A stretch of DNA of 64,000 nt from Gammaproteobacteria bacterium Ga0077536 (GCA_001464935.1 LNEL01000055.1:83056-147055); one strand, 5' to 3'; shown: positions 1 through 64,000, counted from the first letter of the stretch. A program made the numbers and translations. Notes: generated from the sequence alone by a model not told the origin.

Positions 1-980
1 CTGCCGATGCAGCCGCGCAGTTCCCCGTCGAGCGTCAAGGTCACGAACACTGCGCCGTCGACGGCGAGACTCGCGTCCGCTGCCGGCCGGTGAGCAGGCA
101 GACCGAGCGCCTCGGCGATTGCCGCGCGCGCCAGCGCCAGCAGCGCCGGTCCCGGATCCGCGCCCGCAGCGGCCGCGTGCGCGCTGTAACCGACTGCGGC
201 ATAGCCGACGACGCGGTCGCGATCGCCGGCAGTGTCGCCGGAGTTGCGCAGATCGATCAGCGTCGGCGTCAGGCCGGTGCCGCGCAGGGCTTCGAGCAGA
301 CCGTTGACGGGCGTCGCGCCGCAGGCCTGGTCGTGGGTCAACGCGGCGTCGCCGCGCAGCACGCTGTCGAGCGTGGCGCGGTCGGTGGACACGGCCTCGC
401 GATACGGCAGGTAATGCGACAGGTCGGAACTGATGACGATCAGCGTTTCCGGCCCGCCCCAGACGGCGCGCAGCACCTGCGCGACCTCGGCGGGCGACGC
501 GTCGCCGACCACCAGCGGCAGCAATGTGAAGTCGTCGAGCACGCGCTGCAGAAACGGCAACTGCACTTCGAGCGAGTGTTCGGGTGCGTGGCAGCGATCA
601 TCGACACAGACTTGTGGCAGATGACGGACGCGCGCAACCAGCGACTGGTCGATCGCGATGTCGCCGAGCGGCGTCGAGAAGCTGCTCGCCGCCGGCAGCG
701 CGAGGCCGCGCACCGCGACCCGGTGGGCGGGCCCCAGCAGGACCACGCGGCGGATGCGCTCGCGCGCGGCGGCGACGGCGCGATAGGCGCCGGCGGCGAC
801 CGGGCCGGAGTACACATAGCCCGCATGCGGCACGATGATCGCCTTCGGCGACTCGCGCGCGGGCGCCGCCGCCGCCGCGAGCAGGCGATCGACGTCCCGC
901 GCCAGCGTGGCGGGGTCGCGTGGATAGAACGTGCCGGCCACTGCCGGTGGGCGCGCGGTGAGCGTCATCGGATGCTCCAT
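1..980 (-). CDS. MEMO1-family (AmmeMemoRadiSam system protein B) fused to AMMECR1 domain; 3' end beyond window start
   Basis: Minus-strand translation from ATG ~980 gives MEHPMTLTARPPAVAGTFYPRDPATLA (MEMO1 AGxFYP motif), later ...AVFVTLTLDGELRGCIG (AMMECR1 LRGCIG motif) at the window edge. It is missing from the ORF track because its stop lies outside the window. Confidence 0.7.
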   Translation of the reverse strand, partial: MEHPMTLTARPPAVAGTFYPRDPATLARDVDRLLAAAAAPARESPKAIIVPHAGYVYSGPVAAGAYRAVAAARERIRRVVLLGPAHRVAVRGLALPAASSFSTPLGDIAIDQSLVARVRHLPQVCVDDRCHAPEHSLEVQLPFLQRVLDDFTLLPLVVGDASPAEVAQVLRAVWGGPETLIVISSDLSHYLPYREAVSTDRATLDSVLRGDAALTHDQACGATPVNGLLEALRGTGLTPTLIDLRNSGDTAGDRDRVVGYAAVGYSAHAAAAGADPGPALLALARAAIAEALGLPAHRPAADASLAVDGAVFVTLTLDGELRGCIG

Positions 981-1226
981 GTCTGGGTCTCGGGCTGTCG
1001 ACCAGGCTTCGCCTCTTCCCTGAAGCGTGTGCGCTGGCCTTGTCCTCCAGATGGGGGGCGCCGGACGAAAACTCAAGACTGGAGTGCGGCGCCGGCGTTG
1101 CCGCAGCCCGTGAATTCAGTATAGTCGCGGCCCTGTTCGCAGCGCCGCGCCGGCGGGCTGTGCCGCGCCGGGAACACGCTTTCCGCGCGCCCCACCGCCT
1201 GCCGCCGACGCCCTGCTGCCGACCCG

Positions 1227-2900
1227 ATGCACGGACCGCACTCCGCGACCGCGCCACCATACGAGGATTATCCCGTGTCCGATTACCAGTTGAACCTCAA
1301 ACGCATCGTCGAACGTCCGGAAAAGTACTTTCCGCGCAATGAAATCCTGACGCGCGCCGATGACGGATCGACGTTCCGCTACACCTATCGCGACTACTGC
1401 GCGCGCGTGCGTCGCGTCGCCAGTGCGCTGGACCGCCTGGGGCTGGGCGCGAACGACCGGGTCGCCACGCTGTCGTGGAACACGCACCAGCACCTCGAGC
1501 TCTATTTCGCCGTCCCCTGCTCCGGCCGCGTGCTGCACACGGCGAACCTGCGGCTGTCCGACGAGCACCTCGCGTACACGATCAATCACGCCGAGGACAC
1601 CGCCATCTTCTTTTCGCCCGATCTGCTCGCGCAGGTCGAGAACATCGCGCCGCAGTTGAAGACCGTGCGCGCCTTTGTCGTGCTCGGCGACCGCGTGCCG
1701 GACACCACGCTGTCGCCAATCTTTGCGTACGAAGACCTCGTGGCGCAGGGCGATCCGGGCTTCGAGTTTCCGGACGTCGACGAGCGTGCACCGGCGTCGA
1801 TGTGCTTCACCTCGGCGACGACCGGCAATCCGAAATGCGTGGTCTACACCCATCGCGGCATCTACCTGCACTCGCAGGCGATCTGCAATGCGGACATCAT
1901 GGCCATCTCGGAGAAGGACACGATCCTGCCGATCTCGCCGATGTTCCATGTGAATTCATGGGGCGTGCCGTTCGCCGGCGTGTGGATGGGTTCGAAATTC
2001 GTGTTTCCGGGCCAGCGCCCGCATGCGCAGGATCTCCTGCAGCTGATAGAGACGCATCGGGCCACGTTCTGCTACGGCGCGGTCACGGTCGGCATCGACA
2101 TGATGAACCTGCTCGAGCAGCAGCCGCATGACATCAGCAGCCTGCGCGCCCTGATGCTCGGCGGCTCGGCGACGCCGGCGTCGGTGATGCAGTACTACCG
2201 CAAGGCGCACGGCGTCGTGATCTACACCGCGTGGGGGTCGACCGAGTGCGCGCCGATTGCCACCGCCGTGTGCATCAAGCGCGATCAGCAGGATCTCGAC
2301 ATCGACGGCGAAATTGCCATCCGCGTGCGGCAGGGCCTGCCGGTGCCGGGCGTCGAGATGAAGGTGCTCGACGACGACGGCAACGCGATTCCCTGGGATG
2401 ACAAGGCCGTCGGCGAGGTCTATGTCCGCGGCCCGTGGATCGCGACGAGCTACCTCAACGAGCCGCGCAGCCAGGAGAGTTTCATCGACGGCTGGTGGAA
2501 GAGCGGCGACATCGCGGCGGTCAACGAAGACGGCGTGCTGCGCCTCGTCGATCGCGCGAAGGACTTGATCAAGTCAGGCGGCGAATGGATCTCCTCGGTC
2601 GACCTCGAGAACACGCTGATGGCGCATCCCGCGGTGCGCGAAGCGACGGTCGTCGGCCAGCCGCACGAGAAATGGATCGAACGCCCGCTCGCCTTCCTCG
2701 TCATCGATCCGGCCGCCCCGCGCCCGGGCGATGCGGAGCTGCGCGCGCACCTGTCGGCCCACGGCATCGCCCGCTGGTGGCTGCCCGACAGCTTCGTCTT
2801 CCTCGACGCGCTGCCGAAGACGGGGGTCGGCAAGTTCGACAAGAAGCAGCTGCGACAACAGCTGGACGACTTCCTGGTGAAAGGGAGTGCCGCGGTTTAG
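1227..2900 (+). CDS. long-chain fatty acid--CoA ligase (AMP-dependent synthetase/ligase)
   Basis: 557 aa ORF with adenylate-forming enzyme architecture (TSATTGNPK, C-terminal GEWISS/KTGVGKFDKK). A GTG at ~1275 with an upstream GAGGA RBS is an alternative start (MSDYQLNL...). Confidence 0.85.
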   Translation: MHGPHSATAPPYEDYPVSDYQLNLKRIVERPEKYFPRNEILTRADDGSTFRYTYRDYCARVRRVASALDRLGLGANDRVATLSWNTHQHLELYFAVPCSGRVLHTANLRLSDEHLAYTINHAEDTAIFFSPDLLAQVENIAPQLKTVRAFVVLGDRVPDTTLSPIFAYEDLVAQGDPGFEFPDVDERAPASMCFTSATTGNPKCVVYTHRGIYLHSQAICNADIMAISEKDTILPISPMFHVNSWGVPFAGVWMGSKFVFPGQRPHAQDLLQLIETHRATFCYGAVTVGIDMMNLLEQQPHDISSLRALMLGGSATPASVMQYYRKAHGVVIYTAWGSTECAPIATAVCIKRDQQDLDIDGEIAIRVRQGLPVPGVEMKVLDDDGNAIPWDDKAVGEVYVRGPWIATSYLNEPRSQESFIDGWWKSGDIAAVNEDGVLRLVDRAKDLIKSGGEWISSVDLENTLMAHPAVREATVVGQPHEKWIERPLAFLVIDPAAPRPGDAELRAHLSAHGIARWWLPDSFVFLDALPKTGVGKFDKKQLRQQLDDFLVKGSAAV

Positions 2901-2916
2901 ACGGCTTCAGCTTCAG

Positions 2917-3066
2917 CCACCGAGAACACAGAGAACACCGAGACGGGAAACAGGGATCAGATCGGACGGCTCGAGATTGCACGCGTGTTTCGCGCGGCGC
3001 GCAGCCTTGTGAAAGCAACGAAATCCCGTCACCGCAATTCCTCTGTGTTCTCGGTGTTCTCGGTGG
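2917..3066. repeat. MITE-like element, copy 1: 26-bp terminal inverted repeats CCACCGAGAACACAGAGAACACCGAG / CTCTGTGTTCTCGGTGTTCTCGGTGG
   Basis: Perfect inverted 26-mers flank ~100 bp of unrelated sequence, between the convergent ligase and DUF2269 genes. Confidence 0.7.
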
Positions 3067-3079
3067 CCAAGCCCACTGA

Positions 3080-3562
3080 TCAAGGCGGAATGCCGAGCTT
3101 CGGTCGCCAGATCGCGATCACCACGTTCGCGATCGACAGCACCATGATCGTCCACATGCCGCCCCATTCACTGCTGAGAATTTTCTCCATCACCGCCGGA
3201 TCGCCGGTGCCTTCGGCGAGCCTGGCCGACATCGAGGCCGCGCGCGTTGCCTGCGACTGCACGGTCGCGAGCGTGCCTTCGAACATGCCGAGGCCGAGCA
3301 CGGCTTTCAGCAGCACCCAGCCCTGATGCAGATACGGCTTGTGAACGATCATCGCGATGAGACCGCTGAGCAGCACCAGCGCGAGCGACGGCAGCAGCAG
3401 CCACTTGCAGACCATCAGCATGCCCTGACGCATCGCCGCGAGTTCGGCCAGCCCGGCCGGTGCGTTGACCGCCAGCACCATGTTCGCTGCGATCGCGCCC
3501 ATCAGCCCCACCGCGCCGAGCGTATGCAGAATCTTCACGGCACGTTTCAAGCGTAAGGACAT
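3080..3562 (-). CDS. DUF2269-family small membrane protein
   Basis: Internal ATG (M116 of track ORF 3080..3907) preceded by a GGGGGTG RBS. Four predicted TM helices (MSLRLKRAVKILHTLGAVGLMGAIAANMVLAV...). The upstream part of the ORF is Arg/Ser-rich junk. Confidence 0.6.
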   Translation of the reverse strand: MSLRLKRAVKILHTLGAVGLMGAIAANMVLAVNAPAGLAELAAMRQGMLMVCKWLLLPSLALVLLSGLIAMIVHKPYLHQGWVLLKAVLGLGMFEGTLATVQSQATRAASMSARLAEGTGDPAVMEKILSSEWGGMWTIMVLSIANVVIAIWRPKLGIPP

Positions 3563-3695
3563 CGCCACCCCCGGGGCGTTCTCTGGGAAGTCCGGCCCGG
3601 TCCGCTGCCGGGCGCCGCGCGCATTGGCCTCACCGCCGCAGTTCAGGGCCCGGCTTCGTGATTCGAGCGTGCGCCCTGCAATACGTCCGACCCGC

Positions 3696-4220
3696 TCACA
3701 CCGGTTTGGCCAGGATCTCCTGCAGCGACTGGCCGCCGACGCCGGTGACGCTGAGATGGCCGTAGTAGCGCACCGAGATCCGCAGGAAGGCGAAACGCCA
3801 GCGATCGGGATCGCGCCGCATGCGGTGCTGATAGGTGCCGATGAGGACCAGGTCGTTGGCGAGGATCTCGAAGAAATAGGCCAGCGTCGTCGCCTCGTCG
3901 CCGGCAAGCGCGATCTGCATGTTGGTGCTCAGATGGCCGGTCGAGAACAGGCCCTTCGGGATATTCGCACCGGTATCGATCGCCGGCTTGTAGAAGCGCT
4001 CGATGATGTCCTGCCGCCCCCGATACACCCCGTCGATGCCGGGCGCCAGCGTCTCCAGACCCACCATCTCGAGTTCGCCGTCAGGGACGTAAACCTCCGC
4101 CAGTCCCGCCCAGTCCTCGGAGTCGAGCCGCTGGCAGTAATCGAGCCACGTGTCCCGCACGGCTTCCCGGTCCTCGAGCCGCTGCAGTCTTGCCAGTACT
4201 TCATCGAGCGTAATCGACAC
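3696..4220 (-). CDS. nuclear transport factor 2 (SnoaL-like) family protein
   Basis: GTG start (V24 of the track ORF) six nt after GGAGGAGG. The track ORF N-terminus reads into repeat copy 2 and is not real. Confidence 0.6.
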   Translation of the reverse strand: MSITLDEVLARLQRLEDREAVRDTWLDYCQRLDSEDWAGLAEVYVPDGELEMVGLETLAPGIDGVYRGRQDIIERFYKPAIDTGANIPKGLFSTGHLSTNMQIALAGDEATTLAYFFEILANDLVLIGTYQHRMRRDPDRWRFAFLRISVRYYGHLSVTGVGGQSLQEILAKPV

Positions 4221-4248
4221 GTCTCTGCCTCCTCCAACGTCGGTTTTG

Positions 4249-4379
4249 CCACCGAGAACACAGAGAACACCGGGAATGGAAGAGATCACGCAGTCGGAAG
4301 CCTCGCGCCTGACGTAAGCTGACGTCTGCCCGGTTCAGCTTCTCATGTTCTTCCTCTGTGTTCTCGGTGTTCTCGGTGG
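4249..4379. repeat. MITE-like element, copy 2, same 26-bp terminal inverted repeats as copy 1
   Basis: CCACCGAGAACACAGAGAACACCGGG ... CCTCTGTGTTCTCGGTGTTCTCGGTGG. The interior is unrelated to copy 1. Confidence 0.7.
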
Positions 4380-4385
4380 CCAGAA

Positions 4386-5456
4386 CTACCTGAATGCCGG
4401 CATGATCTCGTCCGCGAACTGATCAATCGTCGCGTCGGTGTCCAGGATCGGCTGCACTGCGACCTGGTGGACGCCGGCGGCGTGCATCTGGCGGATGGAG
4501 TCGATGACCTGCTCCTTGGTGCCGACCAGCGTCGTCGCGCGCATGATCTTCTCCGTCATCAGCGCTTCGTGCTCGGGACGGAGTTTCTGCAGGTAGCCGC
4601 TGTAGAGCTTCAGGTGGCGGGTCTCGACCGGCGCTTCGGGGTCCTTGTACACGTTCGTGAAGGCGACGAGCTCGTCGCGGAGATCGGCCGGCAGCAGGTT
4701 CGGGTCGTGGTGGGTGGACAGTGCGAAGATATTGCTCGACGACGCCACCATCGGACCGACGGCCTCACGCACTGCACGCGTCTCGATGTCCTTTTCGCTC
4801 TTCGTCAGGTAGAAGGCGGTCATCGACAGCACGTAGACCTTGTCCGGATCGCGGCCGGCCTTCTTCGCGCCGATCTTCACGTTGTCCACCATCCATTTGC
4901 AGATCGACGGATGCACCGCGCCGAAGAGAATCACGCCATCGGCGATTTCACCGGCCATCTGCGCGACTTTCGGACCGCTCGCGGAGATATAGATGGGGAT
5001 CGGATCCTTGATGTTGATGTAGCCCATGTCGGGATTCAGGAACTTGATCTTGCGGTGGCGATCGCCTTCGGCGTAGTCGGTGATCTGATCCTTGAACAGG
5101 CCCTGACAGACTTCGATGTGCTCGCGCAGTTCATCGAGGCGCGCGGCCGGCATGCCGAGCGTGCGACGCGTGGTGTTGCCGGTGCCGATGCCGAGGATCG
5201 CGCGGCCCGGCGCGATCTGGTTGATCGTCGCCATGCCGCAGGCGGTCAGTGGCGCGATGCGGGATTTCGGGTTGGTGACGCCGGGTCCCAGCTTGATCTT
5301 CTGCGTACCCGCCGCGCACAGCGCGAGCGATGCATAGACCTCGCTGCCGAGCATCTGCGAGTCATAGAGCCAGCCGTGCGAGTAGCCGCGGTCCTCGGCG
5401 TGCTTGACCTGCGGCGTGACCTGGCAGGAACCCATGAAGACGAATCCGAAGTCCAT
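4386..5456 (-). CDS. LLM class flavin-dependent oxidoreductase (luciferase-like monooxygenase)
   Basis: 356 aa with the TIM-barrel luciferase-like signature (GIGTGNT, ...AGVHQV...). Confidence 0.85.
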   Translation of the reverse strand: MDFGFVFMGSCQVTPQVKHAEDRGYSHGWLYDSQMLGSEVYASLALCAAGTQKIKLGPGVTNPKSRIAPLTACGMATINQIAPGRAILGIGTGNTTRRTLGMPAARLDELREHIEVCQGLFKDQITDYAEGDRHRKIKFLNPDMGYINIKDPIPIYISASGPKVAQMAGEIADGVILFGAVHPSICKWMVDNVKIGAKKAGRDPDKVYVLSMTAFYLTKSEKDIETRAVREAVGPMVASSSNIFALSTHHDPNLLPADLRDELVAFTNVYKDPEAPVETRHLKLYSGYLQKLRPEHEALMTEKIMRATTLVGTKEQVIDSIRQMHAAGVHQVAVQPILDTDATIDQFADEIMPAFR

Positions 5457-5531
5457 TGCAACCTCCCCTGGCTGTTGTACGCGTTGAGGGGCCTAGCATA
5501 GGAGACGCCGCAGCGCGCTGTCAGCTTTCGT

Positions 5532-7307
5532 TCAGTGGTTGAACTGCAGGGCGGCGAGCTTCGCGTACAGCCCGCCGTCGCGGGTCAGTGACGCATGCGT
5601 GCCGGATTCGACGATCCGGCCCTGGTCCAGCACGAGGATGCGGTCGGCATGCTGCACCGTGGCAAGACGGTGGGCGATGATCAGCGTCGTGTGATCGCGC
5701 ATCAGCGTGGCGAGCGCCTGCTGCACGAGATGTTCGGACTCGGCGTCGAGCGCGCTGGTCGCCTCGTCGAGCAGCAGCAACGGACGATCGGCCAGAATCG
5801 CGCGCGCAATCGCCAGGCGCTGGCGCTGGCCGCCGGACAGTTGCACGCCGCGCTCACCGAGGTTGGTCTCGAGCCCCTGCGGCAGGCGCTGGATGAACTC
5901 CCACGCGAACGCGGCGCGACAGGCTTCCTCGACCGCCGCGGCGTCCGCGTCGGGCTGGCCGTAGCGCACGTTGTCGAGCACGCTCGCGGCGAAGATCACC
6001 GGGTCCTGCGGCACCAGCGCGATCGCCGCGCGCAGCGCGCGCGGATCGACGTCGCGCGCGTCCACACCGTCGAGTCGCACCGCGCCGGCCTGCGGATCGT
6101 AATAGCGCAGCAGCAACTGGAAGACGGTGGTCTTGCCGCCGCCGGACGGCCCGACCAGCGCGACCTTCTCGCCGGCCGCGACGTCGAGCGTAAAGTCGCG
6201 CAGCGCCGGATCGGACAGGCGCGACGGATAGGCAAACGTCACGCCCTCGAAGCTCACCGCGCCGCGGGCCGGCGCCGGCAGGGGTCGCGGGTTCACCGGT
6301 GCCTCGATCGCGGGCCTGGTCTCGAGCAGTTCGAGCAGGCGTTCGGCGGCGCCGGCGGCGCGCTGGAGTTCACCCATGACTTCGGCCACCGCCCCCACCG
6401 CGCCCGCGACCAGCACCGCGTAGAACACGAAGGCGGACAGATTGCCCGGCGACAGGCGGCCGGCGACGACATCGTGCCCGCCAACCCACAGGATCGCGCC
6501 GATGGCGCCGAAGGCGAGCAGGATCACCGTCGACACCATCGCCGCTCGCACGAGAATGCGCCGCTGCGCGGTCGTGAAATGCGCCTCGACCCGCGCGCCG
6601 AAACTCCGACGGTCGGCCGCTTCATGGACATAGGCCTGCACGGTGCGGATTTCGTGCAGCGTCTCGTCGATGTAGGCGGCGACGTCCGCAATGCGGTCCT
6701 GGCTCGCGCGTGACAGCTTTCGCACGCGTCGCCCGGCCACGATGATCGGCAGGAACACCACCGGCACGCCTACCAGCACCAGCAGCGTCAGTTTCGCCGA
6801 CGTCAGCGCGAGCATCACGAAGGCGCCGATCATCAACAGCAGATTGCGCAGCGCGAACGACGCCGACGAGCCGACCACGGTTTCCAGCAACTGCGTGTCA
6901 TTGGTCAGCCGCGAGATCACTTCGCCCGTGCGCGTCTGCTCGAAGAAGCTCGGCGACAGATCGAGGATGTGGTCGAACACCGCGCGCCGGATGTCGGCGG
7001 TCACCCGCTCGCCGAGCCAGGTCACGAGGTAGAAGCGGCCGAAAGTGGCGCCCGCGAGCACGACGATGACGACGAACAGGCCAATCAGCGCTTCGTTCAG
7101 CAGGCCCGCGTTGCCGGCCGCGATGCCCCGATCGATCACGAGCTTCAGGCCCTGCCCGATCGCCAGCACGCTGCCGGCGGCGATCACCAGCGCCAGCGCC
7201 GCCCACGCGACGCGCACGCGGTAGGGGCGCACGAAGCGCCACAGGATCTTCAACTGCCGAAGGTTCTTCGAAGCCGGCCTGCGGGCCGCGTCATTGAAAG
7301 AGGCCAT
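5532..7307 (-). CDS. ABC transporter ATP-binding/permease fusion (type I exporter, MsbA-like)
   Basis: Six-TM domain followed by Walker A GPSGGGKTT, signature LSGGQRQRLAIARA and Walker B LLLLDEATSALD. Start moved to M33 (MASFND...) with an ACGGAG RBS. Confidence 0.85.
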   Translation of the reverse strand: MASFNDAARRPASKNLRQLKILWRFVRPYRVRVAWAALALVIAAGSVLAIGQGLKLVIDRGIAAGNAGLLNEALIGLFVVIVVLAGATFGRFYLVTWLGERVTADIRRAVFDHILDLSPSFFEQTRTGEVISRLTNDTQLLETVVGSSASFALRNLLLMIGAFVMLALTSAKLTLLVLVGVPVVFLPIIVAGRRVRKLSRASQDRIADVAAYIDETLHEIRTVQAYVHEAADRRSFGARVEAHFTTAQRRILVRAAMVSTVILLAFGAIGAILWVGGHDVVAGRLSPGNLSAFVFYAVLVAGAVGAVAEVMGELQRAAGAAERLLELLETRPAIEAPVNPRPLPAPARGAVSFEGVTFAYPSRLSDPALRDFTLDVAAGEKVALVGPSGGGKTTVFQLLLRYYDPQAGAVRLDGVDARDVDPRALRAAIALVPQDPVIFAASVLDNVRYGQPDADAAAVEEACRAAFAWEFIQRLPQGLETNLGERGVQLSGGQRQRLAIARAILADRPLLLLDEATSALDAESEHLVQQALATLMRDHTTLIIAHRLATVQHADRILVLDQGRIVESGTHASLTRDGGLYAKLAALQFNH

Positions 7308-7556
7308 GAGCTCCGTTCGGGATGGGGACGTGGCAGGAATGCCGCAGCGCATTGTAGCCCGCCGGGCACGGGCGGGCGGCATCGGATCCGGGACGCGCCG
7401 CATGCGCCGGGGGCGAAGACCACCGGTGTCGCTTCATCCCTGCCGCGTCGCCCGATATCATCGGTCCAGGTCAGCCTGGCGCCCGTGCGCCGCGCCGGCT
7501 AATCACGACAACGACAATCCGCATCCGCCCGCGGCTGCGATCAGAAGGAGGTCTCC

Positions 7557-8462
7557 ATGAGTATCCGTACCGCCCAGGACCTGCGCGACGCCTATCGCCA
7601 GTTCAACGAAGCCGCACTCAGCAATCCGAATGCGACGCTCGCCGACATGCGCGCGAACGCCGAAGGCTTCGGCGAAATGACCGCCGAACCGGCGGGCGTC
7701 AAGTACGAACAGGTCGATGCCGGCGGCGTGCCGGCGATCATGGTGACGCCGGACGGCGCCAGCACCGATCGCGTGATCCAGTACACGCACGGCGGCGGCT
7801 ATGTGTTCTGCTCGGCGAACAGCCACAAGCGCCTCGCCGGACATCTCGCGAAAGCCGTCGGCTGCCGTGCGCTCGTGCTCGACTACCGCCTCGCACCCGA
7901 GCACCCGCACCCGGCGCCGGTCAACGACGCCGTCACGGCGTTTCGCTGGCTGCTCGCGCAGGGCATCAAGGCCGAACACATCGCGGTCTCCGGCGATTCT
8001 GCCGGCGGCGGTCTCGCCGTCGCGACGCTGCTCAAACTTCGCGATGACGGGATTGCCCAGCCGGCCGGCGCGGTGCCGATCTCGCCGTGGGTCGACATGG
8101 AGGGGGCCGGTGAATCGATGCAGACCCGCGCCGCGGTCGACATGTGCGTGCAGAAACCCGCGCTTCAGCAGCTCGGAGGCCTGTTCCTCGCCGGCAAGAG
8201 CACGCGCGACCCGTACGCCTCGCCGGTGTACGCAGATCTGAAGGGCATCGCGCCGATGTACATCCAGGTCGGCGACGAGGAAACGCTGCTCGACGACTCC
8301 GTGCGCCTCGCGCATCGCGCGCTCGACGCCGGGGTCGAAGTCAAACTCGAGATCTACCCTGAGATGCAGCATATCTTCCAGATCTGCGCCGGCTACCTGC
8401 CGCAGGCCGATGTCGCGGTCCAGCGCGCCGCCGCCTGGCTCAAGCCACGCCTGGGGCTCTGA
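7557..8462 (+). CDS. alpha/beta hydrolase, HSL-family esterase/lipase
   Basis: HGGGYVFCS oxyanion motif and GDSAGGGLA nucleophile elbow. AGGAGG RBS. Confidence 0.85.
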   Translation: MSIRTAQDLRDAYRQFNEAALSNPNATLADMRANAEGFGEMTAEPAGVKYEQVDAGGVPAIMVTPDGASTDRVIQYTHGGGYVFCSANSHKRLAGHLAKAVGCRALVLDYRLAPEHPHPAPVNDAVTAFRWLLAQGIKAEHIAVSGDSAGGGLAVATLLKLRDDGIAQPAGAVPISPWVDMEGAGESMQTRAAVDMCVQKPALQQLGGLFLAGKSTRDPYASPVYADLKGIAPMYIQVGDEETLLDDSVRLAHRALDAGVEVKLEIYPEMQHIFQICAGYLPQADVAVQRAAAWLKPRLGL

Positions 8463-8472
8463 GCTCGCAGCG

Positions 8473-8497
8473 AACGCCGCGCCTCGTGCGGCGTTCG
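8473..8497 (+). terminator. hairpin GAACGCCGC-N7-GCGGCGTTC immediately after the esterase stop
   Basis: Perfect 9-bp stem and 7-nt loop followed by GTATTGG. Candidate intrinsic terminator. Confidence 0.4.
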
Positions 8498-8503
8498 TAT
8501 TGG

Positions 8504-8609
8504 CCACCGCGAACACCGCGATGGGTGGGTGCAGCCGGGTCGCTGCCGTGAGCGTGCCGTACCCGTTTCTCCACTCATCCTGACTCGGTGTTCTCGGTGT
8601 TCTCGGTGG
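8504..8609. repeat. MITE-like element, copy 3 (degenerate left end CCACCGCGAACACCGCG, intact right end ACTCGGTGTTCTCGGTGTTCTCGGTGG)
   Basis: Same family as copies 1 and 2. The right terminal repeat overlaps the last codons of the kinase gene (...TENTENTESG). Confidence 0.6.
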
Positions 8610-10389
8610 CTGATTTCCCCCCCGCCAACCGCGCAATGACCTCCCGCAGGCGCTCGAGCGACACCGGCTTCGTCAGGTAGTCGTCCATGCCGGCGGCGAG
8701 ACAGCTCTCGCGATCGCCGGCCACGGCGTTCGCGGTGAGGGCGACGATGGGCACATGCCCGCCGGCAAGACGCTCGTGCGTGCGCCACGCGGCGGTGGCC
8801 TCGAAGCCGTTCATGCCGGGCATCTGACAGTCCATCAGCACGAGGTCGTAGCGGTCGGCCATCAGTTCGACGAGCGCGGCCTGTCCGTTGCCTGCGATTC
8901 GCACCTCGCAGCCGAGTGTGAGCAACATCTCGGACGCGACGACCTGGTTGACGTCGTTGTCCTCGACGAGCAGCACGCGGCGGCCCGCGATGGCCCGGGC
9001 CGGCGGCGGCGCAGCGGCGAGAGGTGCCTGCGCCGCCGCAGCCGCGGCCACCGCGAGCGGCAACGTGACGACGAAGGTCGAACCCCGGTCGGGCGTGCTG
9101 TCGAGCGCGATCCGGCCCTGCATCAGATCGATCAGTTCGGCGGTGATCGCGAGTCCGAGTCCCGTGCCGCCGGCGGCCACGGCCGCGTCGTGGACCTGGC
9201 TGAACGGCTTGAACAGCAGGGCCTGGGCGTGCTCGGCGATGCCGATGCCGGTATCGGCGATCGTGAACTCGACCAGCGCCTGCGCCGCGTCGACCTCGCG
9301 CACGCGCGCGGCGAGCCGCACATGGCCCTCTTCGGTGAACTTCATCGCATTGCCGAGCAGGTTCACCAGCACCTGGCGCAGGCGCACCGGATCGGCGCCG
9401 ACCTGCACCGGCAGCGCGGCATCGAGTTCGACGCTGAACGCGAGGCCCTTGCGCGCGGCGACCGGCGCGAACATGTCGCCGATGTCACGCAACAGCGCCG
9501 GCAGATTGAAGGATTCCCGGCGCAGGCTCATACCGCCCGCTTCGATCCGGCTCAGGTCGAGCACGTCGTTGATGATGCCGAGCAGCGACAGCGCTGACTT
9601 GCGAATCGTCGCGGCGTGGCTCAGCGCCCGTGGATTGTCCGAGCTTTCCTGCAACAGCTCGCTGAGACCGACCACCGCGTTCAGCGGGGTTCGAATCTCG
9701 TGGCTCATGTTCGCGAGAAAGCTCGACTTCGCGCGATTGGCACTTTCGGCGGCGTCGCGCGCCTGGGCCAGCGATGCCGCAAGCCCGGCGAGTTCGAGCC
9801 GCTGCAGGATGTTCCGCCGCAGGACGCCCGCGTTGACCCAGCTCATGCGCAGCAGGAAGAAACCGAACACGAAGCCGGCGAGCCCGGCGAGCGCGAGGTG
9901 AGGGTCGGCGGCGAAAAGGAAACGCAGACTGAAGGGCAGCACCGAGAAGAGCATGTAGGCGACATACGCACGGAAGTACACGCCGAAACTCGAGATCGCA
10001 CCGGCCGGCATGCCGGTGAGCAGCGACGCCAGCAGGAAATGCAGGCCTTCATCGCCGAGCGGCACCAGCAGCAGGCACGCATACCCCCAGATCGCGCCGG
10101 AGGCGGCCCCGAGCACGACGGCGGCCAGCGGCCAGTGGCCGGGGTCGTCCGCAAAATTCGGGTGCCGCCGGACGCTGATCGTGGCACCGATGCGGCATAT
10201 CCCCACCAGCGCCGTCGCCACCAGCCAGGTCACGAGCGTCACGCGATCGACGAAGGGCCAGACCGCGATCGCATAGGCCGCGGCGACGACGAACACGGAA
10301 ACCGCGCCGACAAGGCCCTGCCGCAGCAGCGTTTCCACCTGCTCGGCGCGCACGCGCGCGTCGTGCTGGCGAGTTTCGCCCGGCGTCAC
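8575..10389 (-). CDS. hybrid sensor histidine kinase/response regulator with N-terminal polytopic membrane sensor domain
   Basis: HisKA box SHEIRTPLNAV, HATPase_c region, and a C-terminal receiver domain (VLLVEDNDVNQ...DLVLMDCQMPGMNG...). Start placed at a GTG (V37) downstream of the rlmJ stop; the alternative is 10497. Confidence 0.75.
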   Translation of the reverse strand: MTPGETRQHDARVRAEQVETLLRQGLVGAVSVFVVAAAYAIAVWPFVDRVTLVTWLVATALVGICRIGATISVRRHPNFADDPGHWPLAAVVLGAASGAIWGYACLLLVPLGDEGLHFLLASLLTGMPAGAISSFGVYFRAYVAYMLFSVLPFSLRFLFAADPHLALAGLAGFVFGFFLLRMSWVNAGVLRRNILQRLELAGLAASLAQARDAAESANRAKSSFLANMSHEIRTPLNAVVGLSELLQESSDNPRALSHAATIRKSALSLLGIINDVLDLSRIEAGGMSLRRESFNLPALLRDIGDMFAPVAARKGLAFSVELDAALPVQVGADPVRLRQVLVNLLGNAMKFTEEGHVRLAARVREVDAAQALVEFTIADTGIGIAEHAQALLFKPFSQVHDAAVAAGGTGLGLAITAELIDLMQGRIALDSTPDRGSTFVVTLPLAVAAAAAAQAPLAAAPPPARAIAGRRVLLVEDNDVNQVVASEMLLTLGCEVRIAGNGQAALVELMADRYDLVLMDCQMPGMNGFEATAAWRTHERLAGGHVPIVALTANAVAGDRESCLAAGMDDYLTKPVSLERLREVIARLAGGKSATENTENTESG

Positions 10390-10430
10390 CGCCGCGTCCG
10401 CCCGGTCCAGCGCCGCCCCGGCCGGTGGCC

Positions 10431-11258
10431 TCACTCGCCGACCGACCAGCGCACGCGCGCACGCGCCGCGCCGTCGTGCTTCTCGAGCGCCACACACAGG
10501 GCCGCGAGCTCCGTCTCGAGCGGGTAGGGTGGATTGACGATTACGACCCCGGATCCCTTGAGCCCGACCGTCGTGTCCTCGCCGAACGGCATGTATTCGA
10601 TCACGAGCTGGCGGCGGATGCCGGTCGCAGCGAGGCGCTCGACGAAGCGCTGGGCCGCGAGCCGCGTCAGGATGGGGAACCAGATCGCATAGATCCCGGT
10701 TGCCCAGCGCCGATGCGACTCCGTGAGCAGGTCGACGACCTGCGCCTCTTCCTTGCGCAGCTCATATGGGGGGTCGATGAACACGAGGCCACGCCGTTCG
10801 GGCGGCGGCAACCAGGCCTTCAGCCGCGCATGGGCGTCGGCACGCTCGACCTTGACCGCCGGATCGCCCTCGAACCCGGCCGCCAGCGCGGCGTAGTCCG
10901 TCGGGTGAAGTTCGAGCAGGGCCAGACGGTCTTCCGGGCGCAGCAGCATGCGCGCGATCAGCGGCGAACCCGGATACCAGCGCAGCGGCCCGTGCTCGTT
11001 CAGTGCGCGCACGCAGTCGAGGTAGGGCACGAGCACCGGGTCGGTCGAATGCCACCACCTGGCGATGCCCTGCTCGTACTCGTGGGTCTGCTGGGCCTTC
11101 GGGTCGGCGAGGTCGTAGCGCCCCGCGCCCGCGTGGGTGTCGATGCAGACGAAGGGTTTGTCCTTGCGTTTCAACGCGTTCAACAGCAGCACGAGAACCG
11201 CGTGCTTCAGGACATCGGCATGGTTGCCGGCATGGAAGGCGTGGCGATAGCTCAGCAC
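10431..11258 (-). CDS. rlmJ: 23S rRNA (adenine2030-N6)-methyltransferase
   Basis: MLSYRHAFHAGNHADVLKH... N-terminus characteristic of RlmJ; 275 aa. Confidence 0.85.
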   Translation of the reverse strand: MLSYRHAFHAGNHADVLKHAVLVLLLNALKRKDKPFVCIDTHAGAGRYDLADPKAQQTHEYEQGIARWWHSTDPVLVPYLDCVRALNEHGPLRWYPGSPLIARMLLRPEDRLALLELHPTDYAALAAGFEGDPAVKVERADAHARLKAWLPPPERRGLVFIDPPYELRKEEAQVVDLLTESHRRWATGIYAIWFPILTRLAAQRFVERLAATGIRRQLVIEYMPFGEDTTVGLKGSGVVIVNPPYPLETELAALCVALEKHDGAARARVRWSVGE

Positions 11259-11432
11259 GTCAGTTCTTCATCCCGTTCATCGTCACGTATCATCCTGTTA
11301 ATTCACTGCTTTGTTGCGGCGCACTAACGACTCCGTCGGCTTGCTGAATGCGCTACCGGAGTGTAACGTCGGGCCCCTTCGGACGACATCAATCCAACCA
11401 ATTCCAAAGACTGACGCGGGGAGAAAGAGCTG

Positions 11433-12470
11433 ATGGGTCTTCGATTCGGCGTACTGTGGCCATTCCGCAATCCGGCATTTGCGCGCGTGCCGTGGGAACA
11501 ACTGTACCGTACACACCTCGACCTGATCGTCGATTCCGAAGCGATGGGCTTCGATGACGCGTGGTTGACCGAACATCATTTCGTCGACGACGGCTACTCT
11601 CCGTCGCTGCTGCCGATCGCCGCCGCCGTCGCCGCGCGCACCAGCCGCATCCGCATCGGCACCTTCCTCGTGCTGCTCCCGATGCACAACCCGGTGCGCA
11701 TCGCCGAGGACACCGCGACCGTCGACCAGATCTCGAACGGCCGTTTCGAACTCGGCGTCGGTCTCGGTTACCGCCGCGAGGAGTTCGAGGACCAGGGCAT
11801 TTCGCACACCGAGCGCGGCGCCCGCCTGCAGGAAGGCATCGCCGTCGTGCAGCGCCTGCTGAGCGGCGAGTCCGTCACCCTCGACGGCAAGTTCAGCAAA
11901 CTCAAGAACATCCAGATCGTGCCGCCCGCGCTGCAGCGCCCGCACCCGCCGCTGTGGCTCGGCGCCCTCGCGCCGAAGGCGATCGAACGTGCCGCGCGCA
12001 TGGGCTTCCACTTCCAGGCCGTCGGCTCGACCGCGCTCGACAAGATCTACGACGAAGCGCTGGTCAAGCACGGACGCGATCCGCGCAACTTCAACATCGC
12101 GCAGCTGCGCGCGGTGTTCGTCGCGCCGAGTCGCGAGCAGGCGTGGGAACTCGCCGCGAAGCCACTGCACTACATGGCGACCTGCTACGCGAAGTGGTTC
12201 GCCGAAGCCGCCGACAAGCCGGGTGACGAAAAGGCGATGGAAGGCATTCCGACGGTCGACGAGATGATCAAGAAGCAGGCCTTCAGCTTCTTCGGCGAAG
12301 ACGCCATCGTCGGCACGCCGAAGGACGCGATTGAAATGATCGACGACTACCGCAAGCGCGGCCGCCTGACGCACATGGTGTGCGCGACGGCGCTGCCGGG
12401 TCTGGCGCCGCACAACGTGCGCGACAGCATGGCGCTGTTCGCCCGCGAGGTCATTCCGCGCTTCCGCTGA
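11433..12470 (+). CDS. LLM class flavin-dependent oxidoreductase
   Basis: 345 aa luciferase-like monooxygenase family protein. GGGGAG RBS. Confidence 0.85.
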   Translation: MGLRFGVLWPFRNPAFARVPWEQLYRTHLDLIVDSEAMGFDDAWLTEHHFVDDGYSPSLLPIAAAVAARTSRIRIGTFLVLLPMHNPVRIAEDTATVDQISNGRFELGVGLGYRREEFEDQGISHTERGARLQEGIAVVQRLLSGESVTLDGKFSKLKNIQIVPPALQRPHPPLWLGALAPKAIERAARMGFHFQAVGSTALDKIYDEALVKHGRDPRNFNIAQLRAVFVAPSREQAWELAAKPLHYMATCYAKWFAEAADKPGDEKAMEGIPTVDEMIKKQAFSFFGEDAIVGTPKDAIEMIDDYRKRGRLTHMVCATALPGLAPHNVRDSMALFAREVIPRFR

Positions 12471-12655
12471 ACAACACGACAATAACGACATTCCTAGTGA
12501 GACTGATGCCGAGGAGCCTGAAGCCCGGGCCCCTCGGTTTTTTTTGCCTGCGATTTGGCCAGCCGGCCCGCGCCGTCCACGCCTGACTTGCAATTACACG
12601 CAGCCGCCCGCATGTCTGTCCCAGGCGTGTCGCCCAGTCATTCGGAACCGTCCTC

Positions 12656-13090
12656 ATGAGCCAGCCCGTCCATGTCGTGTGCCCACACTGCGTCACCACC
12701 AATCGCGTGCCTGCGGCGAGGCTCGGCGAGCAGCCCAACTGCGGCCATTGCAGGAAGCCGCTGTTCAACCAGCATCCAATGACGCTGACCGGCGCCAATT
12801 TCGATCGCCATCTGAAGGTTGACGATCTGCCGCTGGTCGTCGACTTCTGGGCACCGTGGTGCGGCCCCTGCCGCACGATGGCGCCGGCCTTCGAACAGGC
12901 GGCGGCGCAGCTCGAACCGCACTTCCGGCTCGGCAAGCTGAACACCGACGAAGAGGTCGAGATCGCGGGCCGTTACGGCATCCGCAGCATCCCGACCCTG
13001 ATCGTCTTCAAGCTCGGCCGCGAAGTGGCCCGTCAGGCCGGTGCGATGCCGGCAGCGGCGATGGTGCAATGGATCCGGCAGGCGGGCTGA
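12656..13090 (+). CDS. trxC: thioredoxin 2 with N-terminal zinc-finger
   Basis: CPHC...CGHC zinc-finger followed by the WCGPC active site; 144 aa. Confidence 0.85.
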   Translation: MSQPVHVVCPHCVTTNRVPAARLGEQPNCGHCRKPLFNQHPMTLTGANFDRHLKVDDLPLVVDFWAPWCGPCRTMAPAFEQAAAQLEPHFRLGKLNTDEEVEIAGRYGIRSIPTLIVFKLGREVARQAGAMPAAAMVQWIRQAG

Positions 13091-13430
13091 ACGCCGCCAC
13101 GCCGGGCCTCGATGCATCACGCCATCCCGCTCGTCGCCCTCCTCGCCCACGCCCTGCTGCTCGCCTGCGCCCGTCATTTTTCCGACTCTGTCACGGCCGC
13201 CGTCGCCGGCACGGTATAAGCGCCGCTGTGGCCGGTGTCCGCCCGGCTGGGTGCTCGTCGCGATGAGATGGGATGCGGCGTGAACCCTCGTCGTCACTGC
13301 CCTCACGCGGCGTCACCGCTGACAGCGTCTGACCCGTCCGCGAACGCTCGACTGGACCACTCGACGGCGCAAGAATCGACACTCTCGCGTGCCGATGGTC
13401 GCGGCACGCGGCCCAACCCAGGTATCCGCC

Positions 13431-14216
13431 ATGTCTGCCGAACATCGAGTCGACTACACCGTTGAAGACCGCGTCGCCCGCATTGCGCTGAACCGTCCGC
13501 CGGTCAACGCCATCGATCACGCGATGATCGACGCGATACACGTTGCGCTGCGCCGCGCCGACGCCGATCCGGACGTGGGCGCGATCATCATCACGAGCGC
13601 CCTGCCCGGGATGTTCTGCGGCGGCATGGATCTGCGCATGGTGCTGGCAGGCGACACCTCGGATCTGCGCGCCTTCGTCTACAAGTTCTACCTGGACACG
13701 CTGAATCTCCAGTATGCGCTGACGAAGCCGACCATCGCCGCGATCAATGGCCCCGCGCGCGGCGCGGGCATGACGCTCGCGATTTCCTGCGACGTGATGC
13801 TTGCAGCAGACGATGTCGACGTCGGCTACCCCGAGATCGACATCGGACTCATTCCGGCGATTCATTACGTGCACCTGCCGCGCCAGATCGGTCGCCACAA
13901 GGCCTTCGACCTGCTGTTCGGCGGCAAGCCTGTCCCGGCGACGGAAGCCGCCGCGCTCGGCATCTTCAACGAAGTGGTGCCACGCGCGGCACTGGCCGAC
14001 CGCGCGACGGCGATGGCAAAGATTTACGCGGCCAAATCGCCGGCGATCATGGCGCTCGGCCGGCAGTCGTTCATGCGCGCGAACGATCTCGACTACCGGC
14101 GCAACGTCGAGAATCAGATCGAAACCCTGTGCAACGTGTTCTCCACGCCGGACGCGCGCGAAGGCCTCGCAGCGTTCCTCGAGAAGCGGCCACCGCGCTG
14201 GCAGCGGCCGGACTGA
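13431..14216 (+). CDS. enoyl-CoA hydratase/isomerase family protein
   Basis: Crotonase fold. Start set at M15 (MSAEHRVDYTVED...). Confidence 0.75.
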   Translation: MSAEHRVDYTVEDRVARIALNRPPVNAIDHAMIDAIHVALRRADADPDVGAIIITSALPGMFCGGMDLRMVLAGDTSDLRAFVYKFYLDTLNLQYALTKPTIAAINGPARGAGMTLAISCDVMLAADDVDVGYPEIDIGLIPAIHYVHLPRQIGRHKAFDLLFGGKPVPATEAAALGIFNEVVPRAALADRATAMAKIYAAKSPAIMALGRQSFMRANDLDYRRNVENQIETLCNVFSTPDAREGLAAFLEKRPPRWQRPD

Positions 14217-14256
14217 CCGCACATCGGGGACGCCCGGCGTCGGTGTGGGGCGCCCG

Positions 14257-14907
14257 TCACGCCGGATCGCGCGGTGTCAGTCCGAGCACGATGTCGAATC
14301 GGGCCTGCCATTCGCCGGGCGCCGTATCGCCGGCCGCGATGAACGGCACGATCACGGCGCGGCGCTGCGCCTCGTCGGCGATGTGATTGAGCAGCCAGTC
14401 GCGCGCGTTCAGGGCCTCGCCTGCGACATACAGCTGCGTTGTCAGCAGCGGCTGTCGCCGATGCCATACCCGGCAATGGATGTGCGGCGCGCGTCCCGGA
14501 TAAGCCACGGGCCGGAGGGTGCGAAACGCATATTCGCCGCGCGCATCGGTGCGGGTGTGGCCGTACCCCTGAAACCCGCGGTCGCGCCGCGCGGCGCGCG
14601 CACCCTCGGCCGGGTGCAGGTAAATGCCGTTGGCATCGACCTGCCAGATCTCGACCACGGCCTGTGCGAGCGGCCGGCCGTTCAAATCGAGCACCCTGCC
14701 GGTCAGGTGCGTGACCTCCCCCAGCGCCCGCGCTGCGGCAGCCCCAACCTGCACGAGATCGTGATCGCGTTCGGACGGCAGCGGGTCGGGATAGAACGGC
14801 CCTTCGGCCTGGCGCGGCGTCGCGACAAGCGCCGCGCCCATGGCGCCCGCCGGCACCAGCAGGCCGGCGGCACCCGCGATGAAGCGACGCCGGCTGAGCG
14901 GTATCAC
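14257..14907 (-). CDS. Tat-signal intradiol ring-cleavage dioxygenase-like protein
   Basis: GTG start overlapping the stop of the upstream gene (GTGA). N-terminal SRRRFIAGAAGLL twin-arginine motif. Dioxygenase-like core (EGPFYP...HIH...). 216 aa, embedded inside a 550-aa junk ORF of the track. Confidence 0.6.
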   Translation of the reverse strand: MIPLSRRRFIAGAAGLLVPAGAMGAALVATPRQAEGPFYPDPLPSERDHDLVQVGAAAARALGEVTHLTGRVLDLNGRPLAQAVVEIWQVDANGIYLHPAEGARAARRDRGFQGYGHTRTDARGEYAFRTLRPVAYPGRAPHIHCRVWHRRQPLLTTQLYVAGEALNARDWLLNHIADEAQRRAVIVPFIAAGDTAPGEWQARFDIVLGLTPRDPA

Positions 14908-15944
14908 GGTGTCGGCGGCGGCTCGGCGACGCCGAGATGGAACACCCCGTAGCCGGGCAACACGAACTGATTGCTCGCGAGGCCGAGGATGCGCGCCGGC
15001 ACGGTGGATGAGATCGGCTTTTCTTCCTCGGTCAGCGGATTGGCGATCACGCCGATGACCTCGCCTGCCGCGACCTCCTCGCCGATCAACTTGCGCGAAA
15101 TGAAGATGCCGCCGTGCTCGGTGCGGATCCAGAACGACTTGCGATACACCGGCTGCTCGGCGCGCCGTTTGTCGCCGGGCAGCATGTCGAGATTGACGAG
15201 TGCGAGCGTCAGGGCGCGCGACGCCTGTTCGACGTACGGCGTCTGCACGGTGGTCGCCTCGCCGAACTCGAAGCTGACGGCGGGAATGCCGGCCTCGGTC
15301 GCAACCCGTCGCAGCATCCGTCGACTGCCGCGCTTGAACATCACGGGCGTATCGCCGAAATGCCGTACGAAGCGGCGCACGCGCTTGTCTTCGAGATTCG
15401 CGCGCAACTGCGGCAAATTCGAGCGATTGAACGAGCCGGTGTGGAAGTCGACGAGGTAGTCGCAATGCGGCGTGACGATGTTCGTCCACAGCGCATTCGC
15501 GATGCGATCGGCAAAGCTGCCGTCGGGCCGCCCGGGGAAATAGCGATTCAGATCGCGTCGGTCGGGCGTTTCGCGCGCGCCGCGCGTGAAGGCCAGCAGA
15601 TTCACGACGGGCACGCCGATCAGCGTGCCCTTCAGCGCTTTGACATCGACACTGTGCAAGGTACGACGCACGACCTCGATGCCGTTCAGTTCGTCGCCAT
15701 GAATCGCGGCGGTGAGGCACAGCGTCGGGCCGGCGCTGGCGCCATGCGCGATCAGGACCGGCGTGCTCAGCGTGTCCCCCGCGTAGGACTCGCCGAGCGC
15801 GAGCTGGCGCTTGGCCAGCGTGCCGGGCGCCACCGTTCTGCCGAGCAGTTCCAGCGGCGCATTCGGTGCGTCGCCGGCCAGCACCGGCAACACCGCAACA
15901 GCCGCGCACATCGTCATCACCAGGGCCGTCAACCGCCGAAGCAT
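14904..15944 (-). CDS. succinylglutamate desuccinylase/aspartoacylase (AstE/AspA) family protein, secreted
   Basis: 346 aa with a signal-peptide-like N-terminus and the zinc carboxypeptidase-like AstE_AspA signature (HGDELNG...FHTG). Confidence 0.75.
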   Translation of the reverse strand: MLRRLTALVMTMCAAVAVLPVLAGDAPNAPLELLGRTVAPGTLAKRQLALGESYAGDTLSTPVLIAHGASAGPTLCLTAAIHGDELNGIEVVRRTLHSVDVKALKGTLIGVPVVNLLAFTRGARETPDRRDLNRYFPGRPDGSFADRIANALWTNIVTPHCDYLVDFHTGSFNRSNLPQLRANLEDKRVRRFVRHFGDTPVMFKRGSRRMLRRVATEAGIPAVSFEFGEATTVQTPYVEQASRALTLALVNLDMLPGDKRRAEQPVYRKSFWIRTEHGGIFISRKLIGEEVAAGEVIGVIANPLTEEEKPISSTVPARILGLASNQFVLPGYGVFHLGVAEPPPTP

Positions 15945-17740
15945 GCCTTCACCGCCTCCCGTCCGTCGCGACGGACCGCTTTGAATTTCCTGAAGAACGA
16001 TTCATCGATCTTGCGCAGCGCCGGCTTCGTGTCGGCCTTGCGATAGCGCGTCAGATGGCCCGGGCCGCCGTTGTAAACCGCGTAGGCGGCACGCGCAAGA
16101 TTGTCCGGATTGCCGGTCTTCTCATGCTCGCCGCGCTTGATCGCATAGTCGACCAGGTAGTGAACGAGGATCTCATTGCCGGCACGGGCGTTGTAGGCCG
16201 CGTCGCTGGCCAGTGCATTCAGATCGTAGACACCGCGCCAGACGTGTTTGTTGATCTGCATGATGCCGACCGAGCCGACCGACGACTGCAGCGTGTCGAT
16301 CTTGCCGTGGCGAATCTCGAACTGCCGCCAGCAGGTTTCCATGTAGGCTGTGGCCGGCAGCAGGGTTTCGTAGAGCTCGATGAACTCGCGCCGCACCTTG
16401 CCGCGCTTTTTCTCCGCCGCGGCGATCGCGTCGAGCAGCTTTTCGACCTGGCGGAGATAGGCGTCGAGGTCGTCCGCGCGCGGGACCCAGCCCTGCAGCT
16501 TCTGGCCCAGCGCCGGATCGACCGTCACCATCGCATGGGCGGGCGGCACGAGCAGGTCGAGCCAGTTCAGCTGCGGCACCACCGGGGTTTCGACTTCACG
16601 ATCGAAGCCGAGCAGTTCGCGCAGTTCAGGGTCCACGGCCGTGGTATAGGCGAGGCTGTCGTCGCTGACGGCCGGCAGCAGGGTGCGCGCGAGCCTGCGC
16701 AGCGTATCGCGATCGATGCGAAAGCCGAGCTGCGGCGCCACGCGGTCGATGCTCTCCAGCGCATCGGCGGCCGACACGAAACTCAACAGCTGCAGCGATT
16801 CCGCCGCCGGCAGATCGCGACCGAGCTCGCGCATCACGGGCCGCAGCCGCCGCCAGGATTGGCGGAAGAGTCCGCGCACCGGATCGCGCCCGGCGTCGCT
16901 CGCCAGCGCCGCCAGCAGATCGTGACGCGCATCGAGCAGGATCGCCGCCAGCGTCTCGCGCAGCGCAGGCGACCGCGTGAGCGCCAGTTGTTTCACGAGC
17001 CAGGTCGCGAAGACATCCCAGCTCTGCCAGGCGTCACGCCATTGTGCGAGTTCCTCGATCGTCAGCGCCGGCTCGGCGCCCGGCGCGGTCCAGCCGGGCG
17101 GCGGTGGCGGGGCCGTGACGCCGATATCGATGTTCAGCGCCTCGACGCTTGCCACGGCGGCGAGCACACGCACCGACGAGAGCACCGACTCGAGCTGCAC
17201 CGCGTCGGCGCCACTGTCACGCAGCAAGGTCTCCGCGGCGGCGAGCGGCGGGCCGAGATCGACTTTCAGCGTATCGAGGCGTGGATGCACGTTCTCCTTG
17301 ATCCAGCGCCACAGCACGCCCGGGACGGCACTCTTCTCGCCTTCCGCATTCAGAATCTTGGAATCGGTGACGCGGAAGCCGATCACGCGCTGGCCATCGA
17401 GCACCTGTGGTGCCTGCGTCGCCTCCAGCACACCGTTCCATTCGAACAGCGGCAGGCATCGCCCCTGCGTCAGCGGCGTACCGCTGCGCGAGACGACCCG
17501 TGTGCGAATGACGATCCGGCCGGCGCCGCCTTCGACTTCGGGATGGGACAGCGTCAGCACGTTGCAGGCGTTCTTGCCCTCGAGCACGCGCGCGGTCTGC
17601 TCGGGGCCGATGAAGATCTGTTCGATCAGTGCCGCGCGAACGAGGCCATAGTTGACGGGCAGATTGAGGACGAGCTCGTCGGCTGCGGCGCCCGCGGTCA
17701 CGCCGACCATCAACAGCGCGGTGGCGACGAAGCGGCGCAT
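15929..17740 (-). CDS. lytic transglycosylase domain-containing protein
   Basis: Signal peptide, long N-terminal domain, C-terminal SLT domain (ESSVGSVGIMQI...YN). Confidence 0.75.
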   Translation of the reverse strand: MRRFVATALLMVGVTAGAAADELVLNLPVNYGLVRAALIEQIFIGPEQTARVLEGKNACNVLTLSHPEVEGGAGRIVIRTRVVSRSGTPLTQGRCLPLFEWNGVLEATQAPQVLDGQRVIGFRVTDSKILNAEGEKSAVPGVLWRWIKENVHPRLDTLKVDLGPPLAAAETLLRDSGADAVQLESVLSSVRVLAAVASVEALNIDIGVTAPPPPPGWTAPGAEPALTIEELAQWRDAWQSWDVFATWLVKQLALTRSPALRETLAAILLDARHDLLAALASDAGRDPVRGLFRQSWRRLRPVMRELGRDLPAAESLQLLSFVSAADALESIDRVAPQLGFRIDRDTLRRLARTLLPAVSDDSLAYTTAVDPELRELLGFDREVETPVVPQLNWLDLLVPPAHAMVTVDPALGQKLQGWVPRADDLDAYLRQVEKLLDAIAAAEKKRGKVRREFIELYETLLPATAYMETCWRQFEIRHGKIDTLQSSVGSVGIMQINKHVWRGVYDLNALASDAAYNARAGNEILVHYLVDYAIKRGEHEKTGNPDNLARAAYAVYNGGPGHLTRYRKADTKPALRKIDESFFRKFKAVRRDGREAVKACFGG

Positions 17741-17793
17741 ACCGGTGAGGTGTCGGGAGTGCCGGCCCGCGCGGGGCGCGCCGGCGGGGCAGA

Positions 17794-18393
17794 TCAGCCC
17801 GACACGCCGAAGGCGCGGCGCTGGGCGAGAAAGGTGTCGACGTTGCAGGCCATGATCAGCAGATCGTGGTATTCGCCGTCGCGATCCTTCACTTCGTCCT
17901 TCAGCAGCGCCTCGGGCTGGAAGCCCAGTTCCTGGAACAGCGCCCGGGCGCCCTGTTGATCGGGCGTCATGCGGGCGACGACCTTCTCGATACCGAGCGC
18001 GAGCGCCATGTTGAACGCCTCGCGCGTCAGCAGGCGGCCGAGGCCGGCGCCGCGCGCCCGATCGGCTGTCGCGACCCGCAGATCGGCCACGTGCTTGGAC
18101 CAGTCGAGTTCGGTCAGATGCAGCGACGAGTAGCCGGCGATGCCGTGATCGTCCTCGCAGAGAATGGTGTACATCGCGCCACGCGTCACGGCATCGATCC
18201 AGCGTGCGAGGCCTTCGGGCTTGGTGATGTCACGTCGCATGAACAGCAGATCGTGTGGCGGCAGTTCCAGCGCGAAGTTGCGCAGGCGTTCGCCATCGTC
18301 GACGGTCATCGGACGCAGCGTGTAACCGACGCCCTTCAGTTTCATCTGCAGTGGATAGTTCTTCCACGCTTCGGCCACTTTCGCTTGCGCCAT
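17794..18393 (-). CDS. GNAT family N-acetyltransferase
   Basis: Start at M7, nine nt after GAGGAG. Acetyltransferase fold with an R/Q-x-x-G-x-G/A motif (RARGAGLGRLL). Confidence 0.7.
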   Translation of the reverse strand: MAQAKVAEAWKNYPLQMKLKGVGYTLRPMTVDDGERLRNFALELPPHDLLFMRRDITKPEGLARWIDAVTRGAMYTILCEDDHGIAGYSSLHLTELDWSKHVADLRVATADRARGAGLGRLLTREAFNMALALGIEKVVARMTPDQQGARALFQELGFQPEALLKDEVKDRDGEYHDLLIMACNVDTFLAQRRAFGVSG

Positions 18394-18460
18394 GATCGAA
18401 AGACTCCTCAAAAAACGGTGCGAAGGCGCGTGACCGGCGCTTGCGCGCCGGCCGCTACGC

Positions 18461-19591
18461 TCAGACGGATCGGGCGCCGAGCCATCGATCGAGCTGCGGC
18501 CACAGGCGATACACCGCGTTGCCGCCGGCGACCAGACTGACGTGTCCGCCCTTGATCACGATTTCCTGCTTGTCCGAACTGCCGACGAGACCGATCAGAT
18601 CCTTCGATGCCGCGGTCGGCACGATGTGGTCGTATTCGGCAGCCACGTGCAGGAAAGGCACGCGGATCTTACCCAGATCGACAACTTTGTCACCCACGGG
18701 GAAATCGCCCGAGATGAAGTGGTTGCCGCGCAGGAAGTCGCGGACGAAATCGCGCGCGAGCTCGCCCGGCAGCGGCAGCTGATCGGCGGCCCAGCGGTCG
18801 AAGCGCAGGTTCGCTTTGACGAACGCGTCGTTGTCGACGTTGTTCAACAGTTGCAACTGGTTCGCGCTCCGCTGCAGCGGCCGCAGCGCCTGGATGGACG
18901 CATTGATCAGGTCGCCGGGAATGATGCCGAGTTCCTCGACGAGACGGTCGATATCGAAGGACTTGCTCTCTGCCCACTGCTTGTAGAGCACCATGCCGTC
19001 GGCGTTGATCGGGGTCGTGAAGCACGCCAGGTTCTTGATGCCGCGATGCGGGTGCAGCGCCGTGTACAGCGAGGACAGCATGCCGCCCATGCAGTAACCG
19101 ACCAGCGTCAGCTCGGCCTCGCCGGATTCCACGCGAATGTGTTCGACGGCACCGTCGAGCATTTCATTGACGAAGGACCCGAGGCTGAGATGCGAGTGCT
19201 CGCGGCGCGGCGGCGCCCAGTCGGCCATGTAGACGTCATAGCCCTGCAGCAGCAGGTATTCGACGAGGCTCTGCCCCGGCGCGAGGTCGAGGATGTAGCC
19301 GCGCGCGACGGGTGACATCACGATCAGCAGCGGCACCCGGTAGATTTCATCGAGCACCGGCCGGTAGTGATAGAGCCGCAGCGTGTCGCGCGTGTAGACC
19401 AGTTCTTTCGGCGTCTGGCCAACTTCGAGATCGAGCTCCGGCGTCGGCACGTTCAGGCCCGGGATATTGCGGGCGAGCGTGCGCTCGATCGTCTTCTTGA
19501 CCCGCTGGTCGATTTCCTCGCGCGTCAGCCCGAGCGCCGGTGGTGGCGGCTGGTGTTTCGGCGTCGATTTGGGGGCCCGCTTCGTGGCCAT
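18461..19591 (-). CDS. phaC: poly(R)-hydroxyalkanoate synthase, class III/IV-type PhaC (about 376 aa)
   Basis: Start at M119 of the track ORF (MATKRAPK...). Lipase box GYCMGG. Alignable to class III PhaC (VPLLIV...DWG..., ...GGH.). The ATG sits two nt after the upstream gene's stop. Confidence 0.85.
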   Translation of the reverse strand: MATKRAPKSTPKHQPPPPALGLTREEIDQRVKKTIERTLARNIPGLNVPTPELDLEVGQTPKELVYTRDTLRLYHYRPVLDEIYRVPLLIVMSPVARGYILDLAPGQSLVEYLLLQGYDVYMADWAPPRREHSHLSLGSFVNEMLDGAVEHIRVESGEAELTLVGYCMGGMLSSLYTALHPHRGIKNLACFTTPINADGMVLYKQWAESKSFDIDRLVEELGIIPGDLINASIQALRPLQRSANQLQLLNNVDNDAFVKANLRFDRWAADQLPLPGELARDFVRDFLRGNHFISGDFPVGDKVVDLGKIRVPFLHVAAEYDHIVPTAASKDLIGLVGSSDKQEIVIKGGHVSLVAGGNAVYRLWPQLDRWLGARSV

Positions 19592-19593
19592 GG

Positions 19594-19980
19594 TCAAACC
19601 GGCTCCGGCGGACGCTTCGTGCGGGCCGGTTTCGCAACGCCGGCCTGCGGGCTCGCCGGCGCCACGCCCTGCGCGAGGCGCATGCGCAGTTCGCGCAGTT
19701 CGACCTGCACCGAGGCCAGCGCGTCCTCGACCTGGCCGAGGCGATCGCTGACGTCGAGCACGTCCTGGCGCGACGGCAGGTTCAGGTTCGCGAGGTACTG
19801 CGCCATCGATTCGCTGAACATCCGGTGCGAATGCAGGGCTTCCTGCATGTAGCGTCCCATGCCCTTCGAAAAGCGCTCGTCCCCCATCATGTCCGTCATC
19901 GCCTGGCTCCAGGCCTTCTCGGACTTCACGAACCACTCGCGCCACAGACGCACGGGGTTCAGTTGTTCGTCATCACTCAT
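19594..19980 (-). CDS. small coiled-coil protein translationally coupled to phaC (candidate PhaE/PhaR-like synthase partner)
   Basis: 128 aa with a strong GAGGAGGAG RBS. Its stop abuts the phaC start, and its start overlaps the hydrolase stop (ATGA). Confidence 0.5.
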   Translation of the reverse strand: MSDDEQLNPVRLWREWFVKSEKAWSQAMTDMMGDERFSKGMGRYMQEALHSHRMFSESMAQYLANLNLPSRQDVLDVSDRLGQVEDALASVQVELRELRMRLAQGVAPASPQAGVAKPARTKRPPEPV

Positions 19981-20816
19981 GGCTCCTCCTCGTTCCGCGC
20001 GCCGGCCGGGTGCACGCGCTGGGCGAGCCGCCGGGCTATCACGCGATACACCTCAGGGTGGAACACCATCCCGAGATGCGTGCATTTCACTTCGTTGTTG
20101 TGTCTTGAATCTTCTTCGATGCAACTCGACCATTCGGCCACGCCGTCCGTCTTCGAATAGACGGCGAACTGCGCCACCGGACGCGGCTGCGGCTGGAGCA
20201 TGTGGCGAACGAAACTGCACAGGCAGTGTCCGGTGCCGCAGGAGGCGTGCAAATTACGTCCGACCACGCCGCTCTGGTTCAGCTTCAACTTGTCCCAGAT
20301 CCCGACGACCGCCGGATGCGCCTTCACCATCGAGCGAAACGGCGACCCCAGCGTGATGATGCGGTCGAACAGCGCCGGCTGTTCCTGGATCAGGCTTTTC
20401 GCCAGCATGCCGCCGAGGCTGTGGCCGATCACGCGCACGCGCTGGCCGGACTCCTCGCGGATGCGTCGCGCCCGCTGCAGCAGCGCCCGCGCGGTGCGAT
20501 CGGGACAGTCATTGTTCCAGACGATGTTCGACAGATGCGACTGGTAGCCGATGCGCTTGAGCCACCGGTGCAGTTCGAGCATCAGGTAGTCGCCGGCCAT
20601 GAAGCCCGGGATCAGCAGCACCGGTTCGCCGGCACCGCGCTGACAGCCGATGCCGTAGAACACCGGCGAGAATCGCAGCTTCATCCAGTCCATCCCCCAC
20701 ACTGCTTCCCGCCACAGGGGCGTCAGCGTGTGCTGGACCGAAGGATCGTGGGCGAACGGATTGTCATAGTCATCGACCAGACCGTCCACCTCGAGGTTGT
20801 CGTTGGGCTTGTTCAT
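19977..20816 (-). CDS. alpha/beta hydrolase (lipase box GHSLGG)
   Basis: 279 aa; first gene of the phaC operon. Confidence 0.75.
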   Translation of the reverse strand: MNKPNDNLEVDGLVDDYDNPFAHDPSVQHTLTPLWREAVWGMDWMKLRFSPVFYGIGCQRGAGEPVLLIPGFMAGDYLMLELHRWLKRIGYQSHLSNIVWNNDCPDRTARALLQRARRIREESGQRVRVIGHSLGGMLAKSLIQEQPALFDRIITLGSPFRSMVKAHPAVVGIWDKLKLNQSGVVGRNLHASCGTGHCLCSFVRHMLQPQPRPVAQFAVYSKTDGVAEWSSCIEEDSRHNNEVKCTHLGMVFHPEVYRVIARRLAQRVHPAGARNEEEP

Positions 20817-20890
20817 GCATTCATTATGACGCGGGCGGCCCGCCGCGCACCGTCAGCCGGCACGCGACAGGCCACTGGTCACAATTGGTA

Positions 20891-21291
20891 TCAGGCGACT
20901 TTCGGCCAGAACGCGCTGAGCTTGCGCGCGGTCTCGCTGATGTCGCTCGAGGACTTCATCGCGCCATCGAACACCTTGCGGAATTCGGCGGCCACGTCGG
21001 CCTGTTCCTGGAACAGCGTCTTCGCGAGCGACATGCTGCGTTCCTGGGCCGCGGTGGCGGCTTCCATCATCGCCTTGACGTTCGCGCTGTAGTCGCTCGG
21101 ATTGGCGGCGATGCGCTTGCTGGTTTCGAGCGCTTCACGCTGGCTTTCGAGCAGCGCGCCGAGCAGGGTTTCGTTGACGCGGGTCGCGCGCTCGCGGGTT
21201 TCCTTGACCGAGGCGGCGAACTTTTCGTGCGCCGTGCTCAGGTAGTCGAGGTAGCTGCAAAGGGCTTCGCTGGGGTGTTCTGGGTCGTCAT
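20891..21291 (-). CDS. phasin family protein (PhaP); 5' end apparently frameshifted
   Basis: Phasin-like helical repeat region in the track ORF (YLDYLSTAHEKFAASVKETRE...). The only RBS-preceded ATG (~21291, AGAGGAAG upstream) is in the -1 frame and stops after 17 codons. The in-frame ATGs further upstream sit inside the promoter. See finding. Confidence 0.5.
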
Positions 21292-21367
21292 GTCGGTCTT
21301 CCTCTGGGCACCCGGGGTGCCGTTGGTTGGATAATGTGAGAGAATTTTTGCTGCACTGCAAACCTGG

Positions 21368-21402
21368 TTGACATATATATGCGGTTTGCATATAGGTGTC
21401 AA
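21368..21402. promoter_or_regulatory. interleaved face-to-face sigma70-type promoters for padR (+) and the phasin gene (-)
   Basis: TTGACA-TATATATGCGGTTTGCA-TATAGG-TGTCAA. The + strand carries TTGACA/17 nt/TATAGG; the - strand carries TTGACA/17 nt/TATATA. The spacers fully overlap and the stretch is near-palindromic. Confidence 0.5.
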
Positions 21403-21440
21403 CGCTCCAGGCGCTTTTTTTTTCCCATGACGAGGTGTCA

Positions 21441-21842
21441 GTGAACGAACAGACTTCAGCCGGCCCCGGCCTCAGGCCCAGCGGCGACATGCTGACAGCC
21501 CACCTCCTCGCCCTGCTGAAGGGCTGGTCGGCATATGGCTACGAATTGACCCAGCGGCTCGAAGCGGCCGGTTTCGGCGACCTCAACAAGGGCTCGGTGT
21601 ACCGCCTGTTGCGCCAGATGGAACGCAGCGGGCTGGTGTCCTCGAGCTGGGACACCTCCGCCGACGGCCCCGCGCGCCGCGTGTACTGCATGACCCAGGC
21701 TGGCAGCCTCTTTCTCAACAACTGGTTGATTTTCCTCGACGCGCACCGCCGCGGCCTCGAGCAACTGGCCGGCCTTGGCGGCGGCCCTGCCGCCAACAGC
21801 GACAGCCCGGGCGGCAGCGCCGGACGAAAGAAGACCTCATGA
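21441..21842 (+). CDS. PadR family transcriptional regulator
   Basis: MLTAHLLALLKGWSAYGYELTQRLE winged-helix N-terminus. Start is either GTG 21441 or ATG 21489. The stop overlaps the next gene (ATGA). Confidence 0.7.
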   Translation: MNEQTSAGPGLRPSGDMLTAHLLALLKGWSAYGYELTQRLEAAGFGDLNKGSVYRLLRQMERSGLVSSSWDTSADGPARRVYCMTQAGSLFLNNWLIFLDAHRRGLEQLAGLGGGPAANSDSPGGSAGRKKTS

Positions 21843-23572
21843 GCGTCATTGTCGAAAAGAATGTCGCCGTCGCCCTGCGCGACGGCATCACGCTGCGCGC
21901 CGACATCTACCGGCCGCAGGCCGAAGGCCGCTACCCGGTGCTCCTGCAGCGCACGCCCTATAACAAGGAGCTGTGGCCGATCACGGCGATGACGCTCGAC
22001 CCGATCCGGGCCGCCGCCGCGGGTTACGCGGTCGTGATCCAGGACGTGCGGGCGCGCTGGGCATCCGAAGGCGACGTGTTCTTCCCGTACCGCGACGAAG
22101 GCGACGACGGCTACGACACCCTCGGCTGGGCCGCGGCGCAACCGTGGTCCAGCGGCGTCGTCGGCTGCTACGGCCTGTCGTACATGGGCGGGACCTCGTG
22201 GCTGGCCGCGGCGTCGGGCCATCCCGCTTTGCGCGCGATTTCACCGACGACCGCGCCGAACGATTTCTACCACGATCACTTCTGGCGCGGCGGCGCGCTG
22301 AACATCGGCCTCCTGGCCATGTGGGCGATGCGCGCGATCGGTCCCGCGGCGCTGATCCGCTCGCGGCCCCAGCCGGCGGATTTCTTTCCGCTGCTCGTGC
22401 AGTTGATCGACGACATCGACGATTTCGAGGAAGTGCTGCGCGCCCTGCCGCTCGATCGCTTCGCGCCCGGCCGGCCGGACGACGACCGCTTCGTGCCGTT
22501 CTTCTATGAATTCATGCGCCACCCCGAGCCGGACGCGTGGACGCGCAGCCTGCTCGTCGCCGGCAGGCACCATCAGGTCAAAGTCCCGAGCCTGTCGATC
22601 GCGGGCTGGCACGATCTGCTGCTGAACGCGGATCTGCAGCATTTCCGCGCGATGCGCGACACTGCCGGCAGTGACGAGGCCCGGCGCGCGAGCCGGCTCG
22701 TGATCGGCCCGTGGGCGCACGCGATGTTCCACAATGTCGTCGGTGATCTCGACTTCGGGTTCCGGGCGAACGGGATGCTGCTCGACCTGAAGGAAGACCT
22801 CACGCGCTTTCAGCTGCGCTGGTTCGATCGCTGGCTCAAGGCGCAGCCGAACGGCATCGACGACGAAGCGCCGGTCAAAATCTTCGTGCAGGGCGCGAAC
22901 CGCTGGCGCGACGAACACGACTGGCCGCTGTCGCGCGCGCGCTATCGGCCGTGGTATCTGAATGGCGACGGCAGTTTCGCGCGCGAGCGGGGTCGCGACG
23001 ATGGGGAGGCGCGCAGTTTCGTCTATGACCCGGCCGATCCATGCCCGACCAGCGGCGGCGGCCTGCTGTTGCCGGCCCAGTACACGCCGGGACCGGTCGA
23101 CCAGCACCGCATCCTCGGCCGTCGCGATGTGCTCGACTACACCTCGGCTGTCCTCGCCCGCGATCTGGAGGTCACCGGCCCCGTGCGCGCCGTGCTGCAC
23201 GTGACGACCAGCGGGCGGGACACCGACTTCATCGTTAAATTGTGTGATGTGCATCCCGACGGACGCTGTTACAACGTCTGTGATGGCATCCTTCGCCTGT
23301 CGTTCCGCGATGGCCAGACGCGTCAGGCGGTGGAGCCCGGCGAGCGCCTGGCGATCGAGGTCGACCTGTGGTCGACGTCGATGGTGTTCAAGGCAGGCCA
23401 TCGCTTGCGCGTGCTCGTGACGTCCAGCGATTTTCCGCGCTACGACCGCAACCCGAACACGGGCGAGCCGGCGCATCGCGCGACACGCTTCGAACCCGCG
23501 CTGCAGCGCGTGTTCCACACGGCAGATGGCGCGTCGCACCTGATCCTGCCGGAGATTGAGTCGACAACCTGA
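21839..23572 (+). CDS. CocE/NonD family hydrolase (S15 X-Pro dipeptidyl-peptidase-like)
   Basis: 577 aa with N-terminal LLQRTPYNK... and GxSYxG (GLSYMGG) around the nucleophile. Confidence 0.85.
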   Translation: MSVIVEKNVAVALRDGITLRADIYRPQAEGRYPVLLQRTPYNKELWPITAMTLDPIRAAAAGYAVVIQDVRARWASEGDVFFPYRDEGDDGYDTLGWAAAQPWSSGVVGCYGLSYMGGTSWLAAASGHPALRAISPTTAPNDFYHDHFWRGGALNIGLLAMWAMRAIGPAALIRSRPQPADFFPLLVQLIDDIDDFEEVLRALPLDRFAPGRPDDDRFVPFFYEFMRHPEPDAWTRSLLVAGRHHQVKVPSLSIAGWHDLLLNADLQHFRAMRDTAGSDEARRASRLVIGPWAHAMFHNVVGDLDFGFRANGMLLDLKEDLTRFQLRWFDRWLKAQPNGIDDEAPVKIFVQGANRWRDEHDWPLSRARYRPWYLNGDGSFARERGRDDGEARSFVYDPADPCPTSGGGLLLPAQYTPGPVDQHRILGRRDVLDYTSAVLARDLEVTGPVRAVLHVTTSGRDTDFIVKLCDVHPDGRCYNVCDGILRLSFRDGQTRQAVEPGERLAIEVDLWSTSMVFKAGHRLRVLVTSSDFPRYDRNPNTGEPAHRATRFEPALQRVFHTADGASHLILPEIESTT

Positions 23573-23591
23573 GCGAAGAGGACCGATTGCC

Positions 23592-24503
23592 ATGCTTGCC
23601 TACCTGCTGCCCGGACTGTTCGCGCTGCTGGTGGCAGGCTACTTCATCGAGCCCACCCCCTACGTCAACACCGCGCTGCGCCTGCAGCGCCGGCTGGCCG
23701 GTCTGAAAACGAAGTCGGTCAGGATCGGCAGACATCATGTGGTCTACATGGAGGGCGGTCGCGGCGATCCGCTGCTGCTGCTGCACGGTTTCGGCGCGAC
23801 GCGCGACAACTGGCTGCTGCTCGCGAAGGAACTGACGCCGCACTTCCGGGTGATCGCACTGGACCTGCCCGGCTACGGCGAGAGCGACCGGCACCCGTCG
23901 GCGGTGTACTCGCTCGGCGCCCAACTGAAGCGGATCGATCGCTTCGTGCGCGCGCTCGGGCTCACGCGTTTTCACCTGGGCGGCAATTCGATGGGCGGCT
24001 ATCTGGCCGCGCATTACGCGCGCGAACACCCCGCCGAAGTGCAGAGCCTGTGGTTGCTGGCTCCGGCCGGTGTGGTCAGCGCCGAACCCAGCGAAGTGCT
24101 GAGCGCGCTGGAACGCGGTGAGAACCCGCTGCTCGTCAACAGCGAGGCTGATTTCGCCCGCGTCATCGACCTGTGCTTCGTGCGTCCGCCGTACACGCCG
24201 AAGGGGTTCCTCAAGGTGTTCGCCGCGCGCTCGATGGAGGACGCCGAATTCCACGCGCGACTGTTCGACGAACTGTTCCGCGACCCGCGCTCGTTCGAGG
24301 ACAGCCTGTCAGGGATGACGACGCCGACCCTCATCACCTGGGGCGAACGCGATCGCATCCTTCACGCCTCCGGCGCGCCGATCCTCCACGCCCTGCTCCC
24401 GGCCAGCGAACTGCACCTGATGCCCGACACGGGGCACGTGCCAATGGTCGAGAAACCGCGCGAATCCGCCGCCGCTTTCCTGAAATTTCAGCGCGGCGGC
24501 TGA
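23592..24503 (+). CDS. alpha/beta hydrolase
   Basis: HGFGA...GNSMGG motifs. Start at M13 after GAGGAC. Confidence 0.8.
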   Translation: MLAYLLPGLFALLVAGYFIEPTPYVNTALRLQRRLAGLKTKSVRIGRHHVVYMEGGRGDPLLLLHGFGATRDNWLLLAKELTPHFRVIALDLPGYGESDRHPSAVYSLGAQLKRIDRFVRALGLTRFHLGGNSMGGYLAAHYAREHPAEVQSLWLLAPAGVVSAEPSEVLSALERGENPLLVNSEADFARVIDLCFVRPPYTPKGFLKVFAARSMEDAEFHARLFDELFRDPRSFEDSLSGMTTPTLITWGERDRILHASGAPILHALLPASELHLMPDTGHVPMVEKPRESAAAFLKFQRGG

Positions 24504-25216
24504 AGCATTTCCTGCAGTCGCCGCGCGACGCCATCACCGACTTCGCGCAGCTGTGCGCTGATAGCGGCACCCGCGGCGTCGCCGTCGCCGTCGATTATCG
24601 CGCGCCGGATCCTCGCGTGCGCCTGCTTCACGGGCCGGCTGAAATACAGCGAACCGAATGCGATGCGGATGAAGAAATCGCTGCGATCCCACATCCCGGC
24701 CGCGACCGCGCAGGCGAGCGGCGCGCGCGCATAGCGATGGATCGCGGTGTGGAACTCGAGATTAAGGCGGCGGTAAGCGGGATCGCGCGCCGCCGGTGAG
24801 CCGGCCCCGCGCAGCGCGCGATCGATGTCGGCGCACAGGGCCTTGAACTCGACGACGTCGGCGTCCGTGCGGCGCAGGGCCGCCAGCCGTGTGACACAAC
24901 CCTCGACCGCGGCAAAGAGTTCGAAGAAGTCGCGGACCTCCTCCGGCTGCGGCCGCGCCACGCGGCAGCCGACCTGCGGGATGATCTCGACGAAACCCTC
25001 GGCATCCAGCCGCTTCAATGCTTCCATCACCGGCACGCGGCTGCAGGAGAGATCTGCCGCGATGTCGACCACCGACAGCCGCTCGCCCGGCGCGAGTTCA
25101 CCCTCCAGCAGGAGCTGCATCAGATGGCTGTAAGCCGCCTGCGCCAGCGCGGCAACCGGCGCGCCACCGCGCCGCGTGGGACGAATGGGAAAGCGTGTAC
25201 CGACCGCGCGCGTCAT
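24488..25216 (-). CDS. GntR family transcriptional regulator (FCD domain)
   Basis: N-terminal wHTH (LSVVDIAADLSCSRVPVMEALKRL) plus FCD-like helical C-terminal domain. Divergent from the monooxygenase cluster. Confidence 0.75.
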   Translation of the reverse strand: MTRAVGTRFPIRPTRRGGAPVAALAQAAYSHLMQLLLEGELAPGERLSVVDIAADLSCSRVPVMEALKRLDAEGFVEIIPQVGCRVARPQPEEVRDFFELFAAVEGCVTRLAALRRTDADVVEFKALCADIDRALRGAGSPAARDPAYRRLNLEFHTAIHRYARAPLACAVAAGMWDRSDFFIRIAFGSLYFSRPVKQAHARIRRAIIDGDGDAAGAAISAQLREVGDGVARRLQEMLQPPR

Positions 25217-25322
25217 GAGCGTGCTCCGTGTCTTGCGTTCGTCAGCGACCCGATGATTTAATCTGCATACTAATATATTAGTTCCCGATCGGGGAACATG
25301 TCATCACAGGAGAGCCTTCATC

Positions 25323-26591
25323 ATGAAAATCCGTCTCGGCGCCTTCATTCTGCCGAGTGCCGGCGCGCCGCCTGCTGCCTTCGAACGGGGTTTCGCCGGC
25401 CAGAATCCGAACTATTACCAGGCGGCGCTGCGCGACTGCAGCCGGCTGCTGACGCAGCTCGATGACCTGGGCTTCGACTTCGCCGCCTTCTCCGAGCATC
25501 ACTTCCATCTCGAGGGACTCGAGGTGTCGAACAACCCGGTGATGCTCGGCGCATGGGCGGCGATGCTGACGAAGCATCTGCGCATCGGCCAGATGGGCAA
25601 CGTGCTGCCGGCCCGCAATCCACTGCTGCTCGCCGAAGACCTCGCGATGCTCGATCACTTCAGCGAAGGCCGCATGATGGCCGGTTTCGCACGCGGCTAT
25701 CAGGCACGGCATGTCGCGACGATCGGGCAGAAGCTCAACGCCCATTCGACCGCCGCCAACGACCCGCAGTACGCCGAGCACGATCGCGTGAACCGCGAAC
25801 TGTTCGTCGAACACTACGAGATCATTCGCAAGGCGTGGGCCGAGCCGCTGTTCAGCCATCAGGGCAAACACTGGAAGCTGCCGCCCCCGGGCATCCAGTG
25901 GAACCATCCGGCCACTCGCCACATGGCGCCCGGCATGATCGACGACGACGGCCAGCTGGTGAAGATCGGCATCGCGCCGCAGCCACTGCAGGACCCTTCG
26001 ACGATCGAGGTCTGCATCCCGTTCACGATGAGCCCGGCGACGATCGAATGGTCCGCGCAGCAGGGCGTCACGCCGATCATTTTCACGCCGATCGAGCCGC
26101 TCGCGAAGGGCTGCCTGGACCTCTACCACAGCGCCGCGCAGCAGGCCGGACGCAATCTCGCCTGGGGCAAGGGCGTCGGTCACTTCCGCGAGATCGTCGT
26201 CGCCGACACGGACGCCGAGGCCATCGCCGTCATGGAACGCGGCCTCGGCTACATCTGGACACGCTGGCACGACTGGTTCGGTTTCAACGAGGCACTGCGC
26301 TACCCCGGCGAGACAGGCGACATTCCGAACACGCCGGCCTGCGTCCGCGAGCGCGGCTACTCGCTGTGCGGCTCGGTCGACACCGTGGCCCGCGCGCTCG
26401 AGCACATGATCGAGACCCTGTCCCCCGAGATGATCGTGCCGTGGATCTCGGCGGGTCCGGCGCCGATCGACGCGCTGCTGAAAAGCAACGAACTGCTCGT
26501 GCAGAAAGTGCTGCCCAAAATAGGCATCGAGCTGACCCGATTCAAACCCACCCTGCGCGGTGACGTCACCGCGCCCACCTGGCGTCGCTAG
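25323..26591 (+). CDS. LLM class flavin-dependent monooxygenase (422 aa)
   Basis: Luciferase-like monooxygenase family. Confidence 0.85.
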   Translation: MKIRLGAFILPSAGAPPAAFERGFAGQNPNYYQAALRDCSRLLTQLDDLGFDFAAFSEHHFHLEGLEVSNNPVMLGAWAAMLTKHLRIGQMGNVLPARNPLLLAEDLAMLDHFSEGRMMAGFARGYQARHVATIGQKLNAHSTAANDPQYAEHDRVNRELFVEHYEIIRKAWAEPLFSHQGKHWKLPPPGIQWNHPATRHMAPGMIDDDGQLVKIGIAPQPLQDPSTIEVCIPFTMSPATIEWSAQQGVTPIIFTPIEPLAKGCLDLYHSAAQQAGRNLAWGKGVGHFREIVVADTDAEAIAVMERGLGYIWTRWHDWFGFNEALRYPGETGDIPNTPACVRERGYSLCGSVDTVARALEHMIETLSPEMIVPWISAGPAPIDALLKSNELLVQKVLPKIGIELTRFKPTLRGDVTAPTWRR

Positions 26592-26617
26592 TCGACGCCG
26601 CCCAGGAGACAGACATC

Positions 26618-28069
26618 ATGGCAGTCCGCACCGGACAACAATTCATCGAGGGCCTGCGCGACGGACGCGAGGTCTGGTACAACGGCGAGCGCATCGCGGA
26701 CGTCACGCGGTTCGCGCCGTTCGAAGCATCGATCAAGGCGCTCGCCAATCTCTACGACCTGCAGCACGACCCGAAGTATCGCGACATCCTCACCGTCGAC
26801 TGCCCGGAGTTCGGCGAGCGCATCGCGCGCCCCTTCGAAATGCCCCGCACACGTGAACAGCTGGCGCTGAAGCGCGAATCCTATCGAATCTGGGCCGAGG
26901 CGACCTGCGGCATGATGGGCCGCAGCCCCGACTTCCTGAACGTGATGATGGCTTCGCTGGCCGCGAAACGCAGCTTTTTTGCCGAATTTTCGCCCGCCAG
27001 AGCCGAGGCGATGGTGAACTACTACCGGCATGTCGCGAAGCACGATCTCTTCCTCACGCACGCGCTGCTCGACCCGCAACTCGATAAGGGCAAGGCACGC
27101 CACCAGCAGAGCGAGCCTGACATCTGCCTGCGCGTGATCGATCGCAACCAGGACGGCCTGATCCTCCACGGCATCAAGCGCATCGCGACCGCAGCGCCAT
27201 ATGCCGACGAGATTCTCGTGTGGCCATTCCCGCCGACCTTCCAGCCCGGCGAAGAACCCTATGCGAACGTGTTCGCGATCCCGATGAACACGAAGGGGCT
27301 CAAAACGCTGTGTCGTCCTTCGTTCGCGCATCCGGGTGCCCGTCACGACTATCCCCTGTCCTCGCAGTTCGACGAAATGGATGCGACGGTGGTCTTCGAT
27401 CACGTGCTCGTGCCCTGGGATCGCGTGTTCCTGCACGAGGACATCCGCTTCCTGAATCGCATGTACAAGGACTCGCGAATGCGCGAGCTGACGGCGCATC
27501 AAACCAATGCGCGCCTCGAGACGAAGCTCGGGTTTCTCTATGCGGTCATTCTTCGCATGGCAGAAGTTTCCGGTATTGCCTCAAGACCGGATATCATGGA
27601 GCTGCTGGGGGAGGCGGTCGCCTGTGTCGAGGTTATCCGCAGCACCACACGGTCGGCCGAAGAGCAGGCGACCGCCGACCCCGATAATGGTGTGCTGTAT
27701 CCGGATCTGTTCGCGCTGCAGGCAGGGCGCGCACTGGGTCCGGTGTTCTATCCTAAGCTCGTGGGCATGTTGCGTCGTCTCGGTGGCGGCGGCCTGATCC
27801 AGATGCCGGTGAGTCTCTCCGAATTCGATTCCCCGATTGCGCGCGAGCTCGAACGTTCGCTGCGCGGCGCCGATGTCTCCGGCCTCGACAAGGCCCAACT
27901 GTTCAAGCTCGCCTGGGATCTCTGCGGCACCGAGTTCGGTGCGCGGCATGAGCTCTACGAAATGAACTACGCGGGCGATCGCAGCGTGCTGATGGCGGGC
28001 ATCCAGCGTGAATACGGCCGCAAACAGTATTACCTGGACCATCTCGATCGCTTCATGAGGGCGCTATGA
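26618..28069 (+). CDS. 4-hydroxyphenylacetate 3-monooxygenase oxygenase-component (HpaB) family protein
   Basis: 483 aa with N-terminal TGQQFIEGLRDGREVWYNGERI typical of HpaB/4-hydroxybutyryl-CoA-dehydratase-like enzymes. Confidence 0.85.
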   Translation: MAVRTGQQFIEGLRDGREVWYNGERIADVTRFAPFEASIKALANLYDLQHDPKYRDILTVDCPEFGERIARPFEMPRTREQLALKRESYRIWAEATCGMMGRSPDFLNVMMASLAAKRSFFAEFSPARAEAMVNYYRHVAKHDLFLTHALLDPQLDKGKARHQQSEPDICLRVIDRNQDGLILHGIKRIATAAPYADEILVWPFPPTFQPGEEPYANVFAIPMNTKGLKTLCRPSFAHPGARHDYPLSSQFDEMDATVVFDHVLVPWDRVFLHEDIRFLNRMYKDSRMRELTAHQTNARLETKLGFLYAVILRMAEVSGIASRPDIMELLGEAVACVEVIRSTTRSAEEQATADPDNGVLYPDLFALQAGRALGPVFYPKLVGMLRRLGGGGLIQMPVSLSEFDSPIARELERSLRGADVSGLDKAQLFKLAWDLCGTEFGARHELYEMNYAGDRSVLMAGIQREYGRKQYYLDHLDRFMRAL

Positions 28070-28178
28070 ACGCACTCGCAAACGCGAACTGCCGGGGCAC
28101 AGGGGGAATTCGCGCCGGGCGGGCGCCGTTCGCTGGCGCACCGTTCGTGTGCGTGGCGCGCAGCGCGGCGAGTCACCG

Positions 28179-29117
28179 ATGAGCCTCTACGCCATCTGCG
28201 CATCGCATACGCCGCTGAAGAGCCATCATTCGCCGGGCGACGCGGTCCAGGCCGCGGTCGACGGTTGTTTCGCGCGGCTGCGACACGCCGTCGCCGACTT
28301 CGCGCCCGAGCTCGTGATCGTGTTCGGGCCGGATCACTTCAACGGCTTCTTCCATCGCCTGATGCCGCCGTTCTGCGTCGGCGCGCAGGCGGAGTCGGTC
28401 GGCGACTGGGCAACGCCAGCGGGCCCGCTGCCGACCGATCCCGATCTCGCAGAGCGCTGCGCTCAGCATGCCTTCGCCTGCGGCGTCGATGTCGCGGTGT
28501 CGCACCGGATGGAGGTCGACCACGGTCTGACGCAGACCCTCGACATGCTGTGCGACTGGGCGAGCCTGCCGCCGGTGCTGCCGATTTTCATCAACTGCGT
28601 CGGCGCTCCGCGACCGCCGCTCGCGCGCGTGGCCGCGCTGGGCCGTGCCGTCGGCGAATTCGCCGCGAGTCTCGGACGTCGCGTGTTGATCATCGGCTCC
28701 GGCGGGCTGTCGCACGATCCGCCGGTGCCGGCGCTCGCAAGTGCACCACCGGAAGTGCGCAAACGCCTGATCGCCGGCGGCACGCTGTCCGCCGACGCGC
28801 GCGCGGCGCGCCAGGCACGGGTGATTGACGAAGGCCTCAGGCAGGCCAACGGCACCAGCGACTGCACGCCGCTGAACGCCGCCTGGGATCAGGCGTTTCT
28901 CGATGCGCTGCTCGCGCAGGACTTCGCCGCGCTGACGCGCTACACGGACGAGGAGATCACGCGCGAAGGGGGCCGCGGCGGGCACGAGATCCGAAGCTGG
29001 GTGGCGACCGCCGCCGCGATGCACGCCGCCGGGGCGTCCGCGCCGCGGCTCGAGTACTACGCCCCGATCGCGGTGTGGGTGGCAGGCTTCGGCGTCGTCT
29101 CGCAGGGACCGGTCTGA
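28179..29117 (+). CDS. class III extradiol ring-cleavage dioxygenase (LigB family)
   Basis: MSLYAICASHTPL... plus the conserved His ligands characteristic of LigB-type dioxygenases. Confidence 0.8.
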   Translation: MSLYAICASHTPLKSHHSPGDAVQAAVDGCFARLRHAVADFAPELVIVFGPDHFNGFFHRLMPPFCVGAQAESVGDWATPAGPLPTDPDLAERCAQHAFACGVDVAVSHRMEVDHGLTQTLDMLCDWASLPPVLPIFINCVGAPRPPLARVAALGRAVGEFAASLGRRVLIIGSGGLSHDPPVPALASAPPEVRKRLIAGGTLSADARAARQARVIDEGLRQANGTSDCTPLNAAWDQAFLDALLAQDFAALTRYTDEEITREGGRGGHEIRSWVATAAAMHAAGASAPRLEYYAPIAVWVAGFGVVSQGPV

Positions 29118-29125
29118 GCGTCGCG

Positions 29126-29629
29126 GTGGGCGATGGATTTCTCGATGGCTACGACGGGCAGACCACCGCCGGGCTGCTCGCGCTGCGCGATCGCTATCGC
29201 AGCGACTCGCTCGTGCTCGCGTTCGAACTCGGACTGCAACTGAAGGCGGAGCACTCGGCGCTGTCACGCGCCGAGCAATATGTGCTCGCGATCGAAGCGC
29301 TGGAGCGCGAGGTCAACAACGGCGGTTACGGGCAGTTCTTCCTGAATGCGTCGAACACGTACGCAGCGATAGTCGTCGAGGCGCTGTTCGCCATCGACTG
29401 CCCGAAGACCGCGCGCGTCACGCGCGGCGCAATCGCCGCCCTCAAGCTGCCCGAGCCGATGACGCCGGCCGGCCTCGAAGCGCGCATCCTCGCCGACGAC
29501 CTCACGCTGCGCCGGGCGCTGCACGCCTGCGACGAACGCTATCTCGCCACCGGTGAGGCGATCGCCGACCGGCTCCTCGCCTGGATCGCAGCCCACGCGG
29601 CCGACATCGTCATCCCCAGCCGCGGCTGA
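29126..29629 (+). CDS. DUF4375 (DMP19-like) domain protein
   Basis: VNNGGYGQFFLN motif. GTG start just after the dioxygenase stop; start uncertain. Confidence 0.45.
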   Translation: MGDGFLDGYDGQTTAGLLALRDRYRSDSLVLAFELGLQLKAEHSALSRAEQYVLAIEALEREVNNGGYGQFFLNASNTYAAIVVEALFAIDCPKTARVTRGAIAALKLPEPMTPAGLEARILADDLTLRRALHACDERYLATGEAIADRLLAWIAAHAADIVIPSRG

Positions 29630-29684
29630 ACAGCAACGTGCGGATATCGAGCACTGGTCAAGGTCTCGGGCGGAAGATCCTGGT

Positions 29685-29848
29685 CACTGCGTAGGTTGGG
29701 CTGACGAAGGAAGCCCAACGCGTGCGCCCTCACGGCACCACCGGCAGGTACTCGGATACGCCCCCTGCCGGGGCCTGTGGCCAGACTTGTCGGTAGCCAA
29801 CAGAGACGCCGATGTTGGGCTTCCTTCGTCAGCCCAACCTACCAGTGG
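29685..29848. repeat. inverted pair of ~35-bp repeat copies, each with hairpin GTTGGGCT-N9-AGCCCAAC, flanking ~94 bp
   Basis: CACTG(C/G)GTAGGTTGGGCTGACGAAGGAAGCCCAAC at 29685..29719 and its reverse complement at 29814..29848. Confidence 0.6.
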
Positions 29849-29986
29849 AGCGCTTTGACGCTCAGCCGTATCGCGCCTTCGAGGGGGCGCCGGTTACGCG
29901 GCGATGCCGGGGAACGGCGCACCGGGTGGCGGCGCCCGAAGCAGATGCGAAGCACCTGCCTGACGCATCGTCCGGCGCGCCCGGGC

Positions 29987-30325
29987 TCAGCAGCGCCCTT
30001 TCTTCGCCTGTCCCGGCGGACAGAATCCACCGTTCTGATGCGGCACGCCTGGCGGATGTCCGGCGCCGTCGTAGTAGTACACGTTGTGTCGCGGCGGCGG
30101 CGGCGCCGCATATTCCTGCGTGTTCAGCGCAGCGCCTGTGGCGGCCCCGACGCCCGCGCCCACGATAGCGCCCTGTCGGCCCCCGAGTTCGGCACCCACC
30201 GCGCCCCCGAGGGCACCGCCAATGGCGCCGCCGATCGCCGCATCACGCGTCAGTCCTTCGGCCATCGCGGCGCCGGCAGTCCCGAGCAGCACACTCAAAA
30301 CCCAAGCCTGGTGTCGTTGCATCAA
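29987..30325 (-). CDS. glycine-zipper secreted/outer-membrane small protein
   Basis: Signal peptide MMQRHQAWVLSVLLGTAGAAMA, GxxxG repeats, Cys-containing C-terminus. CAGGAGAA RBS. Confidence 0.6.
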   Translation of the reverse strand: MMQRHQAWVLSVLLGTAGAAMAEGLTRDAAIGGAIGGALGGAVGAELGGRQGAIVGAGVGAATGAALNTQEYAAPPPPRHNVYYYDGAGHPPGVPHQNGGFCPPGQAKKGRC

Positions 30326-30795
30326 TGTTCTCCTGGTTTGATTGTCGGGCCGCGCCGAATCCGCGATTCGCGCAGGGCCAAGTGCACGGCGCGTGTCTCC
30401 GGGTCACGCGGGCGCCTCATAGGCCACCACTGTAACCGTTCGTCATGCGCTGTCCCGACGGCATGCCGGGAACGTGAGCGAAGTCTCAATGATGATGACC
30501 GCCGCGCGTGCAGGCGAACCATCGCAAGACGCATCGCGACGCGGCCAGTCGTGTGCGTCCTACACCGGGTCGGCCCGAAGCGCTGGCGACGCTTGCCGAT
30601 TACGGGCGCTGCCACGATGCACATTCGGCCGCCGGGATCAGGACACCGCCGCGCGCCGCAAGGGCCTCGAGCGGCCCGCTGTTGCACGCTGTTGCAGATG
30701 CACATCAATGGCTCGCGCAATACTGCTGCCGGGGTGTCCGGCCAGCGTCCGCCAGCCGGCGGCTCAATCATCACATTATCAATGGAGGCGCGAAC

Positions 30796-31962
30796 ATGTT
30801 CGTAGCGACGAAGGACAAGATGCTGCCGACCGCCATGGTCGGCTCGTTTCCGAAGCCCAGCTGGTTCAATCAGAACCTGCAGGGGCGGCCGTTCAAGGTC
30901 GCGATGGGCGACTCGATGTATCGCGAGCAGTATCTCGACGCCGTCGCCTGCTACATCAGTGAACAGGAACGCGCCGGCCTCGACATCCTCGTCGACGGCG
31001 ACACCCGCTTCGACCTCGAGGTCGGCGGCCGATCGTGGTTCTTCTATACGATCGAGCGTCTGCACGGCATCACGGGCTTCCGCGACAGCTCGCATTTCCT
31101 CGACTATGGCGACATGAAGCCCGGCCACATCCTGTACGAAGTGCAGGAATCGTGGACCCCGCCGACGGTGAGCGGCCCGATCTCGCGTGGCCCGCTGCAC
31201 TTCAGCGCGATCTGGAAGACCGCGCAAAAGATGAGCGATCGCCCGGTCAAGTTCGGCTCGATCTGCGCGACCTGCCTGCCGATGATGCTGTGGAACGAAC
31301 ACTACGCGAACGATCGCGACATGGTGATGGCCATCGCCGCGGCGATGAACGAGGAGTACATCGAACTCGCCGACGCCGGTTGCCCGGTGATCCAGATCGA
31401 GGAACCGGTGCATCACTTCAACTGCAACGCCCACCCGCCGTGCACGGACAAGGATCTCGAGTTCTACACCGAGGCCTTCAATCGCCAGGTGCAGGGCGTG
31501 AAGACCGAGATCTGGGCCCACACCTGCTGGGGCAATCCCAATCAGCAGAGCTTCTATTGGGAGCGCCCGAGCTACGAGCGGCCGCTGCCCTACTTCCTCG
31601 CGATGAACTGCGACGTGGTGATGCTCGAAGGCGGCAGCAATCAGGCGCGCGACATCGCGCTGCTGAAGCACCACAAGACCGACAAGAAGATCGGCATCGG
31701 CGTCGTCGATCACACGCGCACGACCGTCGAGTCGCCCGATCAGGTCGCCGCGACGATTCGCCATGCGCTCGAGTTCGTGCCGCCGGAGAGGCTGATCATC
31801 ACCGCCGACTGTGGGTTCGGGCGCGAAGGCCTGTCGCGCCGCATCGCGCACTACAAGTGCGTGTCGCTGGTGCTCGGCACGAATATCGTCCGGCGCGAAC
31901 TCGGGCTCGACGAGGTGCCCGTGCGCGTCGCCGACCCGCGCTACGCTTTCAATCAGGGGTAA
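30796..31962 (+). CDS. cobalamin-independent methionine synthase (MetE C-terminal domain) family protein
   Basis: 388 aa starting MFVATKDKMLPTAMVGSFPKPSWF; GGAGG RBS. About 470 nt of untranslated leader upstream. Confidence 0.85.
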   Translation: MFVATKDKMLPTAMVGSFPKPSWFNQNLQGRPFKVAMGDSMYREQYLDAVACYISEQERAGLDILVDGDTRFDLEVGGRSWFFYTIERLHGITGFRDSSHFLDYGDMKPGHILYEVQESWTPPTVSGPISRGPLHFSAIWKTAQKMSDRPVKFGSICATCLPMMLWNEHYANDRDMVMAIAAAMNEEYIELADAGCPVIQIEEPVHHFNCNAHPPCTDKDLEFYTEAFNRQVQGVKTEIWAHTCWGNPNQQSFYWERPSYERPLPYFLAMNCDVVMLEGGSNQARDIALLKHHKTDKKIGIGVVDHTRTTVESPDQVAATIRHALEFVPPERLIITADCGFGREGLSRRIAHYKCVSLVLGTNIVRRELGLDEVPVRVADPRYAFNQG

Positions 31963-32099
31963 GCACTGCGTTCCAGGTCAGGGCGCCGGCCCCCTGTGCG
32001 ACGACACGCAGGGGGCCGGCGACGGCCGCCGCCCTCGACCCCGCGCGTGCCGCCATTGAGCTGTGTGTGCGCTGCCCGATTGACGCGATAATCGCGGCC

Positions 32100-34007
32100 A
32101 TGTGCGTTCTTCTCCGGCTCCCGGCTGCCGCCCTGCTGTGGCTCCTGATGCTTGCCCCTGCCAGCGCAGTGCGGGCCGACGCGGCTGAAGGCGCGCTGCT
32201 GATCCTGCTGTCCGATCAACCGGACGCGCCGTCACTGACCGACCGGCACCGCGCGCGACACACGGCGTTTCTGGCGCGGGCAGCGCGCAGCGAAGCCGCG
32301 ATTCGCCAGGCATTGCCGGCCGCTGTGCGCAAGCCGGCGCGGTTCGAAGCCCTGCCGGCCTTGAATGCCTGGCTGCTGCATGCGCCGGAGCACTCGCTAG
32401 CCGGGGCCTACGCCGCAATCAATGCTGCCAGCGCGCGCCTGGGGATCGTGCATGTCGCGCGCCATGGGCTGAACCTGTCACCGCCCGATGCACTGCCCAC
32501 TGCAGGCACCGCGCCGCTCGGGGCCGCCGCCGCCCTCTCGCCACGCCGCACACTCGGCATCATCGATCTCGGCGCCGATCTCTCGCACCCGCTGCTGCAA
32601 CGGGCACTGGGCCGCGTGCATGTCCAACCCGGCACGCCGGGGGCGGGCGCCGACGGACGACTCATTCGCTCGCACGGCACCGCAATGGCGGGCGTCTATG
32701 CGCAACTGCTGCAGGGCCAGCCGCTGCGCGCGGGCGGTGTCGACCTGCCGTGGCTCCGACTGCCGCGCGCGATCGCGCTGACCGACACCCTGGTCGCACA
32801 CGCCGGCCCCGAGACGCGGGCCGGCCGCAGCGATCTCGCGCGCGCACTGAACTGGATGCTGACGCCGACGCCCGATCGCCCGCTGCCGGATGTGATCAAC
32901 TACAGCCAGGGCAACGGCCGCCTGTGCGCGAGCGGCACGCCCGACTGTGATCCCGCGACCTGGGCCGGCGTGACGCGCGTGATTGATCGCCTCATCGACG
33001 AACTGGGCGTGACGGTGGTGAAGTCGGCCGGCAATCGCGGGGATCGCGACGACAACACGATGACGGTGCCGGGCGAGACCTTCAACGGCATCACCGTCGG
33101 CAACATGCATGCCTTCGACTGGCAGGCCTGCGCCGCAAGCGCCGAGCGTCGAGCGCACAAGATCTATCGCACGAGCAGCGTCGCGCCGGCGGCGCCCGCG
33201 CCGCGCCTGCTCGATGTCGTCGCGCCCGGCGTGCGCATCGACACCACGGGCGTGAATCCTGCGTACTGCCGGACCGTGTGCGATCGACGCTCCGATCTGC
33301 CGTGCAGCTTCTGCCCGCGGCTAGGCCGCTTCGAGGCCGCGCGCCAGAGCTACTGGAAGGTGAACTCGGGCACGAGTCCCGCCGCAGCGGTGGTCGGCGC
33401 GCTCGCGCTGTCCGTGATCGACGAGGGGCTTCGCGATCCGCGTGCCGTGAAGGCGCTGCTGATCAACAGCGCCGACACCTGGACCAGCGCAGACACCCCG
33501 CATCCGCGCGTGCGCGGCAACGGCGGCGGCTGCGAGGCGGACGTCACGGCCGCCCGGCACGCGCCGTACCCTTATGGCGCACATTACGATCGCCGCTACG
33601 GCTGGGGTTACGTGAACCCGGCTCGCCTGGCGCGGGAGCGCGCGCACACAGTCGTCGACTCGGCCGATGGGCCGCGCTGTTACGCGGCGACGCTCGAAGC
33701 CTGGGACAAGATAACGCTCGTCTGGCATCGACACGTGCGCAGCTGCGCTGGCTGCGAAATGGATGCGTCGTCCGCGCTGACCCGCCTGCACCTGGACCTC
33801 GTGTCGGTGCAGGACGCACGCACGATCGACAGCGACCGGGGCCAGAGTCCGCTCGACAACGTGCTGCAGGTATCGAACGGTCGCGGCCCGGCGGCTGCGC
33901 CGCGCGCGCAGGCCGTCATCGTGCGGGTCGACGCTGCCGCGGCGGAGTCCTATGCGCTCGCGAGTCCGCGCGCGCTGACGCGCCTGCCGTCGTGCCCGAC
34001 GCCGTGA
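32100..34007 (+). CDS. S8 family serine peptidase (subtilisin-like), secreted
   Basis: Signal peptide, then the Asp (IIDLGAD), His (HGTAMAG) and Ser (SGTSPAAAVVGA) catalytic motifs. Start at M356 of a 990-aa track ORF whose 5' part is antisense junk. Confidence 0.8.
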   Translation: MCVLLRLPAAALLWLLMLAPASAVRADAAEGALLILLSDQPDAPSLTDRHRARHTAFLARAARSEAAIRQALPAAVRKPARFEALPALNAWLLHAPEHSLAGAYAAINAASARLGIVHVARHGLNLSPPDALPTAGTAPLGAAAALSPRRTLGIIDLGADLSHPLLQRALGRVHVQPGTPGAGADGRLIRSHGTAMAGVYAQLLQGQPLRAGGVDLPWLRLPRAIALTDTLVAHAGPETRAGRSDLARALNWMLTPTPDRPLPDVINYSQGNGRLCASGTPDCDPATWAGVTRVIDRLIDELGVTVVKSAGNRGDRDDNTMTVPGETFNGITVGNMHAFDWQACAASAERRAHKIYRTSSVAPAAPAPRLLDVVAPGVRIDTTGVNPAYCRTVCDRRSDLPCSFCPRLGRFEAARQSYWKVNSGTSPAAAVVGALALSVIDEGLRDPRAVKALLINSADTWTSADTPHPRVRGNGGGCEADVTAARHAPYPYGAHYDRRYGWGYVNPARLARERAHTVVDSADGPRCYAATLEAWDKITLVWHRHVRSCAGCEMDASSALTRLHLDLVSVQDARTIDSDRGQSPLDNVLQVSNGRGPAAAPRAQAVIVRVDAAAAESYALASPRALTRLPSCPTP

Positions 34008-34037
34008 GGCCGGACTGAACGCCTTCGCCGACCTCGC

Positions 34038-34679
34038 TCACCAGCGCAGCACGCGCGGGCCGACGAGCGCCCCGACGACGGCGGGCAGCAGCATCCCGAG
34101 CACGTACCACACGCCGATGAAGGGCGCTGCGAGTTCGGGACAGTGGAGCGCGTAGACGCCGGCCGCGGCCGCGCCTGACAGCAGACCGGCCGCAGCGCCG
34201 GCAAGACGCAGGCGGGTCGGCGCCAGCCCACGCAGCGCCCACAGCGTGGCCAGCAGCATCGGCACCGACAGGCTCCCGATATACAGCGGACAGACCCGCC
34301 AGGTTTCGCCGAACAGCAGCGCCGGACGCGTCGCGGGTGCGGCGCCCAGCAGCGCGAACGCGGCGACGCTCCAGATCACGGCCACCGGGATCACGAGCCA
34401 CACCGCGCTGGCGCCGAGCGTCGCCCCGGGACGGGCGAGCCTGGCCGCCACGCGCAGCGCCCCGGCGCACAGCGCCAGCGGCAGCGCGAGCTTCAGCCAG
34501 AACATCGGCAATGTTGCGACCTGCAACAAATCAGGCTGCAATCCCAGCGTGGTCAGCATCTGGCACGCGGCCACCGGCACGCTTGCGGCGAGGGCCAGCG
34601 TCCAGCGCCGCTGCGCGACGCCCGGCGGCGTCGGCTCGAGTCCGCGCGCGAGCATCTGGACCAGCTCATCGGTGTTCAT
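34038..34679 (-). CDS. nrsF: NrsF-family anti-sigma factor (DUF1109, six TM helices)
   Basis: Membrane protein directly downstream of and overlapping the ECF sigma gene. Confidence 0.75.
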   Translation of the reverse strand: MNTDELVQMLARGLEPTPPGVAQRRWTLALAASVPVAACQMLTTLGLQPDLLQVATLPMFWLKLALPLALCAGALRVAARLARPGATLGASAVWLVIPVAVIWSVAAFALLGAAPATRPALLFGETWRVCPLYIGSLSVPMLLATLWALRGLAPTRLRLAGAAAGLLSGAAAAGVYALHCPELAAPFIGVWYVLGMLLPAVVGALVGPRVLRW

Positions 34680-35190
34680 CGCGACCTCCCAACAGGCTGC
34701 GCGCGAGGGCCTTCATGCCGCGGTGGATGCCGATCTTGACCGCCGACGCGGACATGCCCGTGCGGGCTGCCGCCTCCTCCACCGACAAACCTTCGAGTTT
34801 GACCTGCTCGATCGGCAACCTGAAACGGGGCGGCAGTTCAGCCAGCAGCCTGCCCAGATCCCGGCGCGCGGTCGCGGCGTCGTGCAGGCTGTCTTCGACG
34901 AGGGCGTGGCCATCGTCTTCGGGCAACGGATCTTCCGCGCGGCGCGTGTCGCGACGCAGGTGATCGATCAGTTTGTACTTCGCAATCGCATGCACCCACG
35001 GCGTGAACGGCTCCTCCGGCAGCCAGGTATGGCGTTGGTTGTGCACGGCGATCAGGGTTTCCTGCACGAGATCCTCTCCGCTGTCCGGGTCGCCACTGAG
35101 CCGGCGACGGAAAAATGCCCGCAGATGGCCGCTCAGCGCGAGCAGCAGCGCCTGGTAGGCCGCCGCGTCACCGCGCTGGGCCTCGATCAT
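34666..35190 (-). CDS. ECF RNA polymerase sigma factor (sigmaF-like)
   Basis: Sigma-70 regions 2 and 4 (LVQETLIAVHNQRHTW...EQVKLEGLSVEEAAARTGMSASAVKIGIHRG). Start set at M31, downstream of the autoregulatory promoter. Confidence 0.75.
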   Translation of the reverse strand: MIEAQRGDAAAYQALLLALSGHLRAFFRRRLSGDPDSGEDLVQETLIAVHNQRHTWLPEEPFTPWVHAIAKYKLIDHLRRDTRRAEDPLPEDDGHALVEDSLHDAATARRDLGRLLAELPPRFRLPIEQVKLEGLSVEEAAARTGMSASAVKIGIHRGMKALARSLLGGRDEHR

Positions 35191-35242
35191 CAGGGCCTTG
35201 AACTTCGCTTCGACCGTATCCAATGCGGTGTTACTCGGTGAG

Positions 35243-35268
35243 TTCGCTGGCGGCGGTCCGCCGGTTAC
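35243..35268 (-). promoter_or_regulatory. ECF-type promoter GTAACC-N16-CGAA driving the sigma/anti-sigma operon
   Basis: The minus strand reads GTAACC GGCGGACCGCCGCCAG CGAA about 45 nt upstream of the proposed sigma start. Confidence 0.6.
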
Positions 35269-35313
35269 AGCACGGTGCAAAAGATTTCGTTCCGCCTATT
35301 TTCGCACGCCGAT

Positions 35314-35339
35314 GTAACCGGTAGCGATAACGCGACGAA
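35314..35339 (+). promoter_or_regulatory. ECF-type promoter GTAACC-N16-CGAA driving the bufferin operon
   Basis: GTAACC GGTAGCGATAACGCGA CGAA about 75 nt upstream of bufA. Same motif as the divergent promoter above. Confidence 0.65.
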
Positions 35340-35413
35340 CTAGCTCCTCGACCGCCAGCCGCCAGCCCGGTGCGGCGCCTGGCCCCCCATCCACCTCGAG
35401 GAGTTTGACCATC

Positions 35414-35686
35414 ATGAAGGATCATTCAATTACCCTGACCGCGATTGCCCTCAGTGCGCTGGTGTCCGGTGCCGCGATGGCGGCCGATACCGCCCCGGCC
35501 AAGGAGAAATGCTACGGCGTGTCACTCGCCGGCCAGAACGACTGCGCGGCCGGTGCGGGCACTTCGTGCGCCGGCACGTCGAAGGTCGATTACCAGGGCA
35601 ACGCCTGGAAATATGTGCCGGCCGGCACCTGCACGACAATGAAGACGCCGAGCGGCATGGGTTCGCTGACGCCGGTCGAAGGCTGA
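35414..35686 (+). CDS. bufA: bufferin-type RiPP precursor (DUF2282), Sec signal peptide, four Cys
   Basis: [23 protein letters not shown]|[52 protein letters not shown]...; GAGGAG RBS. Confidence 0.8.
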
Positions 35687-35698
35687 GGTCAGGCCGCC

Positions 35699-36547
35699 AT
35701 GAGACTGTCCGCGGGCTTGAGTCTGAAGCCGGCCCACCTCGCCGCTGCGGAGGAGAGCGACGCGGACGGTCTCTGGTTCGAAGTGCATCCCGAGAACTAC
35801 ATGGTCGACGGCGGGCCGCGCGCGGCCTGCCTCGATCGCCTGCGGGCGCGCTACCCGCTGTCATTGCACGGTGTCGGCCTGTCGCTCGGGGCCTGCGCCA
35901 CGCCCGATACGGCGCATCTGCGCCGTCTGCGACAACTGTGCGAGCGACTCGAACCGGCGCTGGTGTCCGAACACCTCGCGTGGTCACGCTGGGACGACTT
36001 CTGCCTGCCCGATCTGCTGCCAGTGCCACGGACCGCCGAGGCGCTGGCCTGCGTGTGTCGCAACGTGTCGATCGTGCAGGACGCGCTCGGCCGCGCGATC
36101 GCAATCGAGCACCCCTCGCACTACCTGCACATTGCCGAGCACGAAATCGATGAACCGGCGTTTCTCGCCGAACTCTGCGCGCGCACCGGCTGCGGCCTGC
36201 TCGTCGACGTCAACAATGTTCACGTCAGTGCCCACAATCTCGGCCTCGATGCGGCAGCTTGGCTCGACGCCATCCCGGCCGCCGCCGTGCACGAAATCCA
36301 CCTCGCCGGACACAGCGCGGATCCCGTGCTCGGCCCGGCACTGCTGATCGACAGCCACGACACGCCCGTCAGTGCCACCGTGTGGACGCTGTATCAGCGC
36401 CTGCTCACCCGCATCGGACCCCGCCCGACGCTGATCGAGCGCGACGATCGGCTGCCCGGGTTCGAGGTCCTGATGCAGGAGCGCGGCACCGCCGCCGCGC
36501 TGCTGGCCGCGGCCGTCGTCCCGGCACGCGCGATGCAGCACGCATGA
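35699..36547 (+). CDS. bufB: MNIO (DUF692/UPF0276) multinuclear non-heme iron oxidase
   Basis: 282 aa TIM-barrel DUF692 (LHGVGLSLG, EHLAW, HLAGH). Confidence 0.85.
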   Translation: MRLSAGLSLKPAHLAAAEESDADGLWFEVHPENYMVDGGPRAACLDRLRARYPLSLHGVGLSLGACATPDTAHLRRLRQLCERLEPALVSEHLAWSRWDDFCLPDLLPVPRTAEALACVCRNVSIVQDALGRAIAIEHPSHYLHIAEHEIDEPAFLAELCARTGCGLLVDVNNVHVSAHNLGLDAAAWLDAIPAAAVHEIHLAGHSADPVLGPALLIDSHDTPVSATVWTLYQRLLTRIGPRPTLIERDDRLPGFEVLMQERGTAAALLAAAVVPARAMQHA

Positions 36548-37299
36548 GCCTGCACGCATTCCAGCAGCAGTTCCACGCGGCACTGTGGCACGACGCGTCG
36601 ACGGCATTGAGCGCGCAGCCCGGCTTCGCCGTGTATCGCAATACGGTGATGAAGGGCTGTATCGATGCGCTGGTGGCCAACTATCCGGCCGTGGTCTCGC
36701 TCGTCGGTGAAGACTGCGTGCGCGCGGCGGCCGCCGTGCATGTGCGTGCAGCGCCGCCCACGCAACCGATGCTGCTGCAGTACGGCGCAGGCTTCGCCGA
36801 TTTTCTCGCGCACTTTCCGCCGGTCGCGGCGTGGCCGTGGTTGCCGGCCGTGGCCCGGCTCGATCGGCACTGGACCGAAGCGCATGTGGCCGCCAATGCG
36901 CCCTGCGCCGACGCCGCCCTGCTCGCGACCTGCGCGCCCGATGTGCTCGGCGCGCGCTGCCTGCAACCGCATCCCGCCGCGCGCTGGCTATGGTGTGGCG
37001 AGGCACCGGCCCTGAGCCTGTGGCAGATCAATCGCGGCGAGCGCCCGCTGCCGGCCGCCGGGCTGTCGTCGCTGCCGTGGCACGGCGAAGGCGCCCTGAC
37101 GACGCGCCCGTTCGACACCGTGCGCGTGAGCGCGCTGCCCGCGGCGGGCTGCGTGCTGCTCGACGCCTGCGCGCAAGGCGCGACGCTGGCGGCCGCGGTC
37201 ACCGCGGCACTGGCCGTCGCACCGACGCTCGATATCGCCGCGCTGTTCGCACAGCTGCTGACGATGGGCGCCTTTGCGGCCAGCGATCCGGCTGCATGA
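36544..37299 (+). CDS. bufC: DUF2063 partner protein of the MNIO
   Basis: [17 protein letters not shown]... typical DUF2063 N-terminus. ATGA overlap with bufB. Confidence 0.8.
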
Positions 37300-37322
37300 A
37301 CACCTCAACAAAGGAGCATACG

Positions 37323-37790
37323 ATGTCGTACCAGACCAGGCCGGACATCGGCGTCCCGGCCATCGCTGCGTTCAGGGACACCGTGAACGCTTTGCTCGAA
37401 CGCATTCCGGAGGCGTTGATCGGTCTTGCGGCGCGGCTCGGGGTGGCCGCGATCTTTTTTCTGTCCGGCCGCACGAAGGTCGAGGGCCTGATCTCGCTGA
37501 AGGACACCACGTACCTGCTGTTCGCGGAGGAATATCGTGTGCCGCTGCTGCCGTCGGACATCGCAGCGCACCTCGCGACCTATGCCGAGCACCTGCTGCC
37601 CGTGCTGCTCGTGCTGGGACTCACGACCCGGTTTGCCGCGCTCGGCCTGCTCGGCATGACGGCCGTGATCCAGGTGTTCGTCTACCCCGACGCGTGGCCC
37701 ACCCACCTGACCTGGGCGGCGCTGCTGCTCTATCTCGTCGCGCGCGGCGGCGGTGCCTGGTCACTCGACCGCTGGCTCCGCCTCGGCTGA
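37323..37790 (+). CDS. DoxX family membrane protein
   Basis: 155 aa with four TM helices. Perfect AAGGAG RBS. Confidence 0.85.
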
Positions 37791-37803
37791 GCCGCCGGCG
37801 CGA

Positions 37804-39009
37804 TCAGATCAGCGGCGAGTTCTGCGGCAGGCCGAGCAGGATGCGGCCGTACATCTCGAGGTTCGTGCGGTGCGTGAGAATGCCGTGCAGGCTCGAAGTG
37901 TTGATGTCGCGCCAGATCCGCTGCAGGGGGTTCGACTCCCCGAACGCCGAGCCGCCGCTCGCCGACACCAGCAGGTTCACCGCTTCGCGCGCGTAGTGCA
38001 CGGCGCGACTGCAGTCCATTCGCATGCGCGCGCGGGCCGCGAGATCCGGATAGGAGCCAGCCGCGGCGAGGCTGTCGATGTCGTCCGCGGCGCGATACGC
38101 ATGCAGGTGCGCGGAGTCGATCAGCATCGCGGCCTCGGCAATCTGTTCGTGTGTGACGGGCGCGTCGATCTGGCGATCGTAGGAGGTGTAGATGATGCCG
38201 CGCGAGGGCATCTGCTCACCGAAACAGTCGAGCGCCGCGCGCGCGAGGCCGAGCGGCGGGCCGACGAGGATCATCACCAGCACCGGCATGAAGCCGGCAC
38301 GATACAGCGCCTCGTCCTTGTGTTCGGTCAGGTAACGGCCTTCGATCGCCCCGGTCAGCGACATCACCCGGTGATCGGGCACGAAGACTTCCGTGCCGAC
38401 GAGCGTATTGCTGCCCGTGCCGCGCATGCCAACGGAGAACCAGCTGTCTTCGATCGCAAGTTCGCTCATCGGGATCAGCGCAAAGCCCTGATCGACGACC
38501 GCGCCTGCGTCATCGACGACGGGGATACCCACCGCCGCCCACTGCGCGTGCAGGCACGCTGACGCCCACGGCCACTTGCCGGTGACGACGTATCCGTCGG
38601 CGACCCTGCGCGTGGTGGCGCGCGGCGCGACCACGGCACAGACGCGGGCATCCGGATCGGCGCCGAAAATCTCGGCCTGCACGCGCGCTGGGTACAGGCC
38701 AATCACCCACGAGCACATGTTCAACAGCGCCGTGACCCAGCCGGTCGAGCCGCAGGCGCGCGCGATCTCGCCCGAGATCGTGATCGTCGTGCGCAGATCG
38801 GCCTCTGCGCCGCCGTAGCGACGCGGCGTCGACACCCGCAGCAGGCCGGCCGCGCGCAGCGCGTCGATGTTCGCGTCGACGACGCGCCGCCCTGCCTCCG
38901 TCGCGGCGGCGTTGTCGCGAATCAGGGGAAACAGTTCGCGCGCCCTTTCGATCAGCGGGCCGGCCTCGAGCGGGGCACTGTGGCTGCGATACGGCAGGGC
39001 CTGCGACAT
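37804..39009 (-). CDS. acyl-CoA dehydrogenase family flavin-dependent monooxygenase
   Basis: 401 aa from M44 (AGGAG RBS); ACAD fold. Confidence 0.8.
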   Translation of the reverse strand: MSQALPYRSHSAPLEAGPLIERARELFPLIRDNAAATEAGRRVVDANIDALRAAGLLRVSTPRRYGGAEADLRTTITISGEIARACGSTGWVTALLNMCSWVIGLYPARVQAEIFGADPDARVCAVVAPRATTRRVADGYVVTGKWPWASACLHAQWAAVGIPVVDDAGAVVDQGFALIPMSELAIEDSWFSVGMRGTGSNTLVGTEVFVPDHRVMSLTGAIEGRYLTEHKDEALYRAGFMPVLVMILVGPPLGLARAALDCFGEQMPSRGIIYTSYDRQIDAPVTHEQIAEAAMLIDSAHLHAYRAADDIDSLAAAGSYPDLAARARMRMDCSRAVHYAREAVNLLVSASGGSAFGESNPLQRIWRDINTSSLHGILTHRTNLEMYGRILLGLPQNSPLI

Positions 39010-39253
39010 GGTGCGTGTCTCCTGGCAACGATGTTCAAACGGTTGAGGCCGGCGTGCATCGGGCCGCCGCTGCAGAGCGGTTGGCGGCGCGCACGGAAGG
39101 ACCGCTGCATTGTCGATGCAGGACCGCGGCGGAAACAATGGTGAGCCGTCTCTGCGCTGCAGCGCATCATTGCTCTCGCATCGTTCGCGCCGGTGTCGCG
39201 ATGCCTGCTGCTTTGCTTATGATTGCCCCTCCCCCACGACGGAGACGCGCGCC

Positions 39254-40936
39254 ATGGCCCACGACCTCATCATCCGCAACGGCACCGTGGTCGACGGCAC
39301 CGGTGCCCCGCGCATCCGCGCCGACGTCGCGATCAGCGACGGCATCATCACCGAAGTGGGCCAGATCAGCGGCAGCGCGAAACGCACGATTGACGCCTCC
39401 GATCTGATCGTCGCGCCCGGCTTCATCGATCCCCACACGCATTACGACGCGCAGATCTGCTGGGACAGCCTGCCGACGTCCTCGTGCTGGCACGGCATCA
39501 CCACGGTCGTGATGGGCAACTGCGGCGTGGGCCTCGCGCCGTGCCGCCCGGAGGCGCGCGAGATTGCGGCATGGGATCTCGTCAACGTCGAAGCAATTCC
39601 GTTCGACGTGCTGAGCAAGGGCGTGACCTGGGACTGGGAGTCCTTTCCCGAATACATGGATGCCGCCGCGCGCCGCAGGCCCGGGCTCAATCTCGCGTTC
39701 TATGCCGCGCTGACACCGTTCCGTCACTACGTGCTCGGCGAAGACTCGATGTCGCGCGCCGCCACCGCCGACGAGACCTCGCAGATCGCGCGCCTGCTGC
39801 GCGAAGCGATGGACGCGGGCGCGCTCGGCTTCACCACCACCAACGCCGCGCAGCACATCGGTTACCAGGGCCGTCCGCTGGCCTGCCGCAACGCGAGCCG
39901 CGACGAACTGAAGGCGTACGCGAACGTGCTGCGCGATCTCGGCCGCGGCACGATCGAAGTGTCGCTGACGAACGAAGTGTCGGTCGTCGACGATGCCGAG
40001 TACGAGCTGATGGATCTGCTGCTGCGCGAGAGCAACCGGCCGGTGACCTGGCTTGCGCTGCTGAACCGCGTCGACAACCCCGAGGCACCGCTGCGCACGC
40101 TCGATCGCATGGCGCCGCTGCACGCGCGCGGCGCGGTGCCGCAGGTGTCGTGCCGGCCGCTGATCGTGCAGCTCGACATGCGCAAGCCCTTCATGTTCGC
40201 GAACATGGCGTGCTGGAACCCGGTGTTCAACCGCAGCGTCGAGGAGCAGGCGGCGATCTATCGCCAGAGTGCCTTCCGCGATCAGTTCAGGGACGCGCTG
40301 AAGAATGCGAACATCTTCACCGGCGACTGGTCGCTGATGATCATCCATGAAGTCGAGAATGCCGCGCTGACGCCGCTGATCGGCCGCAGCGTCGCCGACA
40401 TCGCACGCGAGCGCGGTCGCGATTCGATCGACGTCTTCTTCGAGCTGACGCTCGAGGACAATCTCGCGATGCAGTTCACCTACGAGCTGTTCAATTCCGA
40501 CGAAAGCCGCACGCCGGACCTGATCTGCGATCCGCGCACGATGATCGGCTTCTCCGACGGCGGCGCGCACGTCGACATGTTCTGCGACGCCGGCTACGCG
40601 ACCTACCTGCTCGGCACCTGGGTGCGCGACAAGGCCGCGCTGTCGCTCGAACAGGCGGTCAAACGCATGACGACCGAACCCGCCGCGTTCTTCGGCATCA
40701 CGCAGCGCGGCCGGATCGCACCCGGCCTCGCGGCGGACTTCGCGATCTTCGACCTGTCACGCGTCGGCTCCAAGAAGCGCGGCGAGATGGCACACGACCT
40801 GCCCGGCGGCGGACGCCGCCTCGTCGTGCCGTCCACCGGCATCGAGTACACCATCGTCAACGGCGTCCCGCTGTTCGAGCGCGGCAAGGATTCCGGCGCC
40901 CGCCACGGCCAGGTGCTCCGCTCCGGACGCGCCTGA
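39254..40936 (+). CDS. N-acyl-D-amino-acid deacylase (D-aminoacylase) family amidohydrolase
   Basis: MAHDLIIRNGTVVDGTG...GFIDPHTHYD metal-dependent hydrolase motifs. Confidence 0.85.
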   Translation: MAHDLIIRNGTVVDGTGAPRIRADVAISDGIITEVGQISGSAKRTIDASDLIVAPGFIDPHTHYDAQICWDSLPTSSCWHGITTVVMGNCGVGLAPCRPEAREIAAWDLVNVEAIPFDVLSKGVTWDWESFPEYMDAAARRRPGLNLAFYAALTPFRHYVLGEDSMSRAATADETSQIARLLREAMDAGALGFTTTNAAQHIGYQGRPLACRNASRDELKAYANVLRDLGRGTIEVSLTNEVSVVDDAEYELMDLLLRESNRPVTWLALLNRVDNPEAPLRTLDRMAPLHARGAVPQVSCRPLIVQLDMRKPFMFANMACWNPVFNRSVEEQAAIYRQSAFRDQFRDALKNANIFTGDWSLMIIHEVENAALTPLIGRSVADIARERGRDSIDVFFELTLEDNLAMQFTYELFNSDESRTPDLICDPRTMIGFSDGGAHVDMFCDAGYATYLLGTWVRDKAALSLEQAVKRMTTEPAAFFGITQRGRIAPGLAADFAIFDLSRVGSKKRGEMAHDLPGGGRRLVVPSTGIEYTIVNGVPLFERGKDSGARHGQVLRSGRA

Positions 40937-40961
40937 GTTCCGGTAGCGGGTGGCTGCTGCG

Positions 40962-41014
40962 TAATTGGGGACAGATCTATTTAATCGCCAAAAATAGATC
41001 TGTCCCCATTTTCG
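40962..41014. repeat. REP doublet: TAATTGGGGACAGATCTATTTAATCG abutting its inverse CCAAAAATAGATCTGTCCCCATTTTCG
   Basis: Minimal element made of the left and right REPs of the RAYT unit with nothing between them. Confidence 0.7.
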
Positions 41015-41122
41015 CCCGTGTCAACCGCTGAGCTGGAGCCGCTGGTGCGCGGCGCCCCTGTAAGCAACCCATCGACCTTGCCTGGACGCTGTCGTGGGAC
41101 GGACATGGCCAGTTCATCTTCC

Positions 41123-41163
41123 AAATGGGGACAGATCTATTTTCTTGAATATATCTGTCCCGA
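41123..41163. repeat. degenerate REP doublet (CCAAATGGGGACAGATCTATTTTCTTGAATATATCTGTCCCGAGG)
   Basis: Same GGGGACAGATCT core, decayed. Confidence 0.5.
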
Positions 41164-41305
41164 GGACTCGCGCCCCGACTCAATCCACGCGGCGGCGGCG
41201 CGAGGCGAGCAGCGCGGTGGCGCCGGCCATCAGCCACAAAGCGCCCGGGACGGGTACCGGCTGCGGGGCGGTGAGGCCCTGCAGATCGAACGCGATGCCG
41301 GAGTC

Positions 41306-42055
41306 CTAGGCCTCGTCGCCAAAGTTCACGACGCCCACTTCCAACTGGTAGGTGCCGGCGCCCGGCGTGACCAGTGACTGCAGCCAACCGGTGAAACCGC
41401 AACCTTCGGCGTTGTCGCGCCAGCAGGTGCCGTTCCACTCGCCGAGCGGCGACCAGTCGATGGGGTCGAAGTCACTGGACTTGGTGGTGCGCGTGTTGAA
41501 CTCGAACTCGTCGTAATTGACGATCACCGTGTCCACGTCGAAGTCCACGGTGTTGTTGTCGGCCTTGCTCAACGCATTGCCGGGCACGACGTTCTGCTTG
41601 TTGCCATTGGTGCTGCGCGCGGTGAAGAGCCACGCCGCCGTGTCGCCGGCGCTGTCGATGAGCCGAGCCCATGCGTAATCGTCGAACCCCTTGCCATCGG
41701 TCGAGACGTAGTTGAAATACGCCGCGACGGACTCGCCGGCCGCGAGCGTGAAGGGCGCCGACGTGTACGAGGAGCCATTGGTCTGGGTGAAATCCGCGCC
41801 GCCACCGCCGCTCTCGACGATGTGCAGCGGCGAGACGTTGTGGGCGGTCGAGCTGTTGGTCGTCAGGTAGGCATAGCCGGGGCTGCCGAACGGCGACAAG
41901 GTGATATCGCCGTCGGCGCCGAGCACGCCGCAACTGCCGACACAGGTCCAGGTGGCGAGATCCGGGCTGACACCGGCCGCGGCAACCGATGTACTGGCCA
42001 GGCCAGCGGCAGCCGCCGCCAGGCCGGCGAGGAGTTTCAGGTTCTTTTTGTTCAT
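41306..42055 (-). CDS. secreted hypothetical protein
   Basis: Start at MNKKNLKLLAGLAAAAAGLASTSVAAAG (Sec signal). No recognisable catalytic motif. Sits between REP copies. Confidence 0.55.
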   Translation of the reverse strand: MNKKNLKLLAGLAAAAAGLASTSVAAAGVSPDLATWTCVGSCGVLGADGDITLSPFGSPGYAYLTTNSSTAHNVSPLHIVESGGGGADFTQTNGSSYTSAPFTLAAGESVAAYFNYVSTDGKGFDDYAWARLIDSAGDTAAWLFTARSTNGNKQNVVPGNALSKADNNTVDFDVDTVIVNYDEFEFNTRTTKSSDFDPIDWSPLGEWNGTCWRDNAEGCGFTGWLQSLVTPGAGTYQLEVGVVNFGDEA

Positions 42056-42192
42056 CAAGGCGTCCTTCAGGGGTGATTGAACGGGCGGAAAGTGCGGCCC
42101 TGCCGTCTGTCTGGCGCCGCCGGTTGTAGTACCCGTTAATCCAGCCGGCACGACAGATGGTTCAAAGCCAGGAAGTGGCGCTTGTGAACACG

Positions 42193-43095
42193 TAATTGGG
42201 GACAGATCTATTTAATCTGTTTAATCGCATCAACAGTCGCGCTCGAGCCGCGGTCCGCGCGGCCGGCCGCGGGGCCTGAGCTCGATTCGCCGGCCTAAAA
42301 TCGACGCCACTTCTTCCGTAAATCGTTCGCCTCCCGTCAGATGGCCCCGTTGTATCCCCATTAGAATCAAGTCCCCCTCGGCCGGTGGTAGCGGCTCACG
42401 CAGGTAGTCGCGCCACGCTTGCACGAGCGGCGGTGAATTGGAGGACCATGCGTCGTCCAGGAGCTGCGGCTCAATCAATCCAAGGCGTTCCTGGCAGCTC
42501 GACCAGGGATAATCCTCTGGCGCGACGGCGATACCGGCGCGCACCGGGTTCAGTTCGATGTAGCGGCAGCAGGCATGGAGATAGGCCTCGCTCTGGACGA
42601 CGCTCGACTTGTAGCGGCCGTCCCAAAGCGTGCCGGTGCGACGCTCCTGTGCGTTGTGATAACGCGTTTGGCGCCCGGCCAGGCGCTTCATCAAACGCGC
42701 CAGGCTGTCCTTGCGCGCCGGCACGAGCAGTAGATGCACGTGATTGGTCATCAGGCACCAGGCGAACACCCGAACTTCGCATTCGGCCTTCAGTGCAGAA
42801 AGCGAATCGAGATATCGTAAATAGTCGGCAGCCTCCGCAAACGTGGCCTGTCGATTGTGTCCGCGCTGGACCACGTGGTGGGGATACCCCGGCATGACAA
42901 TACGTGCCATCCGTGGCATCGCTTGCGTCCTCTGTGACTGGAAACTGCACCCGTTGAAGGATGCCTGGAGGCTGCATTAAAGAACAGTCGTCGCGCCTGC
43001 GCTTTTCGCGGGGCGGAGCGGCATGCGGCGTGGGCGATAAAGCGGGGCTCGAAGTCAAAAATCGAAGTCAAAAACAGATCCGTCCCCTTTTTTCG
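42193..43095 (-). mobile_element. complete REP-RAYT-REP unit
   Basis: Left REP TAATTGGGGACAGATCTATTTAATC (42193..42217), the tnpA-like gene, and right REP CAAAAACAGATCCGTCCCCTTTTTTCG (43069..43095) in inverted orientation. Confidence 0.8.
42230..42919 (-). CDS. REP-associated tyrosine transposase (RAYT; IS200/IS605 Y1 TnpA-like)
   Basis: PGYPHHVVQRGHNRQ, HxH motif in CLMTNHVHLLL, catalytic Tyr region RYIELNPVRAG. Confidence 0.85.
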   Translation of the reverse strand: MPRMARIVMPGYPHHVVQRGHNRQATFAEAADYLRYLDSLSALKAECEVRVFAWCLMTNHVHLLLVPARKDSLARLMKRLAGRQTRYHNAQERRTGTLWDGRYKSSVVQSEAYLHACCRYIELNPVRAGIAVAPEDYPWSSCQERLGLIEPQLLDDAWSSNSPPLVQAWRDYLREPLPPAEGDLILMGIQRGHLTGGERFTEEVASILGRRIELRPRGRPRGPRLERDC

Positions 43096-43180
43096 CGGTT
43101 GCCGGTCGGGTCGAGAAGAGGCGGTTGCTCGCCGCCGAGGTCTGGGTGGTAAGCCGGCTCATGTTGTCGTAACCGCACTT

Positions 43181-43205
43181 GAATAGATCTGTCCCGGATT
43201 TTCCG
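43181..43205. repeat. solo REP (GAATAGATCTGTCCCGGATTTTCCG)
   Basis: Matches the right-REP consensus. Confidence 0.5.
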
Positions 43206-43254
43206 ATTTCTTGCTGGCCACCGCGGCGCAATGCTGGCGCCGAACATCTGGGCA

Positions 43255-43407
43255 TAATTGGGGACAGATCTATTTAATCGGCTCAAAAGTCGCGCTCGAG
43301 TCGAGATCCGAGCGACCGGCCAAGGGCCCCGAGCTCGACTCGTCGGCCTAGAATCGACACAACTTCCTCCGTAATTCAGCCGAAAATAGATCCGTCCCCT
43401 TTTTCAG
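43255..43407. mobile_element. RAYT-deletion MITE: left REP + ~120 bp homologous to the 3' end of tnpA + right REP
   Basis: The interior aligns with 42219..42330 (the C-terminal codons of the RAYT and its downstream flank). Confidence 0.7.
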
Positions 43408-43557
43408 ATGTACGTGGAACCGAGGCAAGGTCACAATTCCAGGCGTCGCGCGAAAAGACTCGATTCTCGACGTCCGCTTCAGCAATGCCGATTCAGTAAC
43501 CCTTTCATCCAGCCTATAATCAGTGTCTCAATCACCTTCCCCCCCAACGGAGACCAC

Positions 43558-43680
43558 ATGGCCAAGCCACCCAACTACAAACAAGAGAAAAAGCGCCGCG
43601 AAGATGCGCAAAAGAAAAAGAAGGAACTGGAGCAGCAGCAAAAAGTCGCCCGCAAGAATTCGCCCGTCATTCCTCAGTGA
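43558..43680 (+). CDS. small Lys/Glu-rich protein (40 aa; DUF2986-like)
   Basis: MAKPPNYKQEKKRREDAQKKKKELEQQQKVARKNSPVIPQ with a GGAG RBS. GTGA overlap with the next gene. Local GC clearly lower than the surroundings. Confidence 0.4.
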   Translation: MAKPPNYKQEKKRREDAQKKKKELEQQQKVARKNSPVIPQ

Positions 43681-44279
43681 ATGGCGCGCTCGAGCTGGAA
43701 TGTGACAGGGCACCAGACACTGACACTGAGGAGCCGATTCTTGCTGCAACTAAAAAGTGGCTGGAACGCGCTGTAATCGGACTGGGCCTTTGTCCTTTCG
43801 CCGCAAACGTGCTTCTGCGCGATCAAATCCGCTATCGAGTCAGCACGCAGGATTCGACAACTGGTTTGCTGCAGGATCTCTCCTGCGAGCTACAGTTTCT
43901 TCGCGATACAGACCCGCAGCGCTGTGAGACGAGTTTGCTGATTCACCCTCACGTGCTCAGCAATTTTTTTGACTATAACGAATTCCTGAACGAGGCTGAT
44001 GAAGCCGTTTTTGAGCTGGGGCTCACGGGTGAACTGCAAATCGCCAGCTTTCATCCGGCTTATCAGTTTGCTGGATGCGCGCCGGACGACATTGAGAACT
44101 ACAGCAACCGCTCGCCCTACCCGATGTTGCATCTCCTGCGAGAAGCGAGCGTCGCGCGCGCGGTGGCGACTTTCCCCGGTATCAACGAAATAGGCAGCAA
44201 CAACATCTCGACCTTGCGTCGCTTGGGGAAAGCCGGTTGGCAACGATTAGATCTGAACCCCTCCCCAACGTCGACGTAA
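43677..44279 (+). CDS. DUF1415 domain protein
   Basis: GLCPFA motif; 200 aa; low-GC region. Confidence 0.7.
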   Translation: MNGALELECDRAPDTDTEEPILAATKKWLERAVIGLGLCPFAANVLLRDQIRYRVSTQDSTTGLLQDLSCELQFLRDTDPQRCETSLLIHPHVLSNFFDYNEFLNEADEAVFELGLTGELQIASFHPAYQFAGCAPDDIENYSNRSPYPMLHLLREASVARAVATFPGINEIGSNNISTLRRLGKAGWQRLDLNPSPTST

Positions 44280-44307
44280 AGCACAGATCAATGGCTGATC
44301 CCCGGGC

Positions 44308-44416
44308 TAATTGGGGACAGATCTATTTAATCGCCTTTCGCGGGGCAAAGCGGCACGTGGCGCGGGCGACAGGACAAAGCTCGAAGCCAAAAATAGATCT
44401 GTCCCCTTTTTCTCGG
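44308..44416. repeat. RAYT-derived MITE: left REP + ~55 bp homologous to the RAYT 5' flank + right REP
   Basis: CCTTTCGCGGGGCAAAGCGGCACGTGGCGCGGGCGACAGGACAAAGCTCGAAGCCAAAAATAGATCTGTCCCC aligns with 42990..43090 upstream of tnpA. Confidence 0.65.
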
Positions 44417-44500
44417 TTTCATTTCGTTATACCCGGACTACCCGGAGGCGCAATATCCGCCGGAAGCGGCGAGTCATTCAGCTTCTTGCGCGACCGGTGG

Positions 44501-44992
44501 CTATGCTGGTTTTGCCTGTTCGAAGCGGGCCACGAGCAGCGCGAGTGCCTCGGGCGGCAGCTGATCGCGAGGGAAGACGATGAAGATTTCGGCGTCGCGC
44601 GGTTTGCGGCGGAGCAGGAGGCAGGGCTCGAGGTATTCGAGGCCATCGAAGGCGGCCCAATACGCTTCGATGTTTCCCAGTGCCGACTGTTCACGCAGCA
44701 CGGACTCGCCAATCTCGTAGCGCAGTGGCTCGGTGCCGAGCACGTCGAGTTGCAGCTGCGCGATCCGCACGGCGTTCGCGCGCATCGAATCCAGGAAGGC
44801 CATCACCAGCACGCTCGCAGTCGTCAGGGCGACGGCCGGCCACGGTGCGGCGCGCATCAGGAACATCGCCAGCACGCTGCCGGCGCCGATGACGCCGGCG
44901 ATGTAGTAGGGTCGCCGGAAACGGCGCTGCCACCACGCGGTATAGGCTGCCCGCAGCGTCTCCGGCGTATGCCGGATGTCAAAGGCGATCAC
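44501..44992 (-). CDS. YcxB-like membrane protein (start uncertain)
   Basis: Two TM helices (VIGAGSVLAMFLMRAAPWPAVALTTASVLVMAFL). Tentative GTG start; the Arg-rich upstream part of the track ORF is discounted. Confidence 0.4.
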   Translation of the reverse strand: MIAFDIRHTPETLRAAYTAWWQRRFRRPYYIAGVIGAGSVLAMFLMRAAPWPAVALTTASVLVMAFLDSMRANAVRIAQLQLDVLGTEPLRYEIGESVLREQSALGNIEAYWAAFDGLEYLEPCLLLRRKPRDAEIFIVFPRDQLPPEALALLVARFEQAKPA

Positions 44993-45078
44993 GCTGCCGG
45001 CCCTGTGCTGCGCGAAACTCGCGCGCAGCCACCCGTGTCGCGCGGATTCGCAGCGCCGGTGACGGCCGGCCGCCGCAT

Positions 45079-45453
45079 TCAGGCGTGCGTTTCGGCCATG
45101 TAGACCTTCTGCGCGATCTGCCAGCGGCCGTCGATCTTCAGGAACGACAGGATGTCGGTGAAGTAACGCGGCGGCACCGCGCATTTCAGTTTCACGTGCG
45201 CCATCGTCGGGCCGATCAAATCGATGCTGAGGATGTGGTCGTCGCGCTGCTTGCCGGCGGCCTTCGGGGATTCCCGATTCTTCACCATCTCGCACCACTG
45301 GTCGCGTGGAATGATCTTCAGCTCGCCGTCGAGTACGGCGGTCAGCGCGCAGGTCTGGTGAAAGACGGCGGCGAGCTTCGCCGCATCGCCTTCGTAGAGC
45401 CCGTCGAGATAGGTCTGCGTCGCGGCGCGAATCTCATTCAGATCGTTGGACAT
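45079..45453 (-). CDS. NTF2-like (SnoaL/DUF4440) protein
   Basis: 124 aa; last gene of the LLM-ADC operon. Confidence 0.6.
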   Translation of the reverse strand: MSNDLNEIRAATQTYLDGLYEGDAAKLAAVFHQTCALTAVLDGELKIIPRDQWCEMVKNRESPKAAGKQRDDHILSIDLIGPTMAHVKLKCAVPPRYFTDILSFLKIDGRWQIAQKVYMAETHA

Positions 45454-45486
45454 CGCAATCTCTCCTGGTGTGGGCGGGCGGTAGGA

Positions 45487-46248
45487 TCAGCGGGCGATTT
45501 TCTTCGCGCCGCCCTGTTCGGCCGGCACGACGAAGTCAGCGGTGAAACGCGGCGCGTGCAGCGTGGCGTCGACCAGCGCGTGTGTGCCGGACATCGGGTA
45601 CTTCGGTGTGATGCGGGCGTCGCCGAGGCCGGCGGCGTCGAATGTCAGCAGCTGCGGCGTGCCGCGAATCACGCGCTTGAATGAGTAGCCCGCTTCCATC
45701 TGCACCATCATCGGCTGGTCGCCGACGCGCGCGGGATTCAGGGCCGGCGAATACTTCACCGCGGCACCCGCCCCGACGACCGGCTGCATGTGCGTGGTGA
45801 CGGTGTCGAGCAGCGTGCGGCCGTTCTGGACGATGCGGCCCTGCAGGCGATCGTAGTTCTCGCGGTAGTGCACGTCCGCGACCTCATAGTTGAAGCCGTA
45901 GCGTCGCTGCAGCCACTCGCCGACGTCCGCGCGTGTCACGTAAGCCGCATGAATCAGATGGCGCGGCTTGATGCCGGTGCGGCACGCCAGGCCGAGCCAC
46001 GCGCATTCGAAGGCGCCCAGCGGCCCGCCGTCGCAGCGCCAGAAGGTGACGCCGAGATGGGCGGGAATCGCCGGGTGCAGGCTCGCGGGCAGGCATTCGA
46101 GCGCGGCCTCCATCGGCACTTCGAACAGCGCGTAGTGCACCTGCAGATTCTCGAGCGTGAGGTCTTCGGTCAGGCTGATATCGAGGCGGGCCGTGACCTC
46201 ACGCCAGTCAGCGGCGGGGCGATGGCCATACAGCAGTTCGGCTTTCAT
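45487..46248 (-). CDS. acetoacetate decarboxylase (ADC) family protein
   Basis: Start at an internal ATG that overlaps the stop of the upstream LLM gene (ATGA). 253 aa ADC-like beta-cone fold sequence. The N-terminal 225 aa of the track ORF are junk. Confidence 0.8.
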   Translation of the reverse strand: MKAELLYGHRPAADWREVTARLDISLTEDLTLENLQVHYALFEVPMEAALECLPASLHPAIPAHLGVTFWRCDGGPLGAFECAWLGLACRTGIKPRHLIHAAYVTRADVGEWLQRRYGFNYEVADVHYRENYDRLQGRIVQNGRTLLDTVTTHMQPVVGAGAAVKYSPALNPARVGDQPMMVQMEAGYSFKRVIRGTPQLLTFDAAGLGDARITPKYPMSGTHALVDATLHAPRFTADFVVPAEQGGAKKIAR

Positions 46249-47354
46249 CGTGCCCCTACCGCCGCGCGGGCCGGCTTGTGCTCGCTGAAATGCGGCATCA
46301 CTTCGCGCGCGAAGAGCCGCAGGCTGTCCATCACTTCCTCGTGCGCGATCACTTCGCGCGCCTGCACCATGAACACCAGCTGGTCGGCACCGGCGGCTTC
46401 CCAGCGCCGCACGGTGTCGATCAAGGTCGCCGGATCGCCGAAGCACAGCCCGCTCGGCGGCAGCTTGTGTTCGCCCGGCGCATGCGGGTCGGGCCGCAGC
46501 GTGCCGAGCAGGCCGATCGCAGTGTAGTTGCTGGCCGGATAGGCTTCGGAGATCTCGACGGTCTGGCCGGCCATGTAGCCGAAGGTCGATACCATCTCTT
46601 CGCCGCGTTGCCGCGCGTAGCTGCCGTCCTTGTGACAGAACAGCCAGTTCGCGACTGCAATCTGATCGTTGACGAAGGCGCCGACGGGCTCGCATTTCTT
46701 CACGCGTTCGCGATAGGCCTCGAAGCGCGGGATGTTGCGCTCGACGTCCGCGATCGAGAGGATCAGCGCGCCCATGCCGCGGTCGGCGGCATCGAGTTCG
46801 GTGCCGTGGCCCGTCACCGCGACCCACAGCGGCGGATGCGGATCCTGCCAGGGTTTCGGCAGCACGTTGCGTTCCGGCATCGTGTGGTAGGTGCCTTCGT
46901 AGCCGTAGCGCTCGTTCATCCACATCTGTGGAATCACGCGGCAGTATTCGTCCCAGTTGCGCTTGGTGTCGTCGACGCTCGCATTGAAGCCGGCGAGTTC
47001 ATTCCACGTCGACGAGCGGCCGGTGCCGAACTCGACGCGGCCGCCGGACAGCATGTCGAGGAACGCGGCCTTCTCGGCGAGGCGAATAGGGTGGTGCAGC
47101 GCCGGTACGCAGGTCGCGATGCCGAAGCCGAGGCGGATGCGGGTGGTCTCGCGCGCTATCGCGGCGAGGAACATCTCGGGGCAGCTGGCGTGGCTGTACT
47201 CCTCGAGGAAGTGATGCTCGACGCACCACACGCTCGAAAACCCGAGTTCATCGGCCAGCACCGCCTGCGCGATGGCGTTCTCGTAGACCGCCTTCTGCGT
47301 GTCGCGCGTGAACGGGCGCGGCGTCGACAATTCATAAAAGAGACCGAACTTCAT
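46245..47354 (-). CDS. LLM class flavin-dependent oxidoreductase
   Basis: Start at M40 (MKFGLFYELSTP...) seven nt after GGAGGG. Confidence 0.85.
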   Translation of the reverse strand: MKFGLFYELSTPRPFTRDTQKAVYENAIAQAVLADELGFSSVWCVEHHFLEEYSHASCPEMFLAAIARETTRIRLGFGIATCVPALHHPIRLAEKAAFLDMLSGGRVEFGTGRSSTWNELAGFNASVDDTKRNWDEYCRVIPQMWMNERYGYEGTYHTMPERNVLPKPWQDPHPPLWVAVTGHGTELDAADRGMGALILSIADVERNIPRFEAYRERVKKCEPVGAFVNDQIAVANWLFCHKDGSYARQRGEEMVSTFGYMAGQTVEISEAYPASNYTAIGLLGTLRPDPHAPGEHKLPPSGLCFGDPATLIDTVRRWEAAGADQLVFMVQAREVIAHEEVMDSLRLFAREVMPHFSEHKPARAAVGAR

Positions 47355-47490
47355 CGCGAACCCTCCTGCAGGTCCGCCCGAGTGTGCCATAGCGGGGCGC
47401 GTGGCTGGAAGGCGGCAAGGGTCGGCGCCATGCCGGGCCCGCCTCCGCCCTGCCATGTGGCACTCCGGCAAACAGCAGCCCCGCCGGCAG

Positions 47491-47536
47491 CCACCTCAGA
47501 AAATACAGAAAATAGATCTGTCCCTATTTTTCTGAA
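47491..47536. repeat. hybrid solo repeat CCACCTCAGAAAATACAGAAAATAGATCTGTCCCTATTTTTCTG
   Basis: The 5' half resembles the CCACC-GAGAACAC family and the 3' half is a right-REP (AAATAGATCTGTCCC). Confidence 0.45.
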
Positions 47537-47548
47537 TTCAAAAACCGT

Positions 47549-48958
47549 TCAAGCGGCACCAACGGCAGGCGTCCACCCCGGCGACGCCCCACCCTGCTCC
47601 GGCTTCGGCGGCGGCGGCAGTTTGCGCTTCTCGTCGCCGACCGGTGCCGGTGGTTCGCCAGGAATCGGCATGCCGGCGAGGTAGCCGACGACTTCGCGCG
47701 CGCGGGGTGCGTCGAGGTAGGCAGCGTCGAGGCAGGCGTCGAGATCGGCCGGCTGTTTGGCGGCGGCGGCGATCAGCGCATGGGCGGCGACGGATTCTTC
47801 CTTCGGCGAGTACTGCGGCATCTCCGCATCCACGCCGCTGCGCAGCGTGTTCGCCGGAATGCGTTCACGCTGCCGGCGCGCGAGGCGCTGCAGGATGTTC
47901 CAGGCTTTCTTGTTCTGCTCGATCGGCCACACCTCGACCTGGCCGCTCGCTTCGAAGTCGCGCCAGATGTCGACGGCCTTCTGCGTGCGCAGCACGACGA
48001 TCGTCGCGCGATCGGTGCCGACGCCGCCGCAGGCGATGTCGGCCATCTCCGCGGAGAAGTCGCCGCAGTGGCGGCATTCGGGGCGCTGGTACTCGTGCAT
48101 CGCCTCTTCGAGCGGGATGGTCTCGATGCCGCCACTCTTCTTGTAGATCAGCACTTCGCCCTTGACGTTGAACTTCGAGACTTCGGTCAGCGGAATGCCC
48201 ATCTGCTGTTCGATGCGCTCGGTCATCAGTTCAGGGCGAAACACTTCCGTGCAGAACAGACCGATGCTGAACGCGATGCGCTCCTGGTAACCCTTCAGGA
48301 AGCCGCGCTGGCGGGCGACGATCTGCGGCTTCTTCTTCGCCGCGAGCAGGATGCTCGGGTCGATGTATTCCATCTTGCGCAAAGGCGTGATCTGGCACGG
48401 CACGCCGACGAAAGCCACCTGCTTCAGATCCTGTTCCTTGACCTGCTCGAGTGCGAGCGGGTTCGGACAGTAGGTGTACCAGCTCGCGGCGCTCGCCTTG
48501 ATCTGCTCGACACTCGTCGCGACCTTCGGCGTCGGGAAGCACGGGTCGTCGCCCTCGCCGACCGCCGACACCACGGCGCCGTCGATGCGGCCGGTCTCGC
48601 GCGCCCACGCCATCAGCGCAGTGACGATGCCGCCGTCCTGTGCGCGTTCGAGCACGTCCTCGTGTTTGGTGCGCGCGACGAAGATGTGGCGGTAGACGCC
48701 GAAGATGCCTTCGTAGGCCTGGTCCTCGCCGAAGGTCACGCCCTTCAGGTGCGGCTCGCGCGGCCACAGGCGCGGGCAGACTGCCGCGCAGACATCGCAG
48801 CCGACGCCTTCGCTGATCCCGCAGTAGTCGAACGACGCCGATTCCTTCGCGGTCTGCTTCGGTTTGCCGTCGACATATTCGATGACGTTGTGCGGACACA
48901 CGAGCACGCAGCTGCCGCATTCGCAGCAGCTGCCGCCGGCGACGACGTCATTCATCAT
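47549..48958 (-). CDS. coenzyme F420 hydrogenase/dehydrogenase beta-subunit family protein with N-terminal 2x[4Fe-4S] ferredoxin domain and Pro-rich C-terminal tail
   Basis: Start MMNDVVAGGSCCECGSCVLVCP (AAGGA RBS). Two CxxCxxCxxxCP clusters, then FrhB/FdhB-type N and C domains. Confidence 0.75.
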   Translation of the reverse strand: MMNDVVAGGSCCECGSCVLVCPHNVIEYVDGKPKQTAKESASFDYCGISEGVGCDVCAAVCPRLWPREPHLKGVTFGEDQAYEGIFGVYRHIFVARTKHEDVLERAQDGGIVTALMAWARETGRIDGAVVSAVGEGDDPCFPTPKVATSVEQIKASAASWYTYCPNPLALEQVKEQDLKQVAFVGVPCQITPLRKMEYIDPSILLAAKKKPQIVARQRGFLKGYQERIAFSIGLFCTEVFRPELMTERIEQQMGIPLTEVSKFNVKGEVLIYKKSGGIETIPLEEAMHEYQRPECRHCGDFSAEMADIACGGVGTDRATIVVLRTQKAVDIWRDFEASGQVEVWPIEQNKKAWNILQRLARRQRERIPANTLRSGVDAEMPQYSPKEESVAAHALIAAAAKQPADLDACLDAAYLDAPRAREVVGYLAGMPIPGEPPAPVGDEKRKLPPPPKPEQGGASPGWTPAVGAA

Positions 48959-49168
48959 GTCCTTGAAGCTGTGGTGATAGAGCGAGTCCAAGGCGATCTC
49001 CTGGCAGGGATTCAGCGGGGGTCGCGGGTCGCGACCATACGTTGGCGTATGGTAAAGCATTTGCCGGCGGCACGGACAGTCGCACCGCCGGCCGGCTGTC
49101 CATCATCTGGGGGAAACCGGCCTGGGGAGAGAATCGGGGACGGACCCCGATTTCAGGCGTTCACGCCG

Positions 49169-49747
49169 TCAACGGCCGATCCCGCGCCAACCCGCCTCCT
49201 TGAGGCAACCGATCATCGCGCGGGTGACTTTCGTGCCGGCCGGATCGGGCCGATGCGCGTTGCCGAGGGTCGCGACACAACGATCCTGCGCCGCCTTCAG
49301 CTGATCCGGCGAACCACCGAGCTTCCACCAGCTCGCGACATCGACCTGCTCGAGCGGATCGAGCGTGACCGGTGGCGCGGCAGGCGCGGGCACCGCGGCC
49401 GGCGCGCTCTGCACCGCCGCCGGCGCCGCGGCGGGCGCGGGCACGGCAGCGGCCGGCGGCGCCGATTTCGCGGGCACGAACAGCGCGTCTCCCAGTGACT
49501 TGCCGACACCGCCCGCCGTCTCGTCGTTGTCGACGAACACCGAGTCCTGGCTGCCCTTCACCAGGTAGCCCTTGCTCTGCATGCATGCGACGTAAGCCGT
49601 TTCGTCCTGCGTGTCGGCACGACAGGCGGACTGCGCGCTGGCCATCGAGCCGGGATCGGCGCCGCGCTTGAACACCATTTCACCGCAACCGGTGATCGCG
49701 AGCGTCGCGCTCAGGCATGCGACGCGAAAATAGCCTGTACCGTTCAT
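49169..49747 (-). CDS. lipoprotein with Ala/Pro-rich linker
   Basis: Lipobox LAITGC after a signal peptide. GGAG RBS. Confidence 0.6.
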   Translation of the reverse strand: MNGTGYFRVACLSATLAITGCGEMVFKRGADPGSMASAQSACRADTQDETAYVACMQSKGYLVKGSQDSVFVDNDETAGGVGKSLGDALFVPAKSAPPAAAVPAPAAAPAAVQSAPAAVPAPAAPPVTLDPLEQVDVASWWKLGGSPDQLKAAQDRCVATLGNAHRPDPAGTKVTRAMIGCLKEAGWRGIGR

Positions 49748-49776
49748 GAGCACTCCTGGGTGGGGCAACCGCGCGC

Positions 49777-50403
<627 letters not shown>

Positions 50404-50413
50404 GTTCAAGTCC

Positions 50414-51094
50414 TCATGATCTGAAGAGTCGCGTGTACTGGGTTTCGTGGCGCGCGCTCGCAATCGCGAGCGCCGGCAGCGCGCCACCAATGTCGTCGTC
50501 GGCGAGCGCGAGTCCGTGCGCCACCGCCGTCGGCATGTCGCTCGCCAGCGCATACAGCAGCCGCTGGCCGGCTGCCTGACCCAGGGGCACGAGCTTGACG
50601 CCTGCAATGACCTGGCCTTCGAGCCAGGCCCAGGCATACCCGTGGGCGGCCGCCTGCAGCGGTATCGCCCAGTGCACCGCCGCCAGCGCATGGGCCGTCG
50701 CCTGCGCCACATCGCCGTCGAGCGTCGCCGGCCTGCGCACCTGGAACTCGCGCAACAGCCGCAACAGCGCGGCCCCGCGATCGCGGTCGTCGGCGCGCAG
50801 CTCACTCGTTTCGCGATGCGCGAGCAGGAGATCGTTCCAGCGCCCGACCGCCGCGTCATCGCCCGTCGCCACCGCCGTGTGCAGTCGCGCGTAGACCGCG
50901 ATGTCGAGCGGCCCGAGCGAACACGTCAACTGCTCGGCAAGCCAGTCGCGCAGCGTCTGTTCGCTGGTGACCCAGCCCGCTTCGACCGCCCACTCGAGCC
51001 CCTGCGAGTAGGAGTACGCGCCAATCGGCAGGCCCGGGCTCGACAGCTGCAGGCAGCGCAACAGTGCGAGCGAATCAGCGCCGGCGATGTTCAA
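50414..51094 (-). CDS. ureF: urease accessory protein UreF
   Basis: 226 aa UreF family. Confidence 0.85.
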
Positions 51095-51612
51095 TGCGAA
51101 TGTCCGTGCCCGTGGCCATGATCGTGGGCGTGGTCATGACCGTGGGCTGACTCATCAGGCGCGTGCTCGTGCGCATGGCCATGCCGATGCCCGCCGGCAT
51201 AGGCCCCGGCCTCGGGTTCGAACGGCGCGCTTTCGACCGTCACCGGCAGGCCCATCTGGCGCAGCATGTCGTCGAGCACGTGATCGTGCGCGTAGCGCAC
51301 CCAGCCCGCGCCGATCTGCACCGGCACGTGCCGGTTGCCGAGGTGATAGCTCGCACGCGCGAGCTGCAGCGCATCGGCGCTGCGCGCGGTCGATAAATCC
51401 TCGATGGCCGCACACACGCGCACGCGCTCGCCGCTCTCCGCGCGCAGCACGTCACCGTCGTGCAGGCGGGTGCCGGGCGTGAGCAGGATGCCGGCCTCGC
51501 GACCGCTCGCCAGGGTCACGCGCTGACGGCTTTTCTGGCGCTGTTCGAACGGCAGCGTCAGCGTGTCATGGACGGGTGCTTCGGGGTCTGCCCGGTCGAT
51601 CAGATGCAGCAT
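51091..51612 (-). CDS. ureE: urease accessory protein UreE with His-rich C-terminus
   Basis: C-terminal [30 protein letters not shown] nickel-binding tail. Confidence 0.85.
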   Translation of the reverse strand: MLHLIDRADPEAPVHDTLTLPFEQRQKSRQRVTLASGREAGILLTPGTRLHDGDVLRAESGERVRVCAAIEDLSTARSADALQLARASYHLGNRHVPVQIGAGWVRYAHDHVLDDMLRQMGLPVTVESAPFEPEAGAYAGGHRHGHAHEHAPDESAHGHDHAHDHGHGHGHSH

Positions 51613-51621
51613 CGCGTGTGC

Positions 51622-53325
51622 TCAGAACAGGAAATAGCGCTGCGCGAGCGGCAGCTCGACCGCCGCGTCGCAGACCAGCAGTTCGCCGTTCGCCCGAACT
51701 TCGTAGGTCTGCGGATCGACTTCCATCGTCGGCTGCCAATGATTGTGGATCATGTCGGCCTTGCCGATGGTGCGCGTGCCCTTGACGGTGCCGATCAGCC
51801 GCCGCAGGCCGAGCCGCTCGACGATGCCGGCTTCGCGCGCCGCACGTGACAGGAAGGTCATGCAGGTCGCATGGCGGGCGCCGCCGAGCGCGCCGAACAT
51901 CGGGCGGTAATGCACGGGCTGCGGGGTCGGGATCGACGCATTCGGATCGCCCATCGGCGCGGCGACAATCATGCCGCCCTTGAGGATCAGCGACGGCTTC
52001 GCACCGAAGAACGCTGGCGACCACAACACGAGATCGGCGAGCTTGCCGGCCTCGACGGATCCGACCTCGTGCGCGATGCCGTGCGTGATGGCGGGATTGA
52101 TCGTGTACTTCGCGATATAGCGCTTGATCCGCGCATTGTCGTGACGCGACGGATCGCCGGCGAGGCTGCCGCGCTGCATTTTCATCTTGTGCGCGGTCTG
52201 CCAGCTGCGCGTGATCACCTCGCCCACGCGGCCCATCGCCTGGGAGTCGGAGGAGATCATCGAGAACGCGCCGAGGTCGTGCAGGATGTCTTCGGCGGCG
52301 ATGGTCTCGCGCCGGATCCGCGATTCGGCGAATGCAACGTCTTCGGCAATCGACGGCGACAGGTGATGGCAGACCATCAGCATGTCGAGGTGCTCGTCGA
52401 TCGTGTTGACGGTATAGGGGCGCGTCGGATTGGTGCTCGACGGCAGCACGTTCGGTTCGCCGCAGACCTTGATGATGTCCGGCGCGTGCCCGCCGCCCGC
52501 GCCTTCGGTGTGATAGGTGTGGATCGCGCGGCCCTTGAACGCGGCGACGGTGTGCTCGACGAAGCCCGATTCGTTCAGCGTGTCGGTGTGGATCGCGACC
52601 TGCACGTCGTGCCGGTCGGCGACAGTCAGGCAGTTGTCGATCGCCGCCGGCGTCGTGCCCCAGTCCTCGTGCAGCTTGAGCCCGATCACGCCCGCCGCGA
52701 CCTGCTCTTCGAGCGCGTGCGGCAGACTCGCATTGCCCTTGCCGGTGAAGCCTAGATTCATCGGCAGCGCTTCGGCGGCCTGCAGCATGCGGTGGATGTT
52801 CCACGGGCCGGGCGTGCAGGTCGTCGCGTTGGTGCCGGTCGCCGGGCCGGTGCCGCCGCCGATCATCGTCGTCACGCCCGACATCAACGCCTCTTCGACC
52901 TGCTGCGGGCAGATGAAATGGATGTGCGCGTCGATACCACCGGCGGTGACGATCTTGCCTTCGCCGGCGATGATCTCGGTGCCAGGGCCGATGATGATGT
53001 CGACGCCCGGCTGGATGTCCGGATTGCCCGCCTTGCCGATGCGGAAGATGCGACCGGCACGCACGCCGATGTCGGCCTTGACGATGCCCCAGTGATCGAC
53101 GATCAGCGCATTCGTGATCACGAGATCGACCGCTTCGTTGTTGCCGCGCTGGCTCTGGCCCATGCCGTCGCGGATGACCTTGCCGCCGCCGAAGCTGACT
53201 TCTTCACCGTAAATCGTATAGTCGCGCTCGACTTCGAGCACGAGCGCGGTATCGGCCAACCGCACGCGATCGCCGGTCGTCGGGCCATACAGTTCCGCGT
53301 AGGCGGCGCGCGAGATTCGGCTCAT
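51622..53325 (-). CDS. ureC: urease subunit alpha
   Basis: 567 aa; [26 protein letters not shown]... and a His-rich active-site region. Confidence 0.9.
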
Positions 53326-53954
53326 GGCGCGCGCTCCAGCGGGCCCATCACCTGGCCCTGGAAACCGTAGACCTCGCGGCCGCCGCCAAGCTCGACGAGG
53401 CTCACGGTCCGCGTCTGGCCGGGTTCGAAGCGCACCGCCGTACCGGCCGGGATGTCGAGCCGGAAGCCGCGCGCAGCGGCCCGATCGAAATCGAGCGCCG
53501 GGTTCGTTTCGAAGAAGTGATAGTGCGAGCCGACCTGGATCGGCCGGTCGCCGGTGTTGGCGACCGTGAGGCTGACCGTGGCGCGACCCGCGTTGAGTTC
53601 GATGTCGCCGTCGGCCGGCAACACTTCACCCGGCACGAGACCGCCACCGCCGTCGGCGATCGGCTGATGCACGGTGACGAGCTTGGTGCCGTCCGGAAAT
53701 GTCGCCTCGACCTGCACGTCGTGAATCATCGCCGCCACGCCGTCCATGACGTCGTCGGCCGCCAGCACGCTGCGGCCGGCCGCCATCAGTTCGGCGACGG
53801 AGCGACCGTCGCGGGCGCCCTCGATAATCGCCGCGCTGATCAGCGCGACGGCTTCCGGGTGGTTGAGTTTGACGCCGCGTTCGCGGCGCCGCTCGGCGAG
53901 CAGCGCGGCGCTGAACAGCAGCAGTTTGTCGCGTTCGCGTGGCAGCAGATCCAT
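53322..53954 (-). CDS. ureAB: fused urease gamma/beta subunit (UreA-UreB)
   Basis: [13 protein letters not shown]...VTVHQPI (gamma) continues without a stop through an ADGGGG linker into [18 protein letters not shown]...[17 protein letters not shown] (beta). AAGGGGA RBS. Confidence 0.8.
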
Positions 53955-53967
53955 CGATGTCCCCTTC

Positions 53968-54804
53968 TCAGGTGGCCCAGATGCGCGGCGCGCACGCCGG
54001 GCGTCCGAGCAGATGCGGACGCAGCAGCGTCCAGAGCCGTTCAAACCAGTCGCGCACCGGGGCCGTGAGGGCCGCCAGCGCGCGGCAGACGATCACATCG
54101 CCCAGCAGCGTCACACCGCCGAGGACGGCCGCCGCGTCGACCTCGCGCAGTCGTTCGAGCAGCGCGCGATCGGCGCCGGTGGCGATGAGGCTCGCGCTGA
54201 CGGCGTGTCCCCGCAGCGCGGCGCCGCCGGCCGGTGACGTGCCGTCGACGCGCAGTCGATCGAGCAGCAGCGGCCGGCCGTCGCGGTACAGTTCGAAACC
54301 GACGTCGGCGCGCCCGCGACCGAAATGCTCGGCGCAGGCGGGCCGGCCGAAACAGGTGATCTCCCAGCCGATGAAGCGCGCCGATCCGTGCAGTTCGATG
54401 CGCGTGTTGAGCCAGGCGCGCGCGCCGTCGAACAGGATGTTCTCCTGCGGCAGCCACTCGCCCGCCGCCCCGTCCGCGAGTTCGAGCGTCTGCTGCAGCC
54501 GGGCGGTAGGCCCGGCGCTGCGGTAGAACTTGGTCGCCGCCGGTGTCGTCAGCAACACCTGCGAGCCGGCGCCGAGGCGCGCACGCAACTGGAGCTGATC
54601 GCCACCCACGAGACCTGACGGCGGGTGCAGCAGGTAACTGTGGCAGATCCCGCCCGGTTCCGGATGAAACGCGCGTTGCACGAGCAGTGGGCCCGTGTGC
54701 TGCCAGTGCTTCAGGTAAGTGCGCGCCGCGCCCGCCGCATACTCGAGTTCGAGCGTCGCCTGCCAGCGCGCGCTGTTGGCGACGGGCACGCCCGGGGCAT
54801 TCAC
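53968..54804 (-). CDS. ureD: urease accessory protein UreD
   Basis: GTG start overlapping the ureJ stop (GTGA). 278 aa UreD family. Confidence 0.8.
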
Positions 54805-55382
54805 GCGACGAGCAGCCAGCCGCCACAGACCGCCAGCACCGAGCCGGCAAGCCGCAGGCCGCACGGCGCCAGCGCGCGCAGTCGCGCACCGGCGGCATAA
54901 CCCGCGAGGTGCAGCAGCGCGGTGCCCGCGACGAACGCGCCGAGCGGCGCGAGGCCGGGCAACCCGGGGATCTCGAGTCCATGTGCATTGCCATGCCAGG
55001 CGCCGATCACGGCGGTGAGCATCAGTGCAGCCGCGGCCGACAGACCACGGCGTGCCATCAGCACCAGGCCCAGCGCGAGCACCGACGCGGCGAGCATGCT
55101 TTCGAGCGCCGGCAAGGCGATGCCGAGCACGGCCGGCACCACCCCGAGCAGCGCGCCGGCGATGAACACGATCGGCAGCGCGCGCGCCTGACGCTGTCCG
55201 CTGGCTGCCCATGCGCCAACCGCCAGCATCGCGAGCAGGTGATCGAGACCGCTGAAAGGGTGCATGAACGCACTGACGGCCCCCGCCTCCTGCAGGCCCG
55301 GATGGGCCAGTGCGCTGCCACTGGCGGCGAGCAGGGCCAGCGCGCCCGCGCCCCGTGTCACGAATGTGCTCGATGAATTCAT
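54801..55382 (-). CDS. ureJ: HupE/UreJ family nickel transporter
   Basis: Start at M21 (MNSSSTFVTRGAGALALLAASGSALA) after a GAGGAG RBS. TM protein with His-containing motifs (AWHGNAHG). Confidence 0.8.
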   Translation of the reverse strand: MNSSSTFVTRGAGALALLAASGSALAHPGLQEAGAVSAFMHPFSGLDHLLAMLAVGAWAASGQRQARALPIVFIAGALLGVVPAVLGIALPALESMLAASVLALGLVLMARRGLSAAAALMLTAVIGAWHGNAHGLEIPGLPGLAPLGAFVAGTALLHLAGYAAGARLRALAPCGLRLAGSVLAVCGGWLLVA

Positions 55383-55452
55383 GCGGATCTCCTCGGTGAA
55401 CTCAGTGTGATTCGAATCGCGATGCGCCGACAAGCCCGCCACGCGCCACCGC

Positions 55453-56148
55453 TCAGACGGCCAGGTACTGGCGCACCAGGTCGTCCGTCAGTTCATTCAT
55501 CGCGCCGTTGGCGACCACGCGCCCCTTGTCCATCACGCAGAAGCGATCGGCGATGCGCCGCGCAAACGGCAGCTTCTGTTCGACGAGCAGCACAGTGATG
55601 CCGCGTTCGCGGTTCAGGCGGTTGATGACCTCGCCGATTTCCTGCACCACGTTCGGCTGGATGCCTTCGGTCGGTTCATCGAGGATCAGCAGCTTGGGCT
55701 CGAGCACCAGCGCGCGCCCAATGGCGAGTTGCTGCTGCTGGCCGCCGGACAGATCGCCACCGCGCCGGCGCAGCATTCGCTTCAGCACCGGAAACATCTC
55801 GAAAATCGGATCCAGCGCGCCGCGCGACTGCCCGCCGCGCGTCGACAGGCCGATGCGCAGGTTCTCTTCGACCGTCAGCCGCGGGAAGATCTCGCGGCCC
55901 TGCGGTACATAGCCGATGCCGAGCGGCGCACGGCGTTCGGCCGGCAGCTTCACGAGATCCTGGCCTTCGAAGAGGATTTCGCCGGCCCGCACGGGCAACA
56001 GGCCCATCACGCATTTGAGCAGCGTGGTCTTGCCGACGCCGTTGCGCCCCATCAGGCAGGTGCAGGCACCGGCCGGCACGTCGATCGCGAGTTCCCACAG
56101 GGTGTGGCTCTCGCCGTAAAAGTGTTCAAGTCCTTGCGCGCGCAGCAT
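55453..56148 (-). CDS. urtE: urea ABC transporter ATP-binding protein UrtE
   Basis: Walker A GRNGVGKTT, signature LSGGQQQQLAIGRA. Confidence 0.85.
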   Translation of the reverse strand: MLRAQGLEHFYGESHTLWELAIDVPAGACTCLMGRNGVGKTTLLKCVMGLLPVRAGEILFEGQDLVKLPAERRAPLGIGYVPQGREIFPRLTVEENLRIGLSTRGGQSRGALDPIFEMFPVLKRMLRRRGGDLSGGQQQQLAIGRALVLEPKLLILDEPTEGIQPNVVQEIGEVINRLNRERGITVLLVEQKLPFARRIADRFCVMDKGRVVANGAMNELTDDLVRQYLAV

Positions 56149-56993
56149 CAGGCCCCCAGATAGACTTCGATGACGCGCGGATCGCTCTGGATGCGATCCA
56201 TGTCGCCCTCGGCGAGCACGCTGCCTTCATGCAGCACGGTGACCTTGCGCGCGATGGAGCGCACGAACTCCATGTCGTGCTCCACGACCACCACCGAGCG
56301 CTCGCCGGCCAGCGACACCAGCAGTTCCGCGGTGCGTTCGGTTTCCTCGTGCGTCATGCCGGCGACGGGTTCATCGATCAGCAGCAGACGCGGTTCCTGC
56401 ATCAGCAGCATGCCGATTTCCAGCCACTGCTTCTGCCCGTGCGACAGCGCGCCGGCCCGCTGCAGACGTTGTGCGGAAAGACCGATCAGGTTGAGCGTCG
56501 AGTCGATCCGGTCGCGCTCCTCGCTCGAGAGGCGCGCCCCCAGCGTGCGCCACACGCCGCGTGGCCCGCGGCACGCGAGTTCGAGGTTGACGAACACCGG
56601 CAACTGCTCGAACACCGTCGGCTTCTGGAACTTGCGGCCGATGCCGGACTGCGCGATCTCGGGTTCCGAGAGCTTCAACAGGTCGAGCTGGTGGCCGAAG
56701 AAGGCGACGCCCTTGTCCGGGCGTGTCTTGCCGGTGATCACATCCATCATCGTGCTCTTGCCGGCGCCGTTCGGCCCGATGATGCAGCGGAGTTCGCCCG
56801 GCTCGATGTAGAGCGTCAGTTCGTTCAGCGCTCGAAAGCCGTCGAAGCTGACCGTGATGTCCTCGAGGTACAGCATCGCGCCCTGGCTCGGGTCGGGGCC
56901 GGCGGCGTGACGCGGCGCATAGGCCGAGTTCTCGCTGACGAATGCCTCCCACCAGGTCGACGCGTCGAGGGGCGTGTCGGGCGTCGTGCTCAT
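56148..56993 (-). CDS. urtD: urea ABC transporter ATP-binding protein UrtD
   Basis: Start at M31 after GGAGAAG. Walker A GPNGAGKST, signature SHGQKQWLEIGM. Confidence 0.85.
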   Translation of the reverse strand: MSTTPDTPLDASTWWEAFVSENSAYAPRHAAGPDPSQGAMLYLEDITVSFDGFRALNELTLYIEPGELRCIIGPNGAGKSTMMDVITGKTRPDKGVAFFGHQLDLLKLSEPEIAQSGIGRKFQKPTVFEQLPVFVNLELACRGPRGVWRTLGARLSSEERDRIDSTLNLIGLSAQRLQRAGALSHGQKQWLEIGMLLMQEPRLLLIDEPVAGMTHEETERTAELLVSLAGERSVVVVEHDMEFVRSIARKVTVLHEGSVLAEGDMDRIQSDPRVIEVYLGA

Positions 56994-58081
56994 GCGGCTT
57001 CTCCGCGCTTGAGCAGGCCGGCAATGCCACGCGGCAACAGCAGGGTCACGAGCACGAACATCGCGCCGAGCACGAACAGCCACAGTTCGGGCAGTGCGCC
57101 GGTGAACAGGGTCTTCGCGAAATTCACCGTCAGCGCGCCGATGATCGCGCCGTACAGCGTGCCACGGCCGCCGACCGCGACCCAGATCACGAGTTCAATG
57201 GAGTTCAGCGGCGAGAACTCGCCCGGATTGATGATGCCGACCTGCGGCACGTACAGCGCACCGGCGATGCCGGCGAGCACCGCCGACAGCGTGAAAATCC
57301 AGACTTTGAAGTGCTCGACGCGGTAGCCGATGAAGCGCGCGCGATCCTCGGCGTCGCGGATCGCGACGACCACGCGGCCCAGCTTGGAGTTGACGATCGT
57401 CCGGCACAGCGCGTAGCCGCCGAGCAGCGCGAGCGCCGAGGCCGCGAACAGCGCGCAGCGCGTGCTGTCGGCCTTCAGGTCGAAGCCGAGCAGATCCTTG
57501 AAATCGGTCAGGCCGTTGTTGCCGCCGAACCCCATTTCATTGCGGAAAAAGGCCAGCAGCAGGGCATAGGTCAGGGCCTGGGTGATGATCGACAGGTAGA
57601 CGCCCGTCACCCGCGAGCGAAACGCGAACCAGCCGAACACGAAGGCGAGCAGCCCCGGTACCAGCAGCACCATCGCCATCGCGAACGGAAAATGCTCGAA
57701 GCCGTGCCAGTACCAGGGCAGCGAGTCCCAGTTCAGGAACACCATGAAATCGGGCAGGTCGGCATTGCCGTAGACACCCCGGTCGCCAATCTGGCGCATC
57801 AGGTACATGCCCATCGCGTACCCGCCGAGCGCGAAGAACGCGCCGTGACCGAGGCTCAGGATGCCGCAGTACCCCCACACCAGGTCGACCGCGAGCGCGA
57901 GCAGCGCGTAGCACAGGTACTTGCCGACGAGCGTGACGGTGTAGGTCGACAGATGCAGCGGCGAATCGACGGGCGTCAGCAGGTTCAGCAGCGGCACGAG
58001 CACGCCGACGAGCACGATCAGCCCACCGACCAGCACATCGGCGCGCCGGTCGAACCGGCTGCTCAGCGGACCGGCACTCAT
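56990..58081 (-). CDS. urtC: urea ABC transporter permease UrtC
   Basis: 363 aa branched-chain-type permease. Start at an internal ATG overlapping the urtB stop. Confidence 0.85.
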   Translation of the reverse strand: MSAGPLSSRFDRRADVLVGGLIVLVGVLVPLLNLLTPVDSPLHLSTYTVTLVGKYLCYALLALAVDLVWGYCGILSLGHGAFFALGGYAMGMYLMRQIGDRGVYGNADLPDFMVFLNWDSLPWYWHGFEHFPFAMAMVLLVPGLLAFVFGWFAFRSRVTGVYLSIITQALTYALLLAFFRNEMGFGGNNGLTDFKDLLGFDLKADSTRCALFAASALALLGGYALCRTIVNSKLGRVVVAIRDAEDRARFIGYRVEHFKVWIFTLSAVLAGIAGALYVPQVGIINPGEFSPLNSIELVIWVAVGGRGTLYGAIIGALTVNFAKTLFTGALPELWLFVLGAMFVLVTLLLPRGIAGLLKRGEAA

Positions 58082-59694
58082 GCTTCCGCCGATCGGCCGC
58101 GTTGCGGAAACAGCCCGCGCGGACGCTTCTGGATGAACAGGATGATGAACACCAGCACCAGGATCTTGGCGAGCACGGCGCCTGAGTAGGGCTCGAGGAA
58201 CTTGTTCGCGATGCCGAGGCCGAGCCCGGCAACGAGCGTTCCCCACAGATTGCCGACGCCGCCGAACACCACGACCATGAAGGAGTCGATGATGTAGGCC
58301 TGACCGAGGTTCGGGCCGACGTTCGTCAGCTGGCTCAGGGCCACGCCGGCGAGGCCGGCGACACCCGAGCCGAGACCGAAGGTCATCGCGTCTATCCAGC
58401 CGGCGCGCACACCCATCGCGCGCGCCATGGCGCGGTTCTGCGCGACCGCGCGCACCTGCAGGCCCAGCGGCGTGAAGCGCAGCAGCGCAAGCAGCGCGGC
58501 GAACACGAGCACACTGAAGACGATGATATAGAGGCGGTTGGCCGTCAGCGCGAGCGCGTCGCTGATGACCACCTGCCCGCTCATCCATTCCGGCGTCGCG
58601 ACGGCGCGGTTCAGCGGCGAGAAGATGCTGCGCACCGTCTGCTGTAGGAACAGGCTGATGCCGAAAGTCGCGAGCAGCGTCTCGAGCGGTCGGCCGTAGA
58701 GGAAGCGCACGACGCCACGCTCGATCAGGATGCCGACGAGGCCCGCGACGATGAACGCGAGCGGAATGGCGACGGCAATCGACCATTCGAGGTGGTTCGG
58801 CATCAACTGCTGCACGACATACACGGTATAGGCACCGAGCATCATCAGCTCGCCGTGGGCCATGTTGATCACGCCCATCACGCCGAAAGTGATCGCGAGC
58901 CCCGTCGCCGCCAGCACCAGCACGAAGCCGAGGCTGAGGCCGAAGAACAGGGTTTCGATGAATTCGTAACGCGCACGGGCCGCGTCGATGTCGCGGATCG
59001 CGGCACCGGCGGCGGCCCGCACCGCTGCGTCCGGTTCGACCGGGCTGCCGTCGGCATTTTCCTCGACCAGCGTCGCGAGCCGGTTGCGGACCTCGCCGAG
59101 CATGCTGCCGCGCACGGTCTCGACGGCGGCGAGGCGCGCGGCGGGTGATTCGTCATCGAAGTCGGCGAGCGCGGCGACGACGGCCATCGCGCGCTTCACG
59201 CGTTCATCGGTCTCCGTCTTCTGCGCGTCGCGCAGCATCACCTGGGTCTGTTCGCTGGGGGCGGCGATGAGGGCGTGCACGGCGGCGAGGCGGGCATCGG
59301 GGTCGGGGTCGCCGAGGCTCAGCCGTGCGAGTGAGGCGCGCAGGCCCAGTCGCATCTGGTTGTTGATTGCGATTTTCTTGAGATCGGACTTGGCGGCCGT
59401 GCCCAGTGCGGCACCGGTCGCGGCATCGAGTAATTCTGTGGTGGCCGCATTGTCGGCGACGATGACCACGAGCTGGTCGGCGCGGCGGATGTAGAGCCGG
59501 CCGTCGAGGAGCGCCTGCAGGATCTGGGCACCGCGCGCGTCGCCGCTGTCGGCAACGAGTGTCACCGCTTCGGCTTTGTGCTTGAAATTACTGCTCTTGA
59601 GCTTGTCGAGACCTTCGGCGAGGTCCGCTGCCGCGTCGGCGATCATCGCGAGCAGCATGCAGAGCAGTGGGAGGATTCGGCGCAGACGCATCAT
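58078..59694 (-). CDS. urtB: urea ABC transporter permease UrtB with ~250-aa N-terminal periplasmic extension
   Basis: 538 aa; signal peptide, helical N-terminal domain, then a LivH-like permease. Confidence 0.85.
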   Translation of the reverse strand: MMRLRRILPLLCMLLAMIADAAADLAEGLDKLKSSNFKHKAEAVTLVADSGDARGAQILQALLDGRLYIRRADQLVVIVADNAATTELLDAATGAALGTAAKSDLKKIAINNQMRLGLRASLARLSLGDPDPDARLAAVHALIAAPSEQTQVMLRDAQKTETDERVKRAMAVVAALADFDDESPAARLAAVETVRGSMLGEVRNRLATLVEENADGSPVEPDAAVRAAAGAAIRDIDAARARYEFIETLFFGLSLGFVLVLAATGLAITFGVMGVINMAHGELMMLGAYTVYVVQQLMPNHLEWSIAVAIPLAFIVAGLVGILIERGVVRFLYGRPLETLLATFGISLFLQQTVRSIFSPLNRAVATPEWMSGQVVISDALALTANRLYIIVFSVLVFAALLALLRFTPLGLQVRAVAQNRAMARAMGVRAGWIDAMTFGLGSGVAGLAGVALSQLTNVGPNLGQAYIIDSFMVVVFGGVGNLWGTLVAGLGLGIANKFLEPYSGAVLAKILVLVFIILFIQKRPRGLFPQRGRSAEA

Positions 59695-59741
59695 GTGGGT
59701 TCGTCATCCGTCCAGATCAGGGGACACGGGGAGCCGCACTC

Positions 59742-59775
59742 GCCGCGACCGAAGGCGTCTGACTTCGATCGCGGC
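59742..59775 (-). promoter_or_regulatory. intercistronic hairpin between urtA and urtB
   Basis: GCCGCGACCGAAG-N8-CTTCGATCGCGGC; 13-bp stem with one mismatch, 8-nt loop. Confidence 0.4.
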
Positions 59776-59807
59776 GGCACGGACGGGGTTACCCGTTCAG
59801 ACAGGCC

Positions 59808-61106
59808 TTACTCGTAGTTCTGGCCGGAACACTTCTTGGTGACAGTATTGTAATTGCCACAGTTCAGCTTGTCGGTCCAGTCGGCTTCGATGATCTTGCT
59901 GTCCGGCAGGAAGTCGGACCATGCGTCGCCGGGCACCAGACCTTCGGTCTGCCACACGGTTTCGAACTGGCCGTCTTCCTGGATTTCACCGATCAGCACG
60001 GGCTTCGTGATGTGGTGGTTGGCCAGCATCTTCGACGTGCCACCCGACAGGTTCGGGGCTTCGACGCCGATGATCGCCTTCTGCACGGCGGTGGAATCGG
60101 TGGAACCCGCCGCTTCGACCGCCTTGACCCACATGTTGAAGCCGATGTAATGGGCTTCCATCGGGTCGTTCGTGACGCGCTTGTCGTTCTTGATGAACGT
60201 CTTCCACGACTTGATGAACTCGGCATTGACCGGCGCATCGACGCTCATGAAGTAGTTCCACGCGGCGAGGTGGCCGACGAGCGGCTTGGTGTCGATACCG
60301 GACAGCTCTTCTTCGCCGACCGAGAATGCGACGACCGGGATGTCGGCCGCGGACACGCCCTGGTTGCCCAGTTCCTTGTAGAACGGCACGTTGGCGTCAC
60401 CATTGATGGTGGACACCACCGCGGTCTTCTTGCCGGCCGAGCCGAACTTCTTGATGTCTGCCACGATGCTCTGCCAATCCGCATGGCCGAACGGCGTGTA
60501 GTTGATCATGATGTCTTCTGCCGCGACGCCCTTGGCCTTCAGGTAGGCTTCGAGAATCTTGTTGGTGGTCCGCGGATAGACGTAGTCCGTGCCCGCGAGC
60601 ACCCAGCGCTTGACCTCGAGATCGTTCATCAGGTAATCGACCGCCGGGATCGCCTGCTGGTTCGGCGCCGCGCCCGTGTAGAACACGTTCTTCGAGGACT
60701 CTTCACCCTCGTACTGCACCGGGTAGAACAGCAGGCCGTTCAGTTCCTCGAACACCGGCAGCACCGACTTGCGCGAGACGGACGTCCAGCAGCCGAACAC
60801 CGCGGCGACCTTGTCCTTCTCGAGCAGTTCACGCGCCTTTTCGGCGAACAGCGGCCAGTTGGAGGCCGGGTCGACGACCACCGCCTCGAGCTTCTTGCCG
60901 AGCAGACCGCCCTTCTTGTTCTGCTCGTCGATCAGCATGAGCATCGTGTCCTTCAGCGTGGTTTCGCTGATGGCCATCGTGCCCGACAGCGAATGGAGGA
61001 CGCCGACCTTGATGGTGTCCTCGGCCCGGACAGGCGTTACCGACACCACCAAGGCGGCGACCAAGCCGGCGCACAGGGAGCGTGCGTTCAGTAAGGTGTG
61101 CTTCAT
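59808..61106 (-). CDS. urtA: urea ABC transporter substrate-binding protein UrtA
   Basis: 432 aa; signal peptide, then ...DTIKVGVLHSLSGTMAISE characteristic of UrtA. Confidence 0.9.
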   Translation of the reverse strand: MKHTLLNARSLCAGLVAALVVSVTPVRAEDTIKVGVLHSLSGTMAISETTLKDTMLMLIDEQNKKGGLLGKKLEAVVVDPASNWPLFAEKARELLEKDKVAAVFGCWTSVSRKSVLPVFEELNGLLFYPVQYEGEESSKNVFYTGAAPNQQAIPAVDYLMNDLEVKRWVLAGTDYVYPRTTNKILEAYLKAKGVAAEDIMINYTPFGHADWQSIVADIKKFGSAGKKTAVVSTINGDANVPFYKELGNQGVSAADIPVVAFSVGEEELSGIDTKPLVGHLAAWNYFMSVDAPVNAEFIKSWKTFIKNDKRVTNDPMEAHYIGFNMWVKAVEAAGSTDSTAVQKAIIGVEAPNLSGGTSKMLANHHITKPVLIGEIQEDGQFETVWQTEGLVPGDAWSDFLPDSKIIEADWTDKLNCGNYNTVTKKCSGQNYE

Positions 61107-61156
61107 TGGAATAATTCCCCTCGTCGTTTTGCGTTTATGTATGAGTGTCGGTGACG

Positions 61157-62362
61157 TCAGATCTGGATCTGGAACGCGAGCTTGATCGCGCTCAGATCGT
61201 CGCCAGCGACGCCCGGCGCAAAGTTCGTGATGCCTTCGCTCAGGATGTCGCCGTACTGGTAGAACAACGAGACGCGGGCGTTGTGGCCGTCGATGATGTA
61301 GTTCAAACCGCCTTCGATCTCGTCACGGTCGGAGCTGTCGTCCGGGTTGATTTCGTTGTAACGGACGTACGGCTGGAACTTCCCGATGCCGACAGTCTGC
61401 GGGAACATGTAGAGGGCATTGACCCAGTAGGAGTTGCCATTGAACATGCAAAAGCAGTCGCCATCGGCAAACGCTGCGATGTTGTAGTCGGAATCGAAGG
61501 TCTTGTACTCGCCGTTGAATGTGAACACGCCTTTGTTGGCGAGCACCTTCTCGAAGATCGCGTCCACGCTCACGCCCGTGTAGTCGCCCCGGTTGTTGAA
61601 GGACCCTACGCCGTCTTCCTGGTGCTGGACGGTGACGGCCAGCGACAGGATGTCGCCCGCCGTGCCGTAGTAGGTGCCGCTCGTGTAGTAGCCGGGATTC
61701 TTCTCGACGTTCAGGAAGTTGTAGGTGAAGCGGCCGGCGTACATCAGGTTGTCGTCCTGGTTCGGCCCGCGGCCTGCGGCCGATTCCAGGCCGTTGTAGA
61801 CGCCCACCACGTACTGCAGCGCGCCGCGCGGTCCGAGGTTACCCCACACGCTGACGCCGTGGTCACGTGCATAGACGCCGGCGCCGCCAGCCCCGAAGTC
61901 AACCGAGAAGTCGGCCGGAATGAACGGCGTGCGATACGCGTCATAGGTGGTCGAGTAATAGGGGCCGTTCAGTTCCTGACGCTCGGCCGGCACCAGCAGG
62001 CGGCCCGCCCAGACGTTCAGTTCCGGCGTGAATTCGAACTTCGCGATCGCGTCCAGCAGCACGAACTCTTCGAGGTTGCTGTTGCCGCAGAACACGCATT
62101 CGGTGTTCAGTTCGAACTTGATGTACTTGTGAATCTGGCCGTTGACATAGATACGGGCGCTGTCGGCGTTGAAGTCCGACGACCAGTCGTTCGCGTTCGG
62201 AGCGCTATCCTCGATGGCAGAGAACGAGGCGCGGGCACCGGCGCCGATGCTGATCCACTTCGTATCGTCGATTGAAATCTTGCCGCCGGCCTGGACAGTA
62301 GCCGCCGTCATCAAAAGGCCCGCGGTAGCCAAGGCCGCGACTGGCCGCTTCCACTGCATCAT
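61157..62362 (-). CDS. outer-membrane porin (candidate short-chain amide/urea porin, FmdC-like)
   Basis: Signal peptide MMQWKRPVAALATAGLLMTAATVQA (GAGGAG RBS). Aromatic-rich beta-strand pattern with C-terminal ...KLAFQIQI. Located between fmdB and urtA. Confidence 0.65.
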   Translation of the reverse strand: MMQWKRPVAALATAGLLMTAATVQAGGKISIDDTKWISIGAGARASFSAIEDSAPNANDWSSDFNADSARIYVNGQIHKYIKFELNTECVFCGNSNLEEFVLLDAIAKFEFTPELNVWAGRLLVPAERQELNGPYYSTTYDAYRTPFIPADFSVDFGAGGAGVYARDHGVSVWGNLGPRGALQYVVGVYNGLESAAGRGPNQDDNLMYAGRFTYNFLNVEKNPGYYTSGTYYGTAGDILSLAVTVQHQEDGVGSFNNRGDYTGVSVDAIFEKVLANKGVFTFNGEYKTFDSDYNIAAFADGDCFCMFNGNSYWVNALYMFPQTVGIGKFQPYVRYNEINPDDSSDRDEIEGGLNYIIDGHNARVSLFYQYGDILSEGITNFAPGVAGDDLSAIKLAFQIQI

Positions 62363-62419
62363 GGAAAGTCTCCTCAAAATTGTCATAGGGGTTCGATGCC
62401 TGTCCGGGCATAGCTCAAT

Positions 62420-62436
62420 AGCGAGTTTCGTACCAA
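62420..62436 (-). promoter_or_regulatory. sigma54-type promoter (TGGTAC-N5-TCGCT; GG/GC spacing as in TGGCAC-N5-TTGC) upstream of the porin-urt operon
   Basis: Minus strand TTGGTACGAAACTCGCT. Palindromes upstream at 62474..62489 (TGTCTGCGAACAGACA), 62498..62514 (GCGCACTGTTTGTGCGC) and 62510..62535 could be enhancer/NtrC-type sites. Confidence 0.4.
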
Positions 62437-62722
62437 TTATTGAAACTGATGACGATCAAAGAGTTGGAGTGCGTGTCTGCGAACAGACAGCCGCCACGCG
62501 CACTGTTTGTGCGCATGCACACGTCGCGTGCGCGAAATCGGTATTCATTCGGTGCGAAAGGCTGGAAAGCAGCGCAAATGGGGGAAGTGAACGTGGACAT
62601 CACCAGCCACCATCGCTGACGATGGCAGCTCACGGTGGTCGTGAGCCGACGCTCGTTCGACGATGTTCAGGCGGCGATGATTGATGCTGCGCGCGGGTGG
62701 CGCGAGCGCGGGAAATAGAGGT

Positions 62723-62755
62723 CCGCGCAGCGGCTAAGCAGTTGCCGCTGCGCGG
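62723..62755 (-). terminator. hairpin CCGCGCAGCGGC-N9-GCCGCTGCGCGG immediately downstream of fmdB
   Basis: 12-bp GC stem followed (minus strand) by TCTATTTCC. Confidence 0.4.
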
Positions 62756-62773
62756 AAAGCGAGGGGATCGTGA

Positions 62774-63076
62774 TCAGTGGCCGAGCATCCAGGGCCGACC
62801 CTGATGGTGATGGTGTGAGCAGGCCGCTGCCTGCTTCCTGACCGGCTCCTCGGCCGGTGCCGGACGCGTATAGCGACGCGGCTCGTGCGCACTCTTTTCA
62901 TTGCGCTCATGCGCACGGCGATTGGTCGCCGACAGCACTGCGAGACGCGGCGCGGACACGGCGCGCACCGCCGGTGCACCACAGCGATCGCAGTCGACGG
63001 CGTCGTCGCGCACCGCGATCGGGCGCAACAGATTCTGGCTGCTGCCACAGGTACATTGATATTCGTAGAGCGGCAT
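62774..63076 (-). CDS. fmdB: FmdB family zinc-ribbon regulatory protein
   Basis: MPLYEYQCTCG...CDRCG CxxC...CxxC zinc ribbon; 100 aa. Confidence 0.8.
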   Translation of the reverse strand: MPLYEYQCTCGSSQNLLRPIAVRDDAVDCDRCGAPAVRAVSAPRLAVLSATNRRAHERNEKSAHEPRRYTRPAPAEEPVRKQAAACSHHHHQGRPWMLGH

Positions 63077-63149
63077 ACGCCTTTACTCCTGATGATGAGA
63101 GCAGGTGGCGCACCGCACCGGTGCGCCACGGTTCCGTGGCCTGAAGCGA

Positions 63150-64000
63150 TCAGCTCGTGACGGCCAGGTCGATCCCCGTCGGCACCTTGCGCGACGGCCC
63201 TTCCGGGGTGATCCGGATGTCGAAGTCGAAGATCCCGGTCGGCAGCCACAGGGTGGCGCACGCGTTCGGAATGTCGACGATGCCGCTGATATGCCCTTCG
63301 ACGGGCGCAGTGCCGAGAATCGCGTAGGCCTGTTCGCCGGTGTAGCCGAACTTCTTCAGGTACTCGATCGCGTTCATGCAGGCGCGGCGATACGCGACAT
63401 GCGCATCGAGGTAGTGCTGCTTGCCGGACTCGTCGACCGAGATGCCTTCGAAGATCAGGTAGTCGTTGTAGCGCGGCTCCATCGGGCTCGGCTTGAAGAT
63501 CGGGTTGGTGACCCCGTACTTCGCGACGCCGCCCTTGATGATGTCGACGCTCAGTTCAATCCAGCCCGCCATTTCGATCGCGCCGCAGAAGGTGATTTCA
63601 CCGTCGCCCTGCGAGAAGTGCAGGTCGCCCATCGACAGACCACCCCCCTTCACATAGACCGGGAAGTAGACGGTCGAGCCGCGCGACAGGTTCTTGATGT
63701 CGCAGTTGCCGCCATGTTCGCGCGGCGGCACCGTGCGCGCACCGTACTTCGCGGCTTCGGCCGCGGCGCTGCCGGAGAGTTTGCCCATCAGCGCCGTATC
63801 GGCGTAGGGCAGCGCGGCCAGCGGCGGCACCCGGTTCGGGTCGGTCGCAACCAGCGCGGATTCACGCTCGTTCCAGGTCTTCAGCAGTTCCGCCGACGGC
63901 AGGCAGCCGATGAGGCCGGGGTGCATGATGCCGGCAAAGCGCGTACCCGGGATGTGCCGGGACTTGGCGAAGATGCCTTCGAAATCCCAGCACGCCTTGC
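63150..64000 (-). CDS. fmdA: formamidase/acetamidase (FmdA_AmdA family), 5' end beyond window
   Basis: C-terminal 283 codons present. The frame stays open to the window end, and the track shows only the part from an internal Met. Confidence 0.85.
   Translation of the reverse strand, partial: KACWDFEGIFAKSRHIPGTRFAGIMHPGLIGCLPSAELLKTWNERESALVATDPNRVPPLAALPYADTALMGKLSGSAAAEAAKYGARTVPPREHGGNCDIKNLSRGSTVYFPVYVKGGGLSMGDLHFSQGDGEITFCGAIEMAGWIELSVDIIKGGVAKYGVTNPIFKPSPMEPRYNDYLIFEGISVDESGKQHYLDAHVAYRRACMNAIEYLKKFGYTGEQAYAILGTAPVEGHISGIVDIPNACATLWLPTGIFDFDIRITPEGPSRKVPTGIDLAVTS

Follow-up and report, generated by a model that had tools for sequence, protein, structure and literature searches.

A 64,000-nt stretch of the genome of Gammaproteobacteria bacterium Ga0077536 (here, the window) carries, in a hypervariable intergenic island of this uncultured gammaproteobacterium, a single tyrosine transposase gene among copies of a short repeat. 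The sequence-only reading took the locus for a REP/RAYT island, that is, a REP-associated tyrosine transposase with its REPs, caught as a snapshot of repeat birth with the parent copy adjacent. This raises the question of what kind of element is present and how its short relatives came about. Judged by its sequence, the element is a TIRtron and not a canonical REP/RAYT system, and the locus very probably comprises one intact TIRtron and six gene-less copies or remnants, the transposase being a TIR-associated Y1 HUH enzyme (TIRYT).

The full-length element, its ends and its transposase

A search of the window with the core GGGGACAGATCTATTT, allowing at most two mismatches, returned 11 matches against 0.01 expected from shuffles, and a degenerate twelfth arm with three mismatches is found at 41147-41162. 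All 12 copies (at most three mismatches) are located inside 40967-47525, in agreement with the earlier estimate of about 12 copies in 6.5 kb, and the core is absent from the remaining ~57 kb of the window. The features are as follows:

40962..41014, minus strand: d1, a 53-bp hairpin doublet of both ends with a 3-nt junction, GCG
41123..41165, plus strand: d2, a degenerate doublet in the opposite orientation (exact core 41127-41142, partner 41147-41162)
42193..43095, minus strand: full-length TIRtron, 903 bp, with ends, gene and leader; the layout recurs at homologous loci
42193-42218: gene-distal end (core 42198-42213, plus strand)
42230..42919, minus strand: TIRYT gene, 229 aa, identified by Pfam Y1_Tnp, NCBIfam, invariant residues, AF2 model and fold match
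43067-43095: gene-proximal end (core 43072-43087, minus strand)
43176..43205, minus strand: solo degenerate end, TTGAATAGATCTGTCCCGGATTTTCCG, two mismatches to the core
43255..43407, minus strand: M1, a 153-bp miniature with both ends and ~100 nt of the TIRYT gene 3' end and 3' UTR
44308..44416, minus strand: M3, a 109-bp miniature with both ends and ~55 nt of the TIRtron 5' leader
47505..47531, minus strand: solo end, one mismatch to the core, 24 nt downstream of an FrhB-like gene

The gene-less items are thus the miniatures M1 and M3, the hairpin doublets d1 and d2, and two solo ends. In the full-length element, the inverted repeats that had been proposed to bracket an HxH-Y1 gene do so at the cores listed, and a leader of 153 nt separates the gene from the gene-proximal end. 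The limit at 42193 was placed there because homology to the orthologous TIRtron at a related locus, L206, stops at this point, immediately after CCCCAATTA. The ends are terminal inverted repeats (TIRs) of 21-26 bp with the form (A)AAA/TAATT-GGGGACAGATCTATTT-T, and the TIR GGGGACAG fits the published motif GGGGWSAS, carried by the majority class of TIRs (Di Nocera 2013, PMC3733652), as GGGG-W(A)-S(C)-A-S(G). The gene-distal ends in the window have TAATT in place of AAAA, which makes their terminator-like shape (see below) weaker on one strand. Contrary to the description of the 26-nt unit as an imperfect palindrome, its palindromic part is limited to the 6-bp AGATCT; folded singly, the right end yields 0 kcal/mol and the left end −3.3 kcal/mol, the latter owed to a copy-specific duplication. 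The tags GTAG/CTAC and CGTC/GACG are absent from TAATTGGGGACAGATCTATTTAATCG and from the 21-nt family consensus. Copies in the window occur as dimers and singles, and dimers predominate in other genomes.

The encoded protein matches Pfam Y1_Tnp ('Transposase IS200 like') with 52 bits and the NCBIfam model REP_Tyr_transpos (NF047646) with 79.9 bits, marginally under the cut-off of 80, and scores 19.8 bits against the NCBIfam IS200 model NF033573 (cut-off 55). Residues H60, H62 and Y120 are invariant in a family alignment of 27 homologues, with H60-V-H62 as the HUH motif and Y120 as the catalytic Tyr. The AF2 model (pLDDT 80.6) contains a C-terminal three-helix region at residues 163-208, and the C-terminus is a basic GRP tail. 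A comparison of this model with the PDB identified TnpArep 4er8 as the best fold match (TM 0.76, normalised to the target), further matches being 2vjv and 2xma (IS200/IS605). The nearest fold and the two NCBIfam scores bear out the previous assignment to the Y1/HUH transposases of the RAYT lineage. Conservation within the family extends to the C-terminal ~90 aa, a part of the protein that has no Pfam family match, HTH families included, even at E = 10. The protein shares 53% identity over 218 aa (E = 2e-76) with tkm 1558, a published TIRYT (Additional file 5), and 18% with the E. coli RAYT.

These features coincide with those of the TIRtron/TIRYT elements of Di Nocera, De Gregorio & Rocco (2013, PMC3733652), namely a Y1/HUH protein that resembles RAYTs, is ~230 aa long and is extended at its C-terminus, and long TIRs with GGGGWSAS, and we see no difference in kind from the window element. 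The TIRs of those published elements form a repeated family of singles, dimers and groups. The same elements are probably subclass 2.1 of TnpA_REP, which is present in 14.9% of strains and has a conserved, helix-turn-helix-like C-terminal extension (Bac_DnaA_C, HTH_23 or HTH_28) (Quentin et al., 2018, PMC6006769). The kind is therefore already described, if little studied, and a cousin of REP/RAYT, and the locus is a clear and fairly ordinary example of it. The locus adds the gene-remnant miniatures beside the gene, the differences in occupancy between strains together with the lack of target-site duplication, and the 21-nt end consensus with its TIR/protein co-variation, none of which we saw set out in the text of the two papers found to mention TIRYT.

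Gene-less derivatives and related strains

Alignment to the TIRtron substantiates the view of the short units as internal-deletion derivatives of such an element. M1 aligns with the 3' end of the TIRYT gene over 110 nt (82% ungapped; ~78% in a MAFFT alignment) and retains a coding remnant that is 69% identical over 29 aa by tblastn; the claim that it keeps the 3' end of the gene is correct, and the length of the remnant is ~95-100 nt, not ~120. Folding pairs its ends into an end-to-end stem. M3, said to keep ~55 bp of the 5' flank, does so, with ~55-66 nt of the leader aligned at 77%; the alignment places its junction between GCG and ATTAAATAG, and its 16-bp terminal stem is followed by U5. 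The shortest unit, d1, does consist of the two fused ends (exact cores 40967-40982, plus, and 40992-41007, minus), with 3 nt between them, and forms a perfect 17-bp stem (−20.6 kcal/mol as DNA, −32.2 as RNA, z = −7.9). The hairpin of d2 is weaker (−9.5 kcal/mol as DNA, z = −3.3), and its right arm (TTGAATA..CCCG) shares its subtype with the solo end at 43176. Several of these units adjoin genes: d1 is situated 26 nt downstream of an amidohydrolase stop codon, d2 ~16 nt past the end of a PEP-CTERM reading frame on the minus strand, and M3 29 nt beyond the stop codon of the DUF1415 gene. d1 and M3 have TTTTTGGC and GGCGATT in common and, on these few diagnostic nucleotides, appear to have a common derived deletion junction despite unrelated flanks 3.3 kb apart. 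The occurrence of one junction at two sites suggests mobilisation of a non-autonomous copy.

The derivatives do not represent a birth seen beside the parent. M1 is 78% identical to the adjacent TIRtron and likewise 78% to the orthologous L206 TIRtron, and it is without a 9-nt duplication that is specific to the adjacent copy; the derivatives are thus about as old as the split between these strains, or older. The two TIRtrons themselves are ~86-88% identical in nucleotides (~12% diverged), with proteins 87% identical. Remnants are ~22% diverged from the adjacent TIRtron gene, against which ~25 nt of the TIR are identical in four copies.

The earlier suggestion to look for presence/absence polymorphism between strains proved fruitful. 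In L203 (~90% nucleotide identity) the TIRtron, both doublets and both miniatures are absent and only relics remain; d1 is missing also from L204 and L205, and a relative with 87% identity is missing the entire island. One relic in L203 holds the same 17-18 nt, CTGTCCCGGATTTTCCG, at the place of the solo end at 43176, so that this end predates the strain split, and the solo end at 47505 has a conserved counterpart at the equivalent position of L203 (12310-12325). At the M3 site L203 has ~195 nt of unrelated sequence; it differs by replacement and not by precise absence, and no clean empty site was recovered among the relatives. L207 and L208 have a whole TIRtron and TIR arrays where the window has the solo end 47505. 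In L206 the TIRtron is syntenic with the DUF1415 cassette and abuts it at a junction different from that of the window. The TIRtron seemingly stayed at this locus through ~12% divergence, and is therefore not very mobile.

Ends at homologous loci and alternative explanations

TIRYTs are abundant, with more than 7,900 homologues at E ≤ 1e-10 in a search limited to 8,000 candidates, and we inspected 80 loci chosen on protein similarity alone. Most of the closest homologues (mostly at least 45% identical to the window protein) have GGGGACAGATYTATTT at either flank of the gene, 35-150 nt before its start and 0-170 nt after its stop; in more distant clades it is replaced by GGGGACAGACCACGKT or by a sequence beginning GGGGTCAGAG. 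A logo of 306 ends delineates a sharply bounded 21-nt unit, AAAA-GGGGACAGATYTATTT-T, with inverted complementarity that extends, in a lineage-specific manner, ~8 nt beyond the G-run. This 21-nt end recurs in several phyla, beside proteins with a mutual identity of only 38%. Neighbouring ends form pairs with the G-runs outward, the hairpin orientation, in 80 of 106 cases and with the opposite orientation in 2, and their spacers are bimodal (4-14 and 24-46 nt). No target-site duplication is visible at the window copies, and among 87 doublets no combination of boundary and length gave more than ~3% matching flanks, as expected for Y1/HUH and not for DDE chemistry. Doublets on separate contigs make up at least 10 blocks in Steroidobacteraceae MAG008 and at least 7 in GFS_4082.

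A system related to this one is REP/REPIN-RAYT (Nunvar 2010; Bertels & Rainey 2011; Ton-Hoang 2012; 4er8), which has in common with it the Y1/HUH structural lineage, a usually single-copy gene between inverted repeats, the lack of target duplication, and non-autonomous, hairpin-forming doublets dispersed through intergenic DNA. A canonical system, with REPs or REPINs and a domesticated RAYT that maintains their genome-wide population, would account for the near-threshold REP_Tyr_transpos score, for TnpArep as the closest structure, for the REPIN-like hairpins of the doublets, and for a gene that is single-copy by exact-sequence look-up and syntenic in L206 in the manner of vertically inherited RAYTs. 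We nevertheless regard it as very improbable, and on definition it is largely refuted: each REP forms a hairpin of its own with a GTAG tag, whereas the single end here is not palindromic, does not fold into a hairpin and lacks both GTAG and CGTC. The REP/RAYT label also conflicts with the GGGGWSAS TIRs and with a protein far closer to TIRYT than to the E. coli RAYT, one with an extra C-terminal domain and, in the published alignment, with CLMTNHVH and SS.VQ in place of the RAYT-typical AWVVMPDH.H and DHA.R. Beside subclass 2.1 genes, Quentin et al. (2018, PMC6006769) found no REPs, and REPs are species- or lineage-specific, unlike the end found here in several phyla. An ordinary autonomous insertion sequence, of the IS200/IS605 family or of DDE type, with its MITEs is scarcely credible, even though the protein matches Pfam Y1_Tnp and a TIR-bounded element with gene-less derivatives resembles classical IS/MITE pairs. 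IS200/IS605 elements (IS608, ISDra2) have the same Y1/HUH catalytic core and presumably the same single-strand 'peel and paste' chemistry, which leaves no duplication; their TnpA, however, is ~130-155 aa, tnpB is often present, and IS608-type ends are two differing subterminal hairpins with guide sequences and no TIRs. In the window element the TIRs are unfolded singly, the TIRYT gene is the only long ORF between the ends, with no tnpB, and the IS200 model score is far below its cut-off. The MITEs of DDE elements (Correia/NEMIS, RUP, ERIC; PMC3733652) are likewise gene-less, TIR-bounded units of 50-150 bp that form long hairpins, adjoin coding regions and arise from a full-length element by internal deletion; they differ in that the cognate enzyme here is a tyrosine HUH nuclease, with no DDE transposase gene between the ends, and in the lack of target-site duplication.

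A further alternative, which we consider unlikely, is that the short repeats are immobile structures retained by the host as terminators, mRNA stabilisers or protein-binding sites, having formed through local duplications, deletions and gene conversion in the neighbourhood of a TIRYT gene that is itself resident and largely immobile. All window copies are within 6.5 kb, L206 has the TIRtron in synteny with the cassette, d1, M3, d2 and the 47.5-kb solo end are 16-30 nt downstream of stop codons, strong hairpins are followed by U-runs, and the ends are far better conserved than the interiors. Selection for recognition by the transposase accounts equally well for the last of these, however, and immobile structures agree poorly with what seems to be the same derived junction in d1 and M3 and with the doublets on many separate contigs in several other genomes. 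Local duplication or recombination could still be behind part of the cluster. The doublets went uncalled in a terminator scan of the window, since that scan admits only loops of 3-8 nt.

A possible mode of end recognition

From the alignments, the derivatives of the TIRtron would have been born by deletions inside the element whose junctions show short microhomologies, and would afterwards have been copied in trans by TIRYT, which probably acts on single-stranded DNA, as do other Y1 HUH transposases. The substrate may be the stem formed when the two ends of one element pair, giving a hairpin from a doublet and a panhandle from a full element, in which case cleavage would occur at the foot of the stem, beside the A/T runs, and leave no duplication. 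IS608 and REPs carry a private hairpin at each end. Owing to the A4 and T4-5 that border the stem, doublets also resemble intrinsic terminators, a shape that may account for their being tolerated just downstream of genes; the stems may additionally serve the hosts as bidirectional terminators.

To our knowledge, no TIRYT has been studied biochemically. We tentatively propose that TIRYTs may represent a distinct recognition mode among Y1 HUH enzymes, in which the two ends of one element pair into a stem whose foot the enzyme reads, the doublet being the true substrate and the gene lying in its loop. If true, end pairing would explain the near-constant 21-nt end across phyla despite the drift of the proteins, the intact ends of copies with decaying interiors, the orientation bias of neighbouring ends and the lack of duplication. 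For annotation, the repeats should not be named REPs, nor the gene IS200. With an intact gene, a graded series of 903, 153, 109 and 53 bp, and strains that differ in occupancy, all in a small space, the locus is a convenient natural system in which to ask how inverted-repeat ends are dealt with by a tyrosine nuclease of the single-strand type, and it bears on whether the shrinkage of a transposon can give birth to REP-like hairpins.

Layout and family of the element

The repeat is confined to one part of the window. Eleven copies of the 16-mer GGGGACAGATCTATTT were found at two or fewer mismatches (0.01 expected from shuffled sequence), a twelfth, degenerate arm lies at 41147-41162, and all 12 fall between 40967 and 47525; the same 16-mer search found no copy in the remaining ~57 kb. 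The ends of the elements, which are terminal inverted repeats (TIRs), are AAAAGGGGACAGATYTATTT-like. The coordinates and counts of the sequence-only reading were reproduced on re-analysis, giving the following layout.

Features of the island (window positions)
40962-41014, hairpin doublet (d1)
41123-41165, degenerate doublet (d2)
41181-42050, minus strand, between d2 and the full-length element, secreted-protein gene of PEP-CTERM type
42193-43095, minus strand, full-length element (T), containing the transposase ORF 42230-42919 (minus strand)
43176-43205, solo end, degenerate
43255-43407, miniature element (M1)
43408-44307, cassette of 54% GC with a DUF1415 gene
44308-44416, miniature element (M3)
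47505-47531, solo end

The 26-nt unit had been described as an imperfect palindrome, which folding does not bear out: a single end folds at only 0 to -3.3 kcal/mol, and only the doublet is palindromic (-20.6 kcal/mol as DNA, z = -7.9). An Rfam scan of 40500-48000 returned sub-threshold chance matches only, and a plasmid megablast with the 3.6-kb region gave no match.

The locus had also been assigned to the REP/RAYT class. Di Nocera et al. 2013 (PMC3733652) coined TIRYT for a group of tyrosine transposases and TIRtron for the units that encode them, and noted that TIRs share a motif, GGGGWSAS, and are found singly, in dimers and in groups. Quentin et al. 2018 (PMC6006769) equate most TIRYTs with TnpA_REP subclass 2.1, whose proteins carry an HTH-like extension at the C-terminus and whose genes have no REPs nearby. 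The window end GGGGACAG agrees with GGGGWSAS, identity of the encoded protein is 53% (E = 2e-76) with tkm 1558, a published TIRYT, versus 18% with the E. coli RAYT, and the repeat unit contains no GTAG or CGTC tag. These features argue that the element is a TIRtron and not a canonical REP/RAYT unit; the kind is already described, and the locus adds one more member. Integron attC sites were considered since the hairpin repeats follow cassette-like genes, and were rejected because the repeats have no RYYYAAC/GTTRRRY core sites and contain remnants of the TIRYT gene.

Deletion derivatives and turnover of the island

Aligned in gene orientation, M1 consists of the upstream TIR, the last ~100 nt of the gene, the 3' UTR and the downstream TIR, and M3 of the upstream TIR, ~55 nt of leader and the downstream TIR, the junction between the last two reading GCG/ATTAAATAG. 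The doublet d1 corresponds to M3 less a further 50 nt. Because d1 retains the TTTTTGGC and GGCGATT of M3, where TIRtrons have TTTTTGAC or TTTTCGC, and GCCGATT, a nested series from T through an M3-like element to d1 is the most parsimonious reading. Since 3.3 kb separates d1 from M3 and their flanks are unrelated, the copying of a gene-less element to another site is probable.

A tyrosine transposase with its own deletion derivatives, polymorphic between strains, remains from the sequence-only reading, and its family assignment and timing do not. The derivatives had been seen as a snapshot of internal deletion next to the parent copy. M1 is 78% identical both to the adjacent TIRtron and to the orthologous TIRtron of a related strain (L206), the derivative alignment puts these two TIRtrons at 86% mutual identity, and M1 lacks a 9-nt duplication peculiar to the adjacent copy, all of which argues that the derivatives are old and not products of the neighbouring TIRtron in its present form. 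The window TIRtron carries two copy-specific small tandem duplications (42215-42230 and 43040-43066), one of 9 nt near the gene-distal end and one of 13 nt (GACTTCGATTTTT) in the leader; neither occurs in M1, M3 or the L206 copy. Although the interiors have diverged by ~22%, d1, T, M1 and M3 agree at every position over some 25 nt of the gene-distal end; by our own calculation, 25 unchanged nt at 78% identity have a probability of 0.78^25 ~ 0.002. The element ends, as judged from these alignments, are under constraint.

The exact TIRYT protein occurs on three contigs (MAG GCA_022843415.1, JGI metagenome sample 3300002461 and an activated-carbon metagenome) that represent the same locus at 99.97-100% identity, and neighbouring genes place the host among uncultured Gammaproteobacteria. 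Some 7 kb to the left of the island the JGI assembly has a short stretch that is replaced or carries an indel relative to the window (15250-15317 in that assembly, 34143-34223 in the window); elsewhere the two are 100% identical.

Related strains differ in contents and in TIRtron occupancy, which argues that the island is a turnover hot spot. In L203, with flanks 86-91% identical to the window, the amidohydrolase, the DUF1415 cassette and the right flank are present together with an unrelated gene of PEP-CTERM type. The locus lacks d1, d2, T, M1 and M3, and all that it retains is the solo end beside FrhB and a relic of the one at 43176. A relative with an 87%-identical (amino acid) amidohydrolase has this gene only 60 bp from the Lumazine_bd_2 gene and thus lacks the 4.1-kb island altogether. 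An 88%-identical TIRtron abuts the cassette in L206, at window position 43493, and in L207 and L208 a 77%-identical TIRtron lies downstream of FrhB with three to four ends arrayed on each side, where a solo end is all that the window has. A search of L203, L204 and L205 for a precise empty site found none; the segments differ by replacement, including the unrelated PEP-CTERM gene.

The interval between the amidohydrolase and Lumazine_bd_2 (window 40937-45078, L203 6935-9176, and the 78-kb P0124 contig, JGI 3300059473, of the 87% relative) is hypervariable: a ~90% relative has, besides the DUF1415 cassette and a 163-aa gene, its own unrelated PEP-CTERM gene, and the window contents differ again. 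The window cassette, which encodes a 40-aa lysine-rich ORF besides DUF1415 and lies in flanks of 66-67% GC, resembles a composite unit in having directly oriented M1 and M3 on either side; the cassette occupies the same place in L203 with neither miniature element and directly abuts the TIRtron in L206. The PEP-CTERM-type gene of the window (NF038132 family) has an in-frame TAG at 41306-41308, past which the frame runs on for 41 codons encoding the PEP-CTERM anchor (VPVPGALWLMAGATALLASRRRRVD). Since three assemblies of the strain agree across it at 99.97-100% identity, it is probably a real pseudogene or truncation.

Element ends in other genomes

Among the matches listed, 10 of 119 genome stretches with the exact 16-mer also encode a homologue (37-57% identical), and most of these ten have the core 32-150 nt before the start or at most 130 nt past the stop, often on both sides. 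Across 80 metagenome loci selected by protein similarity only, most homologues nearest the window protein (mostly at least 45% identity) have GGGGACAGATTTATTT at both ends, and more distant ones have GGGGACAGACCACGKT or GGGGTCAGAG.. instead; the GGGGACAGATYTATTT type is common to proteins down to 38% mutual identity. In a logo of 306 distinct ends a 21-nt unit with sharp boundaries stands out, AAAA-GGGGACAGATYTATTT-T, and lineage-specific complementarity reaches ~8 nt outside the G-run, in agreement with the 26-nt unit length first proposed. Neighbouring ends form 80 pairs with the G-runs outward versus 2 in reverse orientation, with spacers clustering at 4-14 and 24-46 nt, and a search of 87 doublets revealed no target-site duplication. 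Ends in groups of three to four, or doublets in tandem, also stand beside a TIRtron gene at L207 2471-2882 and 3770-3881 (also in L208) and at another locus (L006 6770-7133); such arrays, on one or both sides of some TIRtron genes, recall BIME-like clusters.

By estimate, an exact match to a given 16-mer is expected ~280 times by chance in 596 Gb, so lone matches (for example, many in Pseudomonas) are unreliable and are not to be counted; doublets and sites flanked by an A-run were taken as reliable. Doublets were found in Pseudomonadota, Acidobacteriota, Bacteroidota, Omnitrophota and Desulfobacterota, and a P. aeruginosa plasmid carries the same ends with a PGAP-annotated 'transposase'. Carriage by phages was rejected: seven viral contigs have single 16-mers with no partner, most with no A-run, a number estimated to be within chance for a collection of that size. 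Insertion into pre-existing palindromes, suggested by the d1 flanks (11 of 17 positions complementary by manual count), was rejected as a general rule, as complementarity fades by ~8-12 nt across the 87 doublets.

The transposase and its possible mode of action

The 229-aa ORF matches Pfam Y1_Tnp and scores 79.9 bits against the NCBIfam RAYT equivalog (cut-off 80) and 19.8 against IS200 (cut-off 55). At least 7,900 homologues (E <= 1e-10) are among the matches listed, the search having been limited to 8,000 candidates; they are ~228-240 aa long and match over the whole length. In an alignment of 27 homologues H60-x-H62, Y120 and a C-terminal block QRGxLTG...F...GRR...GRP are conserved. In the AlphaFold model (pLDDT 80.6) the Y1 core is followed by three C-terminal helices (163-208) and a basic tail that is disordered, and the closest PDB structure to the model is E. 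coli TnpArep (4er8, TM 0.76 on target), ahead of IS608 and ISDra2 TnpA. The C-terminal part matches no Pfam HTH family. In the family alignment the tail (residues 210-229) ends in a near-invariant, AT-hook-like R-x-x-G-R-P flanked by basic residues. The tail may contact the minor groove of the TIR, whose inner part is rich in A and T (ATCTATTTT).

A Y1/HUH enzyme with an intact active site is found with conserved inverted ends, hairpin-forming gene-less derivatives and no target duplication. By analogy with what is established for IS608 and TnpArep, TIRYT would act on single-stranded DNA. Because a single end cannot fold alone, its likely substrate would be the stem formed by pairing of the two ends of one element, with cleavage at the A/T-flanked foot of that stem. 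Alternatively, the C-terminal helical domain and GRP tail may bind the TIR as duplex DNA, with the HUH domain nicking each end on a different strand.

The doublets also resemble intrinsic terminators: 4 of 7 units lie 16-30 nt past a stop codon, their predicted RNA stems range from -18 to -46 kcal/mol, and U-runs follow d1 and M3. A terminator scan did not report them: it accepts loops of 3-8 nt, and that of d1 has 9 nt. Folding is thus what points to a possible terminator function.

The value of the locus lies in a clean, graded deletion series adjoining an intact gene and in evidence for probable trans-mobilisation. The 21-nt end, the co-variation of TIR and protein and the lack of duplication are family-wide, and open a little-studied class of enzymes to experiment.
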